64,000 nt of DNA from Candidatus Zixiibacteriota bacterium. GTDB lineage: Bacteria > Zixibacteria > MSB-5A5 > UBA10806 > 4484-95. A model generated the notes under the pieces. It ran no database searches. It was not told where the DNA came from and saw only the letters and a list, made by a program, of their open reading frames with translations. The stretch is taken from positions 35,739-99,738 of the forward strand of contig JAOZPT010000002.1 in NCBI GenBank assembly GCA_029932605.1, given 5' to 3'. Shown piece after piece: positions 1 through 64,000 of the stretch. The position numbers were made by a program, and so were the translations under genes. Numbering within the stretch: position 1 is the first letter of the stretch; each line of letters opens with the position of its first letter.

Positions 1-239
1 GGAATTAACATAGAATAAAGAAAGGCGCGCTTGGTAGATTTCGTCTCAAACTCATAAATATCGCCGGTAAGGGGAATTTCCTCAGAGCCGCCAACCGATT
101 TTTCAGCGGCAAAGAAATTATTAGCCACCATTTCATTAGCTGAAAAATATCCTTCGATAGAAACAGGCTCTTTTAATTGACCGGTCCAACCTATGGACGA
201 AAGGGATATAATCAATATAGGCAACAGTATCCTGCGCAT
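1..239 (-). CDS. Partial CDS (N-terminal part, runs off the window edge). Hypothetical secreted protein with an N-terminal signal-peptide-like segment, MRRILLPILIISLSSIGW...
   Basis: Seen in sequence: the reverse complement of 1-239 is an open frame starting at an ATG (complement of 237-239). A GAGGAGG Shine-Dalgarno (complement of 244-250) sits 4 nt upstream. The N-terminus is hydrophobic and signal-like. This ORF is not in the supplied track because it is truncated by the window edge. Confidence 0.45.
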   Translation of the reverse strand, partial: MRRILLPILIISLSSIGWTGQLKEPVSIEGYFSANEMVANNFFAAEKSVGGSEEIPLTGDIYEFETKSTKRAFLYSMLI

Positions 240-249
240 AAAACCTCCT

Positions 250-3200
250 CTATTTAATCAAAGCTACTTTTACAATTACATTTTTCTTTATGTCCGGAGA
301 GCTGGCTTCCAGCCTGGCAAAATACACACCTGAAGCAAATTCCGAGCAATCCCAAGAGACTTCGTTTACTCCCCCTCGAGGAGACGAGCCTTTCAGTTCA
401 TCTACCAGTTCACCCGACATATCGAATATCTTAATATTCACCTCGGCTTGGCGATCGACATAATATCTAAAACAAGTCATATCAGTAGCGGGATTAGGAT
501 AATTGTAAACCTCGGCCTCAGGTAAAAAACCCTCAGCAATCGATATATCCTTATCAAAAGCAGGCGATAGATAACATCTATGGCCGATACCGCCACCAGC
601 CATGGGCCAGGGAAGGTTAATGCTGTCAGTTGAGGTTTCAAGATCCCAGACAGAGACGAATCCAGCGCTGTCCATTGCTGCCACCTCGATATCGCCATCA
701 GCGTCAATGTCACTTACTATCGGCGCCATCGTAATCCTTGTTGAGGTTGGCAGAGGAAACCCACCAAGCATATCGCCATGATAATTGTAACACGCCAACC
801 CGCCATCCGGAAGGCAAACAAGTATATCGGGGTTGTTGTCGGCATCAACATCCGCTATCACTGTTTCCACTTTTTGCATTGCCCAAGACCAACTTTGGGG
901 TAAACGAACAGGGAAACCATCAAATAATACCTCCAGATTATTATATACATACACACAGTCATTACCGCCGGTAAAAATTATCTCAGGATAGCCATCGGAA
1001 TTAATGTCAGCCAATGATGGTGGGCCCGGGCTTTCTATATTTATCGTTTTAATCGTCCCCCTCTGGCCATTATAAATACATAGATAATCGCCCACCGTAA
1101 CGACGGCATCATCGAAGCCATCACGGTCGATATCACCACAGACGATACCGATAACATGGCCATCCGGTAAGCTTATAGTATGTTGCTGGTCTGCATCGTT
1201 CTCACCGTGGTTACGAACATAAAGATTGAAATTATCGGAACTGCCATAAACAACAAAGGTCATTTCATCAGATATGGCAATATCTATGGGGATATCATCG
1301 AGATCATCAATAAGAGTAACGTCAATAGTATCTATATCTGAGATATCGATAAGGTGCAAAGAAGAATCATCGAACCCCACAATAAGCTCATCCTTATTGT
1401 CATTGTCGATATCATAAGCTACCGGACCAGCAGTGAGCGATGCTGACAACGTTTCAGATACCAATAAATCTGCCAAGGAATCAAGCGGTGTTCGATCGTA
1501 TCCCTCAAATATATATAACTTGTTCAAAATATCACAGCAGGCTACTTCCAAGGAATCATCACCATCAAAATCACCAGCTATAAGATTGCCTGTGATATTT
1601 GTATCTAATATGGCAAAAACCGGCAAGACATATATTAGCGAATCGCCATCGAAACCGGGAATTAAAAGGCCGGAGCTGGTGTCCATAACCGGTGAACCAT
1701 CGGGATTCACTGCTATTAGAAACTTTCCGACACCGGTTAATATTTCATTCTGGCCATCCGAATCGATATCCAAAACCAATAAGCCATCACAATTATCACC
1801 AAGATCGGGAAATCCCATTACCGGAAAACCATCCTGGTTCCAGCCGATTGAGATATCACAATACATAAGAGTGTCCGTTTCGGTAATACCGGTTATGGAT
1901 ATATGTGTATCAGCACCGAGATTGGAGCGAGTATCAGGATTAGTTGAGGGGGTAAAATCGGTATTATTGCCGATTTTGAAAAAATCGTCATCAGTGCCAT
2001 AACCGCTAAAATAGTTATAATCTCCCAAATCAACTATACCATCTGCCTCCACCACTGAAACGAAACGCCTGTTTGGGTCCCATTGAAGGGTATTTTGCAG
2101 GAAGTTATTACCACCTTCTCCAACATAATCCATATAAGCTACCGCTTCATCGACATGCCATATCAACACACCATCCCCGGGCAACAACCGGTCGTATTCG
2201 CCGGTCAGGACTTTATATAATTCGTTATTATCATAATAAGCCCAACCTGGGCCAAGGATAACACCCGTTGTCGAATCGGCTATAATTGCATTAGGTATAG
2301 ATGGATCATAATGAATATAATCGAAATCAGCATATCTCTGACGATTTTCTATAAGGAAATATTCCATTTCGGAAATCGGCACTTTCACAATTTCATCGTC
2401 GTGATAGTATTGTTCAGCGGCTGAAATAACGACATTCTGTCCATCAGCGATTTCCCTGACAGCAGAAAAGCCCAAATAAGCACGAGACCAGGCATCGGGA
2501 TAAACGGGTAAGACACCTGTTACAAACGGGCCATCGTCCTCGAAAATTATACTTACTGAAAGACCGTTGTTATCCATAAGAGAAAAATCCCCAACCGCAG
2601 TTTGAAAATTGTAGGTGTTATAGAGGTCAACAAGGCCAAGTTGATGCCCGAATTCATGAGCTAAAACAGCGTTTAACACACCAACCCGATTATCCTGGGA
2701 CACAGTCTCCGGAACGATTAAACCATCGGGTATATCCGTCCAGCCGGCACCATTTGAATCGACGCATACCGGTTCAGCCAACCTTATAAAACCTGTCCAG
2801 AGGTCAAATGGTGTGTCATTGATAAAGGCGATATTGTTCTGCTGGTCGCTACCGGCATGAAATAAAATTACCGATTGATAGTCAGAGAAGTTTATTTCAG
2901 GAGCTAATGTATCCGCTAATTTTACAGCATCTTTAAAAAAGCGTTCAAGTCTAACTACGATACTATCCATTCCCCATGAGGTCTCAGATCCATAATAAGA
3001 TATAGGATTAGGCAATCTAAAAGATAATGTTTCTTCCTGAGGATAAATATCCCATTCAAGGTTAAGTGTTTTATCAGAGACAAACCACCAGTAATTATGA
3101 AGAGCCTCCAGGTGTGATGAGAAATACGATGTGTTGTGAGGAGCCGGGTCAAAATCATGCCCTTCTTCCTCCACGAATTGGTCAAGTGAACGAAGGTCAA

Positions 3201-3531
3201 AGTTGCCGTTACCGGTGGTGGTTGGATCATCAGGGTCCTCTGTTTGGAATTCAATCTTTAAAGCAAGTATACGTATTGTATCAGCTTGGATTGCCAGAGT
3301 TATTGGTATGCCGTTTTTGCGTATAGCAGGACCAAACGGCGTTTCTCTCTCCAATCCCAGAAGGTTTCTTTGACAAATCATAGAGCGAAATTGAATTGTC
3401 CCGGGTGGAATATCATTTTGTTGATAGGTGATTATTTTACCGCCTGCCTGCCGAGGTGTTAAAAGCTTATATTCCCCAGATCCTGCTGGAATGACCAACG
3501 AAATCAACAATATTAAAACAAACCAAACCAC
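250..3531 (-). CDS. Secreted M6 (immune inhibitor A-like) zinc metallopeptidase with FG-GAP/VCBS-type repeats and a T9SS C-terminal sorting domain
   Basis: Seen in sequence: N-terminal signal peptide (MVWFVLILLISLVIPAGSG). HEFGHQLGLVDLY fits the HExxHxxGxxD zinc-binding signature of M6 peptidases. Multiple D-x-D-x-DG repeats are present (DIDSDGQNEIL, DIDRDGFDDAVV, DINSDGYPEIIF, DIDADGDIEV), typical of FG-GAP/VCBS. The last ~80 aa (YNYPNP...GVYFARL...VKV) match the type-A T9SS CTD (TIGR04183-like). Family assignments are from established knowledge. Confidence 0.75.
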   Translation of the reverse strand: MVWFVLILLISLVIPAGSGEYKLLTPRQAGGKIITYQQNDIPPGTIQFRSMICQRNLLGLERETPFGPAIRKNGIPITLAIQADTIRILALKIEFQTEDPDDPTTTGNGNFDLRSLDQFVEEEGHDFDPAPHNTSYFSSHLEALHNYWWFVSDKTLNLEWDIYPQEETLSFRLPNPISYYGSETSWGMDSIVVRLERFFKDAVKLADTLAPEINFSDYQSVILFHAGSDQQNNIAFINDTPFDLWTGFIRLAEPVCVDSNGAGWTDIPDGLIVPETVSQDNRVGVLNAVLAHEFGHQLGLVDLYNTYNFQTAVGDFSLMDNNGLSVSIIFEDDGPFVTGVLPVYPDAWSRAYLGFSAVREIADGQNVVISAAEQYYHDDEIVKVPISEMEYFLIENRQRYADFDYIHYDPSIPNAIIADSTTGVILGPGWAYYDNNELYKVLTGEYDRLLPGDGVLIWHVDEAVAYMDYVGEGGNNFLQNTLQWDPNRRFVSVVEADGIVDLGDYNYFSGYGTDDDFFKIGNNTDFTPSTNPDTRSNLGADTHISITGITETDTLMYCDISIGWNQDGFPVMGFPDLGDNCDGLLVLDIDSDGQNEILTGVGKFLIAVNPDGSPVMDTSSGLLIPGFDGDSLIYVLPVFAILDTNITGNLIAGDFDGDDSLEVACCDILNKLYIFEGYDRTPLDSLADLLVSETLSASLTAGPVAYDIDNDNKDELIVGFDDSSLHLIDISDIDTIDVTLIDDLDDIPIDIAISDEMTFVVYGSSDNFNLYVRNHGENDADQQHTISLPDGHVIGIVCGDIDRDGFDDAVVTVGDYLCIYNGQRGTIKTINIESPGPPSLADINSDGYPEIIFTGGNDCVYVYNNLEVLFDGFPVRLPQSWSWAMQKVETVIADVDADNNPDILVCLPDGGLACYNYHGDMLGGFPLPTSTRITMAPIVSDIDADGDIEVAAMDSAGFVSVWDLETSTDSINLPWPMAGGGIGHRCYLSPAFDKDISIAEGFLPEAEVYNYPNPATDMTCFRYYVDRQAEVNIKIFDMSGELVDELKGSSPRGGVNEVSWDCSEFASGVYFARLEASSPDIKKNVIVKVALIK

Positions 3532-3543
3532 TTAATTTCCTTT

Positions 3544-6129
3544 TTAAAAACCTACATTCATAGAAAAACGCATTGTGTTACCCATACGGTTGTATCGTTC
3601 ATCTGAGGCGGGAATATATGAAAAATCGAATCTATAGTTTGTCCACTGCAGCGATGCACCAAGGGTTAAATATCTCTGTTCCCCTATCTCATCATAAATG
3701 TACCCGGCGCGCAACGAAACATAGTTTGAATACCAGTATTCAGCGCCAATATGAGGTATAATCTCTTTGATTTCCGTTTCGATGTCATCGTTGAGGTCAA
3801 CTAATAGCTTATCAGCTTCCCCGATAAATGTAAGCTTGTTAAAAGGTGTATCAACAAGTTTGTAGGCGAAAGCTATTGCCAATTTAGTAGGCAACGGGTC
3901 GGCCTGGTCAGCGTCGATATAAGCGATATCGGGACCAATATTAGTTATAGTTGATGCAAATGTCATTTTCCTATTCATACTATATAAGATGCCACCATCC
4001 ACGGCAAAAGAAAAACCAACTCCCTTGCCTTTCTCCATGATAGCACCGACATCGGCAAGATGGGAATTTATATATCTTGCGGATAAGCCAGCAGACATAT
4101 TTTTTGCCAATTTCGTTCCATAAGATAGTGTAATGGCCAAATCGTAGGAGTTAAACTGGCCAATAACCGTGCCAACTTCATCAGTCCGATCCTGCCGACC
4201 ATACGACATAAAGGTTATGCCCAAGCCAAAAGTCCCCCATTCACTGCTGGGATAGACGATGGAGAAGAAATCATAGTAAAGGTCTTTTGCAAGTTGAACC
4301 AAATAATTCGAATGCATGAAAGTAATCTGTCTTACAGCATGAGCAAGAATATATACCTTGTCGTCCGTGGCAAACCACATCTCTCCCGATTCGGTTTTTA
4401 TCGTATGGGTCGGGGTTTTAGCAAGCTCTGGCTTGGAGAATCTGCTCCAGAGGCCATCGTTATATTCAACCACACCATAGGCGGTGCCTATATAGGCTTT
4501 CTTTGAAGAATGTACAGCTATGGAAAGAATCGGAGCACCAAGAGCATTGGCATAAACCATGACACTCCGCCCCTGGTCTATCATTTCCCCTTCCTCAAGA
4601 TTGTTGTATTCCCTGATTAGTCTGGCAAGATGTTGGACTTTTTCTGGGGAAATTCCGGGTAAAAACTCCTTGGCAATTTCCTCTGCAGAAATCATTTTTT
4701 CAGGTTTATATTCCTTATAGCCGAAGTGAAAGAATGTTTTACCGTTAAAAAAGATAACTCCCTTTTGGGTTCCTATCCAAACATTTTTATCTTTGGCTGC
4801 CAGTGAAAGAATTTTACCTTTAAAAGCCAATCTGAAGGGGAGTTTAATCTTCTGACCAACCGTTAAATCCCCTTGAATACCGTTAAAACTCATTATCTCG
4901 CTTTTAATACCCTCTAAATCAATTACAGCCATTGCCCGATAGAAAATATTTATGATGTTATCGATATCCTCGCCAACCGTGACCTCATGCTCAACATAGT
5001 TCCGCCACTCATGGCCATCATAGTAGAAAAGGTCATTTTCATAAGCTGCCCAGATGTTGCGATCATTGGTTGCTGCAATATTAGTAATGTAACCCGATGG
5101 AGGATTTTGCTTGGAAGAATATTTTTTGATCTTGACCCCGTTAAAGTAAACAACCCCTTTAGCGGTGCCAATAACAATGCTTTTCCTTCCTATCCGGCCC
5201 AAAGCCGTGATCTTTAAGGAAGGCAAACTATCCTCTAAACCATACGATTTCCATCTATTCCGCCTGGGATCAAAACGATAGAAACCGTTATCGGTACCGG
5301 TATACAACATACCGCCATGAGATTCCAAACAATTAATTTTTGAACCTAAGATCAAGTCGTAAGGTATCTCGATTTTATTTATTGACCTTTTCCTGATCGC
5401 CTGGTCAAAACCAAAAGCAATCTTGTCAAGCTCCAAATTTGTCATAAGGCTATCGGTTAACCCTTCACGTATTATCTTCTCAAGCGCATTAAAACCATCC
5501 CTATCTATCTTAAGATCATTCCAGGCGTTTCTAAGCTTATCAAAACCAAAAGATATTTCCTCTGAATACTGGTAATCATCGGGGATAAATGGTTGAAGTA
5601 TTTGTTGAAGAGTGTCTATTTTTTCGATCGGGATGTCGTTGTTCAATCTGGTAAGTTTGTCATAATAGTTTTTAATCTGCTCCTCTTCCAACCCTGTATA
5701 GCGAAGCAGTATATTTTTTATCGTTTTCCCTTCCTCTAACGTATGAGTAGTTCCCCTTTTCCATGACTCTCCATTCCATCGTGATATATGTCCATTAATG
5801 ATAGCCCAGACATCATACTGGCGGTAGTTAACCTCAGGAATATCGTTTTTAACGAGAGCGATATTCTCAATTTTTTCTCCCTTATCGGTGCGAATCTCAA
5901 TCCAGCTTGGTGATAAAGGATACCTGCCCAAACCAGCAGGATTCCAGTGGGTTGCTGTGGCATCATCCGAAATAGCGACAAACGTTTCCCCCATACCGCC
6001 GGCTCTGGCTCCGGGAGCAATAAGCAGAAACGGCACCGCGGTTTGAGAAACCTGGCCAAAGACACTTATAACTAATATTGCTATCATTATTGGTACCCAT
6101 GCCAGCACCTTTTTCATATTATCCTCCAA
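3544..6129 (-). CDS. PorV/PorQ-family T9SS outer-membrane beta-barrel with a large inserted beta-propeller (two-component-regulator-propeller-like repeats)
   Basis: Seen in sequence: signal peptide, then VPFLLIAPGARAGGMGETFVAISDDATATHWNPAGLG, which matches the N-terminal signature of PorV/PorQ (and UPF0164) barrels. The C-terminal ~330 aa alternate hydrophobic residues in a beta-strand pattern and end in -NVGF, as outer-membrane barrels do. Between these lies ~480 aa with repeated G-T-x-x-G-(V/F)-x-x-(F/Y)-(N/D)-G-x-x-W motifs (GTDNGFYRFDPRRNRWKSY, VWIGTQKGVIFFNGKTFF, AYIGTAYGVVEYNDGLWSRF) resembling Reg_prop repeats. This middle-domain assignment is an inference. Confidence 0.6.
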   Translation of the reverse strand: MEDNMKKVLAWVPIMIAILVISVFGQVSQTAVPFLLIAPGARAGGMGETFVAISDDATATHWNPAGLGRYPLSPSWIEIRTDKGEKIENIALVKNDIPEVNYRQYDVWAIINGHISRWNGESWKRGTTHTLEEGKTIKNILLRYTGLEEEQIKNYYDKLTRLNNDIPIEKIDTLQQILQPFIPDDYQYSEEISFGFDKLRNAWNDLKIDRDGFNALEKIIREGLTDSLMTNLELDKIAFGFDQAIRKRSINKIEIPYDLILGSKINCLESHGGMLYTGTDNGFYRFDPRRNRWKSYGLEDSLPSLKITALGRIGRKSIVIGTAKGVVYFNGVKIKKYSSKQNPPSGYITNIAATNDRNIWAAYENDLFYYDGHEWRNYVEHEVTVGEDIDNIINIFYRAMAVIDLEGIKSEIMSFNGIQGDLTVGQKIKLPFRLAFKGKILSLAAKDKNVWIGTQKGVIFFNGKTFFHFGYKEYKPEKMISAEEIAKEFLPGISPEKVQHLARLIREYNNLEEGEMIDQGRSVMVYANALGAPILSIAVHSSKKAYIGTAYGVVEYNDGLWSRFSKPELAKTPTHTIKTESGEMWFATDDKVYILAHAVRQITFMHSNYLVQLAKDLYYDFFSIVYPSSEWGTFGLGITFMSYGRQDRTDEVGTVIGQFNSYDLAITLSYGTKLAKNMSAGLSARYINSHLADVGAIMEKGKGVGFSFAVDGGILYSMNRKMTFASTITNIGPDIAYIDADQADPLPTKLAIAFAYKLVDTPFNKLTFIGEADKLLVDLNDDIETEIKEIIPHIGAEYWYSNYVSLRAGYIYDEIGEQRYLTLGASLQWTNYRFDFSYIPASDERYNRMGNTMRFSMNVGF

Positions 6130-6261
6130 AGCTAATTAACCACTTCATTAATTTATCGTCAACAAAATGCTCGTTAAAAGCTTAAAACCTGTATCTTCTT
6201 TTTACAACCTTGCTCAAGCCAATATTGTCAATTTAATATTTTAAATCAACCCTTTTAACCA

Positions 6262-9200
6262 CTAACGCAAAATCACTAATTTCGACTGAAAACTCGACTT
6301 CCTGCGAACGCCATCAACACCTGTACCGATTGCCTCAATTTTATAGATATAAACTCCGCTGGCAAGTTTATCACCATCATCATCCCTAAGATAGTAAGGA
6401 ACATATTTGTATCCCCCGGTGGTGTATGTCGTTCCGGTCAAATCGAAACTTTTAACTTTCCTTCCCGATAAGGAAAATATCTTAAGCGATACTTTTTCGG
6501 CGGAACCGGTCAGCATATATTGAAAAACGGTCGAGTCAGCTCTGACAACAGGGTTGGGATAGTTCATCACTCTCTGTATAGAGAAATACTCATCCTGGTA
6601 TACCCGGATAACTGCTGTAAACAGGGAGGAGTTATTGTAATTGTCCCAGGCTTTTAATGAAATTTGATGTTCGCCCTCAGGGATATCCGATATCTCAAAA
6701 GTTGCCGAGCCCTGTTGCCAATCCCCCTTATCGAATATGAAATTATTTGTGATATCCTCTGAATAAATATCACCATCATCCAATTTCACCACAATTCCAT
6801 GCCCCATTGAACCGGTCATATTGATACCATGGAGGTCAAATAAACGGGTTTCAAACACGGCATTAGCAGAGACAGCGGTTAGACCACTGTTCAACATCTT
6901 ACCGTTATATAAAATCTCTATGGTTGGACCGATAGAATCGGCCTCGGCAGAAATCCCGCCAGCGATTGATATCGAATCTACAACCCCCGAACCATCTACA
7001 AAACCGTTCTCGAAATAAACATAAATTCTGGCTCTGCTTCCGCCATAGGTGATATCCTTGGGTATAAAAAACGATGTCGAGAACTGGCCATTGCTGACCT
7101 CGGCTGGACCGTTGAAAATAGTTGGCCCGGGAAGAATGTAATCAACATATATCGGCGGATATAAGGGAACACCGGCGTAATTAGTCAAGGCTTTATGCCT
7201 GTTAATTAAAGCATCTTTGACAAGCACCCAGACAGTGCCGTTGAAATCTGACATAAACAAACTATCCTGATAGATCTCGCCGGATATAGAATCAATTGTT
7301 AAACCCCTTAAGGAATCCGGCCTGTAGGTAAAATGCGCTTCAAGCGAGGGTTTTCCAGCAATCAATGCCGGATCGCTAAAAATTACATATCCCCTATCGT
7401 TGTCAATACTGCCTCTGAGAAACTTTGCTATATAAAGTGCCCCACCAAAAGATGTTGAATCACCGAACAACAGTTGATCAAATATCTCCCTATTTAAAGC
7501 GGAGTTTTGTCCAGCATTGACCGGCCTTGTGGCTCCGATAGAGGCGATAGCCCCGCCGTTGGGGTAACGAATAAAATCCTCGGACATCCCCTGTTCATTG
7601 GGGTCATCGAAAAACCCGACCGAACATGAAGCGGCTAATATCATAGGCAGTTTATCATGATTGTGAAGGAGTGGTATATCTTCAATCCTTCTAAATAAAA
7701 TCTCATGAGCCCACAATCCTTTGTTGCCATGACCGATCCAGTTGACTATCAGTCCACCATTATTAATAGCACTAATAAGAGCCTCTCTGGCATCAGGTTT
7801 TGTCCTGCCGGCGCGAATTGGATACTCCAGCATATAAATTTTTTGCACCTCGATATTTTTGGGCACATGTAATTCAGCTAAAGCTTCGGCTTGATTTGTA
7901 TGGAACGCCTCTCTCATACCATCACCAAAATTGTCATCAGCGGCGATGATGATGTTATTGCGCCACTTTCCTATAGTCGGATTGGATTCATAGTTGATAA
8001 TTTTCTCGACAACAATATCCATCTGGTCAGTACTGTTCACCGGTATGCGACCAATTATCATATCTATACTGCCGGAATCATCATAGTCCAAATCACCAAA
8101 CTGACCAAAATAGATATAATTATCATCGGAAGCTGAGGCTGTTGTACTGTTGGGTTTGGGGGCTTCAAACGGTGGTATGAACATTCCCCCGCTTGAGCCA
8201 AGATTGTTTCGGTAATCGAAATGCCCATCACCTACCAGCATTACATACCCCGGTGGTGCACCGCTCCAGTTTTCATAGGCGTATTTCAAGAAATCTCTTA
8301 TGGCCATCGGATCAAACAAACCCCAGCTAAACTGATTATATATATCTTCAATATCCACCACCATAGCGGTTATACCAGGAGAAACACTTTCCCTATGAGC
8401 AGCCAGCTCCAGCGACTGCTGATAGAATTGCCCATGGGTGATGATTATGTAATCAGCCCTGTTCGAGGCCGATTTCAGATCAACAGGTTCATAAAGGTCA
8501 AAACTGCTGACCGTCTTATAACGTGATGAATTAGCAAGATAATACAAACGCCTCAAGTAGTTATAATGTTGAAATCTCAATTCAGAACCAGATAATTCAG
8601 CATTGACAATCAGGCAGACACTGTCAGGATATGAGATATCAAGAAGTATGTAATCCGAAGGAACATTGGTTAACCTGTATTCTATCAAACCCGGAGAATC
8701 AGGGCTTGAAAACATAAGTTTATTGTCTAATACATACAGTAAACGGTTGTAGTGAACATCGATATAATCAAGGTAAAATTTGGCAGTATCAGTAACCGAT
8801 ATTATATTAAAACCACTCCTAAAATTTGTAGAATTATAAAGAAAGATACCATTGTAACTCGATATCAATCCAGCCTCGACATTATTTACCAAAAGATTTT
8901 TCATTCCTCCACTTGCTTTAACTACAACCAGCGCTTCACTGCCAGTCACAACATCGAACAGTTGAACATTCGATGTGAAAGTCGTATCCCAACCCCAGTA
9001 CCATTCGAAATAATTATAGTAATCAGTGCTTGTACCCTTTTGATAAAATTTAACTTCCCTTTCTTCATGTATAAAGTCGTCAAAACTTGTCACAGCATAA
9101 TCGTACGGTTCCTGAGGCGAACCATCAACTTCAGCCCATCTTTTAGGAGAAGAGGCAAAAGAACCGTTATATGTTAACCAGTAGACGTTCTTCGAGGTAT

Positions 9201-10233
9201 AATGGTTATGCCGAAAAACAAACCTACTATCATCAGGGCTGTATTCGAACCTGTCGGTAGCTTCGGCATAAAACAGTATCTGGTCTCCACCGTCAAATTC
9301 GCCATCATCCTCCCCTATTACATGAATTGGTATCTCGTACAGTTGGGGTCTTGGTTCATCGTTGTCAAACGGTAACTCGGCTCCCCCCCCGTAAAATATT
9401 CTTATCTGTCGGGGGTCAACCTCATCGATCTCAACTCCAGCAGTTGAGAGTTCATAACGACCGATTTTATAAACTCCAGCATCGGTCACCTCAAGTTTTA
9501 CCCAAACCAACGATGAATCGAAAACAGATTGACTTATCTGGGTTTTTGAGGGAATCGGTGGCCAATAGATACGCCAGTTTTTAGCTATATCATAATTGGC
9601 TATTATCCGAGGAAGAATGTTTTCGAATACCTGACCAACTGGCCGCGGAGGATAATAACCACCTTTTTTCGCGCTGTTAAAATCAACCCTTACCGTTATG
9701 GTTTCACCTTTATATAACATTCCATTTTCTATCTTAGCTGCCGCTATTCCGATTTTTATGACTCTTAAACCGCGTAACATCTCTTCTCCGAAGATAAAGG
9801 CGGTATGTAAAGGCCAGTTTTTCTCAGATGTGATCCGGTTAGAGGCCCTGGATGAATAATCCTGCGAAGGTAATTCAACATCAAAATTGGGAACATCCGA
9901 TTTTCCAATGTTATTGTAATGTTGGCTTAAGACTGTTACTGTTGGCTTAGAATCATAGGGAACACCTATCGGAATAAACTTTAAAGGCAAAAGAGGTTGA
10001 CCCTGACAACGATTTTGTGCAGTCCGGGATATCTGTGGATATTTGAAATTTTCAGGATAACCGTTAATACTGGTCAGAACGACATCGGGAACAAAATATG
10101 TAAACGTAATTCCATTTTCATCAGAAACCAATATCTTTACGTCACTATCAAATATCTTTTCAGCTTGAGCAAAATTAAAGAATACAATTAATAAAAAAGT
10201 GGTAATTATCGCATTTAAGGCGAGCCTCATCAA
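6262..10233 (-). CDS. Gingipain-like C25 cysteine peptidase with a T9SS C-terminal sorting domain
   Basis: Seen in sequence: signal peptide (MMRLALNAIITTFLLIVFFNFAQA). A catalytic His context (NWIGHGNKGLWAHE) and a catalytic Cys context (ILAASCSVGFFDD) typical of peptidase family C25. A C-terminal NYPNPV...KIFSLSGRKV...GVYIYKIEA block matches the T9SS CTD. At 1323 aa, the size fits a propeptide plus catalytic domain plus Ig-like domains plus CTD. Confidence 0.8.
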   Translation of the reverse strand: MMRLALNAIITTFLLIVFFNFAQAEKIFDSDVKILVSDENGITFTYFVPDVVLTSINGYPENFKYPQISRTAQNRCQGQPLLPLKFIPIGVPYDSKPTVTVLSQHYNNIGKSDVPNFDVELPSQDYSSRASNRITSEKNWPLHTAFIFGEEMLRGLRVIKIGIAAAKIENGMLYKGETITVRVDFNSAKKGGYYPPRPVGQVFENILPRIIANYDIAKNWRIYWPPIPSKTQISQSVFDSSLVWVKLEVTDAGVYKIGRYELSTAGVEIDEVDPRQIRIFYGGGAELPFDNDEPRPQLYEIPIHVIGEDDGEFDGGDQILFYAEATDRFEYSPDDSRFVFRHNHYTSKNVYWLTYNGSFASSPKRWAEVDGSPQEPYDYAVTSFDDFIHEEREVKFYQKGTSTDYYNYFEWYWGWDTTFTSNVQLFDVVTGSEALVVVKASGGMKNLLVNNVEAGLISSYNGIFLYNSTNFRSGFNIISVTDTAKFYLDYIDVHYNRLLYVLDNKLMFSSPDSPGLIEYRLTNVPSDYILLDISYPDSVCLIVNAELSGSELRFQHYNYLRRLYYLANSSRYKTVSSFDLYEPVDLKSASNRADYIIITHGQFYQQSLELAAHRESVSPGITAMVVDIEDIYNQFSWGLFDPMAIRDFLKYAYENWSGAPPGYVMLVGDGHFDYRNNLGSSGGMFIPPFEAPKPNSTTASASDDNYIYFGQFGDLDYDDSGSIDMIIGRIPVNSTDQMDIVVEKIINYESNPTIGKWRNNIIIAADDNFGDGMREAFHTNQAEALAELHVPKNIEVQKIYMLEYPIRAGRTKPDAREALISAINNGGLIVNWIGHGNKGLWAHEILFRRIEDIPLLHNHDKLPMILAASCSVGFFDDPNEQGMSEDFIRYPNGGAIASIGATRPVNAGQNSALNREIFDQLLFGDSTSFGGALYIAKFLRGSIDNDRGYVIFSDPALIAGKPSLEAHFTYRPDSLRGLTIDSISGEIYQDSLFMSDFNGTVWVLVKDALINRHKALTNYAGVPLYPPIYVDYILPGPTIFNGPAEVSNGQFSTSFFIPKDITYGGSRARIYVYFENGFVDGSGVVDSISIAGGISAEADSIGPTIEILYNGKMLNSGLTAVSANAVFETRLFDLHGINMTGSMGHGIVVKLDDGDIYSEDITNNFIFDKGDWQQGSATFEISDIPEGEHQISLKAWDNYNNSSLFTAVIRVYQDEYFSIQRVMNYPNPVVRADSTVFQYMLTGSAEKVSLKIFSLSGRKVKSFDLTGTTYTTGGYKYVPYYLRDDDGDKLASGVYIYKIEAIGTGVDGVRRKSSFQSKLVILR

Positions 10234-10413
10234 CTCCTCCTGTTCAGCCCGGAAATAACCGTATAAACCCGGACAATTTTATCTGGCCCAAAGGGCACTC
10301 CTCCTCAATTATTAATTCGGCACATCTGCCATAAACCCTTTAGCCAGTTGCGATAAAAAACCTTCCTTTTAATGAATAATAAATGGTTTAAATTTAAAGT
10401 CAAGTTTTTTTGC

Positions 10414-11493
10414 TTATCCTCCAATATGTTCATTCAAAAACGATGCCGAGCCCTCTGCCCTGAAAGCCCTTATGAAATCACACGCTGTCCGGTAAGACTC
10501 ATCTATTATAGATTTAACGTTTTCGGATGGAATATCATCTATCTCTTTCTTAAAAGGTTTTGTTGCCATTTTAATATTTTTACCTTCAGTCTTCGCCCAT
10601 TGTTTCATGCGAGACATCAAATCTGCGGGTAAATGTTTATGGGCGATATTTTGCCAGTGGGTGCCGACATTCCCCTTGCGAATACCATATTCAGCAAATT
10701 TCCCAACTATGTTTAAAGGTGTACCGGTAATGCCATGTTGAGCGATACGGATATCATGTTTTTTAATTGCCTGATAGATCTCACCGGTTCGGTTTAAATC
10801 GATATTTATTTTCTCTCCCTCAAGGTAATTACCGTGCTTGGAACCGTTGTTAATAGCCAGAAGATTAGGATGTATCCCGTTGTCAAGCAAAGCCGAGATA
10901 AAAGATGTCGCCTCTTCCACCGTGGTGATTTCAGCTGTTTGTCCAGCCGATTTGATCTCGCCAACCTCAACCTCAAGACCCCATCCTGCCTCAACTATGG
11001 GTTTGGCAAGCATGGAAGTTATATGAACATTATCGTCATGTTCATTGAACGAAGCGTCAATAGCAAATGAAGTATAACCCGCTTTAAGCTCCTCTGCAAC
11101 CAAAACCTTACCCGCTTCTATCTCGTCGTTGCTCGTGTTCTTGACGGTAATATGGTCACCATGTATGTAAAATGGCATCTCAAAACCGGTTTGTTCAGCA
11201 TAATCAATCAATGTTTCAAAGAAGATACGCGGTGTCATACCTGTGTAACCACCATCGATATTCCCCTCGCTTTTAGCAAGCTCGAAACCAACGATTGCAT
11301 CCAACTCCTGAGCCGCCTTCATAATGCCGGGAATTGCATGTTTAATACGAGTATTGCAGGCCATCATTATCATTTGATGGTCGCGGACCGTATGAAAAAT
11401 ATCCCGTCCATTCAAAAGACAAACTTTACTTTTAGCCCCCAGTTTAGCCTTGATAGAATCAGGCCTTCTTTCAAGTAATTTAAGATAAGCCAT
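10414..11493 (-). CDS. fba: Class II fructose/ketose-bisphosphate aldolase family protein
   Basis: Seen in sequence: 359 aa with YIHGDH, AIDASF and AINNGSKHG segments that resemble the divalent-metal-binding regions of class II aldolases. This is an inference from remembered family motifs. Confidence 0.55.
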   Translation of the reverse strand: MAYLKLLERRPDSIKAKLGAKSKVCLLNGRDIFHTVRDHQMIMMACNTRIKHAIPGIMKAAQELDAIVGFELAKSEGNIDGGYTGMTPRIFFETLIDYAEQTGFEMPFYIHGDHITVKNTSNDEIEAGKVLVAEELKAGYTSFAIDASFNEHDDNVHITSMLAKPIVEAGWGLEVEVGEIKSAGQTAEITTVEEATSFISALLDNGIHPNLLAINNGSKHGNYLEGEKINIDLNRTGEIYQAIKKHDIRIAQHGITGTPLNIVGKFAEYGIRKGNVGTHWQNIAHKHLPADLMSRMKQWAKTEGKNIKMATKPFKKEIDDIPSENVKSIIDESYRTACDFIRAFRAEGSASFLNEHIGG

Positions 11494-11538
11494 ATCTAAC
11501 TCCTTTTAACTTTTCAATAATTGCCATAGTTCCAACAT

Positions 11539-12216
11539 CTATTTGAACATCCAGGTGATGATAGCGGCTAAAGGTAATGCCAGAATCAAATTGCCAACTT
11601 TTATTTTGGACAAGCCAAGGAGGTTAATAGCTATGCCAAGAATCATTACTCCACCGGTAGCTGATATCTCGGTCACTATTGCATCGCTTAAAGCTGTTTG
11701 AAAATACTTTGCCATAAATGTCAACGCTCCCTGGTAAACAAAAACAACCAATGCTGAAAAAATTACACCTGGACCCAATGTCGCCGATAGCGCCATCGAG
11801 GAAAAACCATCCATTACCGATTTAATATATATAAGTTCCCCCCTATTGTAAAGACCATCCTCAAACGAACCAACGATCGTCATAGGACCAACACAAAAAA
11901 GTAATAAGGCGGTGATAAAACCCAAAACAAAATCCTGCCTTGATGAACCAACCCTTTTTTTGAGACTCTCTCCAACTTTTTCTAATTTCTCCTCAATTTC
12001 CAACCACTGGCCTATAATACCGCCTATTACCAATGATACCACAACAATCAAAGCGTTTTCCGTCTTTATAGCCATCTTAACACCTATTAAAACCGTAACC
12101 AACCCCAGAGAGATTAGAATTATGCGCTTGTATTTCTCTTTAAGTTTAGTGCCAGCTAAAAGCCCTATTGAAGAGCCAACCAGGACGGTGCTTGTATTTA
12201 CCAAAAACCCAATCAT
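11539..12216 (-). CDS. DUF554 family membrane protein (YqgA-like)
   Basis: Seen in sequence: 225 aa, polytopic and hydrophobic, with the general layout of DUF554 proteins (MIGxLVNTxxVLxGSxIG...). Inference. Confidence 0.55.
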   Translation of the reverse strand: MIGFLVNTSTVLVGSSIGLLAGTKLKEKYKRIILISLGLVTVLIGVKMAIKTENALIVVVSLVIGGIIGQWLEIEEKLEKVGESLKKRVGSSRQDFVLGFITALLLFCVGPMTIVGSFEDGLYNRGELIYIKSVMDGFSSMALSATLGPGVIFSALVVFVYQGALTFMAKYFQTALSDAIVTEISATGGVMILGIAINLLGLSKIKVGNLILALPLAAIITWMFK

Positions 12217-12337
12217 AGTAAGATAGATTGTTATATAATATTAGGGTAGTTTATTGGCAAGGTAAAAGATTTAACCGGGTTGCCGGGAACCTCTTCCCAA
12301 GTAAACAGAACCCTGTCAGGAATGGGTACATACGGTA

Positions 12338-12520
12338 CTACAGGTTATTTTTTTTATTCTTTTTACCCTTATCATCCACTACCCAGCCCTCGCCAACAGC
12401 ATCCTTCAAATTTCTCTTCTTTGCACTGTGTCGAGGCTTCTTGCCAATTTCACGTAATAGTGATAATGATAATCTGAATAGTAGAAGCACTGCGATTATG
12501 ATTAAGATTATTCGTAGCAA
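12338..12520 (-). CDS. Candidate small membrane protein (60 aa, TTG start): one TM helix followed by a Lys-rich tail
   Basis: Seen in sequence: TTG start with GGAG 6 nt upstream (complement of 12527-12530). An N-terminal hydrophobic helix (LRIILIIIAVLLLF) is followed by a basic, charged C-terminus. No homology support. Confidence 0.3.
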   Translation of the reverse strand: MLRIILIIIAVLLLFRLSLSLLREIGKKPRHSAKKRNLKDAVGEGWVVDDKGKKNKKNNL

Positions 12521-12544
12521 TTATTTCTCCTTATATAGTACGTA

Positions 12545-12603
12545 CCGTCAGGTCGCCCGACCTGACGGCTTGTTTGTTAAAGTGGTCGGACGAGGTAAAC
12601 CGA
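12545..12603. repeat. Two GC-rich hairpins. A perfect 11-bp palindrome ccgtcaggtcg-cc-cgacctgacgg (12545-12568) and a 5-bp stem gtcgg...ccgac (12584-12603)
   Basis: Seen in sequence: the perfect inverted repeat lies between the stop of the 172-aa gene and the SD of the small TTG ORF. No U-tract follows on the minus strand, so it is not a canonical intrinsic terminator. Confidence 0.5.
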
Positions 12604-12649
12604 CAGCATGTTTATCTAGGGTATCTTGTCCAATGCTTCGCTATATACT

Positions 12650-13168
12650 TTAATTACTATATGTCCCATCGACTATTTCAAAATCCCTAATTTTTAGTTC
12701 CTCCAAACTAGTTAAATCAAACCATTTTTTTCTTTCTTCTGAAACGTGTTCCACAAACATTCTAAATTTTCTAATCAGTTCCTCCAACATTTGGGAGAAT
12801 TCCCATTGTTTCAAGGCTTCTATCCTTTTATAGGTGATGTGCGCCAGGTACTTGTTTACATCATTGTGCTCTTCTATTAAGTATCTTGTTTTTTTACCTC
12901 TTTTTTCTTCCCAGCGTTTAACGTCATTAACGTAATCGATCGATAATATATCATCATCTTTATTTTTTGAAGACTTATAGAGGAAATCTATGAGGTTACG
13001 CCAATGAATAAGAAATGACTCTATGAAAATATTTTTCAGATAAATATCGTCTTTTGCTTTAAATATCATTCTAAATGCATAATGGAGATGCCTAATTTCA
13101 TATTGTAAGGTTTTCACCCCTTCTCTCAACTTCTCATCGTTACCTTTTAAGATAACTCGCTTTTTCAT
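12650..13168 (-). CDS. Hypothetical protein, low GC, predicted all-alpha. Possible HEPN-like R-x5-H motif (RYLIEEH)
   Basis: Seen in sequence: 172 aa, K/E-rich, local GC clearly below the neighbours. No recognisable catalytic family. The HEPN suggestion is an inference from a single RYLIEEH match. Confidence 0.5.
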   Translation of the reverse strand: MKKRVILKGNDEKLREGVKTLQYEIRHLHYAFRMIFKAKDDIYLKNIFIESFLIHWRNLIDFLYKSSKNKDDDILSIDYVNDVKRWEEKRGKKTRYLIEEHNDVNKYLAHITYKRIEALKQWEFSQMLEELIRKFRMFVEHVSEERKKWFDLTSLEELKIRDFEIVDGTYSN

Positions 13169-13174
13169 CTCATC

Positions 13175-14725
13175 CTACTCCCACTCAATCGTCGCTGGTG
13201 GTTTAGATGATATATCATACACCACCCGGTTGATGCCTTTGACCTCGTTGATTATGCGATTGGAAACCAAGGCTAAAAAATCCTCGGGCAGCCGTGCCCA
13301 GTCAGCGGTCATGGCATCGGTGGAGGTTACCGCACGCAAGGTTACTACATTTTCATAGGTTCGTTCATCGCCCATTACACCCACGCTCTTAACCGGCAGA
13401 AGAACACAGAACGCCTGCCAGGTTTTGTTGTAAAGTTTGTGTCGATATAGTTCCTTAATGAATATATCATCAGCCTGTCGCAGAAGGTCTAATCTCTTTG
13501 GCGTAACTGCTCCGATAATTCTAACTGCCAGCCCCGGTCCGGGGAATGGATGGCGCATGGTAAGACTTTTAGGAAGACCAAGTTTAGCTCCAACCATCCG
13601 AACCTCGTCTTTAAAAAGCTCTCGCAGAGGTTCCACAAGTTTTAGGTGCATCCGACTGGGAAGGCCACCTACGTTATGGTGGGATTTTATCGTCGCAGAC
13701 GGCCCCTTGAATGAAACCGATTCAATCAAATCCGGATAAAGCGTTCCCTGGGCTAAGTATTTAATTTTACCAAGCTTATTTGCCTCTTTGGTAAAGACCT
13801 CTATAAAGGTGCGGCCAATTATCTTTCTTTTGCGTTCCGGGTCAGCCACACCCTGCAATCGTTTTAAAAAAAGCTTGGAGGAATCAACATATCTGAGATC
13901 CAATCTCAATTTCTCAAATGAGCTGATAACCTCCTCAGGCTCATTAAGTCGCAACAGGCCATTATTGATGAAGATACAGACGAGATTTTTGCCAACGGCT
14001 TTATGCAGGAGCATAGCCGTCACCGAAGAATCGACTCCACCGGAGAGAGCACATATCACCCTGTTATTGCCAAGGTGCTCTTTCAAATCATCTATCCGGG
14101 TTTTAATGAACGATGTTGGAGTCCAGTTAGCTTTAGCACCGCATATATCAAATAAAAAATTAGCGATTATTTGACTGCCGTATTCGGTATGGGCTACCTC
14201 CGGATGAAATTGCAAGGCATAAACATTCCTCGCCTTATTTTCAATGACAGCATTGGCAAGGGTTTCGGTTGAGGCTGTGGTTTTAAAACCCGGCGGAAGT
14301 TTTATTACCGAGTCACCATGGCTCATCCAGACCTTTGATGTTTTCGGAAGGTTTTTTAAAATAGGTGAGGCTGATTTGCTACCAGCTCGAAAGCGAAGTT
14401 TAAGAACAGCCGGGCCATACTCCCTGGTTTTTGCCCTCTTGACCTTGCCACCAAGTATATCGACAAGGTGCTGTAGACCGTAGCATATACCAAGTATCGG
14501 CAAACCCGATTTCAGCCAGCCCGGATGGAGATGTGGAGCGTTTTCATCGTGTACCGACGATGGTCCACCTGAAAGGATTATGCCTTTGATAGACTTGTCC
14601 GGCTTCACAGCAGGTGGTGTATCATGTTGAACAAGTTCTGAAAAGACATTGTACTCGCGAACCCGCCTTGTTATAAGCTGTGAGTATTGTGAACCAAAAT
14701 CCAGTATTATTATTTTATCAACCAT
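13175..14725 (-). CDS. guaA: GMP synthase (glutamine-hydrolysing)
   Basis: Seen in sequence: an N-terminal class I glutamine amidotransferase ([20 protein letters not shown]), a central ATP-pyrophosphatase SGGVDSSV motif and the GuaA C-terminal dimerisation domain. 516 aa. Confidence 0.95.
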
Positions 14726-16338
14726 TATCCCTTTCCCGAAAAATCTCTCTGAATAATCGTGTTTTTTCTGAAATTTTCATCATCCCTCTCTGGAAAATCA
14801 ATATTATAGTGAAGCCCACGGGACTCTTTGCGAAGTAAAGCTGATTTTATCAATATCAATGCAACATCAGCGATATTACGAAGCCTCAAAACCTCTTGAC
14901 GAATAGGATTTTTCTTATAGAACTGCCTTATGTGTTTGCGCATCATCATACAACGATCGTAGGCCTTCTTCAGACGGTTTTTCGAGCGTACAATACCGAC
15001 ATAATCCCACATCAGCATACGGATCGTCTGTAAATCATGGGAAACAATAACCCACTCATGATGGTCAAATACACCGGATTCATCCCATGGAGGGAGAGCA
15101 AAGGTTTTTCTTTTTTTGAGCGAGGAGAAGTTTTTGATAGTCCATCGAGCGGCGAAATCGGCAAATGCAACGGCCTCTAAAAGAGAATTCGAGGCCAAAC
15201 GGTTTGCGCCATGCATACCGGTGCATGCTACTTCGCCAGCCGCAAGAAGATTCTTTATCGAGGTGCACCCGTTTATATCCGTAAGGACACCTCCACAGAA
15301 GTAATGGGCTGCGGGCACAACCGGTATCGGCTCTTTAACCGGATCAATACCCAGACTTCGACATTTTTTGACTATGGTTGGGAATCGCCTTTCAATAAAA
15401 GTCTTACTCCGATGAGAAATGTCTAAATAAACACATTCATTGCCAGTTTCTTTTAAAACCTCATCTATGGCTCTAGCAACAACATCACGAGGGGCAAGCT
15501 CCGCCATTGGATGATAACCCTCCATGAAACGTTCGCCATTTGATGACAGAAGTACTCCACCCTCACCGCGAAGCGCTTCCGTTATCAAAAACGGTTTATC
15601 GTCAGTTGTATAAAGCCGCGTTGGGTGAAACTGGACAAACTCGAGGTTTGCAATTTTCGCTCCGGCACGATATGCCATGGCTACACCATCGCCGGTAGCA
15701 ATATCAGGATTGGTTGTATGTTGATATACGTATCCCGCACCACCTGTAGCAAGCATAGTCAAATTGGCGTTTAACGTCTTCACCTTGTTTAGCTTGTTAT
15801 CGTAAACATAAACACCATAACAGGTCAGTTTGCTTTTGGGTATTTTCTTTCCAAGACGATATTGAGTAATGATATCAATCGCGGTATGCTCCTCGAACAA
15901 GTCGATATTTTCATAACCCGCCAGAGAATTCAAAAGCGCCATCTCAATATTACGTCCTGTATGATCTGCAGAATGGACTACACGATTATGGGAATGCCCA
16001 CCTTCCCGGCCAAGGTCGTATTTCCCACGACAATGGGAAAACTGGACACCAAGGTTAACAAGTTCCTTTATGTATTCAGGTCCTCTTTTCACAACTCTTT
16101 TTACGACCTCTTCGTCACAGAGGCCACAACCTGTTTTTAAAGTGTCTTCAATATGGTTCTTATAGCTGTCGGTTTTATCAAATACCGAAGCAATACCCCC
16201 CTGAGCATAGTTGGTCGAAGTGTCGATACGGTTCTTTTTGGTGATAATGGCTATTTTCCCCAGACGAACTGTTTTAAGAGCGTACATCAAACCTGCTATA
16301 CCAGAACCGATAACCAGGATGTCATAATTTTCGCTCAT
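14725..16338 (-). CDS. nadB: L-aspartate oxidase
   Basis: Seen in sequence: N-terminal FAD-binding motif ([13 protein letters not shown]) in a fumarate reductase/succinate dehydrogenase flavoprotein-like fold, with HYFCGGV near the C-terminal third. Size is ~537 aa. The start overlaps the guaA stop by 1 nt. Confidence 0.8.
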
Positions 16339-17333
16339 AATCCCAATAGCTTCTCAAAAATGGATGCATCGCTTACTTCAATTTCTAACACACTAAAATA
16401 TACATCAATATTCCCAAAATCAAAACCCCCAATTTTAACTGCATCCTTGTTTGTGGTTAAAATACAATCTGCACCGTAACACATAGCCTCTTCTTTCAGC
16501 ATATCAATATCCCTTTGAGTATAACGATGGTGGTCTTTAAAACAAATGAATTTCCGGGGCTTGATATTTACTTTTTCCAGGCTATGCTTAAATTTTACCG
16601 GAACACAAATCCCGCAGAAGGCGATAGGTTTTTTTGAAACTATATCATCAACGTTGAAAGATTCTTTTGACTTTAGATGCGTAAATCCAATTATCGAAGA
16701 CGATGACCGGAATATCTTTGCTTGAAAATTCATATTTATCATATGTTTCCCTCTTGCACTGAGGTCATCACAGGATGTGTAAATTATAATGTTGGCTCTT
16801 TTCAATGCCAGAGGTCCCTCGCGCAACAAGCCCATCGGAAGATAACCACCCGGGCCCAATGGTTTAGTCTGGTCAAGGCATACTATATCAACATCACGGT
16901 CAAGTTTGCGATGCTGGAAACCATCGTCAATGATTATCAGCTCGGCTCCGTCGATAGCAGCTTTTCGGGCAGCTTTTGTTTTGGAACCAGCTACATAAAC
17001 TCTAACATCCTTATTGTTCTGGAATATCTCTAACGGCTCATCGCCGGCATCCAGCCAGTTTGATTTATCATCCAGCTCAATAAGTCCTTTTTCAATACGT
17101 TTATAACCTTTAGCTACAACGGCGGTCTTAAATCCAGCTCTCGCCGCCAAATTGGCGATATGAATTACAATCGGTGTTTTGCCAGTACCGCCGGCTACGA
17201 TGTTCCCTACAGAAATCACCTTGCAGGGAAGTTTCACTTTGGGAGCCAGCCGCCAATAGATATCCCACAATAAAACGAATCCCCTGTAAACCAGTGAAAA
17301 TGGCCACAGAAAAAGCCGCCATCGGCCAGACAT
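16335..17333 (-). CDS. lpxK: Tetraacyldisaccharide 4'-kinase
   Basis: Seen in sequence: ISVGNIVAGGTGKTP P-loop in an LpxK-type context, 332 aa. It sits between waaA and nadB with 4-nt overlaps. Confidence 0.85.
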   Translation of the reverse strand: MSGRWRLFLWPFSLVYRGFVLLWDIYWRLAPKVKLPCKVISVGNIVAGGTGKTPIVIHIANLAARAGFKTAVVAKGYKRIEKGLIELDDKSNWLDAGDEPLEIFQNNKDVRVYVAGSKTKAARKAAIDGAELIIIDDGFQHRKLDRDVDIVCLDQTKPLGPGGYLPMGLLREGPLALKRANIIIYTSCDDLSARGKHMINMNFQAKIFRSSSSIIGFTHLKSKESFNVDDIVSKKPIAFCGICVPVKFKHSLEKVNIKPRKFICFKDHHRYTQRDIDMLKEEAMCYGADCILTTNKDAVKIGGFDFGNIDVYFSVLEIEVSDASIFEKLLGL

Positions 17334-18589
17334 TAAATTAACTCCACCAGCTTTTGGGCAATCCTTTTTGAAATCCCTGAACCAGATACAACCGTCTGCC
17401 TGGCTTTCTCACCCATAACCTCCGCAATCTTCTTGTCTGCTGAAACCTCCTTTACCAAATGTGCCAGTTCCCTGCCGTTTTTTACATAAACAGCACCACC
17501 GGACTGAACAAGAAGGTCCGCAAACACACGGCTGTTGTCCATATAAGGTCCAAAACAGACCATACATCCCGCTGAGGCTGGTTCAAGAGGGTCATGCCCT
17601 CCTAATGGCTCAAACGATCCACCTACGAATGCCAGGTCAGCAAAACGATATAGTCCCCCCAATTCACCCATGGTATCAAGAACAAGAACAGGATTTTCAA
17701 TATCACCAGCCCTTTGCAAACCGGTTCTTTTAATATAACTTATATTAAACGATTTTAAACTCTTCTCAACCAGCTTAGAGTCCTTCATATGACGGGGGGC
17801 AATAATTGTTTTAATGTTATTGATATCTCTTCTTATATCATAAATTGCTTTGATTACCTCCATTATTTCACCAGCCCGCACCGAACCCGCTATGAAAACA
17901 AATTTATCTTCTTCATTTATAAAATCCACAAGCTCTTTCGCGGATGGTTTAATATCTCGAATTAGTGCCTGGTCGAATTTGGTATTACCATGGACACCCA
18001 CACTTGAAGGTAACGCCCCGAGCTCGATAAATCTTTTGCAGTCGCTATCGGTCTGTGCCATTAATAAATCTACGCTTTGTAACACCGATGAGAAAAGAAA
18101 CTTAAAAATTTTATAGAATCGAAATGACTCTCTGGAAATTCTGCCATTAACGATGACAATTTTTACACCTTTTTTCTTCAACTGCTTTATTAAAACAGGC
18201 CATATCTCCGTTTCAACAAGCACTAAAAGCACCGGCCTGATTTTTCGTTTAACCATGTTAACCGCGAATATCGTATCTAAAGGCAAGTAATATATATCAG
18301 CTGATGGAAATAACTTTCCGGCCATTTTCTTTCCGGTTTTGGTGATGGTGGTAATGACTATCCGAATATCGGGGATTATCTCATTCAGCCTGGGAAGGAT
18401 TGTTGCGATAACTTTAAGTTCCCCCATCGAGGCTGCGTGAAACCATATCGTCTTCCTATCATCAGGCACAAAATCCCATATGCCGAGCCTTTCCTTTAAT
18501 CCATGTCCACCGATTAATGCCCGCAACACCAAGTATGGCCAGGATATCAAAAGCGCCAATAAAAAAACAATTCTATATATTAAGTACAA
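17333..18589 (-). CDS. waaA: 3-deoxy-D-manno-octulosonic acid (Kdo) transferase
   Basis: Seen in sequence: an N-terminal membrane anchor, then FHAASMGE (the conserved WaaA/KdtA motif) and a GT30 fold. 418 aa. Confidence 0.85.
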   Translation of the reverse strand: MYLIYRIVFLLALLISWPYLVLRALIGGHGLKERLGIWDFVPDDRKTIWFHAASMGELKVIATILPRLNEIIPDIRIVITTITKTGKKMAGKLFPSADIYYLPLDTIFAVNMVKRKIRPVLLVLVETEIWPVLIKQLKKKGVKIVIVNGRISRESFRFYKIFKFLFSSVLQSVDLLMAQTDSDCKRFIELGALPSSVGVHGNTKFDQALIRDIKPSAKELVDFINEEDKFVFIAGSVRAGEIMEVIKAIYDIRRDINNIKTIIAPRHMKDSKLVEKSLKSFNISYIKRTGLQRAGDIENPVLVLDTMGELGGLYRFADLAFVGGSFEPLGGHDPLEPASAGCMVCFGPYMDNSRVFADLLVQSGGAVYVKNGRELAHLVKEVSADKKIAEVMGEKARQTVVSGSGISKRIAQKLVELI

Positions 18590-19227
18590 CTTCCCACCTC
18601 GTTTAATACATCAGCTAAGATATGACTGTGACGTTTAATTTGCATTTGGCTTTTGACGTTTTCCAAAAGTATCGGTTGACCGTACTGCACAACAATCTCC
18701 GCAAAAGGTTTGGGTATTTGAAAACGGTCCCAGGATGAAAGCACCCATTTCTTCGAACTATTGCAGGATACCGGTATAATAGGCAAACCCGATCTGGAGG
18801 CTAAAAATATCACTCCGGGCTTGACAATTCCTCGGGGACCTTTGGGTCCATCAACCGTTATCGCTAAGTCTTTAGCCTTCTCATTTTTTATCATCCCGAA
18901 AAGACCGGAAACTCCCATCTTTGTCGATGAGCCTCGGATAGGGTAATAGCCCATACGCTTAACTATGCGAGCAATGATCTCACCATCGATATGAGTCGAT
19001 ATCAGAATGCCAATATTTCTATTGCGGTGAGTATAACAAAGACTGAGAATACGGTTATGCCAGAAACAGAATATTACTTTACCGTATTTTGCCCTGCACT
19101 GATTTAGCTCGGTTTTGCCCACATATCTTATTTTCCATGTTGAGCCGATAAGTTTGATAATAAACGGCCCGAGAAAACGAGCAACAAACAGTAAAAGTTT
19201 TTGCTTTAATGTGAAGCTCTTGTCCAT
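18580..19227 (-). CDS. DUF374/lysophospholipid-acyltransferase-like protein commonly linked to waaA
   Basis: Seen in sequence: 215 aa with an H-x4-D-like acyltransferase signature (FWHNR, DGEIIARIV). It overlaps waaA by 10 nt. Established knowledge: DUF374 genes frequently sit next to kdtA/waaA. Confidence 0.55.
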   Translation of the reverse strand: MDKSFTLKQKLLLFVARFLGPFIIKLIGSTWKIRYVGKTELNQCRAKYGKVIFCFWHNRILSLCYTHRNRNIGILISTHIDGEIIARIVKRMGYYPIRGSSTKMGVSGLFGMIKNEKAKDLAITVDGPKGPRGIVKPGVIFLASRSGLPIIPVSCNSSKKWVLSSWDRFQIPKPFAEIVVQYGQPILLENVKSQMQIKRHSHILADVLNEVGSCT

Positions 19228-19514
19228 TATAATAGGAAATATTAATCTACAAACCAGTCAAAGTCAATTTTAATGTAGTTACAATTAAGATATAGTGAAC
19301 CTTTAATAGTTGACCCTTTCCAGAGTTAATTAAAAACTGGCTTTTTCTGAGATAGGTGCGAGGCTGGAAAACATCGCCTATTAGGGTGGTGTTTTTGAAA
19401 ACTGTAATTTTGAGATTTTTTAGTGGAACTCCTCGTATAATTCTAACTGACTTAAAAAATTATTGACATAATTAAATATAGTGGCACAGCATTTTTGTGT
19501 TTGAAAAATAGTCA

Positions 19515-19718
19515 GTGAACTTTGTTATGATAAAAGCAAAATTACCTAAAGCCATTATTGGTAATTATTGGCTAGTTATTGTTGTATTCCTTTTTACCAC
19601 TCTATTTCAAGAAGTATCAGCTCAGTGGCAAGTTACTGGAGCTATAATCAGAGACCCTATTAGTCCTATTGACGACGAGATTATTATCCCTGACCAGTAT
19701 TGTATTACTAAACATTAG
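19515..19718 (+). CDS. Candidate small secreted protein, possibly frameshifted with the overlapping ORF 19669-19869
   Basis: Seen in sequence: GTG/ATG start, then a signal-peptide-like IIGNYWLVIVVFLFTTLFQEVSAQ. The +1 frame continues through a Cys-rich stretch (CGGFYCVWEGGC) up to the lpxB stop. No homology support. Confidence 0.25.
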   Translation: MNFVMIKAKLPKAIIGNYWLVIVVFLFTTLFQEVSAQWQVTGAIIRDPISPIDDEIIIPDQYCITKH

Positions 19719-19870
19719 TATCTTGGATGGTGGAAGATTGGGTACTCCAGTAATATTTTCAGATAATTTTGCGATTTCTCCTGATTTGTGTGGCGGATTT
19801 TATTGTGTCTGGGAAGGAGGTTGTATATTTTTACAACATGAAGTAAGAAATTTGCCTTTAATGGCCTGAT

Positions 19871-21013
19871 TTATGTTTTCGTAATATCACTTTGCATTAG
19901 CTCCACCGCCGCTACAGCCGCTTTTTTTGCTGCACCCGAATCACCCAGCTTTGATTTTATATGTGATAACTGCTCTTTAACCAGCCGGTAATATTTATCA
20001 TCCTCAAGATATTTCATGGTGATATCAGCGATATTTTCAGCGGTGCAATCATTTTGAATCAGTTCCGGCACAATCCGTTTGCCAGCCACCACATTGACCA
20101 GACCGATATCGGGAATTTTTACCAGGTTACGGGCTATACAATACGTTACAAACGAGGTCTTATAAACAACAACCATGGGCGTGCCGATTATTGCACATTC
20201 CAACGTTGCGGTGCCGGAACAGACAATATTCATCTTAGCATATGCCATAAGCTCATAATTGATACCCTCAAGAACGGTAACATTGATACCATAGCGGTCG
20301 ATTATCTCTCTATAAACCGATTCATCTAAAGCTGGAGATCTACTGATAACGCCCTTGATGTTTTTGTCTTTAATTATTTTCAAAGCCGATAGCATCTCCG
20401 GTAAAATCTTTTTGACCTCCTGCTCTCTTGAACCGGGGAATAATCCAATTAAAATATCATTATCCTCAAGGTCAGCTTTGTGGCGGAACTCTTCCTCTGT
20501 TAAAGATATCTTTACCGTATCTATAAGGGGATGACCAACCCATTTGACCGGAATGGCCGCTTTTTCGTAGATATCTTTCTCAAACTCGAAAATTGTCGCC
20601 ATCATATCGACACTATTTCTTATCTTGTTAACACGCTTTTCGCCCCAGGCCCATATCTGTGGACTGATGTAATAAAAAATTTTAACGCCGCGTTTTTTTA
20701 ATTTTGGTGCCAGGCGAAGGTTGAATCCGGGGTAATCAATAAGCACTGCCATTTTCGGTTGAAGCTCGTCCGCCAGGGAAAGGAGCTCTTTTTTAACATG
20801 ACGCAGAAACCATAAATTTCTTAACACCTCCCAAAACCCAAAAAAGGCCAGACTTTTAATATGATAAGTGAGATTGACACCAGCCTTAGCCATCATATCG
20901 CCACCAAGTCCAAAAAATCTGCAATCCGGTCGAATTTGTAAAAATTCTCGAACGAAACCAGCACCATGCATGTCGCCTGAGGCTTCACCTGCAATTATCA
21001 AAATATGGTTCAT
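19871..21013 (-). CDS. lpxB: Lipid-A-disaccharide synthase
   Basis: Seen in sequence: MNHILIIAGEASGDMHGAGFVREF, the canonical LpxB N-terminus, in a GT19 fold. 380 aa. Confidence 0.9.
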   Translation of the reverse strand: MNHILIIAGEASGDMHGAGFVREFLQIRPDCRFFGLGGDMMAKAGVNLTYHIKSLAFFGFWEVLRNLWFLRHVKKELLSLADELQPKMAVLIDYPGFNLRLAPKLKKRGVKIFYYISPQIWAWGEKRVNKIRNSVDMMATIFEFEKDIYEKAAIPVKWVGHPLIDTVKISLTEEEFRHKADLEDNDILIGLFPGSREQEVKKILPEMLSALKIIKDKNIKGVISRSPALDESVYREIIDRYGINVTVLEGINYELMAYAKMNIVCSGTATLECAIIGTPMVVVYKTSFVTYCIARNLVKIPDIGLVNVVAGKRIVPELIQNDCTAENIADITMKYLEDDKYYRLVKEQLSHIKSKLGDSGAAKKAAVAAVELMQSDITKT

Positions 21014-21993
21014 AGATTTTTCTGGTATTCGATACAGAGTTGCTCGATATGTTTAGCCACTTTCAAAGCGGAAAAGCCAGCCTCTCCCGAGACGGCAGGC
21101 GGATGTTTTCCCTTGACCGCATCGATAAATGAATTTATCTCCATCTGAAGACTATCAGTGGAGGGGATATCAATATCCTCCCTGACAATGACTCGTCCGT
21201 CGGGAAGGTTAAATCGTGAGAATAACCCAGCATTCTTTGCCAATGGCGAATCAGGTTCAGTCAGAATAAAAGATTCCAGCTCTGATGACGCCATATCCAT
21301 CGAAATATAGCCTGATTTCTGGAAAACCCTAAGTTTTCGCATCTCCTTTAAAGATATCCGGCTGGCGGTTATATTAGCCACACAACCGGTGGGAAATGTC
21401 AGACGGGCGTTGACTATATCAAGCGTATCTGTGATAACTCCTACTCCTGCGGCTTCAACCGATGAGGGTTCACTGCCTATGATATCCAGAAGGAGGTCGA
21501 TATCGTGAATCATCAAATCGAGTATCACAGCCACATCATGACCTCGACCCTTAAAAGAGGCTAATCTGTGAGTTTCTACAAAGCGGGGTTTATCTATCTT
21601 TAGCCTGGCCGCCTGGTAGACCGGATTAAATCTTTCGCTATGGCCTATCTGTAATACCGCATTGTTCTTCCTGGCTGCCTCAACAATCTTCTCGGCAGAA
21701 TCCAAATCAGGAGCGATGGGCTTTTCCAGAAGCACCGCTATTTTATTTTCAAGAAATGGTAAAGAGCATTCGAGATGGTTTTGAGTTGGAACGGCAATGC
21801 AGACCGCCTTGACCTCACCGATAAATTCTGTCAACGACCTAAAAACCCGGCAATTGAATTCAGAGGCAACCTCCTGGGCTTTATCCGAAACGATGTCAAA
21901 ACACCCAATGAAATCTACATCAGGTGAAGATGTAAGTTTGGCGGCGTGGAATTTTCCCATATGCCCACAGCCTATTAACCCAGCCCTGACTAT
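21010..21993 (-). CDS. Gfo/Idh/MocA-family NAD(P)-dependent oxidoreductase (GnnA-like position in the lpx cluster). The N-terminus extends upstream of the first ATG, with a probable non-canonical ATA start
   Basis: Seen in sequence: the frame stays open upstream of the tracked ATG (21958-21960) and encodes ...IVRAGLIGCGHMGKFH..., i.e. the Rossmann GxGxxG. There is no ATG/GTG/TTG between that motif and the upstream in-frame stop. A strong SD, AGAAAGAGGAG (complement of 22001-22011), lies 7 nt upstream of an ATA (complement of 21991-21993), which overlaps the lpxA TAG stop as ATAG. Confidence 0.75.
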   Translation of the reverse strand: MVRAGLIGCGHMGKFHAAKLTSSPDVDFIGCFDIVSDKAQEVASEFNCRVFRSLTEFIGEVKAVCIAVPTQNHLECSLPFLENKIAVLLEKPIAPDLDSAEKIVEAARKNNAVLQIGHSERFNPVYQAARLKIDKPRFVETHRLASFKGRGHDVAVILDLMIHDIDLLLDIIGSEPSSVEAAGVGVITDTLDIVNARLTFPTGCVANITASRISLKEMRKLRVFQKSGYISMDMASSELESFILTEPDSPLAKNAGLFSRFNLPDGRVIVREDIDIPSTDSLQMEINSFIDAVKGKHPPAVSGEAGFSALKVAKHIEQLCIEYQKNL

Positions 21994-22763
21994 TTGATTA
22001 CTCCTCTTTCTGATGAGCGGATAAAATCGACTACCCGTTTAACCTCCGAAATCATTTCAATCTCTTCCTCTATCTTCTTTAAGGCCTCAGATGTTTTGAG
22101 CTTTTTGGAGAGCAAAAAATGAAATGCCTTTTTCAATTTTAAGATGACGTCTGCAGAAAACCCTCTTCGTTTAAGGCCGATTGTGTTCAGACCCAGGCAT
22201 CTCAATGGGTACCCGGCATCCAGACTGAAAGGTATTATATCCTGAGTAATCCGGAAACCACCACCCACCATCACATGTTCACCTATCTTACAAAACTGGT
22301 GGATCACTGTGCCCCCTCCTATTATGGTATAATCGCCAATCTCGACATGGCCTCCCATCTCCACGCAGTTGGCGATTATAACATCAGAACCTATTATGCA
22401 ATCATGAGCGACATGCGAATAGGCCATGAACAGACAGTTATTACCAATTTCGGATTTTCCATGGGCAGCGGTGCCACGGTTTAACGTAACATACTCACGG
22501 ATTATGCAGTTTGCACCAACTACGAGTTCGGTTTTCTCGCCAGCATATTTAAGATCCTGTGGAGGACCGGCTATGGCTGCGCCATGATATATCTTACAAC
22601 CCGGACCTATATGTGCCCCTGATTTTATTGAGACATGCGAATCGATCCAGACATTTTCACCGATGAGGACATCATCCTCGATAATCGAGTAAGGCCCAAT
22701 TGTGACACTGTCAGATATTTTTTTCAGATTTGCTATTATTGCGGTCTGGTGTATGTCCGGCAT
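21990..22763 (-). CDS. lpxA: Acyl-ACP--UDP-N-acetylglucosamine O-acyltransferase
   Basis: Seen in sequence: left-handed beta-helix hexapeptide repeats throughout and the LpxA-type N-terminus (IHQTAIIANLKKISDSVTIGPYSII). 257 aa. Confidence 0.9.
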   Translation of the reverse strand: MPDIHQTAIIANLKKISDSVTIGPYSIIEDDVLIGENVWIDSHVSIKSGAHIGPGCKIYHGAAIAGPPQDLKYAGEKTELVVGANCIIREYVTLNRGTAAHGKSEIGNNCLFMAYSHVAHDCIIGSDVIIANCVEMGGHVEIGDYTIIGGGTVIHQFCKIGEHVMVGGGFRITQDIIPFSLDAGYPLRCLGLNTIGLKRRGFSADVILKLKKAFHFLLSKKLKTSEALKKIEEEIEMISEVKRVVDFIRSSERGVIK

Positions 22764-22824
22764 TGTAATTGTGCCTCAGCCGTAAAATCTTTCTATGTTC
22801 ATTTCATAATATGGAATCATTGCC

Positions 22825-24072
22825 TTACTTACCTCTCGGCCCACCGTAAAGCCCCATATCCGAGCGACTGCCATCGTTATCTGTTATCTCTGGGTCGCCT
22901 GCGTTAATACATGGCGAGTCCGGCCTGAGATGGTAATCGTTCTGGCCGACAAACATCGGTTCAACCGAGATATTACCTGATTTATCTGTAAGGTCCGGCA
23001 TATCACGATACTCGCCATCATGATTATTGTAAATATTATTGTGCGATATGATAAAGTTTTTAAGATAACCGTAGTTCCAGAGACCAACCCGTGGGCAAAC
23101 CCATTCCTCCCGCCAGCCATTTTCGGTTACGATATTATTGGCAAACCGCCCACTGCAAACATCCGACCATATAGCCAATCCACAGTTGCCGTTTTTCGTT
23201 ACCACATTATTGGTGACATCCATATAGGCTTTGTTGGTGACAATTATTCCCCAACCCAGATTATCGGTCACCAGATTATTGGAGACAATCGCCCGGCTAG
23301 CACCGAAAGCTCCAATACCTTTCCAGTAGTTGCTGATCTTGTTTCGATATATTTGCGCGGATGCATCCCAAGTAATGCCGATTCCGGCGCCACGACCACC
23401 GTTGATATCGTTGTCGGCTATAACGGCAGTAGCCCCACGATATAAGGCTATTCCATCCCAGCCGTTGTTGAAGAACCGATTACCCAGGATGAATAGTTCA
23501 GCCCCCTCACGGCCGAATACTCCTCCGATACCCACTGCTAACTCCTCAGGCCGGTCAGTGTTGTCAGCAATCAAACACTCTAATACAGTAACCCTCGAGT
23601 TGCGCACAACTATAGCGGCATCAGTAGCGTTACCGTCAGGATCGCGTTTACCGCCCGTGATTTTTACTTTAGTAATAACTGAATTAGGAGAATTTAAAAA
23701 GAGCACACCGTAACCCGCATTGGTTACAAGTGTTGTCGAATCCACTCCAGAACCTATAACAGTCAAACTTTTATCCTTTATAAGAAAACCATAGCTGGCT
23801 TTTACTTTTGTAATATGGGTTTCGCAGTTACCGCAGAGCGTTTCTGCAAATGCATGTGTTTTCGATTCGAATAATCCCGGGCCTATCCTGATAGTATCAT
23901 CATCGACTGCATTATCTATGGCTGTTTGAAAATCATCATAAAAATTTATCTTGATACCCGTAGTGTCCTTACTAAGACCGATCCGGTGCTCGAATGTGCT
24001 ATCGCCAACGTATACAACAGCACCATTTGAAATAATGGCGCTTAACAAGACAATTATCAGTCCAAACCTCAT
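22825..24072 (-). CDS. Secreted right-handed parallel beta-helix repeat protein (pectate-lyase-like or NosD-like fold)
   Basis: Seen in sequence: signal peptide, then many N-N-x-I/V-x-x-N repeats (NNLVTDN, NNVVTKN, NNIVTEN) typical of parallel beta-helix proteins. Confidence 0.65.
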   Translation of the reverse strand: MRFGLIIVLLSAIISNGAVVYVGDSTFEHRIGLSKDTTGIKINFYDDFQTAIDNAVDDDTIRIGPGLFESKTHAFAETLCGNCETHITKVKASYGFLIKDKSLTVIGSGVDSTTLVTNAGYGVLFLNSPNSVITKVKITGGKRDPDGNATDAAIVVRNSRVTVLECLIADNTDRPEELAVGIGGVFGREGAELFILGNRFFNNGWDGIALYRGATAVIADNDINGGRGAGIGITWDASAQIYRNKISNYWKGIGAFGASRAIVSNNLVTDNLGWGIIVTNKAYMDVTNNVVTKNGNCGLAIWSDVCSGRFANNIVTENGWREEWVCPRVGLWNYGYLKNFIISHNNIYNNHDGEYRDMPDLTDKSGNISVEPMFVGQNDYHLRPDSPCINAGDPEITDNDGSRSDMGLYGGPRGK

Positions 24073-24131
24073 GTAGGATATATATAATTTCGCCTTCTCC
24101 AGGTCAATCCGTTTTTAAACTGACATCATTT

Positions 24132-24161
24132 CAAACAAAAAGGGGAAAAGCCAATTCCCCT
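24132..24161 (-). terminator. Rho-independent terminator after the ABC/GldG/DUF4340 operon
   Basis: Seen in sequence: a perfect 7-bp stem, aggggaa-aagccaa-ttcccct (24141-24161). On the minus strand it is followed by UUUUGUUUG (complement of 24132-24140), just downstream of the DUF4340 stop. Confidence 0.6.
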
Positions 24162-24201
24162 TTAATCTCTACTGACAAGTTTTATTATATCTCAATAGTT
24201 C

Positions 24202-25203
24202 TCAATCTTTTTCAAACGGCTTTTCAAATAGCGAGCTGAAATAGTAATTCGTTACCTTATAAACAAATGGCTTACCTTTAACCATTGCATAAACGTTTTT
24301 AGATGTCGTATCGATCATGTTGCCGAACTCAAAGCTTATCGTCTCACCATCGGTGGTGGTTATGCTGGCAATATACTTCGGCTTGGCAAAACCTAATTCA
24401 GCCGGGTTATCTGGCTTAAATATATCGTTACCTCTGATAGTTGTGAGCCGGTTCAAAATGTTCTGTATGTCTTTATCCTCAAGTATCTTTCCCTTTTTCG
24501 GTTTGATCTGCTGCCAGACATATTTTATCGGCTCAAGAGTATCCTCTGTGGCCTGTTCCTTTTTCTCAAACAGGTATTTTTTACGTTTAGCGACAATCTC
24601 GATTGATTTAACATCGTCTTTGTTGACATCGGCCATCTTTAGCTCGGTCCACCTATTGACGGGCATTTTCTTTGAGGGTTCAGCCTGCCATACCGCAAAG
24701 CGAGAAATGAAATTCTCGTTAACCATATAAACGGTGTCACTATTGTAATTGCGAATAAAGCTCGACCGAGAGGCCTGTTTCACGCCCTTACCAACTAGAA
24801 AATGAGCAACCTCTGATGAATCAGGACCTAAAAACTCGAGGTGCAACGCCAAACTATCAGTGATTTCATAGTCATCGAAAAGCTCCGGTTTGGTAGAGCG
24901 GATTTCACCCTTGATGTTTTTTGCATCTTGAAGGATTTTTTCGATATCGCTTTGTTTGCCAGGAACATCATAATACGATGAGATAACCCACTGCCCCTCT
25001 TTTTTGGCAAATGCTAAACCGGAATCTGGATATTCCTGCTTGTAAACCTTTATGTAACTGACGCTGGAGGGATTCAAATCGGGGAATAGTTGAATGAAGC
25101 TTTCCGTTGCACTTTTCCTGCCGGTAGATAAATTTTGAATTATATAGACAATTATAAGAACCCCCAGAACCGACAACAGAACAATAAAGCTCTTGTTTCT
25201 CAT
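24202..25203 (-). CDS. DUF4340-like protein (GldG-associated)
   Basis: Seen in sequence: N-terminal TM anchor, 333 aa. Established knowledge: DUF4340 genes typically sit immediately downstream of GldG-type ABC auxiliary proteins. Confidence 0.55.
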   Translation of the reverse strand: MRNKSFIVLLSVLGVLIIVYIIQNLSTGRKSATESFIQLFPDLNPSSVSYIKVYKQEYPDSGLAFAKKEGQWVISSYYDVPGKQSDIEKILQDAKNIKGEIRSTKPELFDDYEITDSLALHLEFLGPDSSEVAHFLVGKGVKQASRSSFIRNYNSDTVYMVNENFISRFAVWQAEPSKKMPVNRWTELKMADVNKDDVKSIEIVAKRKKYLFEKKEQATEDTLEPIKYVWQQIKPKKGKILEDKDIQNILNRLTTIRGNDIFKPDNPAELGFAKPKYIASITTTDGETISFEFGNMIDTTSKNVYAMVKGKPFVYKVTNYYFSSLFEKPFEKD

Positions 25204-25213
25204 TTAACTCACC

Positions 25214-27664
25214 TCATAAAGTTGATTGTTCGAGCAAACGATGATAAGCCTCTCGCCTTTGACGTCTCATCATGTATCGCACAATGCCAATCACAATTAA
25301 AATCAAAGGCACTAAAATAATCACGAAAAATCTCCAAAACATCTTGGCCGCAGCCGTAGTTTCATCGATAAACCTTGTTGTTATCATCTTGGTTCGGACA
25401 TTGATGAGATCATTACCCAAAACAAGGGCATCGACCGAATTAAGCATCAAGAGGGCATTACCAACCGCTCCTACGATTTGATCTGAAAACATTTCCCCAC
25501 ATCCAAATAATATCATCTTACCGGGAGATTTTTTAATCTTTACAGGTTCGTTATTGACCCCGGTAGTGTCCGATTGGCCAGGCCATTTGGGTGGTGGTGT
25601 ATTCTCATAGGCATCGGGAAATTGACCAGTAACAAGAAGTGCCAGAAACTGTGGTCCCAACATTTCATGATTTTTAGGATCGATATCTTCAGGAGTAAGT
25701 GCCCCGGCGGAGAAAGGAACGGTCCAGGTCCTTGGTGATGACGTGCAAAGTACTTTACAGTCAAGGCCCAGCTCCGACAGTTTGCTCTCATCATATTTTA
25801 AACTACTACCCCAGAGATACAACAAGCTAGAAATCCTGTTGGTGATTGATACTTCCGAGTTCAACTCTTTATCGGTAACTTTAATCTGTATAGGCAGTTT
25901 TACCGGTGTTTGAACGGTTGTAGTCAAAAATCCACCTATGGTCTGCCTGGTGGGAATCGAGAGCACCTCCTGATTTGCATCCATCAGTATATCATCGTTG
26001 ACTGAAAGGCCATAGTGCTCGAGAAGGTCATTGACTCCCGGACGGTTAGGCGAGGGTACAACCCTAATACCAGCACCACGTTGTGGCATATAATTAAAGC
26101 TGTAGTTCTGTATCCCCATTATCACATTTTTACCGGAGACGATCGCTCTGTTTATCTCCCAGCGCTGCCGGTCAGAGAGGTTTCGGGGAGACAATACAAT
26201 CATCAGGTCAAAATCATCAGGCAATGGATCCGATTGAGTCATCTCTGTCCTGATGACCTCATAATCCTCGTTTTGGAGGATTTTAGCAACGCTGGTGAAT
26301 CTATCCTCCTTTTCAGGTATGTCCTGACCCATTTGCCTTAAATATCGTTGCATGCGCGGATCCTGCTGGGAGATATCATAAGGTGCAACTAATACTACTC
26401 TGGGTTTCTTATCCATAGTCATCCTAAATATCTTGGATAAGAGCTCATATTCAAGATTGGCGAGGTTTTGAGGGGTAACCTGAGGAATGATTTGATCTGG
26501 TTTATCAAGGTATGAGATAGCAATGGCGGAATAAATCCTTTTTATACCAAAAGAATCTTTCTCAACCGTCCGAGTATCAAACGGATACACACCCTTTTGC
26601 TCGAGAGTCCCAACCATATCGACATCGGCCGTAGGGTCAATAACCTCGAAGCGGAAGCGGTCTGAAACAACCTCGAACTCACGTAAAAGGTCTGTGACTT
26701 CCTGCTCGATATTCTTCATAGCCGGAGGCATCTTCTCCCTAGGAGAAACATAGTAACGAACAGTTATTGGAGCATCCTTGAGTTTTTTGAGAATATTTTT
26801 TGATGCTGGACTGATCGTGTAAATTTTCCCCTCGGTAAGGTCAAATCGTCCTAAATGTAAATTGCCAGCGACCAGGTTCAACATTATGGCTACGGCTAAA
26901 CCAATTATCGCATTAACAGCAAACCTCTTCTCGGCCAGCCGGCGCATTAACTGTTCGACCGTTACAGAATTTAGCCACAAAAACAAAACTGTATATGAAG
27001 CGAAATATATTATGTCTCGTATATCAAGCACACCTCGCTCTATTGATGAGAAATGGGTAGCTGTTCCAACGGATTGCATCAGAAATGAACCTAGACCACC
27101 AAACCAACCGTCCAGAACTATGGCGATATAGTCAGTTCCAAGCATGTAAAACACAAAGCAAGCTACCATGCTTAATATGAAGGCTATAATCTGGTCTTTG
27201 AACAAGCCCGATATAAAAATACCGACTGAGAGGTAAAACGCTCCCAGAAAAGCGGCGCCTAAATATCCCCCGAAAATAGGTCCTATATCAGGATTGCCCA
27301 GAAAGAGAATCATTATCGGGATGACAATAGTACCAGCAAGAGATACCAGATAAAATAAAAAGCTGGCTAAAAATTTGCCAACAACCAGTTGACTCCCGGT
27401 AATGGGAAATGATTGTAAAAGGGCTATTGTACCGCCCTTGGCATCCTCCGACCAGAGACGCATCGTCACCGCTGGAATAAAAATGATAAGGGATATTGGC
27501 AAGAGGGCAAAAAATCCGCGCATATCAGCAGTCCCAGCAAGGAAAAACGAGGTCATGAACAAACCGCTGTTAACCGCTAAAAAAACAATAATAAATATGT
27601 AAGCTATGGGAGCGTTAAAATAGGCGACAAACTCACGTATGAATATGGTTTTTATGTTTTTCAT
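25214..27664 (-). CDS. Fused ABC-2 type permease (GldF-like) and GldG-like ABC-associated auxiliary domain protein
   Basis: Seen in sequence: N-terminal ~250 aa with six hydrophobic helices (ABC-2 permease-like), followed by a large domain with GldG-like character and a C-terminal TM helix. The likely true start, MKNIKTIF (ATG 27662-27664), overlaps the upstream ATPase TGA stop as ATGA, whereas the tracked ORF extends 27 codons further upstream. Confidence 0.7.
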   Translation of the reverse strand: MKNIKTIFIREFVAYFNAPIAYIFIIVFLAVNSGLFMTSFFLAGTADMRGFFALLPISLIIFIPAVTMRLWSEDAKGGTIALLQSFPITGSQLVVGKFLASFLFYLVSLAGTIVIPIMILFLGNPDIGPIFGGYLGAAFLGAFYLSVGIFISGLFKDQIIAFILSMVACFVFYMLGTDYIAIVLDGWFGGLGSFLMQSVGTATHFSSIERGVLDIRDIIYFASYTVLFLWLNSVTVEQLMRRLAEKRFAVNAIIGLAVAIMLNLVAGNLHLGRFDLTEGKIYTISPASKNILKKLKDAPITVRYYVSPREKMPPAMKNIEQEVTDLLREFEVVSDRFRFEVIDPTADVDMVGTLEQKGVYPFDTRTVEKDSFGIKRIYSAIAISYLDKPDQIIPQVTPQNLANLEYELLSKIFRMTMDKKPRVVLVAPYDISQQDPRMQRYLRQMGQDIPEKEDRFTSVAKILQNEDYEVIRTEMTQSDPLPDDFDLMIVLSPRNLSDRQRWEINRAIVSGKNVIMGIQNYSFNYMPQRGAGIRVVPSPNRPGVNDLLEHYGLSVNDDILMDANQEVLSIPTRQTIGGFLTTTVQTPVKLPIQIKVTDKELNSEVSITNRISSLLYLWGSSLKYDESKLSELGLDCKVLCTSSPRTWTVPFSAGALTPEDIDPKNHEMLGPQFLALLVTGQFPDAYENTPPPKWPGQSDTTGVNNEPVKIKKSPGKMILFGCGEMFSDQIVGAVGNALLMLNSVDALVLGNDLINVRTKMITTRFIDETTAAAKMFWRFFVIILVPLILIVIGIVRYMMRRQRREAYHRLLEQSTL

Positions 27665-28602
27665 TTTCCTGCACTCTCCTTGGTCAGTTGGATAAAGGCC
27701 TGCTCGAGACTTGATTTGCTGGGGGAAAACTCCTTTACCAACCAACCTTCTGTTTTAACCTTCTCCGAAATGGCTTTCCAGTCCTTCTCAAAATCGGTGC
27801 TAGTGATAATGAACCGGCTAAATTCTCCATCACCACCTGTATATTCAAGGTGAATATTCCCATTAAAATCCTTAAACGAGGCTTCAACTTTCTGCCTCTC
27901 TGCTTTTATTTCAAGAACATAACCTTGGTTCTCACCAGCCATCTGCCTGAGTTCATCAGGAGTGCCATCAGCTATGATTATTCCCTCGTTGATAATGACT
28001 ATTCGGTCGGATATGGCCTCAACCTCCTGTAAAATATGTGTGGAAAATATAATGGTCTTGTGAGCTGAAAGCTCCTTAATAAGTTGCCGTATGCCAATAA
28101 TTTGAAGAGGATCAAGCCCCGAGGTCGGTTCATCCATGACCAATACTTCAGGGTCATGTATCAAGGCCTGAGCCAATCCTACTCGTTGACGGAATCCTCG
28201 TGAAAGCTCACCGATGGGGCGGCGAAAAACCTCCTTTATTTTGCAAGAGTTAACCACCCAATCGATCCTGGACCTCAAACGATTGTTATCAAGACCTCGG
28301 CCTTTACCAACGAACTCCAGATATTCTACCACCTCCATGTCGTTGTAAAGAGGAGCTGTCTCCGGAAGGTATCCTACCTTTTTACGCACCTCTATCGGGT
28401 CTTCAAGGATGTCGATTCCAGCAACAGTAACCGTGCCATCAGTAGGAACCATCTGGGTGGTTACAATTTTCATACAGGTAGTCTTACCAGCACCATTAGG
28501 CCCCATAAGCCCCATCACCTGGTTGGAGGAAGCGACAAAGGAGACATCGATCAAGGCCTTGGTTGTTCCGTAATTCATATAAAGATTTTTAACTTCAACC
28601 AT
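27661..28602 (-). CDS. ABC transporter ATP-binding protein (GldA-like)
   Basis: Seen in sequence: Walker A (GLMGPNGAGKTT), ABC signature (LSRGFRQRVGLAQAL) and Walker B (VLVMDEPTSGLD). 313 aa. Confidence 0.9.
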   Translation of the reverse strand: MVEVKNLYMNYGTTKALIDVSFVASSNQVMGLMGPNGAGKTTCMKIVTTQMVPTDGTVTVAGIDILEDPIEVRKKVGYLPETAPLYNDMEVVEYLEFVGKGRGLDNNRLRSRIDWVVNSCKIKEVFRRPIGELSRGFRQRVGLAQALIHDPEVLVMDEPTSGLDPLQIIGIRQLIKELSAHKTIIFSTHILQEVEAISDRIVIINEGIIIADGTPDELRQMAGENQGYVLEIKAERQKVEASFKDFNGNIHLEYTGGDGEFSRFIITSTDFEKDWKAISEKVKTEGWLVKEFSPSKSSLEQAFIQLTKESAGK

Positions 28603-28823
28603 CCATCACTCCTTTTATCATTGTTAAACACACCCACAAAAACCGATAGCCCAAATTGTTTTTTTTTACTTATAGGGCCAATTATTGTTCATCAAAAATA
28701 TTATTTTTTCACCATTTAGCAAGAAAAAATATCTATGAATTATGTCCTCTCTCTTTAGTTATGCTTTGTTTTTTTCTAAATCCCGTGCTTGACTCAAATA
28801 ACCATATCCTTTATCATTGTTTT

Positions 28824-30332
28824 ATGCAAATGGCTGTAAAGTTGACCATTGTTATTATGATAACGTTCTTTTTGTTTGCCTATGCTATCCCTGCAGATTA
28901 CGACAATCCTAATCTTTTCGACCGGTTAGATCCAAGGTTGCCCGGCCATAGAGCTATCCTCCTTTCACGCTTGCAGGTGGCTTCGGGAAACATACCGTCG
29001 GTAGATTATAAGCAGTTAAGTAGAATAAGCCAAAGAGGTTTAAACAGAGAATTTTTTAATTTTCTCAAAAAGCCGAGAGCATACCCATTCAATTTTACGA
29101 AAGATGACTTCAGGTTCTCAGCCGGTTTTCAAATCAAAGAGGACTGGCTGGGCATTGCTGAAGGTGGAGAAAGTATTAGCAACTTACAAACAGTTCTGAC
29201 AATTAAGGGTAAGGCAATTCTGAAAGATAAAATAGAATTTCACCAGGATTTAACATTATTCCGCGCCGATAGCACTGAAAATCTCAATGATATCTCAACT
29301 ACCGGTGAATTCTTAAAAGATCCACTGCTCTCTTATCCGCTGGCTGGTCGTGGACCCGTAGCCTCAAGCCAAAACATCTTGGATGTACAAACTGACAGAG
29401 CTTTCATCAAAACCGAGCTTTACGGTATCGGCATCCAGTTTGGCAGAGATCGATTACAGTTCAAAATAGGGTATCATTCAGGTTTGTTGTTTTCAGGTTT
29501 GACACGTCCAGTGGATATGTTTTACAAGCTGGATTATAATGTCTGGCGATTTAGTTTTACAGCTTTATCAGGTCAGTTAACCGATGCCGGTAAAAGATAC
29601 ATATCTGCCAAAAGGGCAACTCTCAGATTAGCCCATAATCTTCAAATTGGGGCTACCGAGGCTGTTGGCTTTGCTGATGATCCAACCGCTTATATCAACC
29701 CTCTTATGTTGTTTTACCTGATCCATCGCCACCGCCCCAACAACCAGGATAATTTATTGGCTTCGTTCGACATATCATATACACCAATGAAAAATCTCAA
29801 TCTTTACGGTGAATTTCTTGATGATGATCTTATTCTATTCGAAGGGGGCGCCTCAAAATACGGTTTTTTATTTGGTTTGTATAAATCCCAACTGTTTTCT
29901 GAAAGGGTCGACTTAAGACTTGAGTATTCGCATGTAAGAAAATGGACCTATACCCATGTCAGCCTGATAAACGCCTGGGAGTATCGTGGTCAGCCATTCG
30001 GTTTCTGGCTTGGCCCTGACGCCGATGAGCTATTCGGACAATTAAATTTCTTTCTATCGCCCTCCTCGGTATTGAAAATAAACTTTGATTATGTGCGTAA
30101 GGGCGAGGGCGATATGTATCATCCTTATGAAGAAGAACAGGGGGACAAATCGCCTCCTTTTCCTTCCGGATTGGTCGAAAAATCGACAGGCTCATGGTTT
30201 GATGTAAGACATGAGTTTTCCAGATTTATATTTCTTTCTCGCCTGGGCTATCGCTTTATAGATAACCGTCTTAATATACCGGATGATGTCGATAGTTACT
30301 TTGCTCATATAGTGATCGTTTATGATTTTTAA
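28824..30332 (+). CDS. Outer-membrane beta-barrel protein, possibly Wzi-like capsule-assembly family
   Basis: Seen in sequence: a signal peptide, from the ATG at 28824 (MQMAVKLTIVIMITFFLFAYAIPA) in preference to the tracked TTG at 28656. Alternating-hydrophobic beta-strand patterning follows, ending in -IVYDF, with a Y/W-rich RKWTYTHVSLINAWEY block. The family call is a tentative inference. Confidence 0.45.
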   Translation: MQMAVKLTIVIMITFFLFAYAIPADYDNPNLFDRLDPRLPGHRAILLSRLQVASGNIPSVDYKQLSRISQRGLNREFFNFLKKPRAYPFNFTKDDFRFSAGFQIKEDWLGIAEGGESISNLQTVLTIKGKAILKDKIEFHQDLTLFRADSTENLNDISTTGEFLKDPLLSYPLAGRGPVASSQNILDVQTDRAFIKTELYGIGIQFGRDRLQFKIGYHSGLLFSGLTRPVDMFYKLDYNVWRFSFTALSGQLTDAGKRYISAKRATLRLAHNLQIGATEAVGFADDPTAYINPLMLFYLIHRHRPNNQDNLLASFDISYTPMKNLNLYGEFLDDDLILFEGGASKYGFLFGLYKSQLFSERVDLRLEYSHVRKWTYTHVSLINAWEYRGQPFGFWLGPDADELFGQLNFFLSPSSVLKINFDYVRKGEGDMYHPYEEEQGDKSPPFPSGLVEKSTGSWFDVRHEFSRFIFLSRLGYRFIDNRLNIPDDVDSYFAHIVIVYDF

Positions 30333-30391
30333 AACGACTAAAACCGTTCAAGGCATAATCGACACCGATAATATAAACTATTTATAATATC

Positions 30392-31624
30392 TTGAAAAAA
30401 TCTCTAAATAAAATAATTATTATTTACACAATCGCCGTAATTCTCAGAATTATTACTGTTCTTCTTTTTGCAGATAAAAATTATATATTCTTTGAACCTT
30501 ATGTTATTGGTAAAAACCTTGCTGATGGATTAGGTTATACATTTGGCTGGTATGGCAAGGTTCCGCTTCAACCGACAGCCCTGTTTCCACCGATTTATAC
30601 ATTATTCATTGCTTCAATTTTAAGTATATTTAAAAACCCCGATACTATATTCATCGTTCAATCTTTTTTAAATGCAGCTTGTGTTTTCCCTGCATATATT
30701 CTTGGCAGTTATATCAAAGACAAAAATACGGGGCTGATATCTTCTTTACTGGTGGCGGCTTTTCCGCAAATGGTCTTTGTTCCAGCCAAACTTGTCTCTG
30801 AAAATTTTTTCATTCCGCTCTTCGGTGTAACTATCTACTCATACATATCAATCAGAGAAAAAATTTTTGGTCATAACATGAGGTTAATATTTTATGGCAT
30901 TTTAGTAGGTTTGCTTACGCTAACAAAGTCCATAGGGATACTATTATTGATAACCGCAATTCTGGATATTTTCCTTAAAGGTAATAAAATTAAATATTCA
31001 ATAAAACATTCGCTTTTTATTTTAATTGCTTTTTTATCCATCATGACACCCTGGATGATAAGGAATACAATTGAACTTGGTTATCCGATAATGACCCGAA
31101 CAGGTTTGGGCTTTAACCTCTGGAGAGGGAATCATCAAGGAGCCTCAGGCACCGGCCGGGTTTCGCCATGGTTGACTATCGAAAAAGCCATGTCTTATGA
31201 ATATAAAAATTATATCCAACAAAATCTTCCAGAAAATGAACTTGAGATTGATAATTTCTATAAAAATGAAGCGCTAAGGTTCATCAGGAAAAATCCGATA
31301 AAATTTACCTGGCTGAGCCTGAAGAGACTTATATACTTCCTGACTATCGATCCTACTCATTACTTAACCAGAAATGTCATATACATAGCCAGTTATATTT
31401 TCTTAATGATCTTCGGTATATCAGGTATTATCAGCATGGTCAAAAAGAAGCGATGGAACGCGTATTTTACCATGACTATTGTCTCATTTATTGTCGTTTA
31501 CTCGGTAGTTATGGTACTTCCCCGATATCGCCTGCCATTAACCTGGCTTCTTTTATGTTTCTCTTCAATACCTCTCTCGAGATATCTATTGAAGGTTAAG
31601 GTAATTAAAACCCTGATCACTTAA
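30392..31624 (+). CDS. GT-C fold glycosyltransferase (ArnT/PMT/GT39-GT83-like polytopic membrane protein)
   Basis: Seen in sequence: 410 aa with ~10 predicted TM helices and an N-terminal loop resembling 4-amino-arabinose/mannosyl transferases. Very AT-rich. Confidence 0.55.
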   Translation: MKKSLNKIIIIYTIAVILRIITVLLFADKNYIFFEPYVIGKNLADGLGYTFGWYGKVPLQPTALFPPIYTLFIASILSIFKNPDTIFIVQSFLNAACVFPAYILGSYIKDKNTGLISSLLVAAFPQMVFVPAKLVSENFFIPLFGVTIYSYISIREKIFGHNMRLIFYGILVGLLTLTKSIGILLLITAILDIFLKGNKIKYSIKHSLFILIAFLSIMTPWMIRNTIELGYPIMTRTGLGFNLWRGNHQGASGTGRVSPWLTIEKAMSYEYKNYIQQNLPENELEIDNFYKNEALRFIRKNPIKFTWLSLKRLIYFLTIDPTHYLTRNVIYIASYIFLMIFGISGIISMVKKKRWNAYFTMTIVSFIVVYSVVMVLPRYRLPLTWLLLCFSSIPLSRYLLKVKVIKTLIT

Positions 31625-31886
31625 CATTATTTTATTTTCTAGAACAATGTAAAATTATCATCAGACAGATAATTATAAAATGCTATGTTGATAACAAGCA
31701 TTAGATTTTATAAAGGCTCTTTTATTACTGGCGTATCCCCAAATCATACCTAAATTGAGACTTTGAAAAATACAACCATCTTTCTGTAACTTATATAAAA
31801 ATATTGACAACAATATATTCTGGCTTATATTATCCAAAATTATAAAATGGGAATCTTAAAACAAATATCCCGAAAGGCGTATCAGC

Positions 31887-32531
31887 GTGTTAAAGGTTAA
31901 TTACCTTCTATTAACAATGAAAACCGACCGTGAAGTCAAACTGGGAGTTTCTCCTTTATCATTACAGGTTACCTCGGAATATCAGAAACTATTGAACCAA
32001 TCAGGTTACACCCCATCGGGAGGTAATTACCCTTTGATTCAATATAAGGTTATTCGGGGAGCACCGATCATCGTGGCTGTTAATGAGGGATGCGATGTTC
32101 TCTGGAATATTTATGATTGCTTGGATGAAATAAACGAAAGAAGCACATGGGAGATTACCGAAAAACGGATTATCGATAAAAAAGTAAACCTTGGGCCGAC
32201 CGATAAGTGGGTGCGATATCGATTCTTAACACCATGGTTGACTATTCCCGCTGAGGAACTTGGCAAAAAGACTCAAAATAACTTACAACAGAAAAACAAA
32301 ATCCTTACTCCTGTGTTGGAAAATAACTTTCTGGGTATAGCCCGTAATTTCGATATCCCTGTTGAAGATGAAATAAATATCAATTTAAATGTCAGGGATA
32401 ATTTCATTATTCAGAAAGACACTGGTGTAGCTGGCTTTTTCGGTACATTCTATGCAAATTTCGAATTGCCACCATTTTTGGGACTTGGTAGGTCGATTTC
32501 CCGTGGTTTTGGTACGATTAAACATAATTAA
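31887..32531 (+). CDS. Cas6-like RAMP endoribonuclease homolog (orphan; no CRISPR array or other cas genes in the window)
   Basis: Seen in sequence: the C-terminal GLGRSISRGFGTIKH matches the Cas6 glycine-rich loop consensus G-h-G-x5-G-h-G, positioned ~10 aa from the C-terminus as in Cas6 (compare P. furiosus GVGSKTALGFGRI). Size is 214 aa. Flanked by ~250 bp AT-rich spacers. Inference. Confidence 0.4.
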   Translation: MLKVNYLLLTMKTDREVKLGVSPLSLQVTSEYQKLLNQSGYTPSGGNYPLIQYKVIRGAPIIVAVNEGCDVLWNIYDCLDEINERSTWEITEKRIIDKKVNLGPTDKWVRYRFLTPWLTIPAEELGKKTQNNLQQKNKILTPVLENNFLGIARNFDIPVEDEININLNVRDNFIIQKDTGVAGFFGTFYANFELPPFLGLGRSISRGFGTIKHN

Positions 32532-32704
32532 ATAGAATATTTTATAAAACATGGTTTAATCTAGTTTTTTATGGTTATTATTGTGGCTGACATGGAGATA
32601 ATATCACCCACGTTAAAAAACACCATCAGGATTGACTTATCAGATAAGTGGTATTATGATTTTTTTTTACTCAGCAAATAAAAAATACTCTTTTTTTAAT
32701 AATC

Positions 32705-32750
32705 TTGACATATTTTTTATTTTGACATATAAATTGTCTTCGTTAAATAT
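32705..32750 (+). promoter_or_regulatory. Putative grpE promoter with tandem TTGACATAT direct repeats
   Basis: Seen in sequence: ttgacatat at 32705-32713 and 32722-32730. The second TTGACA, a 17-nt spacer and AAATAT would form a sigma70-like promoter ~20 nt upstream of the grpE SD. No CIRCE inverted repeat was found. Confidence 0.3.
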
Positions 32751-32766
32751 TCATAATTGAGGTAAG

Positions 32767-33360
32767 ATGTCTGGGAAGAAAGACAAGAAGTCAAAAGCAG
32801 AAGCTATTGGTAGTGAAAAAGAAAAAAAGGCTTCTAAAGCAGCCGGCAAGCCTAAAGCTGGAGTTTCGGTTGTAGATATTAAGGAAAGTGAAGAGTATAA
32901 GGAGCTTGAGGATAAATACTTAAGGCTTGCGGCCGAGTTTGAAAATTTCAAAAAAAGAAGCGCCCGCGAATTCTCCCGCCTCATCGAGACTGCCAGTGAT
33001 GATTTGATGCTTGAGTTACTGGAGGTCATCGATGATTTCCAGAGAGCACTACAGCTTGAACATTCTAATATCAAGGCTTTCCAGAAAGGTACTGAGCTGA
33101 TATATAATAAGCTTGGTGAAATCCTACGTAGAAGAAACTTAAAGGAGATAAAGGCTGTTGGTGAAGCTTTCGATCCAATGTATCACGAAGCCGTTATGCA
33201 AAAAGAGGTTGAGGACAAAGAGGATGGAATAATTATCGAGGAATTACAAAAAGGATACCTTGTTAACGATAGAGTCCTGCGACCTTCGAGAGTGGTTGTC
33301 GCCAAGAGGAAATTGCCAGAGCCCGATGAGTCAAATAATAATGATGTAAGCGAAAATTAG
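32767..33360 (+). CDS. grpE: Nucleotide exchange factor GrpE
   Basis: Seen in sequence: a coiled-coil N-terminus (LEDKYLRLAAEFENFKKR), then the conserved GrpE core (VGEAFDPMYHEAVMQ). 197 aa. Confidence 0.9.
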   Translation: MSGKKDKKSKAEAIGSEKEKKASKAAGKPKAGVSVVDIKESEEYKELEDKYLRLAAEFENFKKRSAREFSRLIETASDDLMLELLEVIDDFQRALQLEHSNIKAFQKGTELIYNKLGEILRRRNLKEIKAVGEAFDPMYHEAVMQKEVEDKEDGIIIEELQKGYLVNDRVLRPSRVVVAKRKLPEPDESNNNDVSEN

Positions 33361-33589
33361 CGGGGTTTAATAAAGGGACATCTTTTTCGACTAATTAATT
33401 AAAGCCTGGTTAAATAATTTGTACTCGAGAATCAGCGTTCTTCGATATGTTATTTATTAAAAATACAAGGTTCAAAAAGCTGGTTACAGACGTTTTTTTA
33501 TAATAGTTGGTTTTAAGAATTATTAATCAAAAATAGATACAAATGTAATTTAGTTTAATATGATGACATAAAACATATCAAAAGGAGTT

Positions 33590-34462
33590 TTGATGACACG
33601 GATTATCGGTATCGTCAACTTAAAAGGTGGTGTGGGTAAGACAACAACATGTGTTAATCTTGGAGCCGCTCTTGCTTTAAAAGGGCAGAAAGTGCTTTTG
33701 ATTGACTTAGACCCCCAACAGAGCCTGACCAGCTGGGCAGGGATAGACCAGTGGCCGACAATAAGCAATGTACTCTCCGGTGAAACGGATGCTTCTCAGG
33801 CGATTGTTAAATGGGAGAAGACCGGTTGCTGGGTAATCCCATCCGGGGAAGATCTGCGCTTGAAAGAAAATCAGCTTACAACGCTTGATCAACGCGAGTT
33901 TGTCCTGAAAAATAAATTGCAGATATTGGAAGATTTCGACTATATGTTTATAGATACTTCCCCATCCTATGGACTTTTGACAATTAATGCTATTTGCGCC
34001 TCAACCGAGATTATCATCCCCTTGCAGACTGAGATACTGGCTCTTGAAAGCACAATCCCATTTTTCGATACCCTGGGAGATATAAAAGAAAGATTTCACC
34101 CACGGTTGAAAATTACCGGTATTTTACCGTGCATGTTTGATGCACGCACCCGTTTGTCTAAAAATACTCTTGACCAGATGAGGTCATCAGAATACCTCGG
34201 ACCGCTTTTATTTAAAACATTCATAAGGAAAAATGTCAGGTTGGCTGAAACTCCCGCTCAGGGTTTTGCTGTAACCCGATATTCATCAGCTTATGGTGCC
34301 GAGGACTATATAGCCCTGGCTGAGGAGGTTCATAGCAGAGGCGGAGAACTGGGAATTGAGGTTTTACCCGACGATAAAAACGGAATTGAAATGGATTCAG
34401 CAGAAGTAATATCATCAGAATCTCAATCGCCTAATCTAATGGGAAAATCAGATGATCTTTAA
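33590..34462 (+). CDS. ParA/MinD-family P-loop ATPase (orphan; no parB seen)
   Basis: Seen in sequence: deviant Walker A (NLKGGVGKTTT), Walker A' and Walker B (LIDLDPQ, FIDTSPS). 290 aa with an acidic tail. Confidence 0.85.
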   Translation: MMTRIIGIVNLKGGVGKTTTCVNLGAALALKGQKVLLIDLDPQQSLTSWAGIDQWPTISNVLSGETDASQAIVKWEKTGCWVIPSGEDLRLKENQLTTLDQREFVLKNKLQILEDFDYMFIDTSPSYGLLTINAICASTEIIIPLQTEILALESTIPFFDTLGDIKERFHPRLKITGILPCMFDARTRLSKNTLDQMRSSEYLGPLLFKTFIRKNVRLAETPAQGFAVTRYSSAYGAEDYIALAEEVHSRGGELGIEVLPDDKNGIEMDSAEVISSESQSPNLMGKSDDL

Positions 34463-34530
34463 TGCGATAAACTAAAGATATAATTTTTATGAAACCAGAC
34501 GTTTGAAAACAGGTAGGTGAGATGAGTGTT

Positions 34531-34752
34531 ATGAAGATTTCTATTGAATACTGCGTTGAGTGAAATTATGAACCGCAAGCGACCAGTTTGGCCACAGCTT
34601 TGAAGAAACGTTTTGGCGTAAAGTCCCAATTGATTAAATCGGGCGGGGGTGTATTTGAGATTGTAAAAGACGATGTTTTGATTTTCTCCAAAAAGCAAAC
34701 CGGAAGATTCCCGGAGCATGATGAGATTTTCGAAAAGATAAAGGAAAAATAA
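34531..34752 (+). CDS. SelW-like (Rdx family) selenoprotein with an in-frame TGA (Sec) at 34561-34563
   Basis: Seen in sequence: MKISIEYCVE-[TGA]-NYEPQATSLATALKKRFGVKSQLIKSGGGVFEIVKDDVLIFSKKQTGRFPEHDEIFEKIKEK. The TGA falls exactly at the CxxU position of SelW/Rdx proteins, and the downstream frame keeps the family hallmarks (GGGVFEI, LIFSKK, GRFPE). AGGTAGGTGAG lies upstream; an alternative in-frame ATG is at 34522. Not in the ORF track because of the TGA. Confidence 0.65.
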
Positions 34753-34985
34753 AATAATTTTTTAACAGTAAAAGATATTTTTTTATTCGATTAAAAAAGG
34801 CCACCGATATCATACAGTTTTTTAACATCAAACCTGACAAATTGCTTTTTTAATTTGAACTTGCTTTAAAATTTTCAAATATTTATATTTTTTAACGTGG
34901 AGAAAATATCGGGATATTCTATAATTACGATTTATGACATTAAAGTAGCTTTTAATGAAAAATCATATAAGGTGTATTTAACATA

Positions 34986-35810
34986 ATGTTTACGCTTTTG
35001 AAATATGTTTTCTCGGTAGTTATCTGGGCTGTTGTTGCGGCAGCTTTCCTGATTGCTAAGAGTCCAGAGCTATTCTTGTTCTGGGTGTTGATAGGCGCTG
35101 TTTTGATACTATCCTGGTTGGTCAAATTCATTTGGAAATGGATCGTGGGCATATTTTTCCCCACTATTATGATAAGGTCATTCGCTTTATTTATCATGCT
35201 TGCTATTATTTTATTTGCTCTTGTATACCAGGCTATTATCGTCCCGGGTTTGAATCACTGGGGCACAACTAAAAACGAACTGGAAAAACAATACCCTATA
35301 GATAAGTTCCTCCCTCAGTCTAAAACAGTGGCTTATCGGGCGGTCACAATCGATGCGCCGGTGAATAGAGTTTACCCGCTGATAGAACAACTGGCTACCG
35401 AGGGGCTTTTGAATTTTAATGTAAACATTTTCGATTTGCTCAAAAATGAACCAGCTATGTTCATATTCAAAAAAACAGAAAGCTTTAATGGCCTTTCCAA
35501 TATTAATGTGGGTGACAGATTTTTAGTGGGCGAGATAGTCCAGGCAGAAAGGAATCGCAGCTTGACTTTAAAGCTGGATCAGCGAAGGTTTCCCTGGAAT
35601 AAGTTCAATAATATTTATGCCGGCTATTACCTTGACAAACAGGGGAAAAATAAAACAAGAGTGGTGATGAAAATCAAAGCCGATTACGAGGGATATTTTG
35701 CCTGGTTTTCTGCGAAATATTTAATAGAACTGGGCGACTACTGGGTCTCTCGTTACCAATTAAATACCGTTAAGATGATGGCTGAGGCCCCGGTTACTGA
35801 GAAGGGTTAA
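34986..35810 (+). CDS. Membrane protein with a C-terminal SRPBCC/START-like soluble domain (hypothetical)
   Basis: Seen in sequence: three N-terminal TM helices, then a ~150-aa alpha/beta-looking domain. Weak inference. Confidence 0.4.
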   Translation: MFTLLKYVFSVVIWAVVAAAFLIAKSPELFLFWVLIGAVLILSWLVKFIWKWIVGIFFPTIMIRSFALFIMLAIILFALVYQAIIVPGLNHWGTTKNELEKQYPIDKFLPQSKTVAYRAVTIDAPVNRVYPLIEQLATEGLLNFNVNIFDLLKNEPAMFIFKKTESFNGLSNINVGDRFLVGEIVQAERNRSLTLKLDQRRFPWNKFNNIYAGYYLDKQGKNKTRVVMKIKADYEGYFAWFSAKYLIELGDYWVSRYQLNTVKMMAEAPVTEKG

Positions 35811-35874
35811 AAATGACTACCCGTTTTTGCTGTGTATTAACCTCAAATCCAATGAACTTATCGAGCAGTTAAAG

Positions 35875-37104
35875 ATGTCAGAATTGTTATATTTAATCAT
35901 AGGCATCGTTGTCGGGGTTATTGTCGTCCTGTTGATTTCTTACCTGAGGAGAAAAGATACTAAAGCTTTGGCTCAGCAGTTGGTTTTGGATGCTCAGGCG
36001 GAAAAGCTAAAGGACTTAGAAAGTTTTTTAGGCAGGATAAAAGAGTCTTTTGATTCAGTATCCATGGAGGCACTGAACAAAAGCTTAAAACAACATCTGG
36101 AAATTGCAAAAAGTGCGCTGTCAGAGCAGTCAGCCCTGGGGGCTAAAGAGCTGGAGAGCAAAAAGGATTTAATTTCCCAGACTTATAAATCGATGAAAGA
36201 TGAGCTGGAGAAAGTTAGCAGTTTGATAACGGAATTTGAGAAGGACCGCCAGAAGAAATATGGAGAGTTGACAAACCTTCTCAGCAATACGAGCAATGAA
36301 CTGAATCGTCTTCAGGAAACAACGGGTAAGCTGACCACCGCCTTATCCAGCGCCAGCATGAGAGGCCAATGGGGTGAAAGAATGGCAGAGGATGTCTTGA
36401 AGTTGGCGGGTTTTATTGAGGGTATTAACTATTATAAACAGAAAACTCTCGAGAGCTCAAGATACCGCCCCGATTTTACATTTACATTGCCCAATAATCA
36501 AAAAATTAACATGGATGTTAAGTTTCCATTTGACAATTATTGGCATTATTTAGAGGCTGATAATTCTGATGATAAGAACAGATTCAAAAACATGTTTTTA
36601 AGAGATGTTAGAAATCATATACGAGACGTTACTTCTCGTGATTATATCAATCCTGATGATAACACCTTGCCATATGTCATAATGTTTATTCCTAACGAAC
36701 AAGTCTACTCGTTTATCAATGAAAGTGACAGGTCAATACTTGACGAAGCCATCGAAAATAAGGTGGCTTTATGCTCACCGTTGACGCTTTTTGCTATACT
36801 GGCCATAATCAGGCAGGCGGTTGAAAATTTTAAGTTGGAAAGTACAGCAGGCCAGATGTCATCTTTGATGGGCAATTTCAAAAAACAGTGGGAACTGTTC
36901 ATCGCAGGTATGAATAAAATGGGTAAACGAATAGATGATGCACAGAGAGAATACAACAGGCTGGTTACGACCCGTAAAAACCAGCTTCAAAAACCGCTGG
37001 ACAAAATAGAAGAGCTGAGAATACAAAAGGGTTTGCCGATATCTGAGATTGAAGAGGTCGGGTTTGATGAAGAAAACTTTCTTGATGTTAAAAACGATGA
37101 TTAA
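35875..37104 (+). CDS. rmuC: DNA recombination protein RmuC
   Basis: Seen in sequence: an N-terminal TM helix (MSELLYLIIGIVVGVIVVLLISYL), a long coiled-coil, and the RmuC C-terminal nuclease-like core (RGQWGERMAEDVLKLAGF...PDFTFTLPNNQKINMDVKFP). The ATG at 35875 is preferred over the tracked TTG at 35827. Confidence 0.75.
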   Translation: MSELLYLIIGIVVGVIVVLLISYLRRKDTKALAQQLVLDAQAEKLKDLESFLGRIKESFDSVSMEALNKSLKQHLEIAKSALSEQSALGAKELESKKDLISQTYKSMKDELEKVSSLITEFEKDRQKKYGELTNLLSNTSNELNRLQETTGKLTTALSSASMRGQWGERMAEDVLKLAGFIEGINYYKQKTLESSRYRPDFTFTLPNNQKINMDVKFPFDNYWHYLEADNSDDKNRFKNMFLRDVRNHIRDVTSRDYINPDDNTLPYVIMFIPNEQVYSFINESDRSILDEAIENKVALCSPLTLFAILAIIRQAVENFKLESTAGQMSSLMGNFKKQWELFIAGMNKMGKRIDDAQREYNRLVTTRKNQLQKPLDKIEELRIQKGLPISEIEEVGFDEENFLDVKNDD

Positions 37105-37259
37105 TCTTTTTAAATTTAAAAGTATTAAAGTTGAATAAAAAATTAAACATTCTTTTTGGTCTTTAGTTATTATTTTGTGCTGTTGCATTTTTAATAAAAA
37201 TATGTTATATAAATTAATCATATAGATTTATACTATGAAAGCAAAGGAGTTAAAATAAA

Positions 37260-39194
37260 ATGTCAAAAGTGATAGGAATAGACCTTGGCACTACTAATTC
37301 ATGCGTGGCGGTAATGGAGGCTGGTGAGGCGAAAGTCATCACCAATCCTGATGGCTCTCGCACCACTCCCTCGGTGGTGGCTTTTACAAAAACCGGCGAA
37401 AGGCTTATCGGCCAAACTGCCAAAAGGCAGGCGATAACCAACCCGGAAAACACGATATTCTCCATCAAACGGTTTATGGGGCGTCGCCATGGTGAGGTTT
37501 CCTCGGAGGAGAAAATTGTTCCTTACAAAGTGACTCATGCCCCCAATGACGACGTTCGAGTAATAGCTCAGGGTAAAGAATATGCGCCACCGGAAATATC
37601 GGCAATGATTCTTCAGTATCTCAAAAAAGCAGCTGAGGAATATCTTGGTGAAACCGTTACTAAAGCAGTAATTACTGTACCAGCTTATTTCAATGACAGT
37701 CAAAGGCAAGCAACCAAGGATGCCGGTGAGATTGCCGGTCTTGAGGTGCTTCGGATTATTAACGAACCAACAGCTGCTTCTCTGGCTTACGGCCTTGACA
37801 AGAAAAAAGACCAGAAAATTGCAGTATTTGACCTAGGAGGTGGCACTTTTGACATCTCGATACTGGATTTGGGCGAGGGAGTATTTGAAGTAAGGGCTAC
37901 AAACGGTGATACACATCTGGGTGGTGACGATTTCGATCAACGGATCATTGATTATCTGGCAGATGAGTTCAAAAAAGACCAGGGTATTGATCTCCGGCAA
38001 GATAGAATGGCTTTGCAACGATTGAAAGAGGCCGCTGAAAAGGCAAAGTGCGAGCTATCGACAACTATGCAAACCAACATTAATCTACCCTTTATAACTG
38101 CTGACCAGTCAGGCCCGAAACATCTTGATATGACATTAACACGTGCCAAGCTAGAACAATTATGTGATGACTTAATTCAACGTGTAATCGAACCCTGTCG
38201 CCAAGCTTTAGAGGATGCCAAGCTCTCCACCGGCGATATCAATGAAGTTATATTGGTTGGTGGAATGACGCGTATGCCAAAGGTTCAGGAAACTGTCAAG
38301 GAGCTTTTCGGACGAGAACCTCATAAGGGAGTCAATCCCGATGAGGTGGTGGCAGTTGGAGCGGCCATTCAAGCCGGTGTTTTAGCCGGTGATGTTAAAG
38401 ATGTACTTCTTCTGGATGTTACCCCACTATCTCTTGGTATCGAAACTCTTGGCGGTGTTTTCACCAAGCTTATCGAACGCAACACCACAATTCCCACTAA
38501 AAAGTCGCAGATATTTTCCACGGCGGCTGACAATCAACCAGCTGTTTCCATCAATGTGCTTCAGGGTGAACGTGAAATGGCAATAGACAACCGCACGTTG
38601 GGAAGATTCGATTTGGTTGGCATTCCTCCCGCTCCTCGAGGCGTACCGCAGATCGAGGTTACTTTCGATATCGATGCTAATGGTATCATGCATGTTTCAG
38701 CCAAGGACCTTGGAACGGGCAAAGAACAATCAATCAAAATCGAATCCTCTTCTGGATTAACTGAACAAGAGATTGAGCGGATGAAGAAAGATGGGGAACT
38801 TCATTCGGAAGAGGATAAGAAGCGCCGTCAACTTGTCGAAGCTAAGAACAAAGCTGACTCAATGATATACACAACCGAGAAGTCGCTCAAAGAATATGGT
38901 GATAAAATATCCGAAGATGACAAGAAGAAAATTGAACAGGCAATAAACACCTGTAGAGAGGCTATGAAATCCGACGATACCGAGCGGATAAACAAGACTG
39001 TCGAAGAGTTGATGACAGTCTCGCACAAACTGGCAGAGGAGATCTATAAAAAGACATCCACTGAGAGTAAGCAGACCGCCGGTGACCAAACGGCGGAAAC
39101 AAAGAAAGCTCATACTGCCGATTCCGGTGACAAGGGCAAGGGTAAAGACGAGGGGGCAGTTGATGCAGACTTTGAAGTTGTCGATGATAAATAA
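37260..39194 (+). CDS. dnaK: Molecular chaperone DnaK (Hsp70)
   Basis: Seen in sequence: [40 protein letters not shown] and a C-terminal lid with an acidic tail. AAAGGAG SD. 644 aa. Confidence 0.97.
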
Positions 39195-39474
39195 AACCAT
39201 ATAATATCAACTAAAAAATTGTCAAAATGGTAATTTATTCTTATTAAAAAACCGATAAAAATATTGATATTTCAATACTGGATGATTATCGTAAAAATCG
39301 AAAATATCAATTACAATGTTTATTTATTAGAACATTTGGAAAATAGGTTTCACCGCTAACCGTTTAGGGAGCTTATCCATCTAACAAAGCCTGTTTGGTA
39401 ATTTCTATGAAAACAAAAGAAATCCTTTTATTGCCTTAAAAACAAGTTGAACGGAAATTAAATATTAACGTATT

Positions 39475-39831
39475 ATGAGTAAAATTACCAACAAAATTAA
39501 GCAATGGCTTGAAGATCAAAATCTCAGTTATGCCATTCAAGCAGAGACTTTTGTTATTGACGGTGATGGCCCGAAACCCTTCAAATATATCCCCAATTTT
39601 ATCATCTTGGGCAGACGATTCCAAAACAAAGCGGTAGTAGTTGAACCAATCACTTCATTTGTTCCTCAGGGTGGTTTAAAAAGGGTTCAAGCGTTTAAAC
39701 GTCAATTTAATAGTAAGTACCATATTGTAATCATTACTAAGAAACGGATACTGGACCTGATTCCCAAAAACGCTTATGACCAGCTTATAGTTTACGAACA
39801 GCTGGATAAGTCAAGAATCAAGTTTCGGTAA
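39475..39831 (+). CDS. Hypothetical protein (118 aa, low GC)
   Basis: Seen in sequence only. No confident family. Isolated between dnaK and uvrD. Confidence 0.35.
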   Translation: MSKITNKIKQWLEDQNLSYAIQAETFVIDGDGPKPFKYIPNFIILGRRFQNKAVVVEPITSFVPQGGLKRVQAFKRQFNSKYHIVIITKKRILDLIPKNAYDQLIVYEQLDKSRIKFR

Positions 39832-40022
39832 GTTAAATAGATAAGGTCTCTTCCATTTACATTAAACATTCATCTACATTTCTGATGAGAAGTTCAACCA
39901 AGTTTTAGGGCATCATCTTATAAAGCTTAATTTTGTTTGGTTCTTCACCTCGATCTGATAAATAGCAATTTTTCTGTAAAACCATTAACATTACAGAGAA
40001 AATAGATTATATTAATACCGCT

Positions 40023-42296
40023 ATGAATAAAGACCCTCTTGAGGGATTGAATCCTCCCCAAATGGAAGCTGTTTGTCATATTCGGGGACCTTTATTAGTA
40101 TTGGCAGGAGCTGGCTCGGGCAAAACAAAAGTAATAACTCATCGCATCGCCTATCTTGTTGCCAAACAAGTTGTCGACGCTGATCAAATTCTGGGTGTAA
40201 CCTTTACCAATAAAGCCGCCAACGAGATGAAGCAACGGGTGATAAATTTGTTAGGCCCAGCAGGACACCTGGTAACTCTTTGTACATTTCATTCATTTTG
40301 CGCAAGGCTTCTTCGCCAGCATGTCCCGTTGATTGGATACAACCGAAAATTCTCCATCTATGATGAAGCCGACAGCCTGGCTCTTATAAAACGTATCATC
40401 AAGTCCCTGGGAATACCAGAGAACCAACCCTCGCCGGAGTCTGCGCTAAACCTGATCTCCCAAGCCAAGGACAGGCTTATTTCTGCTGACACCTTTCTTA
40501 AGACATCAGACGATTACATTAAACAAAATACCGCCCGAATTTATGCAGAGTATCAACATCAATTAAAACAAAACAATGCCTTAGATTTTGATGATTTGCT
40601 TTTTACTACAGTGATATTGTTTGAAAAATTTCCACATTTGCTTTCCCAATATCAAAAAAAATTTCCATACCTTTTGGTAGATGAATATCAGGATACCAAC
40701 TATGCCCAGTATCAGTTGGTTATGCTTTTAGGAAGTAAAAATAAAAATATCTGTGTGGTTGGCGATGATGACCAATCAATTTATGGTTGGCGTGGCGCCG
40801 ATATCAACAATATACTGAATTTCGAGACGGATTTTCCTGATTGCAAAGTCATAAAATTAGAGCAGAACTATCGCTCAACCAAAACCATCCTTGATGCCGC
40901 TCATGGAATTGTTATTAAAAACGAAAACCGCAAACCGAAAAAGCTTTTCACCGTTCGGCCTGGTGGTGATAAAATAACTTTAATGCTATGCGGTGATGAC
41001 CGTGAAGAGGCTGGCGCAATCGTTGATAAGATAAAATTTGGACTCTCTTCCGGTAAAAAACTCACCGACCATGCTATTTTGTACCGTACTCATGCCCAGT
41101 CACGCGCCTTGGAGGATGCTCTTCGTGATGCCGGGATACCCTATGTTATCGTTGGCGGATTGCGATTTTACGACCGTTTGGAGATTAAAGATATAATCGC
41201 TTATCTGAGGCTTTTAGTTAACCCGGACGATACTGGGTCGCTTTTGCGAATTATCAATAAACCCAAACGAGGAGTTGGCAAAAAAACTATAGAAAAAATT
41301 TTAAACCAAGCTGTAAAAACAGGTGTTCCCGCATTTGAAGTTTTATCCAAACCCGAAGATGCAGGTATAAAAGGTAAATCAGCCGCAGAACTGACAAAGT
41401 TTTATAAAACGCTGAAAAATTTGTCTGTTGAGGTCAATGAGCTTACACCGGACGAGATTGCCATCAGACTTGTCAAACAGATAGGCTACGTAAAAATGCT
41501 CCAACAGGAAAATTCTGCCGAGGCCGATGTCCGCATTGATAATATCGGAGAGCTAATCAATGGCATAATCGTTTATATGGAAAAAGTAAAGGAAGAACAT
41601 GAAGATAGACAACCGACACTACAGGGATTTTTAGAGGAGGTTTCATTAATAACAGATGTCGATATATGGAACGAGGATGACGAGGCTGTGGTGCTTATGA
41701 CCCTTCATTCCGCAAAAGGATTAGAGTTTGATATTGTCTTTATGACCGGAATGGAACAGGGGTTATTCCCACTTCTGAGAAATTCACTTGGCCATTCATT
41801 GGTTAAGGATATGGAGGAAGAACGTAGGCTATGTTATGTGGGAATCACCAGAGCCAAAAGCAAACTACATCTTTCAATGGCTGGCTACCGAAGGCGTTTC
41901 GATGGACCAAATATTACAAGACCTTCGGAATTTCTGATGGATATACCCGAAAACCTGGTCGATGTTGAACGATATAGTTATTATAACACGAGTTTCGCTG
42001 GTAAAAATCTTAGCCTCTCAAACTCTCGTTTATCGAGAAGAGACAAACATCAATCAACCACTGACCGGTTAAGACAATCTAACACATATCAGAATGAAAT
42101 TTATCATAATGATGAAGAAGCACTTGATAGATTGCTCCAGGTGGGAATGATGATATCGCATAGCAAGTTTGGTGTAGGTAAGATTATCGATAAAGAAGGT
42201 AATGGAGAGGATATGATATTGACAATCCGTTTCGGTTCGGATGTCAAGAGGATAATGCCTAAATATGTGGGGCTGGAGGTGCTTGGTTACAACTAG
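40023..42296 (+). CDS. uvrD: ATP-dependent DNA helicase, UvrD/PcrA/Rep family
   Basis: Seen in sequence: helicase motif I (LVLAGAGSGKTKVITHRIAYL), motif II (LLVDEYQDTN), further SF1 motifs, and a C-terminal UvrD_C domain. 757 aa. Confidence 0.9.
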   Translation: MNKDPLEGLNPPQMEAVCHIRGPLLVLAGAGSGKTKVITHRIAYLVAKQVVDADQILGVTFTNKAANEMKQRVINLLGPAGHLVTLCTFHSFCARLLRQHVPLIGYNRKFSIYDEADSLALIKRIIKSLGIPENQPSPESALNLISQAKDRLISADTFLKTSDDYIKQNTARIYAEYQHQLKQNNALDFDDLLFTTVILFEKFPHLLSQYQKKFPYLLVDEYQDTNYAQYQLVMLLGSKNKNICVVGDDDQSIYGWRGADINNILNFETDFPDCKVIKLEQNYRSTKTILDAAHGIVIKNENRKPKKLFTVRPGGDKITLMLCGDDREEAGAIVDKIKFGLSSGKKLTDHAILYRTHAQSRALEDALRDAGIPYVIVGGLRFYDRLEIKDIIAYLRLLVNPDDTGSLLRIINKPKRGVGKKTIEKILNQAVKTGVPAFEVLSKPEDAGIKGKSAAELTKFYKTLKNLSVEVNELTPDEIAIRLVKQIGYVKMLQQENSAEADVRIDNIGELINGIIVYMEKVKEEHEDRQPTLQGFLEEVSLITDVDIWNEDDEAVVLMTLHSAKGLEFDIVFMTGMEQGLFPLLRNSLGHSLVKDMEEERRLCYVGITRAKSKLHLSMAGYRRRFDGPNITRPSEFLMDIPENLVDVERYSYYNTSFAGKNLSLSNSRLSRRDKHQSTTDRLRQSNTYQNEIYHNDEEALDRLLQVGMMISHSKFGVGKIIDKEGNGEDMILTIRFGSDVKRIMPKYVGLEVLGYN

Positions 42297-42347
42297 GCAT
42301 TTTAAAGTGACTTACAGTATTCTTGCTGAATATTTTCTTTATTGCCT

Positions 42348-43616
42348 TTATTTCAACAACATCATCTTGCGAAAGATGGCCTGGTCAGGGGTTTTAAGAC
42401 TGTAAATATATAAACCCGAGGAAACCTTATCGCCATTTTTATCCGTGCCATCCCACCAGAGCGATCGACGATAATTAACTGAACCATCAAATAAAACCTT
42501 AACCAGTTTGCCGACAATATCGTAAATTTCGATCCGGGCATATCCCGGCTTTTCAAGGATAAACTCGATTAACGTTCGGTTGTTAAATGGATTTGGGTAA
42601 TTTTGATAAAGAGTAGTCGATGAAGGTATAAGGGGTTGATTGTCAAAGACACCGGATGAAAAATCATAAATATAAATGCCATCTTCAGTGCCGGCAAAGA
42701 GTCTACCGTTGGCATCAATTTCAAGACTGTAAACATTGAGGTTATCTAAGCTGTCGTTAAAGGGTGAAAAAGTGGCACCTGCATCTGTAGAGATAAGCAC
42801 TCCACCGTTGGAAACTGACCCTACAAATAACCTGCCAGCAATCTGCGGGTCACAGGCAATTGGTACATTATCAACAGTGCTTGTGGGTGTATATTCCCAA
42901 TCCAGACCGCCGTTGAAGGATATAGCTACATAAGCATAGCATGAAACATAAAGGGTCTCCGGACCGTTGGGTTCATACTCGATTCTGTTAGGGTTGTAAT
43001 CCTCAAGGTTAAAAAGCCCCCCTATATCTTCCCAGCTGTTGGCGAAATCGGTTGTATGAGCTACAAAGGTTTCACCCACTGCGTAAGCCTCTAATTGATT
43101 GGTGCCATCACCTTTAATATCGATGATGTTCAGGTCGGGAAGACCTATATTAGCGCTTGAGTAGGTTTGAAAACTATCCTGTGATTTCAGTATACCATCC
43201 TCGAAACAGATATACATGAAACCAGGGTTGACCGGGTCAAACCCCAGACGGCGAGGATTTAACATATAACTTCTTGGCCACCAACCATTACCGTTATCAA
43301 TCGAATAATGGATCCCATCCGACCATGAACCACCAGCTAAAAGTGCCCATAGTGTATCATTATCATGAGGGTCGTAAGATAAAAACGGAACGTTGAGATT
43401 AACAAATTGACGATCCCAGGATTGACCGCTGTTGAAGCTTACAAATAATCCACTATCTGTTCCAGCGCAGATATATTGAGGATTAATAGGGTCGATCTCT
43501 ATGGACAATACCCGCATATCGGAAAGCCCCAGAAACTCCCAGTAGTTAGCACTGGCAGAGACCGCCAGTAAAGCTATTAATAAAACAACTATTAATATAG
43601 TTTTTCTGATCATCAC
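42348..43616 (-). CDS. BNR/Asp-box repeat beta-propeller protein with a T9SS C-terminal sorting domain
   Basis: Seen in sequence: signal peptide, repeated S-x-D-x-G-x-x-W/F Asp-box motifs (FNSGQSW, SIDNGNGW, TDFANSW, SFNGGLDW, STDAGATF). The C-terminal YQNYPNPFNNRTLIEF...SGLYIYSLKT block matches the T9SS CTD. Confidence 0.7.
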   Translation of the reverse strand: MMIRKTILIVVLLIALLAVSASANYWEFLGLSDMRVLSIEIDPINPQYICAGTDSGLFVSFNSGQSWDRQFVNLNVPFLSYDPHDNDTLWALLAGGSWSDGIHYSIDNGNGWWPRSYMLNPRRLGFDPVNPGFMYICFEDGILKSQDSFQTYSSANIGLPDLNIIDIKGDGTNQLEAYAVGETFVAHTTDFANSWEDIGGLFNLEDYNPNRIEYEPNGPETLYVSCYAYVAISFNGGLDWEYTPTSTVDNVPIACDPQIAGRLFVGSVSNGGVLISTDAGATFSPFNDSLDNLNVYSLEIDANGRLFAGTEDGIYIYDFSSGVFDNQPLIPSSTTLYQNYPNPFNNRTLIEFILEKPGYARIEIYDIVGKLVKVLFDGSVNYRRSLWWDGTDKNGDKVSSGLYIYSLKTPDQAIFRKMMLLK

Positions 43617-43868
43617 TTCTGACCTCCTTATTTGCCTGTTCTATAAAAGCTTAAAAGTTACATCATTTTAAAAATAACGTCTCTTTATCCATTATAGATA
43701 TCCTTGTTTTAGTATAATAAATTCTTTTTTATTATCAATAATTTTTTATAACACAATGAGTTGCATTTAGGTTTTGTAGGTAAACTTTACATTATCACGG
43801 GCTTAGAAGGATGCAATTTCTTATATTGCACTTTTATTAAAAACATTTATGGCGAATATACATTCAGC

Positions 43869-45035
43869 CTAGAACGATTCAAATACAACAATTTCCTCAA
43901 GACTCTTTTTATGAGGTGTATCAGGCCAGTGCTCAGGTATCCCGATTGGTGTAAAACAAATCAATTTATATCGATCAGGTATTCCGAAAAATAGCTTCAT
44001 ATTTTTTTCAGGGAAAAATGTAGTAAAAAACCCTGTGCCATAACCCAAAGACCTGGCCTCAATCATCAAATAACCGGCTGCCAATGTTCCGTCATACATA
44101 ACATATTCAGGATATTCTGCCTTGGAATCGACTAAAACCGCAATATATACTGGTGCTGATAGTATATCATTTAATTTGTTTTTAATGGCTTTACCTGTAT
44201 TTTCAAGCTCTTTCCGGTTTGGTTGTTTTTCATTTTTATATGATTCAATATACCATTGAACGGCTTCATCTTTTAATTTGCTAAGCTTTCTTTTATCCTG
44301 AATGACTAAAAATTTCCAGGGTTGTTGATTGCCAGCCGTTGGTGCATAACGGGCAGCATCAAGAATTTTCAAAATATGCTCCCGCGGTACAGGATTTGAT
44401 TTAAATTTTCTGACCGTTCGGCGTTTTTTTATCATATCGAAAAGATAAACCTGTTGCCAATCGTATCTTATTTCATCACCATCATCGGTGAGGTAACGGC
44501 CTATAGGAGTGCAAACATCAGCCACAACCTTCCACATCCCATTCTCCTTATGGAAAATAAGAGTGAAATAGGAATCGAGAAGATATGTTTTGCCCTCGGG
44601 GGTTTTGCTCCTGTAATGGAAAATTGCATTAGTATAACCATATTCATTTCCCTGCCGGACCTTTAATAATTCAACAGGCATCTCCCAATCTCTCTCTTTA
44701 AACCACTCTTTGTGAAAATCGTAATAACCTTTTCGATCGATTAATTTTCCGTTAGCTGTGAGAAAGAAAAAATCGTCGCTATCGGTTACGGTTGTAAAGA
44801 GCCCCTCGAGGTTTGAATTTTGAACTGCCTTAACATATAAATTGAAAGTTTCTTTTATTGAAAGACCGGATTGATTTCTTATGGATGTATTACCAGAATA
44901 ACTGGCAGTAACCGATGAAAATAAAAATACAAAACAGAATAACAATATTTTCAGGCTGATATTATCCGTTAAGGTTGAGTAATGAAACTGCGTTTGATTA
45001 AATATAGAACCTGATATGTAAGTAACCATAACCAT
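43869..45035 (-). CDS. Fusion of a SnoaL/NTF2-like (DUF4440-like) domain and a nitroreductase-family domain, secreted or anchored
   Basis: Seen in sequence: a hydrophobic N-terminal segment, an NTF2-like region, then nitroreductase hallmarks (RRTVRKFKSNPVPREHILKILDAARYAPTAGNQQPWKF). The start codon is uncertain. Confidence 0.65.
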   Translation of the reverse strand: MVMVTYISGSIFNQTQFHYSTLTDNISLKILLFCFVFLFSSVTASYSGNTSIRNQSGLSIKETFNLYVKAVQNSNLEGLFTTVTDSDDFFFLTANGKLIDRKGYYDFHKEWFKERDWEMPVELLKVRQGNEYGYTNAIFHYRSKTPEGKTYLLDSYFTLIFHKENGMWKVVADVCTPIGRYLTDDGDEIRYDWQQVYLFDMIKKRRTVRKFKSNPVPREHILKILDAARYAPTAGNQQPWKFLVIQDKRKLSKLKDEAVQWYIESYKNEKQPNRKELENTGKAIKNKLNDILSAPVYIAVLVDSKAEYPEYVMYDGTLAAGYLMIEARSLGYGTGFFTTFFPEKNMKLFFGIPDRYKLICFTPIGIPEHWPDTPHKKSLEEIVVFESF

Positions 45036-45100
45036 ATTTAAACCTCCTTAAAAAAATGTTGATATTACTTATATTATTAAATTTCAGGTTCATTGTTTTT

Positions 45101-45865
45101 TTAGTAGCCCTCTAAATCTGGTGAACTTTTAATATTAATCGCCTCCACTATTAAAAGAGGATCACCCTGTTTGTAACGGGTAAAATCGTAATTAGCAAAT
45201 TCTTTTGTCAGCTGAAAACCGGTTTTTTTTAGCAAGTCGTGAATATTATTTCTGTTGATTATGCCAACAAGAGAATGTTCTTCAATTCTATCTACAAGTT
45301 TACCATGGATATATTTTTCAAAAACAAGGATTGTTTCTCGTTTTTTATTGGAGAGAATTTTTCCACCTACATAACGACGATATTCTGTTTCACCTTCTGT
45401 AACCTTTCCCGAAGGAGATAACGGAGAATCTTTCATCATTCCCAAAAAGACATCAAAAATGAGTTTACTGTTTGGCCGCAAATGTTTACCGATGTTGGAA
45501 AGTGCTAAAAACCGTTCTCTGTCATCCAGCAAGTGATCAAAACATCCGGAAAGAAATGCAGCCGGGAAAGTTCTATTCAATTTAAAAGATATAGCGTTGC
45601 TGTCTATCAGCATAATATTTGCTAATAGTTTTTTTCTTTTTGATATTTTCCTGATAAATTCCTTTCTCATGGCTGGGGATGGTTCAATACAGAAAACCTT
45701 TATACCTTTCTCTGCCAGAGGGATTGCGATGCGACCGGTTCCTGCTCCGATATCAAGAATTTCACCTGATTCAGAAGCGTAATGATAAAAGAATTCGATG
45801 TTTTCTTTGGTATCGAATAGATCATACAGGTGAGCGCACTTTTCATATCCTTTATTGAGAGTCAT
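45101..45865 (-). CDS. Class I SAM-dependent methyltransferase
   Basis: Seen in sequence: motif I (ILDIGAGTGRIAIPLAEKG) and motif II/post-I acidic residues. 254 aa. Confidence 0.75.
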   Translation of the reverse strand: MTLNKGYEKCAHLYDLFDTKENIEFFYHYASESGEILDIGAGTGRIAIPLAEKGIKVFCIEPSPAMRKEFIRKISKRKKLLANIMLIDSNAISFKLNRTFPAAFLSGCFDHLLDDRERFLALSNIGKHLRPNSKLIFDVFLGMMKDSPLSPSGKVTEGETEYRRYVGGKILSNKKRETILVFEKYIHGKLVDRIEEHSLVGIINRNNIHDLLKKTGFQLTKEFANYDFTRYKQGDPLLIVEAINIKSSPDLEGY

Positions 45866-45870
45866 ATGTT

Positions 45871-46254
45871 CTAACGGGGTGCACAGGCGCTTAAATATTT
45901 TCCCCAGTTGACCTGAGTGATCTGAAGGATATTACCATCAGGATCTGTGAGAGTTGTCATACGAGCGCCCCATTGAGTATCCTTTGGGGCCTCTGTGAAA
46001 TACGCTCCTTTTTCTTTCAGGTAATTATAGGATTTATCAATATCATCTACAATGAAATTGATGCAAGGCTCACCTTTGCGGGGCTTTTCAAGTTCACCCC
46101 AGGTTTTCAATCCAATTTCAACACCTCCGCAATCGAATCCCGCATAATCCCTAAACTCGTATTTCTTTTGCAAACCGAGTATGTTCTCATAAAAACTCAC
46201 CGCTCTTCCAAGGTCAGATACCGTTAGTGTAATATCCCAGATTCTTTTAATCAT
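45871..46254 (-). CDS. VOC (glyoxalase/bleomycin-resistance/dioxygenase) family protein
   Basis: Seen in sequence: 127 aa. A betaalphabetabetabeta module N-terminus (ITLTVSDLGRAVSFYENILGL) typical of the VOC family. Confidence 0.65.
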   Translation of the reverse strand: MIKRIWDITLTVSDLGRAVSFYENILGLQKKYEFRDYAGFDCGGVEIGLKTWGELEKPRKGEPCINFIVDDIDKSYNYLKEKGAYFTEAPKDTQWGARMTTLTDPDGNILQITQVNWGKYLSACAPR

Positions 46255-46272
46255 GATTTAAATCTCCTTGTT

Positions 46273-46830
46273 TTAATGTTGATAATCCATTCGCTGGCGT
46301 ATTTTTTCCATAGCTTCTTTACCTGCCAGTTTTTCACATAGATATAGACCCAGATCGATAGCTGAGGTAACACCCCCGGCGGTGATTAAATCACCATCGT
46401 CGACAATTCTTTGGTTAACGATAAAGTCGCAATATTTTTTAAGTTCATTCTGTGCCAGAGGATGGGTAGTTGCCTTTCTACCATTCAGGAAACCAGCTGC
46501 TCCCAATAGCAGAGACCCGGTACATACAGAAACCTTGAACCTACATCCTCGAGCAGTCTTAAGCCATTTCAGAAATTCAGTATCGTCAATCAGGTTTCTT
46601 GAACCAGGACCACCAGGCACTATGACCATATCATAGCCTCTAAGTGAATCAACCACTTTAGTCGGTCCTAAACTTAGGCCGGTACTATCAGTTACCTTCC
46701 TGAAAGTCGAACAAACATCCCAGTGCAAATCTTTAATAAAGTTCATGGTTTTGAGCCGAACCACTGAATCATAAACTCCAATGAAATCCAGAGTGGTCAT
46801 ACCGTTGTAGATAATAAAAGCTATTCTCAA
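46273..46830 (-). CDS. DJ-1/PfpI family protein
   Basis: Seen in sequence: MRIAFIIYNGMTTLDFIGVYD... and a nucleophile-elbow Cys context (VCTGSLLLGAAGFL). 185 aa. Confidence 0.8.
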   Translation of the reverse strand: MRIAFIIYNGMTTLDFIGVYDSVVRLKTMNFIKDLHWDVCSTFRKVTDSTGLSLGPTKVVDSLRGYDMVIVPGGPGSRNLIDDTEFLKWLKTARGCRFKVSVCTGSLLLGAAGFLNGRKATTHPLAQNELKKYCDFIVNQRIVDDGDLITAGGVTSAIDLGLYLCEKLAGKEAMEKIRQRMDYQH

Positions 46831-47075
46831 TTTATCCTCTCTGATATGTTTTCCTTTTCTTTAATGATACATGAAACCCAAAAATTCATATTTCCGATTT
46901 AGATTTACGAAAATATAATTGTCAAAGTTGCTTTAATTTTAAGTTAGAGAAGATAATATAGTTGTTAGTTATGGCATTATATTAACGAAAGCTTTATGAG
47001 AACGAATAAATAATTTTAGAAGAGTTATTTCATTTTGATGTTTATCCAGGAACATTTTGAGATTCCAACGTTCAT

Positions 47076-47105
47076 AAAAAAACTCCCGGCCGAGATGACC
47101 GGGAG
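47076..47105 (-). terminator. Rho-independent terminator after the outer-membrane barrel gene
   Basis: Seen in sequence: a perfect 7-bp stem, ctcccgg-ccgagatga-ccgggag (47083-47105), followed on the minus strand by a U7 run (complement of 47076-47082). It lies ~25 nt downstream of the stop at 47130. Confidence 0.65.
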
Positions 47106-47129
47106 TGGTTACGTCACTTATTTTATGGC

Positions 47130-47951
47130 CTAAAGCCCATAGGTCACGCGAGCACCAATATCGATGGTCTGAAGTGTATTTGTTCCACCAAGATTGTACA
47201 GCATTTTAAATTTTAGACCAACATCCGGGTTGATCTGGTAACAGAATGAAGGACCAAGTTTATACCATTGCTCTTTGGTGTCGGGCAAACTATTGCTGTC
47301 CCATTTCCAATCCTGACCGAAACCCGATTCAAATTCTAAAGAGGCACGGTAGTCTTTGTTAAACCAATATCCGAAAGCACAATTAAACCATATCTCGTCA
47401 CCTGGTTTTAGGTTGGTGTCGCTGTTTTCCAGTCTGAGGTTGTAGTAGATCGAAGTCTGTATATGATAGGGATTTTTATACCAGGTATAAGCAAAACCTG
47501 GACGAATATTTACCTGGCCTGTGCCAAGACCCTTATTATCATCACCTGTTGGCAGATCAGACCAGAACCACATCGATAGATAATTACCCTTATTGTAATC
47601 GTCTATAATCCAGTATGCTGCTGAAATCTGGATATCGCCAAAACCACTTTCAGAATTTCCCGAGCCTTGGCTGTATGACATAAACGGCATTACAACACTA
47701 ACAGACCAACGATGGTCGTTAAACATGCTATAGTAGGTCGGTCTCAACATGAAGCCAAAACCGTTCCAGGTGTCACTGAATTCTTGCTTATCGCCATTCT
47801 GATCATAGTAATTTGAAGCGGTTGAGAATCCAGGATAACCCTGGATATAAACACCGACAGAATAGGGCTCATTATCAAAATCATCAACATCAGCGAAAGC
47901 TGAACCGACAAGCAAAATAACACCTAACGCTGCTAAAATTAAAATTCTCAT
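47130..47951 (-). CDS. Outer-membrane beta-barrel protein (MetA-pathway/transporter-like family)
   Basis: Seen in sequence: signal peptide, aromatic-rich alternating beta-strand pattern, C-terminal -VTYGL. 273 aa. The family call is an inference. Confidence 0.5.
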   Translation of the reverse strand: MRILILAALGVILLVGSAFADVDDFDNEPYSVGVYIQGYPGFSTASNYYDQNGDKQEFSDTWNGFGFMLRPTYYSMFNDHRWSVSVVMPFMSYSQGSGNSESGFGDIQISAAYWIIDDYNKGNYLSMWFWSDLPTGDDNKGLGTGQVNIRPGFAYTWYKNPYHIQTSIYYNLRLENSDTNLKPGDEIWFNCAFGYWFNKDYRASLEFESGFGQDWKWDSNSLPDTKEQWYKLGPSFCYQINPDVGLKFKMLYNLGGTNTLQTIDIGARVTYGL

Positions 47952-48480
47952 TTTATTTCCTCCATCAATTTATTGATGCGATCAATATCTTTTTGTATTG
48001 AAATGATTCAAACTTGGATATAAGCTTTTAGGGCATTATCACCTCCTTGTGACCCATTGGGTATCTTGTATATGGTTAACTGGTCATCTATAAATGTATT
48101 ATCGATGTTTTTAATAATAAATTTACAATATTTAAATAAATAATAACCAAATAAACCTTAAAAGTCAGTATAACTGTCACAACTAATTATTTTGCAAAAT
48201 GATACAGTGATAATAACAATGTAAGGCAAGCCTAAATTTTTTTGTTAACCTTTTGTTTTTATTCAGGTTATGTTTTTTTTCGATATTTTAGGAAGATGTT
48301 TTCAAGGAAAAATGGTGTTTAAAAATGAAAAGGTCAAATATTTTTCAATAAAGTACCCCACAGTAAATATAATACACTAGCCTTACAATAAAATAAAAAG
48401 AGTAATTAAGGTGTTACAGTTCGTTAAATTTCGGTTTTGTTGCTCATCAAGGTATTTTTTAGTTTTATCTATTTTGCAGA

Positions 48481-48514
48481 AAATAAAAAAAGGCGCTCCT
48501 GAATGAAGAGCACC
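48481..48514 (-). terminator. Intrinsic terminator for the small basic protein gene
   Basis: Seen in sequence: on the minus strand, stem ggugcuc-uucauucag-gagcgcc (one G-U pair), then UUUUUUUAUUUU (complement of 48481-48491). Confidence 0.5.
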
Positions 48515-48523
48515 TTAGAATGG

Positions 48524-48649
48524 TCACCTTTTCTTTTTGTGGAGGTGACAATACTTTGCAGGTGGTGTTACCATACGTTTACATCTTTTCCCCGTCGATG
48601 TCTTTCCTGCACAACGGACTTTTCTCCTGGGCTTCTTTTTAGTTGGCAT
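48524..48649 (-). CDS. Small basic Cys/His-rich protein (41 aa; putative zinc-ribbon-like), MPTKKKPRRKVRCAGKTSTGKRCKRMVTPPAKYCHLHKKKR
   Basis: Seen in sequence: ATG preceded by a perfect AAGGAGG SD with a 6-nt spacer. Cysteine/histidine pattern C-x9-C-x10-CH-x-H. An upstream promoter and downstream terminator were identified. Below the ORF-track length cutoff. Confidence 0.55.
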   Translation of the reverse strand: MPTKKKPRRKVRCAGKTSTGKRCKRMVTPPAKYCHLHKKKR

Positions 48650-48701
48650 TTAACCCCTCCTTAAGTTAAATGATGCCTCAGAATCCTCTGCCATTCTGTT
48701 T

Positions 48702-48728
48702 TTTATATCAAATACAATTTTATGTCAA
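48702..48728 (-). promoter_or_regulatory. Sigma70-like promoter (TTGACA-15/17-TATAAA) for the small basic protein gene. The ~50-nt 5'UTR carries a cagaau/auucug hairpin
   Basis: Seen in sequence: minus-strand TTGACA (complement of 48723-48728) and TATAAA (complement of 48702-48707). The 5'UTR cagaauggcagaggauucug forms a 6-bp stem. Confidence 0.4.
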
Positions 48729-49206
48729 CAATAAAAAAATTTTTTACATATATTTTTTCATGGTTTTACCGGTTAATCACTTTCGGTCTTTTTAAGAACT
48801 TAAAAGTCGTAAAGAACTATCTCCCCGAATATCGATAAATTTATACTAATTTTAACCAAAAGATAGGTTACCTTTTTAAGATTGATTCAATATCAAATAT
48901 CGCTTCTATAAATTCCTTCAGTTAACCCGACTGAAATAAAAATACCAAAAGTAATGATGAATCTATTAAAAACGTCCTGCTTTTATAGATGTGACATAAT
49001 TGGAATACTTAACGCAAAATACTGGGCAGTACTGAGGATTCATCATGACAAAAAAGAATATTAGCATTAATTACATAAAATTGATATATTATTTACGTGA
49101 ATGGCTCAAGTTGTCATGTGCCATTTAGTTTTCATTTAACATCGTGTAACCCCCGGAAGTATTCTGTGCAGGAAATATCCTGTTAAAAACATAATCTTAG
49201 CAAAAC

Positions 49207-49236
49207 TTGACATTTCCTCACAACAATATGTATTTT
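49207..49236 (+). promoter_or_regulatory. Putative sigma70-like promoter for the moxR/Bat operon
   Basis: Seen in sequence: TTGACA (49207-49212), an 18-nt spacer and TATTTT (49231-49236), ~65 nt upstream of the moxR ATG with GGAGG SD. Confidence 0.35.
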
Positions 49237-49301
49237 GTTTTTTGTCGATGGGAACATCAGGCACAAAAAATATGTAAAAACTTGAAAAAATCGGAGGTTT
49301 A

Positions 49302-50282
49302 ATGGATCCACAGATAGAGGAAATTCAAAAAGTTGTTGACAGACAGGGAGCTTTTGTTAGACGGCTGACAGATGAGATTGGCCTGGTTATTGTTGGCCAG
49401 AAGTATATGGTGGAAAGGCTTCTAATTGGCCTTTTAGCCGACGGCCATATCTTAATCGAAGGTGTACCGGGGTTAGCTAAAACTCTGTCAGCTAAGACCC
49501 TTTCTGATGCTGTGCAAACCACCTTCAAACGTATTCAGTTTACACCTGATTTATTACCAGGTGATTTAACCGGCACCATGGTTTACCAGAACGGTAAATT
49601 CATAGCTCGCAAAGGTCCAATTTTTGCCAATTTTATTTTGGCCGACGAGATAAACCGTGCTCCAGCTAAAGTCCAATCGGCATTACTTGAAGCCATGCAG
49701 GAACGTCAGGTCACAATTGGAGACCAAACATATCAATTGCCCAAACCTTTTCTTGTATTAGCCACACAGAACCCTATTGAGCAGGAAGGGACCTATCCGT
49801 TGCCGGAAGCTCAAGTTGACAGGTTCATGCTCAAACTGAAGATCGATTACCCTGACCGTGATGAGGAATTGAAAATCCAGGAGCGTATGGCTGTTAAGGA
49901 TGTGCCACACATAACCCCTGTCATCACCCCCGAGGAAATTTTGGCAGCCAGAGAGGCTGTTTATAATATCTACATAGATGAAAAGGTGAAAAACTATATC
50001 GTCGATATAGTAATGGCCAGCCGTAACCCCAAAAAGTATAATATCGACATAGAGGATTTAATTGCTTATGGAGCCTCACCGAGGGCTACGATTTATCTTA
50101 ATATTGCAGGACGAGCTCATGCCTTTTTACAGGGCCGGGCATATGTAACACCAGATGACATCAAACTGATCGGCCCAGATATTCTTCGCCACCGAATCAT
50201 ACTAAGTTATGAGGCTGAAGCGGAGGAACTAACCTCCGATGATATTGTGCAGAAAATCTTTGACGGTGTTGAAGTTCCTTAG
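49302..50282 (+). CDS. moxR: MoxR-family AAA+ ATPase
   Basis: Seen in sequence: Walker A (GVPGLAKT), Walker B (ILADEINRA) and sensor regions. 326 aa. Confidence 0.9.
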
Positions 50283-50285
50283 CAT

Positions 50286-51167
50286 ATGCTTCCACGCGAA
50301 CTTTTCAAGAAAATTAAAAAAATCGAGATTAAGACATCTCGGTTGGTCAACGATGTCTTTTCCGGTGAATACCATTCGATTTTTCGTGGCCGGGGGATGG
50401 AATTCTCCGAAGTACGTGAGTACATCTCCGGTGATGATATACGCACCATAGATTGGAACGTAACCGCCCGTTATAACCATCCCTACGTAAAGATCTACCG
50501 TGAAGAACGTGAGCTCACGGTAGTGCTTGCGGTTGACCTATCAGGCTCCGGCTCTTTCGGAAGCCTCCAGAAATTACGCAGGGAGATATCGGCCGAGCTT
50601 GCTGCTATTTTAGCATTCTCAGCCGTTAAAAACAACGATAAGGTTGGGCTTTTATTGTTTACTGATAAAATCGAAAAATTCATACCCCCAAAAAAAGGGC
50701 GTTTTCATGTGCTTCGGCTAATACGCGAGGTGCTATACTTTAAACCATCCGGAAAACGAACCAACTTAGCCGGAGCAATAGATTACCTCCTACGGGCAAT
50801 CAAAAAGAAAAGCGTGGTATTTCTAATATCCGACTTTTTAGATGAAAACTTTTTCAAGCCACTCGGTTTGGCCTCCAACAAACATGACCTTATCGCGGTG
50901 GAGATATATGACCCACTGGAAAGACGGATACCCGATGTTGGACTCGTCAATTTGGTTGACCTTGAATCGAATAAACATGTTCTTATCGATTTCTCCAGCA
51001 AAGATAATACTCGTACACTGGCACTGAAAGCTGAAACCATGAGAGCAAAACTGCATGAGTTTTTTCGGCGGCATAACATCGATATGATCGAATTAAGTAC
51101 CCATAAGGACTATACCCAGCCGCTTTACAGGTTTTTTGAACAACGTGCTAAACGTATACGGCGATAA
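50286..51167 (+). CDS. DUF58 (vWA-like) protein partnered with MoxR
   Basis: Seen in sequence: DUF58 hallmark (SGEYHSIFRGRGMEFSEVREYISGDDIRTIDWNVTAR). 293 aa, immediately downstream of moxR. Confidence 0.85.
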   Translation: MLPRELFKKIKKIEIKTSRLVNDVFSGEYHSIFRGRGMEFSEVREYISGDDIRTIDWNVTARYNHPYVKIYREERELTVVLAVDLSGSGSFGSLQKLRREISAELAAILAFSAVKNNDKVGLLLFTDKIEKFIPPKKGRFHVLRLIREVLYFKPSGKRTNLAGAIDYLLRAIKKKSVVFLISDFLDENFFKPLGLASNKHDLIAVEIYDPLERRIPDVGLVNLVDLESNKHVLIDFSSKDNTRTLALKAETMRAKLHEFFRRHNIDMIELSTHKDYTQPLYRFFEQRAKRIRR

Positions 51168-51179
51168 ACTTGAAATGCA

Positions 51180-52151
51180 ATGATTGGAAAAATTTTTAAA
51201 AAATTAACGATATTTTTTATTCTAATAGCAGTTTCTGTCATCGCACAGAATGCTCCGTTATCGGGAGATGAAAACCAAGACAAGGCTCCCATCAGGTTTG
51301 ATATCACCGTCCCTCAGGACAGCCTGACTATCGGAGACGATATCATAATCCACATTAAAGCAGATTACCCTTCTAATATCAAGGTAACACCACCATCAGG
51401 TCAAATACCAGACGAGGTGTTCGTTTTAAAATCAGGTCCGGAGGTGAAATCAAAAACCCGCAAAGGACGAAAATACGATGACTACACGTACGTGCTTACG
51501 GCATTCACAACCGGTGTTCTCGAGATACCCTCCTTTGAATTTTTTTGGTACGATTCGTTGGGCAATCAAAATGTGGTCTCTGCGCCAACAAAATCGATAT
51601 ATATCAAAAGCGTATTGCCAGCGGATACCAGCGGCCTTGATATAAAAGATATAATCGGACCAAAAGCTCTACCTAAACGACGATGGCCATATATCTTGAT
51701 AGGCATTTTAATAACAGTCATTATTATCGTAGTATATCTACTGCATAAACGAAAAATGAAAACTATTGAAATGCCCAAAGTACCCATTGAGCCACCATAT
51801 GATATCGCTATTAGGGAGCTGACCATACTTAAGGAGAAAGATTTACCGGGCAAAGGAAAAATAAAACTATATTATATCGAATTATCGGATATAATAAGGC
51901 GTTATATTGACGGGCGTTTTAATATCGATGCCGTGGAGGCTACTACCTATGAATTAAAGAAAGTTTTAAGACATCCTGAACTTCCAAAAGAAAAAATTTC
52001 AGATGCATTGAGTTTTTTAACCAGGGCCGACATGGTTAAATTCGCTAAGTTTATACCTTCGCCTCATTTAGTAAGAGGAGATTACGAGCTGGTAAAAAAA
52101 TTTATTGTCGAAACTAAACCGGTGGAAAAAGAGGTGGAAGTGGTAAAATGA
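51180..52151 (+). CDS. Bat-operon hypothetical membrane protein (DUF4381-like position)
   Basis: Seen in sequence: signal peptide plus a central TM helix (WPYILIGILITVIIIVVYLL). Operon position is between DUF58 and batA. Confidence 0.5.
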   Translation: MIGKIFKKLTIFFILIAVSVIAQNAPLSGDENQDKAPIRFDITVPQDSLTIGDDIIIHIKADYPSNIKVTPPSGQIPDEVFVLKSGPEVKSKTRKGRKYDDYTYVLTAFTTGVLEIPSFEFFWYDSLGNQNVVSAPTKSIYIKSVLPADTSGLDIKDIIGPKALPKRRWPYILIGILITVIIIVVYLLHKRKMKTIEMPKVPIEPPYDIAIRELTILKEKDLPGKGKIKLYYIELSDIIRRYIDGRFNIDAVEATTYELKKVLRHPELPKEKISDALSFLTRADMVKFAKFIPSPHLVRGDYELVKKFIVETKPVEKEVEVVK

Positions 52152-53140
52152 TAAGGTTTGCCCAACCATATTTCCTTTTACTTCTCTTACTTCCCATTGC
52201 TTACCTGCTTTTATATTATTTCAAGAGCTATTTAAAACCACCGGTAATGGGGTATTCCGAAACGGGGTTACTGGATCGACCCAAGCTCACTTTTAAAACA
52301 GCTTTTTACCAAGCGTTACCCGCTTTAGAAGCGTTGGCAATGGCTTTAGTGATAATTGCTGCAGCCAGACCGCAGTCAGGACATGGCGAGCGTCAGGTTT
52401 TCACCGAGGGTGTAGACATAATGCTTGTGCTTGATACTTCCGGCAGTATGCAGGCAGAAGATTTCAAACCCGAAAACAGGCTGGTTGTATCAAAAAATGT
52501 CATAAGAAACTTCATCAAAGGACGGCAGGGTGATAGAATAGGTTTGGTGGTTTTCGCCCGTCAGGCTTTCACTCAATGCCCTCTGACAAACGATTATCAG
52601 CTTCTGTTACAATTCTTAAAGGAGGTTGATTTCGGTATGGTGGACGACGGCACAGCTATAGGTCTGGCTCTCCTAACTGCCGCCAACAGACTGATCTCAT
52701 CCGATGCAAAAAGCAAAGTAATAATTCTTCTCACAGATGGCGTTAACAACGCTGGCCAGATAGACCCCATAACAGCAGCCAAAGCTATAGCCACCCTCGG
52801 AATTAAAACCTACACAATTGGCGCTGGTAAACATGGCATGGTTGATTTTCCCGTTTATGACCCACTATTTGGCAAGCGTTATGTCAAAAAGATGTCACAG
52901 ATTGACGAGGAAACTCTAAAGGAAGTTGCCAGCATCACCAACGGAAGATTCTTCAGGGCAGAAAACAGCCAAACCTTGCAGGACATCTATGACGAGATAT
53001 CAGTTATGGAAAAAACAAAAATAGAGGTTAAGGAGTATTACCGTTATGAGGAGTTATATGCTGGTTTTTTGGCACTTGGGTTGTTATTGATAACTGGAAA
53101 ATTTATTTTAAGTTCAACTGTATTGAGGAGTCTCCCATGA
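52148..53140 (+). CDS. batA: vWA domain protein BatA
   Basis: Seen in sequence: N-terminal TM helices, then a vWA MIDAS motif (DTSGSM). 330 aa, with a 4-nt overlap with the upstream gene. Confidence 0.8.
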   Translation: MIRFAQPYFLLLLLLPIAYLLLYYFKSYLKPPVMGYSETGLLDRPKLTFKTAFYQALPALEALAMALVIIAAARPQSGHGERQVFTEGVDIMLVLDTSGSMQAEDFKPENRLVVSKNVIRNFIKGRQGDRIGLVVFARQAFTQCPLTNDYQLLLQFLKEVDFGMVDDGTAIGLALLTAANRLISSDAKSKVIILLTDGVNNAGQIDPITAAKAIATLGIKTYTIGAGKHGMVDFPVYDPLFGKRYVKKMSQIDEETLKEVASITNGRFFRAENSQTLQDIYDEISVMEKTKIEVKEYYRYEELYAGFLALGLLLITGKFILSSTVLRSLP

Positions 53141-54141
53141 GGTTCTTACACCAAGATGTTCTTTACTTGCTTTTTTTACCCGTCGTATTGTTTTTTATAT
53201 ATATCGTTGGCTCAAAGTTGTCCAAAAAACGTCTTTCCAAACTAGGCGGTTTACAGATAAAACAGATGGCTCAACGTAGTGTCTCAGAAAGCCGCCGCAG
53301 GTTTAAATTTGCCTTAACAATGGTTGGCTTAACCTTGATGATTGTAGCTCTAGCTCGCCCTCAATATGGCTCTGAGCTTATCAAGGTTAAATCTACCGGA
53401 ACCGAGGTCATGATTGCTCTTGATGTATCCCTGTCGATGCTGGCAGGTGATTTTTATCCCTCTCGGTTAGATAAAGCCAAACGCCAGATATCAACGGTTA
53501 TTGATAATCTGCCCGGGGAAAGCATCGGCCTTATAGTGTTTTCCGGACAGGCTTTTGTGCAATGCCCGCTGACAGTGGACCACAGCGCCCTCAGGATGTT
53601 TCTTGATATCGTTGATGTGGGAACTATATCGGATACCGGCACTGATATAGAAAAAGCAATTGAAAAAGCCGCTGAGAGTTTTTCAGAGGAAAGCAAAGCG
53701 GACAAAGTGCTTGTAATATTCACCGATGGTGAGACCCAGGAAGGCGATCCCGTTTCGACGGCTAAGAAATATAAAAGCCTGTTTAAGATTTATACCGTTG
53801 GAGTTGGCACTCCTAAAGGTGAACCGATACCCATTCGTGGTGCTGATGGTTCAATTGAGGGCTACAAGAAAGACAAAAACGGAGAACTCGTAATATCTAG
53901 ATTAAATGAAGACCTTCTCATGGAAATCGCCACAGCTTCAGGTGGTATGGCTTATCGTTCCACACCGGGTGAACAGGAGCTGAAGTCTTTAGTAAAATGT
54001 ATTAAAGGTATGAAGAAAGGTGAAACCGAGAGTAATTTCCGCCGTCTTTATGAGGAAAAATTCCAGTATTTCTTAATACCGGGGATTTTATTTATCAGCC
54101 TGGCAATGTTTATCGGTCAGAGAGGAAAACATGCGTTGTAA
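53137..54141 (+). CDS. batB: vWA domain protein BatB
   Basis: Seen in sequence: TM helices, a vWA MIDAS motif (DVSLSM) and a C-terminal TM. 334 aa, with a 4-nt overlap. Confidence 0.8.
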   Translation: MRFLHQDVLYLLFLPVVLFFIYIVGSKLSKKRLSKLGGLQIKQMAQRSVSESRRRFKFALTMVGLTLMIVALARPQYGSELIKVKSTGTEVMIALDVSLSMLAGDFYPSRLDKAKRQISTVIDNLPGESIGLIVFSGQAFVQCPLTVDHSALRMFLDIVDVGTISDTGTDIEKAIEKAAESFSEESKADKVLVIFTDGETQEGDPVSTAKKYKSLFKIYTVGVGTPKGEPIPIRGADGSIEGYKKDKNGELVISRLNEDLLMEIATASGGMAYRSTPGEQELKSLVKCIKGMKKGETESNFRRLYEEKFQYFLIPGILFISLAMFIGQRGKHAL

Positions 54142-54844
54142 TATCGTTGCCCTTTTAATGATAATACTTGTGTCATTATCTTATGGTGACCAGTATCGAG
54201 ACTACATGAATAAGGGACAAAAACTGTATAACTCTGAGGATTATCAAACCGCCACCGAACAATTCCGCCAGGCGGAGGTGCTAAAACCTGATGACCCTAT
54301 CGCATCGTTTAATCTTGGTACAGCTCTTTATAAAAGTCAAGATTACAGTAAAGCCGTCGAAAAATTTTCACAATCTGCCGCAACAGCCGAAAAAAAACTA
54401 AAAAATGAATCATACTATAACCTGGGAAATTCTCAATATAGAAACCAAGAATACGCCGGGGCTTTACAGTCGTATAAAAACGCTCTGATAAACGACCCCA
54501 CCAATTTTGACGCTAAATACAATTTCGAACTGTCAAAGATACGTCTAAAACAACAGCAACAACAGCAAAATCAACAAAAACAGCAAAAAGAGGATGAAAA
54601 TAAAAAAGACCAGGAACAACAACGGCAACAGCAACAAAAAGAACAGGAACAACAACAGAAGTCACAAAATCAACAACAAAATCAAAAGCAGGAACAACAG
54701 AAACAACAACCCAAACCGAAAAAAGGCGAGATGACAGAACAGGAGGCAAAAGAGCTTTTAGAGGCATTTGAAAAGGATGAAAAACAGATTCAAAAAGAGC
54801 TTAAGAAATTTAAAATTAAATCCGGTTCGGCTCGCGATTGGTAG
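54131..54844 (+). CDS. batC: TPR-repeat protein BatC with a Gln-rich low-complexity tail
   Basis: Seen in sequence: TPR-like repeats (YNLGNSQYRNQEYAGALQSYKNAL), then a ~55-residue Q/E/K-rich segment. Confidence 0.7.
   Translation: MRCNIVALLMIILVSLSYGDQYRDYMNKGQKLYNSEDYQTATEQFRQAEVLKPDDPIASFNLGTALYKSQDYSKAVEKFSQSAATAEKKLKNESYYNLGNSQYRNQEYAGALQSYKNALINDPTNFDAKYNFELSKIRLKQQQQQQNQQKQQKEDENKKDQEQQRQQQQKEQEQQQKSQNQQQNQKQEQQKQQPKPKKGEMTEQEAKELLEAFEKDEKQIQKELKKFKIKSGSARDW
54549..54712 (+). repeat. CAA/CAG (Gln codon) low-complexity microsatellite-like tract inside batC
   Basis: Seen in sequence: the run caacagcaacaacagcaaaatcaacaaaaacagcaaaaag..., encoding QQQQQQNQQKQQ...QQQKSQNQQQNQKQEQQKQQ. Confidence 0.7.
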
Positions 54845-56615
54845 TTTTATAACCCTGGCTTTAATCTGTCCGCATGCCATAAGCCAGGATATAAATATAA
54901 CCGCCAATGTCGACCGCAATATCGTCGAGCTCGGCGAAACGATTAATCTCTCCATTTCTGTATCCGGTTCGGTAAGGTCCGTGTCAAAACCATCGCTACC
55001 CGATTTATCAGATTTTGATGTTTATTCCTCCGGGACAAGCTCCAATATTTCGATTGCCCCCGGTGCTACTAGTTATCAAACCGATTACAGCTATGTTTTG
55101 GTCCCCCGAAAAGTTGGAACTTATGTTATTGGTTCAGCAAAGGTTAAATACAAAGGCAGGGAGTATTCCACTCAACCAATTCAGATAAAGGTTAATCCTC
55201 CCACTAAACGAATCTCGCCATCTCAACCTGGTAGAAAACAACAGCATAACATACCCGCAAATGAAAACCAGGATTTCTTTATCGAACAGGCTGTGGACAA
55301 CAACCAGCCGTACGTAGGTGAACAGGTGACGATGGTTTTTAGGTTTTATCAGGGCCAGAACCTTTATGAGCAGCCTAGCCTCGAATGGCCTGATTATAAA
55401 GGTTTCTGGGTCGAGGACCTTCCTCCCCAAAAATCCTATAACAAATATATCAATGGCAGAAACTACAGGGTTATTGAAATACGTAAAGCTCTTTTCCCAA
55501 CAGTTTCCGGAAAGATAATAATAGAACCAGCAGTACTTACTATTCCCCCCGATGCATTTAGCTTCTTTTTCGACAGTGATCCATTTAATATGTTTTCCAA
55601 TCGTCGAAGGAGAAGTCATACCCAAAAGGTCCTGCGAACAAACAAGATCGTTTTAAATATTAAGCCATTGCCCGAAGAAAACAAACCTGCCTCTTTTACG
55701 GGAGCAGTAGGCAAATTCAATTTAAAAATATCTCTTGATAAGGATACCGTTGAGGTTGACCAACCAGTCACTTTGAAGGCGGTTTTAAATGGTGCCGGTA
55801 ATATCAAGAAACTTCCCGGAATTAATATACCCAAACTTGAAAATTTCCGACTCTATGATTCTGGCAGTAACGAAAACATCTCGAAAAACAACTATACGGT
55901 CTCGGGCTCAAAAGTTTTCGAATGGGTATTGATTCCCACCGCCCCCGGTGAGTACGACCTTCCCGAGCTCAGCTTCAGCTATTTTGACCTGTTGAAAAAA
56001 AAATACAAAACCCTGACCAAAAAACCAGGAAGCATATATGTTAAACCATCATCGATAACTTCTTTTTCTCCAGAGTTAATAACAAAAAATATCATCCCGG
56101 GCGCAAAAACAAGTTTGAATTATATCGTTACCGATTTTCCCGAGGATTTGCCTGGCCAACCCCTTTATAAGAATAAAATTTTGTGGATGCTCCAACTTCT
56201 TCCTCTGGTCTGGCTTCTTTCTTTAGCTATCTATACCAATCGACGCAATAAATTCAAAACAGACATTGCTTATGCCAGGCGAAGGCTTGCCACAAAGGCC
56301 GCTAAAAAAGCTTTGAATAAAGCAAAAGAGGGGTTAAACAAACCTGAACAATTTTACAGCCTGGTCTATAATGCAATTACTGGTTTTATATCAGATAAGC
56401 TTAATATCAACACCGCTGGCCTTACAAATATACAGATAATCGAGCTTTTGAAAAATACTAAAAAAGAAAGCGATACCCTCGATGACCTATTGAATTTTCT
56501 CAATCTTTGCGACGCTGGTAAATTTTCACCAGCTAAACCATCCCAGGAACAAATGAGGGAATTCTATTTTAAAGCGGAAAAGATCCTTGAAATGCTCGAA
56601 CGAGACTTGAAATGA
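54768..56615 (+). CDS. batD: BatD-like oxygen-tolerance protein
   Basis: Seen in sequence: 615 aa, a secreted domain plus a C-terminal TM helix (ILWMLQLLPLVWLLSLAIYT) and a cytoplasmic tail. Operon position fits BatD. The tracked start overlaps batC by 77 nt, so the true start is uncertain. Confidence 0.7.
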   Translation: MKRMKNRFKKSLRNLKLNPVRLAIGSFITLALICPHAISQDINITANVDRNIVELGETINLSISVSGSVRSVSKPSLPDLSDFDVYSSGTSSNISIAPGATSYQTDYSYVLVPRKVGTYVIGSAKVKYKGREYSTQPIQIKVNPPTKRISPSQPGRKQQHNIPANENQDFFIEQAVDNNQPYVGEQVTMVFRFYQGQNLYEQPSLEWPDYKGFWVEDLPPQKSYNKYINGRNYRVIEIRKALFPTVSGKIIIEPAVLTIPPDAFSFFFDSDPFNMFSNRRRRSHTQKVLRTNKIVLNIKPLPEENKPASFTGAVGKFNLKISLDKDTVEVDQPVTLKAVLNGAGNIKKLPGINIPKLENFRLYDSGSNENISKNNYTVSGSKVFEWVLIPTAPGEYDLPELSFSYFDLLKKKYKTLTKKPGSIYVKPSSITSFSPELITKNIIPGAKTSLNYIVTDFPEDLPGQPLYKNKILWMLQLLPLVWLLSLAIYTNRRNKFKTDIAYARRRLATKAAKKALNKAKEGLNKPEQFYSLVYNAITGFISDKLNINTAGLTNIQIIELLKNTKKESDTLDDLLNFLNLCDAGKFSPAKPSQEQMREFYFKAEKILEMLERDLK

Positions 56616-57364
56616 AATCAAGTAAATTTTTATTTCTGATATTAATGGTTTTGTCAACCAGTGTCTGTTTCGGATCAAACAATGATATCTGGACAAAGGC
56701 AAATACCGCTTATGACCAGGGGGATTTCAGTTCAGCAATCGATGGTTATCGAAAACTGCTGGAACATGGTCACCGCCATCCGGCGGTTTACTACAACCTC
56801 GGCAATGCCTATTTTAAAAAAGGAAAAATAGGACTTGCTATTGCCGCCTATGGCCATAGTCTTAAAATCGATCCGTCGTTCAAATTGGCCAGAGAAAATC
56901 TTGAGTATGTGAGGAAATTTACCGTTGACAAAGTGGAAGAAAAAGCGAAAGGATTCTTGCTTAATATCTGGTATGGGTTGGTTGATCTTCTACCTGCTGA
57001 GGCCTATTTCGCGATGACTATCATTGCATATTGGACATTATGCACGATTATAACGTTTTTGATGATAGGTCACGGGCGAAAAGAATTCCTCACTTATCTG
57101 TTGATATTATTTTCCACAGTATTTATTTTAGGGATTGCTATCAGCCGTTTCGCGGTCAATGAAACTCAGAACACGAAATGGGGAGTGATAGTTGTTCCCT
57201 CGGTGGAGTTGAGAGAGGGTCCTGGTGAGGAATTCGAAAAGATTTTCACAGGTCATGAGGGGTTGGAGTTTAAGATACTTTCTCAACGTCAGGATTATTA
57301 TCTTATTGAGCTTGGCAATGGTCTTAAGGGATGGATACCTGTAACCACCTTAACGGAGATTTAA
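56612..57364 (+). CDS. batE: TPR plus SH3-like protein BatE
   Basis: Seen in sequence: TPR repeats (AYDQGDFSSAIDGYRKLL, VYYNLGNAYFKKGK), TM helices, and a C-terminal SH3b-like segment (GWIPVTTL). Confidence 0.7.
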   Translation: MKSSKFLFLILMVLSTSVCFGSNNDIWTKANTAYDQGDFSSAIDGYRKLLEHGHRHPAVYYNLGNAYFKKGKIGLAIAAYGHSLKIDPSFKLARENLEYVRKFTVDKVEEKAKGFLLNIWYGLVDLLPAEAYFAMTIIAYWTLCTIITFLMIGHGRKEFLTYLLILFSTVFILGIAISRFAVNETQNTKWGVIVVPSVELREGPGEEFEKIFTGHEGLEFKILSQRQDYYLIELGNGLKGWIPVTTLTEI

Positions 57365-57365
57365 C

Positions 57366-58397
57366 TTGTCCCTGTTGAAAAGAAAAAGGTTCTGGGCAAC
57401 AGTCCTGGCTCTGGGATTGTCGGTTTACCTTTTTCGTGATTTCAAATTCTATCAAATCTGGACGCTGATAAAAGGCATCAACCTATGGTATCTTATCCCA
57501 TTAAGCATACTTGAAATCGTTATTGCGTTTGTACGCTCCCAGCGCTGGAAATACATAATAGACCCCGGTAAAAAGATAACAACTTTGAATATATTTTCCA
57601 CTTATTCAATCGGTATGATGATGAATCTCCTCCTACCAGCTTTAACCGGCCAGGTTGCTCGCATATTCCTACTTGCAAAAAAAGAAGAGATAAAAAAGAC
57701 CTTCGCTTTTACCTCGGTAGTGCTGGAGGTGCTGTTTGATGCCATCATACTGATAGGGTTATTATTTTTTGTCTCATATTTTTATGTATTCCCCGATCTT
57801 ATACGTAGCTGGGAGGTTATCGGCGGAATATTGGTGGTAGCTTTGGCGGTGTTTTTATACTGGGTGTCACGTCGCCACCATGACACTTCACACGATATAG
57901 AAAAAGTAAAACATAAACACAGCAATTTCGCTGAAAGGATAATTGATATAAAAAACAGCTTTGTTTATGGTTTAAGAATGCTTAGAAGCTCAAAGCATTT
58001 ATTTCTGGTCACGGGCCTTACTATAATTTCCTGGAGCCTGCAGGCGATGATGGTTTACCTTGTAATCGAAGCTGTCGATCTACAGATTGACCTCTGGGGT
58101 GCGGTTGTAATCATGGTAATTAATACTGTTATGGTGATGGTTGTGGTTACGCCCGTCAACGTTGGCACCTTTCAGCTTGCTTGTGTCTTTGCCCTATCCC
58201 TGTTCGACATCAACAAGCAAACCGCCTTGAGTTTTTCAATCGTTCTTCACGCTTTTAATTACTTCCCGCCTGTGCTGCTGGGTTGGTTCTTCTCATTGCG
58301 AGAGGGGTTAAGTTTCAAGAAGATGTATCGTGAGCGGAAGGAAAAAGAGGATATCGACTTAGAAAGGGTAAAGATCACTGAAGAGGTAAAAAAATAA
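57366..58397 (+). CDS. Flippase-like/LPG-synthase-TM (UPF0104) family membrane protein
   Basis: Seen in sequence: 343 aa with ~8 TM helices and an N-terminal FRDF...WTLIKG region resembling UPF0104/lysylphosphatidylglycerol-synthase transmembrane domains. Inference. Confidence 0.5.
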   Translation: MSLLKRKRFWATVLALGLSVYLFRDFKFYQIWTLIKGINLWYLIPLSILEIVIAFVRSQRWKYIIDPGKKITTLNIFSTYSIGMMMNLLLPALTGQVARIFLLAKKEEIKKTFAFTSVVLEVLFDAIILIGLLFFVSYFYVFPDLIRSWEVIGGILVVALAVFLYWVSRRHHDTSHDIEKVKHKHSNFAERIIDIKNSFVYGLRMLRSSKHLFLVTGLTIISWSLQAMMVYLVIEAVDLQIDLWGAVVIMVINTVMVMVVVTPVNVGTFQLACVFALSLFDINKQTALSFSIVLHAFNYFPPVLLGWFFSLREGLSFKKMYRERKEKEDIDLERVKITEEVKK

Positions 58398-58697
58398 GAA
58401 AAGACTTAATTTGCACAAAACTGTTGGGGCCGTGGCTTGGACATCTTGCCCAAGAATCGCTCCTGATATAAGTTGGAGTGCTGCATTGCAGACAATAAAA
58501 TTCTTTCAGACAACTCAAAAACACACTGCAACTTCAACAGAGCCCGCATCACCGAAGTTAGTATATTACATTTCAATAAATTAGCAACGTCTCAATTAAA
58601 TGTTAAAATATGCTTATGAATTATTCGGGATATATAATTCATAATATTTATTCTATTGACTTTATATATATAAAAAATTAAAATTAAAATCTATATT

Positions 58698-59387
58698 TTG
58701 AATAAGAACTTGATGAAAAAATTTGTCAGGATTGATGAATTGCTTGAAAAAGAGTATGGCAAAAAACCCTATAGCCAGGGACCTGATCCGCTTACGGAGT
58801 TGATACTTACTGTACTTTCACAGAATACCAGCGATATTAACAGAAACAGGGCTTTCAAATCATTAAAAGAGCATTTCCCCACCTGGGAAGATGTCCTTAA
58901 CACATCACCGGCTAAGCTATCCTCAGCCATAAGCATCGGCGGTTTGGCCAAAATCAAATCATGGCGAATAATAAAACTCCTCAAGTCCATACAAAAAAGC
59001 CATGGCCGTCTTGACTTAGACTTTCTACACAACTGGCCCGATAAAAAGGTCAAAGATTATTTGCTGGGTATAGATGGTATAGGACCCAAAACAGCTGCCT
59101 GTGTGCTGGTATTCTCTTTAGGACGAAATGTTATGCCGGTTGACACTCATGTTTATAGAGTTTCTAAAAGGTTGGGAATAATTCCCGGCAATACTACTGC
59201 AGAAGCAGCACATGATTTCTTTATAAGATTCGATGGAACGGTATCGTTATACCAGTTTCACCTTAATATTATCGAACATGGACGGAAAATCTGTCAAGCA
59301 AGAAAGCCCCGTTGTAATGAATGCAGTTTAAAACGATTATGCAGGTATTACAAAAATACCGGTAATACGAGGAGTAACACGAATTGA
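58698..59387 (+). CDS. nth: Endonuclease III (HhH-GPD glycosylase with a 4Fe-4S cluster)
   Basis: Seen in sequence: HhH-GPD (LLGIDGIGPKTAACVLVFSLGRNVMPVDTHVYRV) and the C-terminal cluster C-x6-C-x2-C-x5-C (CQARKPRCNECSLKRLC). Confidence 0.85.
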   Translation: MNKNLMKKFVRIDELLEKEYGKKPYSQGPDPLTELILTVLSQNTSDINRNRAFKSLKEHFPTWEDVLNTSPAKLSSAISIGGLAKIKSWRIIKLLKSIQKSHGRLDLDFLHNWPDKKVKDYLLGIDGIGPKTAACVLVFSLGRNVMPVDTHVYRVSKRLGIIPGNTTAEAAHDFFIRFDGTVSLYQFHLNIIEHGRKICQARKPRCNECSLKRLCRYYKNTGNTRSNTN

Positions 59388-60349
59388 TCAGAACACTACA
59401 ATATAATATAGAAACCGGTTGTAAGCGTTTCGATGGAATTATTCACTTTACCGAAATACTATCCCACCACGAGAACTCATACTGGATCGATTTCGAAAAT
59501 CCCAGTGATGAAGAATCGTATATTTTATATTCAGATTTTAAATTCCATCCTCTTATAATTGAGGATACGATTGAGAGTTCAAGTCCCAAGCTCGATGTTT
59601 TTAAGGACTATCTATACATGGTATTCCATACCGCCGATTATGTAAAAGAGGGTGAACTCGGTTCGAGAGAGATCGATTTCTTCCTCGGCAAAAACTATGT
59701 GGTGACATATCACCGAGAAAAATTTCCAACCTTAAACCATTTGTTTGAAAAATGCCTTCGTGATGACAGAATCCTTTCCCGCGGTGCTGATTTTATAATG
59801 CATACCATCATCGATAATCTCGTTGATGACTACAATAATACTTTAAAGATGGTGGCCGCTACAATAGATTCGTTCGAGGCTGAAATATTCAGCGGTAATC
59901 CCGGTAGAGAGATTTTAAAGAGAATTTTTGAGCTTAAAGAGGATATCGCTGAATTGAAAAAAACCGCCCTTGCTCAAAGGGATATGTTATGGAGATTCTC
60001 TAGAGGAGAATATAAGCTTACAAGCCCAGAGTCGCTTATTTATTTCAGGGATGTTTACGACCATCTGTCGCAGGTCAACGATAAAGCTGACCATTTCCGC
60101 GACTTGCTGACATCGGTTATGGAGGCCTTTTTTTCCATCACCTCAGAAAAAACCAACAGGATAATGAAAACACTGACAGTTTTCACGGTTGTGCTTTTAC
60201 CTCTCTCGTTGATCGCCAGCATATACGGAATGAATTTTAAAAATATGCCCGAATTGCAATGGGAGTATGGTTATTATTTTGCCCTACTGTTGATGCTTGT
60301 AGTAATGATCGTGACTCTGGTGATATTTAAAATAAAAGATTGGTTATAA
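59384..60349 (+). CDS. corA: Magnesium/cobalt transporter CorA
   Basis: Seen in sequence: the GMN motif (YGMNFKNMPE) before two C-terminal TM helices. 321 aa. Confidence 0.9.
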   Translation: MIRTLQYNIETGCKRFDGIIHFTEILSHHENSYWIDFENPSDEESYILYSDFKFHPLIIEDTIESSSPKLDVFKDYLYMVFHTADYVKEGELGSREIDFFLGKNYVVTYHREKFPTLNHLFEKCLRDDRILSRGADFIMHTIIDNLVDDYNNTLKMVAATIDSFEAEIFSGNPGREILKRIFELKEDIAELKKTALAQRDMLWRFSRGEYKLTSPESLIYFRDVYDHLSQVNDKADHFRDLLTSVMEAFFSITSEKTNRIMKTLTVFTVVLLPLSLIASIYGMNFKNMPELQWEYGYYFALLLMLVVMIVTLVIFKIKDWL

Positions 60350-60430
60350 CATGAGATTTAAAAAAGAAAATGTTATAAACCATAAAATACCTGTTCATTA
60401 CGCTGACATGTAAATATCCCAGGAGGATTT

Positions 60431-60898
60431 ATGAACAATATAAATGTGGTGAGAGTTGGATTTTTTGCCCCGGAAATAAAGCTTCCGGACATTTCCGGCG
60501 ATATCAAAGACCCTATCGACAGATCGGGTGAAAAGTTGACCTGCCTTATATTTGTCAATACTGATGAAATTGGCGGTGGTTTAATCGGAGATCTGGAAAA
60601 TAACATGCCCCTAACCGCCGGCGGTTATGACTGGTCAATCTCGGTTATTGTTCCGGTCAAGGCCAAGCTCGCAAAAGAATTTAAAGAACGCTACGGGATT
60701 AAAACACAAATTTTATGTGACAGCGATTTGAGAGCCGGGAACCTATATAGCATAGTAGATTCATCTCTTTCAAAACCTTCATATCATCCAGTTGTTTTTA
60801 TAATCGGCGATGATGGTTCTGTCCGCTACCGCCAGGTTGTGGAAAAGTCAGGTTTTGATATGCAGAAATTCCAGTCCTCGGTGAGTAAAATAATTTAG
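60431..60898 (+). CDS. Redoxin/peroxiredoxin-like thioredoxin-fold protein lacking the canonical peroxidatic Cys
   Basis: Seen in sequence: FFAPEIKLPDISG...LIFVNTDE resembles the Prx FxxP...FVCPTE region but with N/T in place of Cys. AGGAGG SD. Confidence 0.4.
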   Translation: MNNINVVRVGFFAPEIKLPDISGDIKDPIDRSGEKLTCLIFVNTDEIGGGLIGDLENNMPLTAGGYDWSISVIVPVKAKLAKEFKERYGIKTQILCDSDLRAGNLYSIVDSSLSKPSYHPVVFIIGDDGSVRYRQVVEKSGFDMQKFQSSVSKII

Positions 60899-61005
60899 AA
60901 TTTTTCATACTAACCGATGATATCCGAACTTAACGAAATCTCTTAATCTTGGTTATGGTTATTTAAAATAATGAGAGATGATGGCATGATGTAAATATCC
61001 GGTGA

Positions 61006-62631
61006 TTGATGGACAATTATACCTTAAATTTCAACCAGCTTTTTAAAACCACAAAACTTTTCGATGATTACCTAAAGGGTAATCTGAACGATTTATTCAG
61101 GTACGATTTTACCGATTCTGGAAACCTGGAAAAGGTCGCTCATGAGATAAACGGCAAACATATCGACCAACACCTCCTTTATAAAGTTGTTTCCGATGGT
61201 AATAAAAAATTTGAGCCTTCAACCAAGACGCTCCATAATATTGAACTGCTCAAACAACCCGAAACATTATGTGTCTTCTCCAGCCAACAGACGGGAATTT
61301 TGGGGGGACCTATGTTAACAATTTACAAGGCTCTGACCGCCGTTAAATTGTCAGAAAAATGTCAGCAGATACTGAAACGTCCGGTGGTGCCATGTTTCTG
61401 GATGGCTACCGATGACCATGACTTTGAAGAGGTGCGATATGCCAACTTCCTACAGAGGGATGGTGAAATAACTACCGTTTCGTATAATCCTTTAAATGCC
61501 CCCTCCAATACTCCAATTGCCGAGATTGTCATGGATGAAAATGTCAATAAATTGCTTGAGTCTGTTGAAAACTCATTAATCGATACCGAGTTCAAACAGC
61601 AATTGGTAAATGTTCTCAACGAGTTTTATTCACCGGGGCGAAAATTATCCGAAGCCTTTGCTATGCTATTTTACTATTTCCTTGGTGATTGGGGAATTAT
61701 CCTTGTCGACCCAAATTTTTTGGGCATGAAAGAGTCTTTCAGAAACGTTTATAGTAAAGAAATACTTCATCACGATAAAACCCAGCAACTTTTCAAACAA
61801 AGAACTGAACTGCTTTTAAAAAACGGCTATCATGCCCAGGTGCATAAAACCGGTGAGAATCTCAATCTATTTTACCATAGTAAAGGAAGGCGAAATATTT
61901 CAATAAACGGAGATTTTTATCATCCAGAAGGGACATCCTTAAAATTCACAGAAAAAGAACTTTTGGAGATAGTAGAAAAATCGCCTTATAATTTTTCTGC
62001 CAATGTCCTATTAAGTCCTATTGTCCGGTGCACTGCTTTTCCAACATTAATCCAGACAGTAGGTCCCTCTGAACTGGCATATTTTGCCCAGATAGAACCG
62101 CTTTTTGATTTTTTTGATATACCCTTTCCGGTTATTTATCCTCGTCTGGGGATGACAATCGTTGAACCACATATTAAACGAATATTAAAAAAATATGAGC
62201 TAAAACTACCCCAGCTAAGAAAAGAACTTGAAGGCACTGTCGGAATGGTGATAGAAAAACTGTTTCCATCAAAGTCAGCAAAGGTGATGACTTCATTGCA
62301 AAACCATTTCAACGGCGACCTTGAGAAATACGCCAAGATGTTGCAAAAATCCGATCAAGAGGGTTACCAGCATCTCGCTAATTTTAAAAAACGCATCGAT
62401 TATGAACTGAAACATCTTCAGAAAAAACTGAAAGCCTCGAACAAAAAACGGCATGATGAACTGGCCTCTCAGATAAGAAAAACGTACAGATACACTTTCC
62501 CTAACAACAAGCTCCAGGAACGAGTATTATCACCCGTTTACTTTGCCAACAAATACGGGCCAGAGATTTTTCAAAAGATCTTTGAAGCTCTCAATATGGA
62601 TAAACCCGGTCATATTATTTTAGAGTTATGA
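61006..62631 (+). CDS. bshC: Bacillithiol biosynthesis cysteine-adding enzyme BshC
   Basis: Seen in sequence: SSQQTGILGGPMLTIYKALTAVKLSEK...PCFWMATDDHDFEEV aligns with the conserved BshC (YllA) core GGQQAGLLTGPLYTIHK...FWVAGEDHDLDE. 541 aa. Confidence 0.8.
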   Translation: MMDNYTLNFNQLFKTTKLFDDYLKGNLNDLFRYDFTDSGNLEKVAHEINGKHIDQHLLYKVVSDGNKKFEPSTKTLHNIELLKQPETLCVFSSQQTGILGGPMLTIYKALTAVKLSEKCQQILKRPVVPCFWMATDDHDFEEVRYANFLQRDGEITTVSYNPLNAPSNTPIAEIVMDENVNKLLESVENSLIDTEFKQQLVNVLNEFYSPGRKLSEAFAMLFYYFLGDWGIILVDPNFLGMKESFRNVYSKEILHHDKTQQLFKQRTELLLKNGYHAQVHKTGENLNLFYHSKGRRNISINGDFYHPEGTSLKFTEKELLEIVEKSPYNFSANVLLSPIVRCTAFPTLIQTVGPSELAYFAQIEPLFDFFDIPFPVIYPRLGMTIVEPHIKRILKKYELKLPQLRKELEGTVGMVIEKLFPSKSAKVMTSLQNHFNGDLEKYAKMLQKSDQEGYQHLANFKKRIDYELKHLQKKLKASNKKRHDELASQIRKTYRYTFPNNKLQERVLSPVYFANKYGPEIFQKIFEALNMDKPGHIILEL

Positions 62632-63749
62632 AGGTTGCTATTATATGTTATCCGGTAAAAGGGGGTTCAGGCGTGGTTGCTTCCGAACTTGGTGTAGGTT
62701 TATCAAGGCGAGGTTGTAAAGTTCATTTTTTCTCATATGAATTACCCTTCAGACTTACAAGTTTTGAAGCCAATTTCATTTTTCACAAGGTTGATATATG
62801 CCGTTATCCGCTTTTCAAGTATCCTCCATACACAGTAACCTTAGCAGCCAGGTTAGCTGATGAATCGATTCACCACGGCTTCGATATAATCCATGCCCAT
62901 TACGCCATCCCTCATACTGCTGCTGCTTATCTTGCTGTAAAAGCTATAAAGAACAACCCGCCCAAAATTATAACCACCCTTCACGGCACCGACATAACCC
63001 TCATCGGTCAGGACAAATCATTTTATTCTATCACCAAATTTTCGATTGAGATCTCCGACGGGGTCACCGTGGTATCAAAATACCTCATGGATAAAACGTA
63101 TGAGACATTCAGCTTTAAAAAGAAAATAAAAGTAATACCGAATTTCGTTGATACCGAACGTTTCAATCCTGACGGAGCTACCTGCGTCCGTAAAACCCTG
63201 GCCGAACCAGAACAGAAAATCATAATGCACATGTCAAATTATCGTCCTCTTAAAAATACCCACCACGTTGTCAAGATATTCGATAACATCCAGAAAAAAA
63301 TCCCCGCCAGATTGATTCTTATCGGTGAGGGGCCGGATACCGGTAATGTCAAAAGTCTTGTTCATGAATTGGGTCTATCAGGGAAAGTGATGTTTTTGGG
63401 TGACCAGAACAGAGTCCAGCATATTTTACCGTTAGCCGATCTTTTCTTACTGCCCTCGGCATCGGAAGCATTTGGATTGGTTGCTTTAGAGGCGTTAAGC
63501 TGTGGAGTACCTGTGGTCGGAAGTCTCGTTGGAGGGTTGCCTGAAATTATCATCAACGGTGTAAACGGTTATTTATACCCGGTTGGTGATATCAAGGGTA
63601 TGGCAGATAAATCGCTTGAGATTTTAACCAATGACGCCCTGTCAAAGAAACTATCTATTGCTGGACGCCAGCTTGTAATCGACAAGTATAAAATCGATGA
63701 CGTTATAGATAATTACTTGAATTACTATAAGGAAGTGCTGAATGGATAA
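62628..63749 (+). CDS. bshA: N-acetyl-alpha-D-glucosaminyl L-malate synthase BshA (GT4)
   Basis: Seen in sequence: MKVAIICYPVKGGSGVVASELGVGLSRRGCKVHFFSYELPFRL closely parallels the BshA N-terminus, and a GT4 C-terminal E-x7-E region is present. 373 aa. Confidence 0.85.
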   Translation: MKVAIICYPVKGGSGVVASELGVGLSRRGCKVHFFSYELPFRLTSFEANFIFHKVDICRYPLFKYPPYTVTLAARLADESIHHGFDIIHAHYAIPHTAAAYLAVKAIKNNPPKIITTLHGTDITLIGQDKSFYSITKFSIEISDGVTVVSKYLMDKTYETFSFKKKIKVIPNFVDTERFNPDGATCVRKTLAEPEQKIIMHMSNYRPLKNTHHVVKIFDNIQKKIPARLILIGEGPDTGNVKSLVHELGLSGKVMFLGDQNRVQHILPLADLFLLPSASEAFGLVALEALSCGVPVVGSLVGGLPEIIINGVNGYLYPVGDIKGMADKSLEILTNDALSKKLSIAGRQLVIDKYKIDDVIDNYLNYYKEVLNG

Positions 63750-64000
63750 ATTACCCGAACTTGACGTTTTGGCTATTGCGGCCCACTGTGACGATGCTGA
63801 AATCGTCAGTGGTGGAACTCTTATAAAAATGATTGACCTCGGCTATGATGTTGGAATATTAGATCTAACAGCAGGTGAATCAGGAAGCAGGGGTAATGCC
63901 TCAACAAGAAAAAAGGAGGCTTTATGCGCAGCGAAAACAATGGGGATCGATTTTCGCCAAAACCTGCACTTACCGGATGCTGGTTTATTCCTTACCCAGG
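63742..64000 (+). CDS. bshB: N-acetylglucosaminyl-malate deacetylase BshB (LmbE/PIG-L family), partial at the window end
   Basis: Seen in sequence: MDKLPELDVLAIAAHCDDAEIVSGGTLIKM is the LmbE/PIG-L zinc-binding AHxDDE motif. The start overlaps the bshA stop by 8 nt. Truncated by the window. Confidence 0.75.
   Translation, partial: MDKLPELDVLAIAAHCDDAEIVSGGTLIKMIDLGYDVGILDLTAGESGSRGNASTRKKEALCAAKTMGIDFRQNLHLPDAGLFLTQ

Follow-up and report, generated by a model that had tools for sequence, protein, structure and literature searches.

The longest intergenic gap in a 64,000-nucleotide stretch of Zixibacteria DNA (hereafter the window) contains a genuine, overlooked gene for a 41-residue, strongly basic protein. 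The gene is monocistronic, with its own promoter, a strong Shine-Dalgarno (SD) sequence and a terminator. The Cys/His motif of its product, C-x9-C-x10-C-x2-H, is a single CCCH knuckle of the type found in DUF5763, WRC and MCM10-ZnF domains.

An overlooked 41-codon gene

The gap (47952-49301, 1350 nt) separates a gene for an outer-membrane protein (OMP) from a Bat-like operon (Table 1). Its GC content is 0.30, compared with 0.40 for the window as a whole and 0.40-0.47 for the flanking genes, and the two neighbors have no ORF of 100 aa or more between them. The tract is as long and AT-rich as a first-pass annotation of this DNA had described it. A tRNA/tmRNA scan of the window gave no match, a search of the gap for direct repeats found none, and the inverted repeats in the gap are short, AT-rich and probably due to chance.

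The same annotation had proposed a small reading frame on the minus strand. Its translation, MPTKKKPRRKVRCAGKTSTGKRCKRMVTPPAKYCHLHKKKR, is exactly as given there. The product contains 17 Lys or Arg residues and no Asp or Glu, and lacks a signal peptide. Its net charge is about +17, and the computed pI of 11.48 agrees with the predicted value above 11. No second copy of the motif was found in the window.

This frame is a real gene maintained by purifying selection at the protein level. Across 59 family loci, codon-position entropies are 0.555, 0.551 and 1.425 for positions 1, 2 and 3, the last being 2.6 times the others. Residues C13, C23, C34 and H37 are unchanged throughout these loci, each with synonymous codon variation. 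A related contig, L070, carries an ortholog in the equivalent position that differs by 13 synonymous and 10 non-synonymous codon changes. Scanning metagenomes with the OMP protein and looking up exact proteins recovered only contigs that match the window at 99.3% identity or more, which are useless as evidence of conservation.

Table 1. Features of the gap and its borders (window coordinates).
Feature	Position	Strand	Basis
Phenol_MetA_deg-family outer-membrane protein (OQX92434.1)	47130..47951	-	flanking gene
Upstream region of the Phenol_MetA_deg OMP gene	47952..48479	-	L070 homology, conserved boxes
2-codon mini-ORF ATG-CCC-TAA	48036..48028	-	OMP leader
Conserved SD-like AAGGAGGTG box	48048..48040	-	orthologous OMP leaders
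Conserved TCGATAAT box	48105..48098	-	orthologous OMP leaders
Promoter-like TTATCA-16-AATAAT	48213..48186	-	promoter scan
Intrinsic terminator: 11-bp stem (two G-U), 5-nt loop, U7AUUUU tail	48480..48516	-	fold z-score, L070
CDS including stop, putative 41-aa basic CCCH zinc-knuckle protein	48524..48649	-	ORF, family alignment, codon-position entropy, L070 ortholog
Inferred 5' UTR, about 45-50 nt, weak 6-bp hairpin	48650..48700	-	start site inferred
Shine-Dalgarno AAGGAGG	48656..48662	-	6 nt before ATG
Promoter: -35 TTGACA (48728..48723), extended -10 TGaTATAAA (48710..48702)	48702..48728	-	sequence, L070 conservation
Unconserved AT-rich spacer, Bat side, ~550 nt	48746..49301	.	no L070 homology, SNPs
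Bat-operon promoter-like TTGACA-18-TATTTT	49207-49236	+	promoter scan
Bat-operon SD GGAGG	49293-49297	+	sequence
MoxR-type AAA ATPase, Bat-like operon gene 1 (OQX92433.1)	49302..50282	+	flanking gene

Most of the expression signals that had been read around the frame are confirmed. The AAGGAGG element lies within a 26-nt block that is identical between the window and L070, and a GGAGG-type SD precedes the start codon in all tabulated family loci but one. The TTGACA and TATAAA hexamers (the latter at 48707..48702, with a TGn extension of the -10) are separated by only 15 nt, so our promoter scan, which allowed spacers of 16-18 nt, missed the site. The TTGACA-15-TATAAA layout is conserved in the L070 ortholog and occurs also at homologous loci L006, L009, L010 and L036. 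The promoter-like score is 10 or higher upstream of 37.5% of family loci and in 0.7% of control segments.

Downstream, the G-U-containing terminator with its U-tract was likewise recovered, with a hairpin (48516..48490) of -15.2 kcal/mol and a z-score of -3.61. In L070 the stem is a perfect 13-14 bp with both arms changed (z -4.44). The 3' ends of family loci are structured and carry T-runs, and their upstream gaps range from 22 to 808 nt. The hairpin noted in the 5' UTR does exist, but its stability is within chance: at -8.5 kcal/mol (z -1.49) it folds no better than shuffled sequence, and the L070 equivalent (z -1.43) adopts other pairing. We therefore rejected it as a regulatory element.

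The deposited NCBI MAG leaves the gene unannotated, five same-species assemblies have no gene call here, and in L070 the gene caller picked an antisense 84-aa frame instead. Such omissions might fit a chance open frame that is never translated, an explanation effectively refuted by the invariant Cys and His residues, the dominance of third-position variation and the SD, promoter and terminator conserved in L070, and opposed also by hundreds of homologs and by a gene call in one ENA assembly. The 1.35-kb gap thus looks empty because gene callers skip a 41-codon gene. With homologs, codon-position entropy, the L070 ortholog and conserved signals in agreement, the earlier description of a self-contained gene stands.

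A free-standing CCCH knuckle and its relatives

Searches gave first 25 close relatives and then, with profiles, 288 and 427 clusters, mostly from MAGs labelled Zixibacteria and Ignavibacteria. The 25 relatives and the proteins of the 288 clusters are 37-98 aa long, all are named ‘hypothetical protein’, and all come from uncultured MAGs. Phyla known from metagenomes only thereby gain a small protein that is conserved and probably expressed at a high level. A 30-residue core is 70-89% identical among relatives labelled as different phyla. Tails are between about 10 and about 90 residues long, with variable (KKKVA)n tails in many members and 11 residues in the window protein. Several MAGs carry two or three paralogs, all of which keep the cysteines.

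Genomic context offers no functional clue. None of the 60 loci found in a scan of a genome collection is syntenic with the window. Clustering of neighbors at 59 loci identified no partner gene shared by the whole family; what recurred was limited to synteny within sub-lineages and a promiscuous C-terminal domain that belongs to secreted proteins. Searches of PHROGs and PADLOC returned nothing significant, and NCBIfam gave only a weak, sub-threshold match to the GvpO N-terminal model.

In an alignment of 26 family proteins, C13, C23, C34 and H37 are invariant. The Cys/His pattern had been read correctly from the peptide, but H35, which it included, is not part of the conserved set (H, Y or S in relatives). 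Nor is the protein a zinc ribbon, as had been suggested, because it has no CxxC knuckle pairs. Its ligand spacings are 9, 10 and 2, and where a ribbon has two CxxC/CxxH knuckles and two beta-hairpins, the AF2 model shows short strands and a C-terminal helix. The model has a pLDDT of 82 overall and of 85-90 for residues 11-40, with zinc not modelled. The invariant Cys3-His set, together with homology to CCCH fingers, suggests that C13, C23, C34 and H37 bind zinc.

By profile comparison, the knuckle is homologous to the repeats of DUF5763 (PF19067). This family of unknown function occurs chiefly in Bacteroidota-type proteins, as tandem repeats. An hhalign comparison of the family profile (A1) with DUF5763-type repeats (A2) gave a probability of 99% and an E-value of 2.4e-18 over 30 columns, figures to be read with the fact that the A2 repeats were themselves taken from matches to A1. 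The proteins that supplied these repeats pass the Pfam DUF5763 cutoff, and the four ligand columns are invariant in 89 such repeats as well. The window peptide itself does not match the Pfam model (cutoff 26.3 bits) at E-values up to 10, and 14 of 26 family members match it weakly, all below threshold (best E 4.6e-4).

Common to both groups are the C-x9-C-x10-C-x2-H knuckle and a signature of T..G..CKR and (Y/F)C..H. DUF5763 proteins usually have 2-7 repeats, and they often begin with what resembles a signal peptide or include an Endonuclease_NS domain, whereas the window protein has a single knuckle, joined to no other domain and flanked by Lys-rich tails, and lacks a signal peptide. The signal-peptide-like N-termini of many DUF5763 proteins suggest that the usual setting of the domain may be extracellular. 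The family profile retrieves true DUF5763 proteins, which also match WRC, zf-TRM13_CCCH and zf-C3Hc3H, and one of them (P0038) matches zf-primase above threshold.

The knuckle also bears a weak resemblance to the WRC finger and to MCM10 ZnF1, through matches that are sub-threshold or not significant. The window peptide, which reaches no Pfam threshold, scores 15.8 bits against WRC (PF08879; cutoff 28.6, E 0.011) over residues 22-39 only, and 18 of 26 family members match this model below the gathering cutoff (best E 0.0026). The spacing of Cys and His in WRC, which we take to be identical to that of the window protein, is accompanied in both by a basic stretch beside the C3H finger and by an R-C motif start. 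The window protein differs from plant WRC proteins in having V-R-C rather than W-R-C, in lacking a QLQ domain and in its bacterial host. Against zf-primase (PF09329; cutoff 28.8 bits) the window peptide gave no match, and nine of 26 family members match weakly (best E 0.002).

When the AF2 model was compared with the PDB using Foldseek, four matches were returned, all of them MCM10 internal-domain chains (3EBE chains C and A, 3H15 and 7Y01). They superimpose with an rmsd of 0.9-1.2 Å over 29-32 columns at 25-28% identity, with E-values of 1.2-7.6, which are not significant. Query-normalised TM scores are 0.59-0.69 and the probability reaches 0.93, for what is a predicted model with non-significant E-values. 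Searches of PDB sequences with the peptide, the family profile and a DUF5763-repeat profile gave no meaningful match. The literature consulted makes no mention of DUF5763, draws no link among the Pfam families of the DUF5763/WRC/MCM10-ZnF type and does not cover small zinc proteins of Zixibacteria. The same fold is present in giant-virus HNH endonucleases.

A candidate nucleic-acid-binding protein

With modest confidence, we favor a role for the protein in zinc-dependent, sequence-independent binding of nucleic acids. Residues 11-40 would fold around one Zn2+ ion held by the four invariant ligands, forming a small beta-hairpin-plus-helix knuckle of the DUF5763-repeat class. Together with the N-terminal and C-terminal tails, both rich in Lys and Arg, the knuckle would then touch the phosphate backbone of nucleic acids, single- or double-stranded, irrespective of sequence. 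Such a protein might serve as an abundant small factor, either nucleoid-associated in the manner of H1/Hc proteins or bound to RNA or the ribosome. Zinc binding, nucleic-acid binding and abundance are all predictions here.

Nucleic-acid association, already suspected in the first-pass annotation, is pointed to by the domain homology and fusion partners of the relatives. In 10 of 30 long relatives scanned, the knuckle is fused to a DNA/RNA non-specific endonuclease domain, the sole recurrent globular partner in that set. The CCCH finger of MCM10 ZnF1 aids binding of both ssDNA and dsDNA with no sequence preference (PMC5333062). In MCM10, a replisome protein of eukaryotes, the finger works joined to an OB-fold; the window protein has neither an OB-fold nor any other domain. 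The (KKKVA)n-type tails of many family members, up to about 90 residues long, recall chlamydial Hc1/Hc2, and one member weakly matches the histone-H1-like HC2 model. Hc1/Hc2 have no zinc knuckle, however, and the likeness is compositional.

A more specific and decidedly tentative proposal is that the protein is a core, abundant and lineage-specific component of the ribosome or nucleoid in Zixibacteria, Ignavibacteria and Calditrichota, with a minimal free-standing version of the knuckle known from MCM10 and plant GRFs. Such a role would explain the high identity of the 30-residue core across differently labelled phyla, even as annotation pipelines routinely overlook the gene or pick the antisense frame, and would add a new lineage-specific building block. 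If the protein is instead a generic nucleic-acid binder, the result is a useful but unsurprising correction of annotation. With 41 residues, it is also a synthesisable model for asking what the widespread DUF5763/WRC-type CCCH knuckle binds.

The degree of core conservation exceeds what would be expected of a generic DNA coat protein and hints at a specific conserved partner, which favors association with the ribosome. Small ribosomal proteins such as bL36, bS22 and bL37 insert into rRNA in other lineages, and the knuckle and basic tails could be inserted in the same way. The protein is like these and bL31, bL32 and bL33 in its size of ~40 aa, its extreme basicity and its zinc-type motif, and the family shows strong expression signals, with near-universal GGAGG SD sequences and TTGACA promoters. 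At about 10 loci the gene lies divergently beside gatD/gatE-like tRNA amidotransferase genes.

We nevertheless consider a lineage-specific ribosomal protein rather unlikely. No ribosomal family is listed by Pfam or NCBIfam at E-values up to 10, and no chain of a solved ribosome matched in the PDB sequence searches. These results extend the earlier impression of no match to bL31-bL36, and no model or chain of bS14, bS18, bS22 or bL37 matched either. The Cys/His spacing differs from that of small ribosomal proteins, and the gene stands alone, never in a ribosomal-protein operon and with variable neighbors. The wide range of tail lengths and the cysteine-keeping paralogs also argue against this role, as do homologous domains that are joined to nucleases and not to translation proteins.

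A sequence-specific DNA-binding regulator, in effect a minimal bacterial counterpart of the WRC domain of plant GRFs, is improbable. The WRC-like spacing, the R-C start and the weak family matches fit such a role, and a published account presents WRC as the C3H finger by which GRFs bind DNA (PMC10707037). Every WRC score is below the gathering cutoff, however, and there is no conserved neighboring gene that could be the target. A knuckle of ~30 residues flanked by low-complexity Lys tails has little surface with which to read a specific sequence, and the nucleases that recur as partners of the domain are non-specific. Sequence-independent binding remains the reading that we prefer.

The remaining gap DNA

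Outside the small gene, the gap is most likely ordinary divergent regulatory DNA and not a set of sRNA genes. The suggestion that the remaining ~1.1 kb encodes one or more small RNAs finds some basis in the length and AT-richness of the intergenic DNA, in 12 sigma-70-like hexamer pairs against 7.3 ± 2.8 expected, and in conserved boxes on the OMP side. It was not borne out by our searches, and we judge it unlikely. An Rfam scan of 47800-49450 found nothing above the gathering score; its best match, to SNORD46 (27.7 against a cutoff of 40), was set aside as a chance, sub-threshold hit to a eukaryotic snoRNA family. No second terminator was found in the gap, and a scan of fold z-scores across it singled out only that of the small gene. 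RNAalifold gave no consensus pairs for seven orthologous OMP leaders, and neither blastx nor blastn returned anything when both non-coding segments were compared with the window and all loci fetched.

Conservation divides the gap in two. Homology to L070 runs from 48745 to 47952 and does not extend beyond 48745, so that the OMP side and the small gene are conserved but the Bat side (~550 nt) is not. The Bat-side spacer, unconserved in this one related contig, also has the highest density of strain SNPs in the gap, which argues further against an sRNA there. Of eight strain SNPs in the gap, seven fall within 48650-49301 (at 48721-48994), including six inside the spacer; the 41-aa coding sequence has none. 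On the OMP side, 572 nt carry conserved boxes that belong to the promoter and leader of the OMP gene, and the boxes are spaced 53-57 nt apart in seven orthologous leaders.

Conservation and expression signals of the small gene

No other gap in the window is as long as the interval at 47952-49301, between an outer-membrane protein (OMP) gene and a Bat-like operon. It lacks ORFs of 100 aa or more and has a GC content of 0.30 vs 0.40 for the whole window, in agreement with the first-pass annotation. Taking the small gene into account leaves segments of 572 and 652 nt, similar in length to the other long intergenic regions of the window (643 and 523 nt).

The self-contained gene proposed for this gap is confirmed. 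Its ORF, perfect Shine-Dalgarno (SD) sequence and promoter are present as described, as is the terminator (-15.2 kcal/mol, z -3.6), and the encoded protein has a computed pI of 11.5, in line with the predicted value above 11, with 17 Lys/Arg and no acidic residues. The claimed hairpin in the 5' UTR also exists, but its z of -1.5 is on par with shuffled sequences.

Features of the gap and its flanks (window coordinates)
Feature	Coordinates	Strand	Remarks
Phenol_MetA_deg-family outer-membrane gene	47130-47951	-	flank of gap
Mini-ORF ATG CCC TAA (M-P-stop)	48036..48028	-	after AAGGAGGTG box
SD-like box AAGGAGGTG	48048..48040	-	invariant in 7 orthologous OMP leaders; perfect anti-16S match
Box TCGATAAT	48105..48098	-	invariant in 7 orthologous OMP leaders
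Terminator hairpin and U7 tract	48516..48490	-	3' of stop; 11 bp, two G-U pairs
CDS of 41-aa protein MPTKKKPRRKVRCAGKTSTGKRCKRMVTPPAKYCHLHKKKR	48524-48649	-	ORF read in window
Shine-Dalgarno AAGGAGG	48662..48656	-	6 nt ahead of ATG
-10 TATAAA	48707..48702	-	TGn directly before (extended -10)
-35 TTGACA	48728..48723	-	15-nt spacer to TATAAA
Promoter-like TTGACA-18-TATTTT and MoxR SD	end of 48746-49301	+	Bat side
MoxR/DUF58/VWA Bat-like operon	from 49302	+	other flank of gap

At the sequence level, the decisive comparison for the reality of the gene is with L070, a related contig whose OMP protein is 74% identical to that of the window. L070 encodes MPAKKKARKKVRCAGKTTAGKRCKRLVSPPAKFCHLHKGRR in the same position and orientation; the two genes differ synonymously at 13 codons and non-synonymously at 10. 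Conservation extends to the -35, the extended -10 and a 26-nt SD block, and the terminator stem is preserved despite changes on both arms. Homology spans 48745 to 47952, from the small-gene promoter through the OMP start, with none beyond, and the far side of L070 carries a different gene. The small gene is thus linked to the OMP gene rather than to the Bat operon. Among six near-identical strains (L001 and L064-L068, compared over 46302-53282), the gap holds eight SNPs: none in the 126-nt gene, one in 47952-48523 and seven in 48650-49301. This last density of ∼10.7 per kb compares with ∼3-5 per kb in flanking genes, although the numbers are small.

The small gene is real and is selected at the protein level. 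The peptide searches called for by the first-pass annotation retrieved 25 relatives by sequence (37-69 aa) and 288 clusters of small proteins by profile (40-98 aa among the 120 listed). Among the matches listed, relatives come throughout from metagenomes or MAGs, none has a Pfam assignment, and the named ones are all 'hypothetical' but for one mislabel. A Lys-rich knuckle protein of 76 aa (P0226) is labelled 'adenylate kinase' by JGI, evidently an annotation error. Scanning a single genome for each species gave 60 loci (by record title, 28 labelled Zixibacteria, 15 Ignavibacteria-type, 1 Calditrichota, 1 FCB group, the rest unclassified), with 2-3 copies in several MAGs. Entropies at the three codon positions across 59 loci are 0.555, 0.551 and 1.425, and the codons for the Cys and His residues show synonymous variation. 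Invariant residues are V11, R12, C13, T17, K21, R22, C23, K24, R25, P30, K32, C34, L36 and H37. Hence four members of the proposed Cys/His pattern stand, but H35 does not (H/Y/S). All tabulated loci except one have a GGAGG-type SD; their upstream gaps are 22-808 nt and their 3' ends are structured, with T-runs. Exact TTGACA precedes the gene in most loci, and promoter-like scores of at least 10 occur in 37.5% of family loci vs 0.7% of control segments.

Paralog sets (L027, L034 and L036 in MAG CBFDEC01; L004 and L055 in CAYQDB01; L017 and L022 in CBDUQR01) all keep the four ligands, and some members carry the Lys-rich extension C-terminally rather than N-terminally.

The proteins flanking the gap match OQX92433.1 and OQX92434.1 exactly; these belong to 'candidate division Zixibacteria bacterium 4484_95' and are consecutive accessions, which suggests that no protein was annotated between them. 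The gene is uncalled in five further same-species assemblies (>99.7% identical; L064-L068) and called in one 725-nt ENA contig. For L070, the caller took an antisense 84-aa frame, 745-999(-), over the true 41-codon gene, 760-885(+).

Knuckle class and probable function

The conserved ligand pattern, C-x9-C-x10-C-x2-H, is that of one CCCH knuckle and not of the zinc ribbon originally suggested. Against Pfam, the 41-aa peptide alone matches WRC only (15.8 bits, below the 28.6 cutoff); sub-threshold matches of family members are to WRC (18/26), DUF5763 (14/26) and zf-primase (9/26). A family HMM, run on 1.84 billion representatives, picked up 427 clusters, with the exact motif in 2-7 copies in 101 of the best 150. 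Longer multi-copy relatives exceed the DUF5763 cutoff and also match WRC, zf-TRM13_CCCH, zf-C3Hc3H and, in one case, zf-primase. Aligned by hhalign with 89 DUF5763-type repeats, the family scores a probability of 99% (E 2.4e-18). Profile comparison shows the small protein to be homologous to the DUF5763-type knuckle. Within this known, functionally uncharacterised CCCH class, it represents a free-standing variant with Lys-rich tails. We found no literature on it.

An AF2 model (mean pLDDT 82; 85-90 over residues 11-40) combines short strands with a C-terminal helix. Foldseek gives it four PDB matches, each of them an MCM10 internal-domain chain (3EBE chains C and A, 3H15 and 7Y01), with E ∼1, an rmsd of 0.9-1.2 Å across 29-32 columns and a top probability of 0.93. 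A viral structure library contains this fold appended to giant-virus HNH endonucleases and RING ligases, and to a myovirus 'WRC protein'. A large membrane protein of ∼880 aa (7376-10021 of L053, a contig labelled uncultured archaeon) has a hydrophobic segment towards its C-terminus, beyond which it ends in one knuckle copy, IRCKAKTKDGKRCKRITHNVDGYCDVH.

One Zn2+ would be held by C13, C23, C34 and H37, and the knuckle with its Lys/Arg tails would bind the nucleic-acid backbone irrespective of sequence. Three observations suggest this. DNA/RNA non-specific endonuclease is the domain's only recurrent globular partner (10 of 30 long relatives scanned). MCM10 ZnF1, the presumed nearest solved structure (E ∼1), has a part in binding ssDNA and dsDNA independently of sequence (PMC5333062). 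Family members have (KKKVA)n tails of variable length resembling those of H1/Hc-type proteins, and one weakly matches HC2. A ribosome-associated role, also raised in the first-pass annotation, fits the very high conservation of the knuckle core and the strong expression signals. However, Pfam, NCBIfam and PDB sequence searches find no ribosomal-protein homology, as had been anticipated, no operon context points to the ribosome, tail lengths vary and paralogs exist. The first-pass interpretation is thus supported in part: a small basic protein that is predicted to bind zinc, and probably nucleic acid, agrees with these data.

Fusions to NucA-type endonucleases suggest that the DUF5763 domain is a putative nucleic-acid tether. 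These enzymes carry 1-3 knuckles, mostly C-terminal (P0034, P0047, P0061, P0075, P0082, P0114, P0126, P0132, P0145 and P0167, from profile searches; 9203-10093 of contig L063). An N-terminal hydrophobic segment occurs in many such endonucleases, in a check that covered those other than the ten P-numbered proteins.

In one sub-lineage (L003, L024, L026, L035, L037, L040, L045, L047, L050, L057), divergent gatD/gatE-like genes (Asparaginase and GatB_N) adjoin the small gene, lying ∼0.4-4 kb upstream, and a secreted protein with a common ∼170-aa C-terminal domain often follows it. This arrangement probably reflects lineage synteny, not a functional link.

The remainder of the gap

The suggestion that the remaining ∼1.1 kb may encode sRNAs is not borne out. 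Across the gap, an Rfam scan yields no hit above threshold, no second terminator or repeats of note were found, and a fold z-score scan gives no signal beyond the small-gene terminator; blastx and blastn of the non-coding segments return no matches.

On the OMP side, TCGATAAT and AAGGAGGTG lie 53-57 nt apart in seven orthologous leaders (52-74% protein identity), at 48028-48105(-) in the window, 1236-1293 in L070, and upstream of OMP genes in L072, L073, L074, L075 and L078. ATG-NNN-stop follows AAGGAGGTG in 4 of 8 leaders inspected (the aligned seven and L071), and RNAalifold finds no structure shared by the seven. The boxes resemble signals of the OMP gene that act on the DNA level or through ribosome contact, rather than an sRNA; AAGGAGGTG with the two-codon mini-ORF could serve in standby binding or start-stop regulation.

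The Bat-side segment, 48746-49301, shows no conservation in L070. The ∼550 nt lacking an L070 counterpart are bracketed by two overlapping imperfect inverted repeats (48738-48769 and 49265-49291; 19 nt at 89%, 18 nt at 89%), with no second copy found in the window or the loci. The repeats may have arisen by chance, given the AT-rich sequence, or may mark where an inserted element ends on either side.
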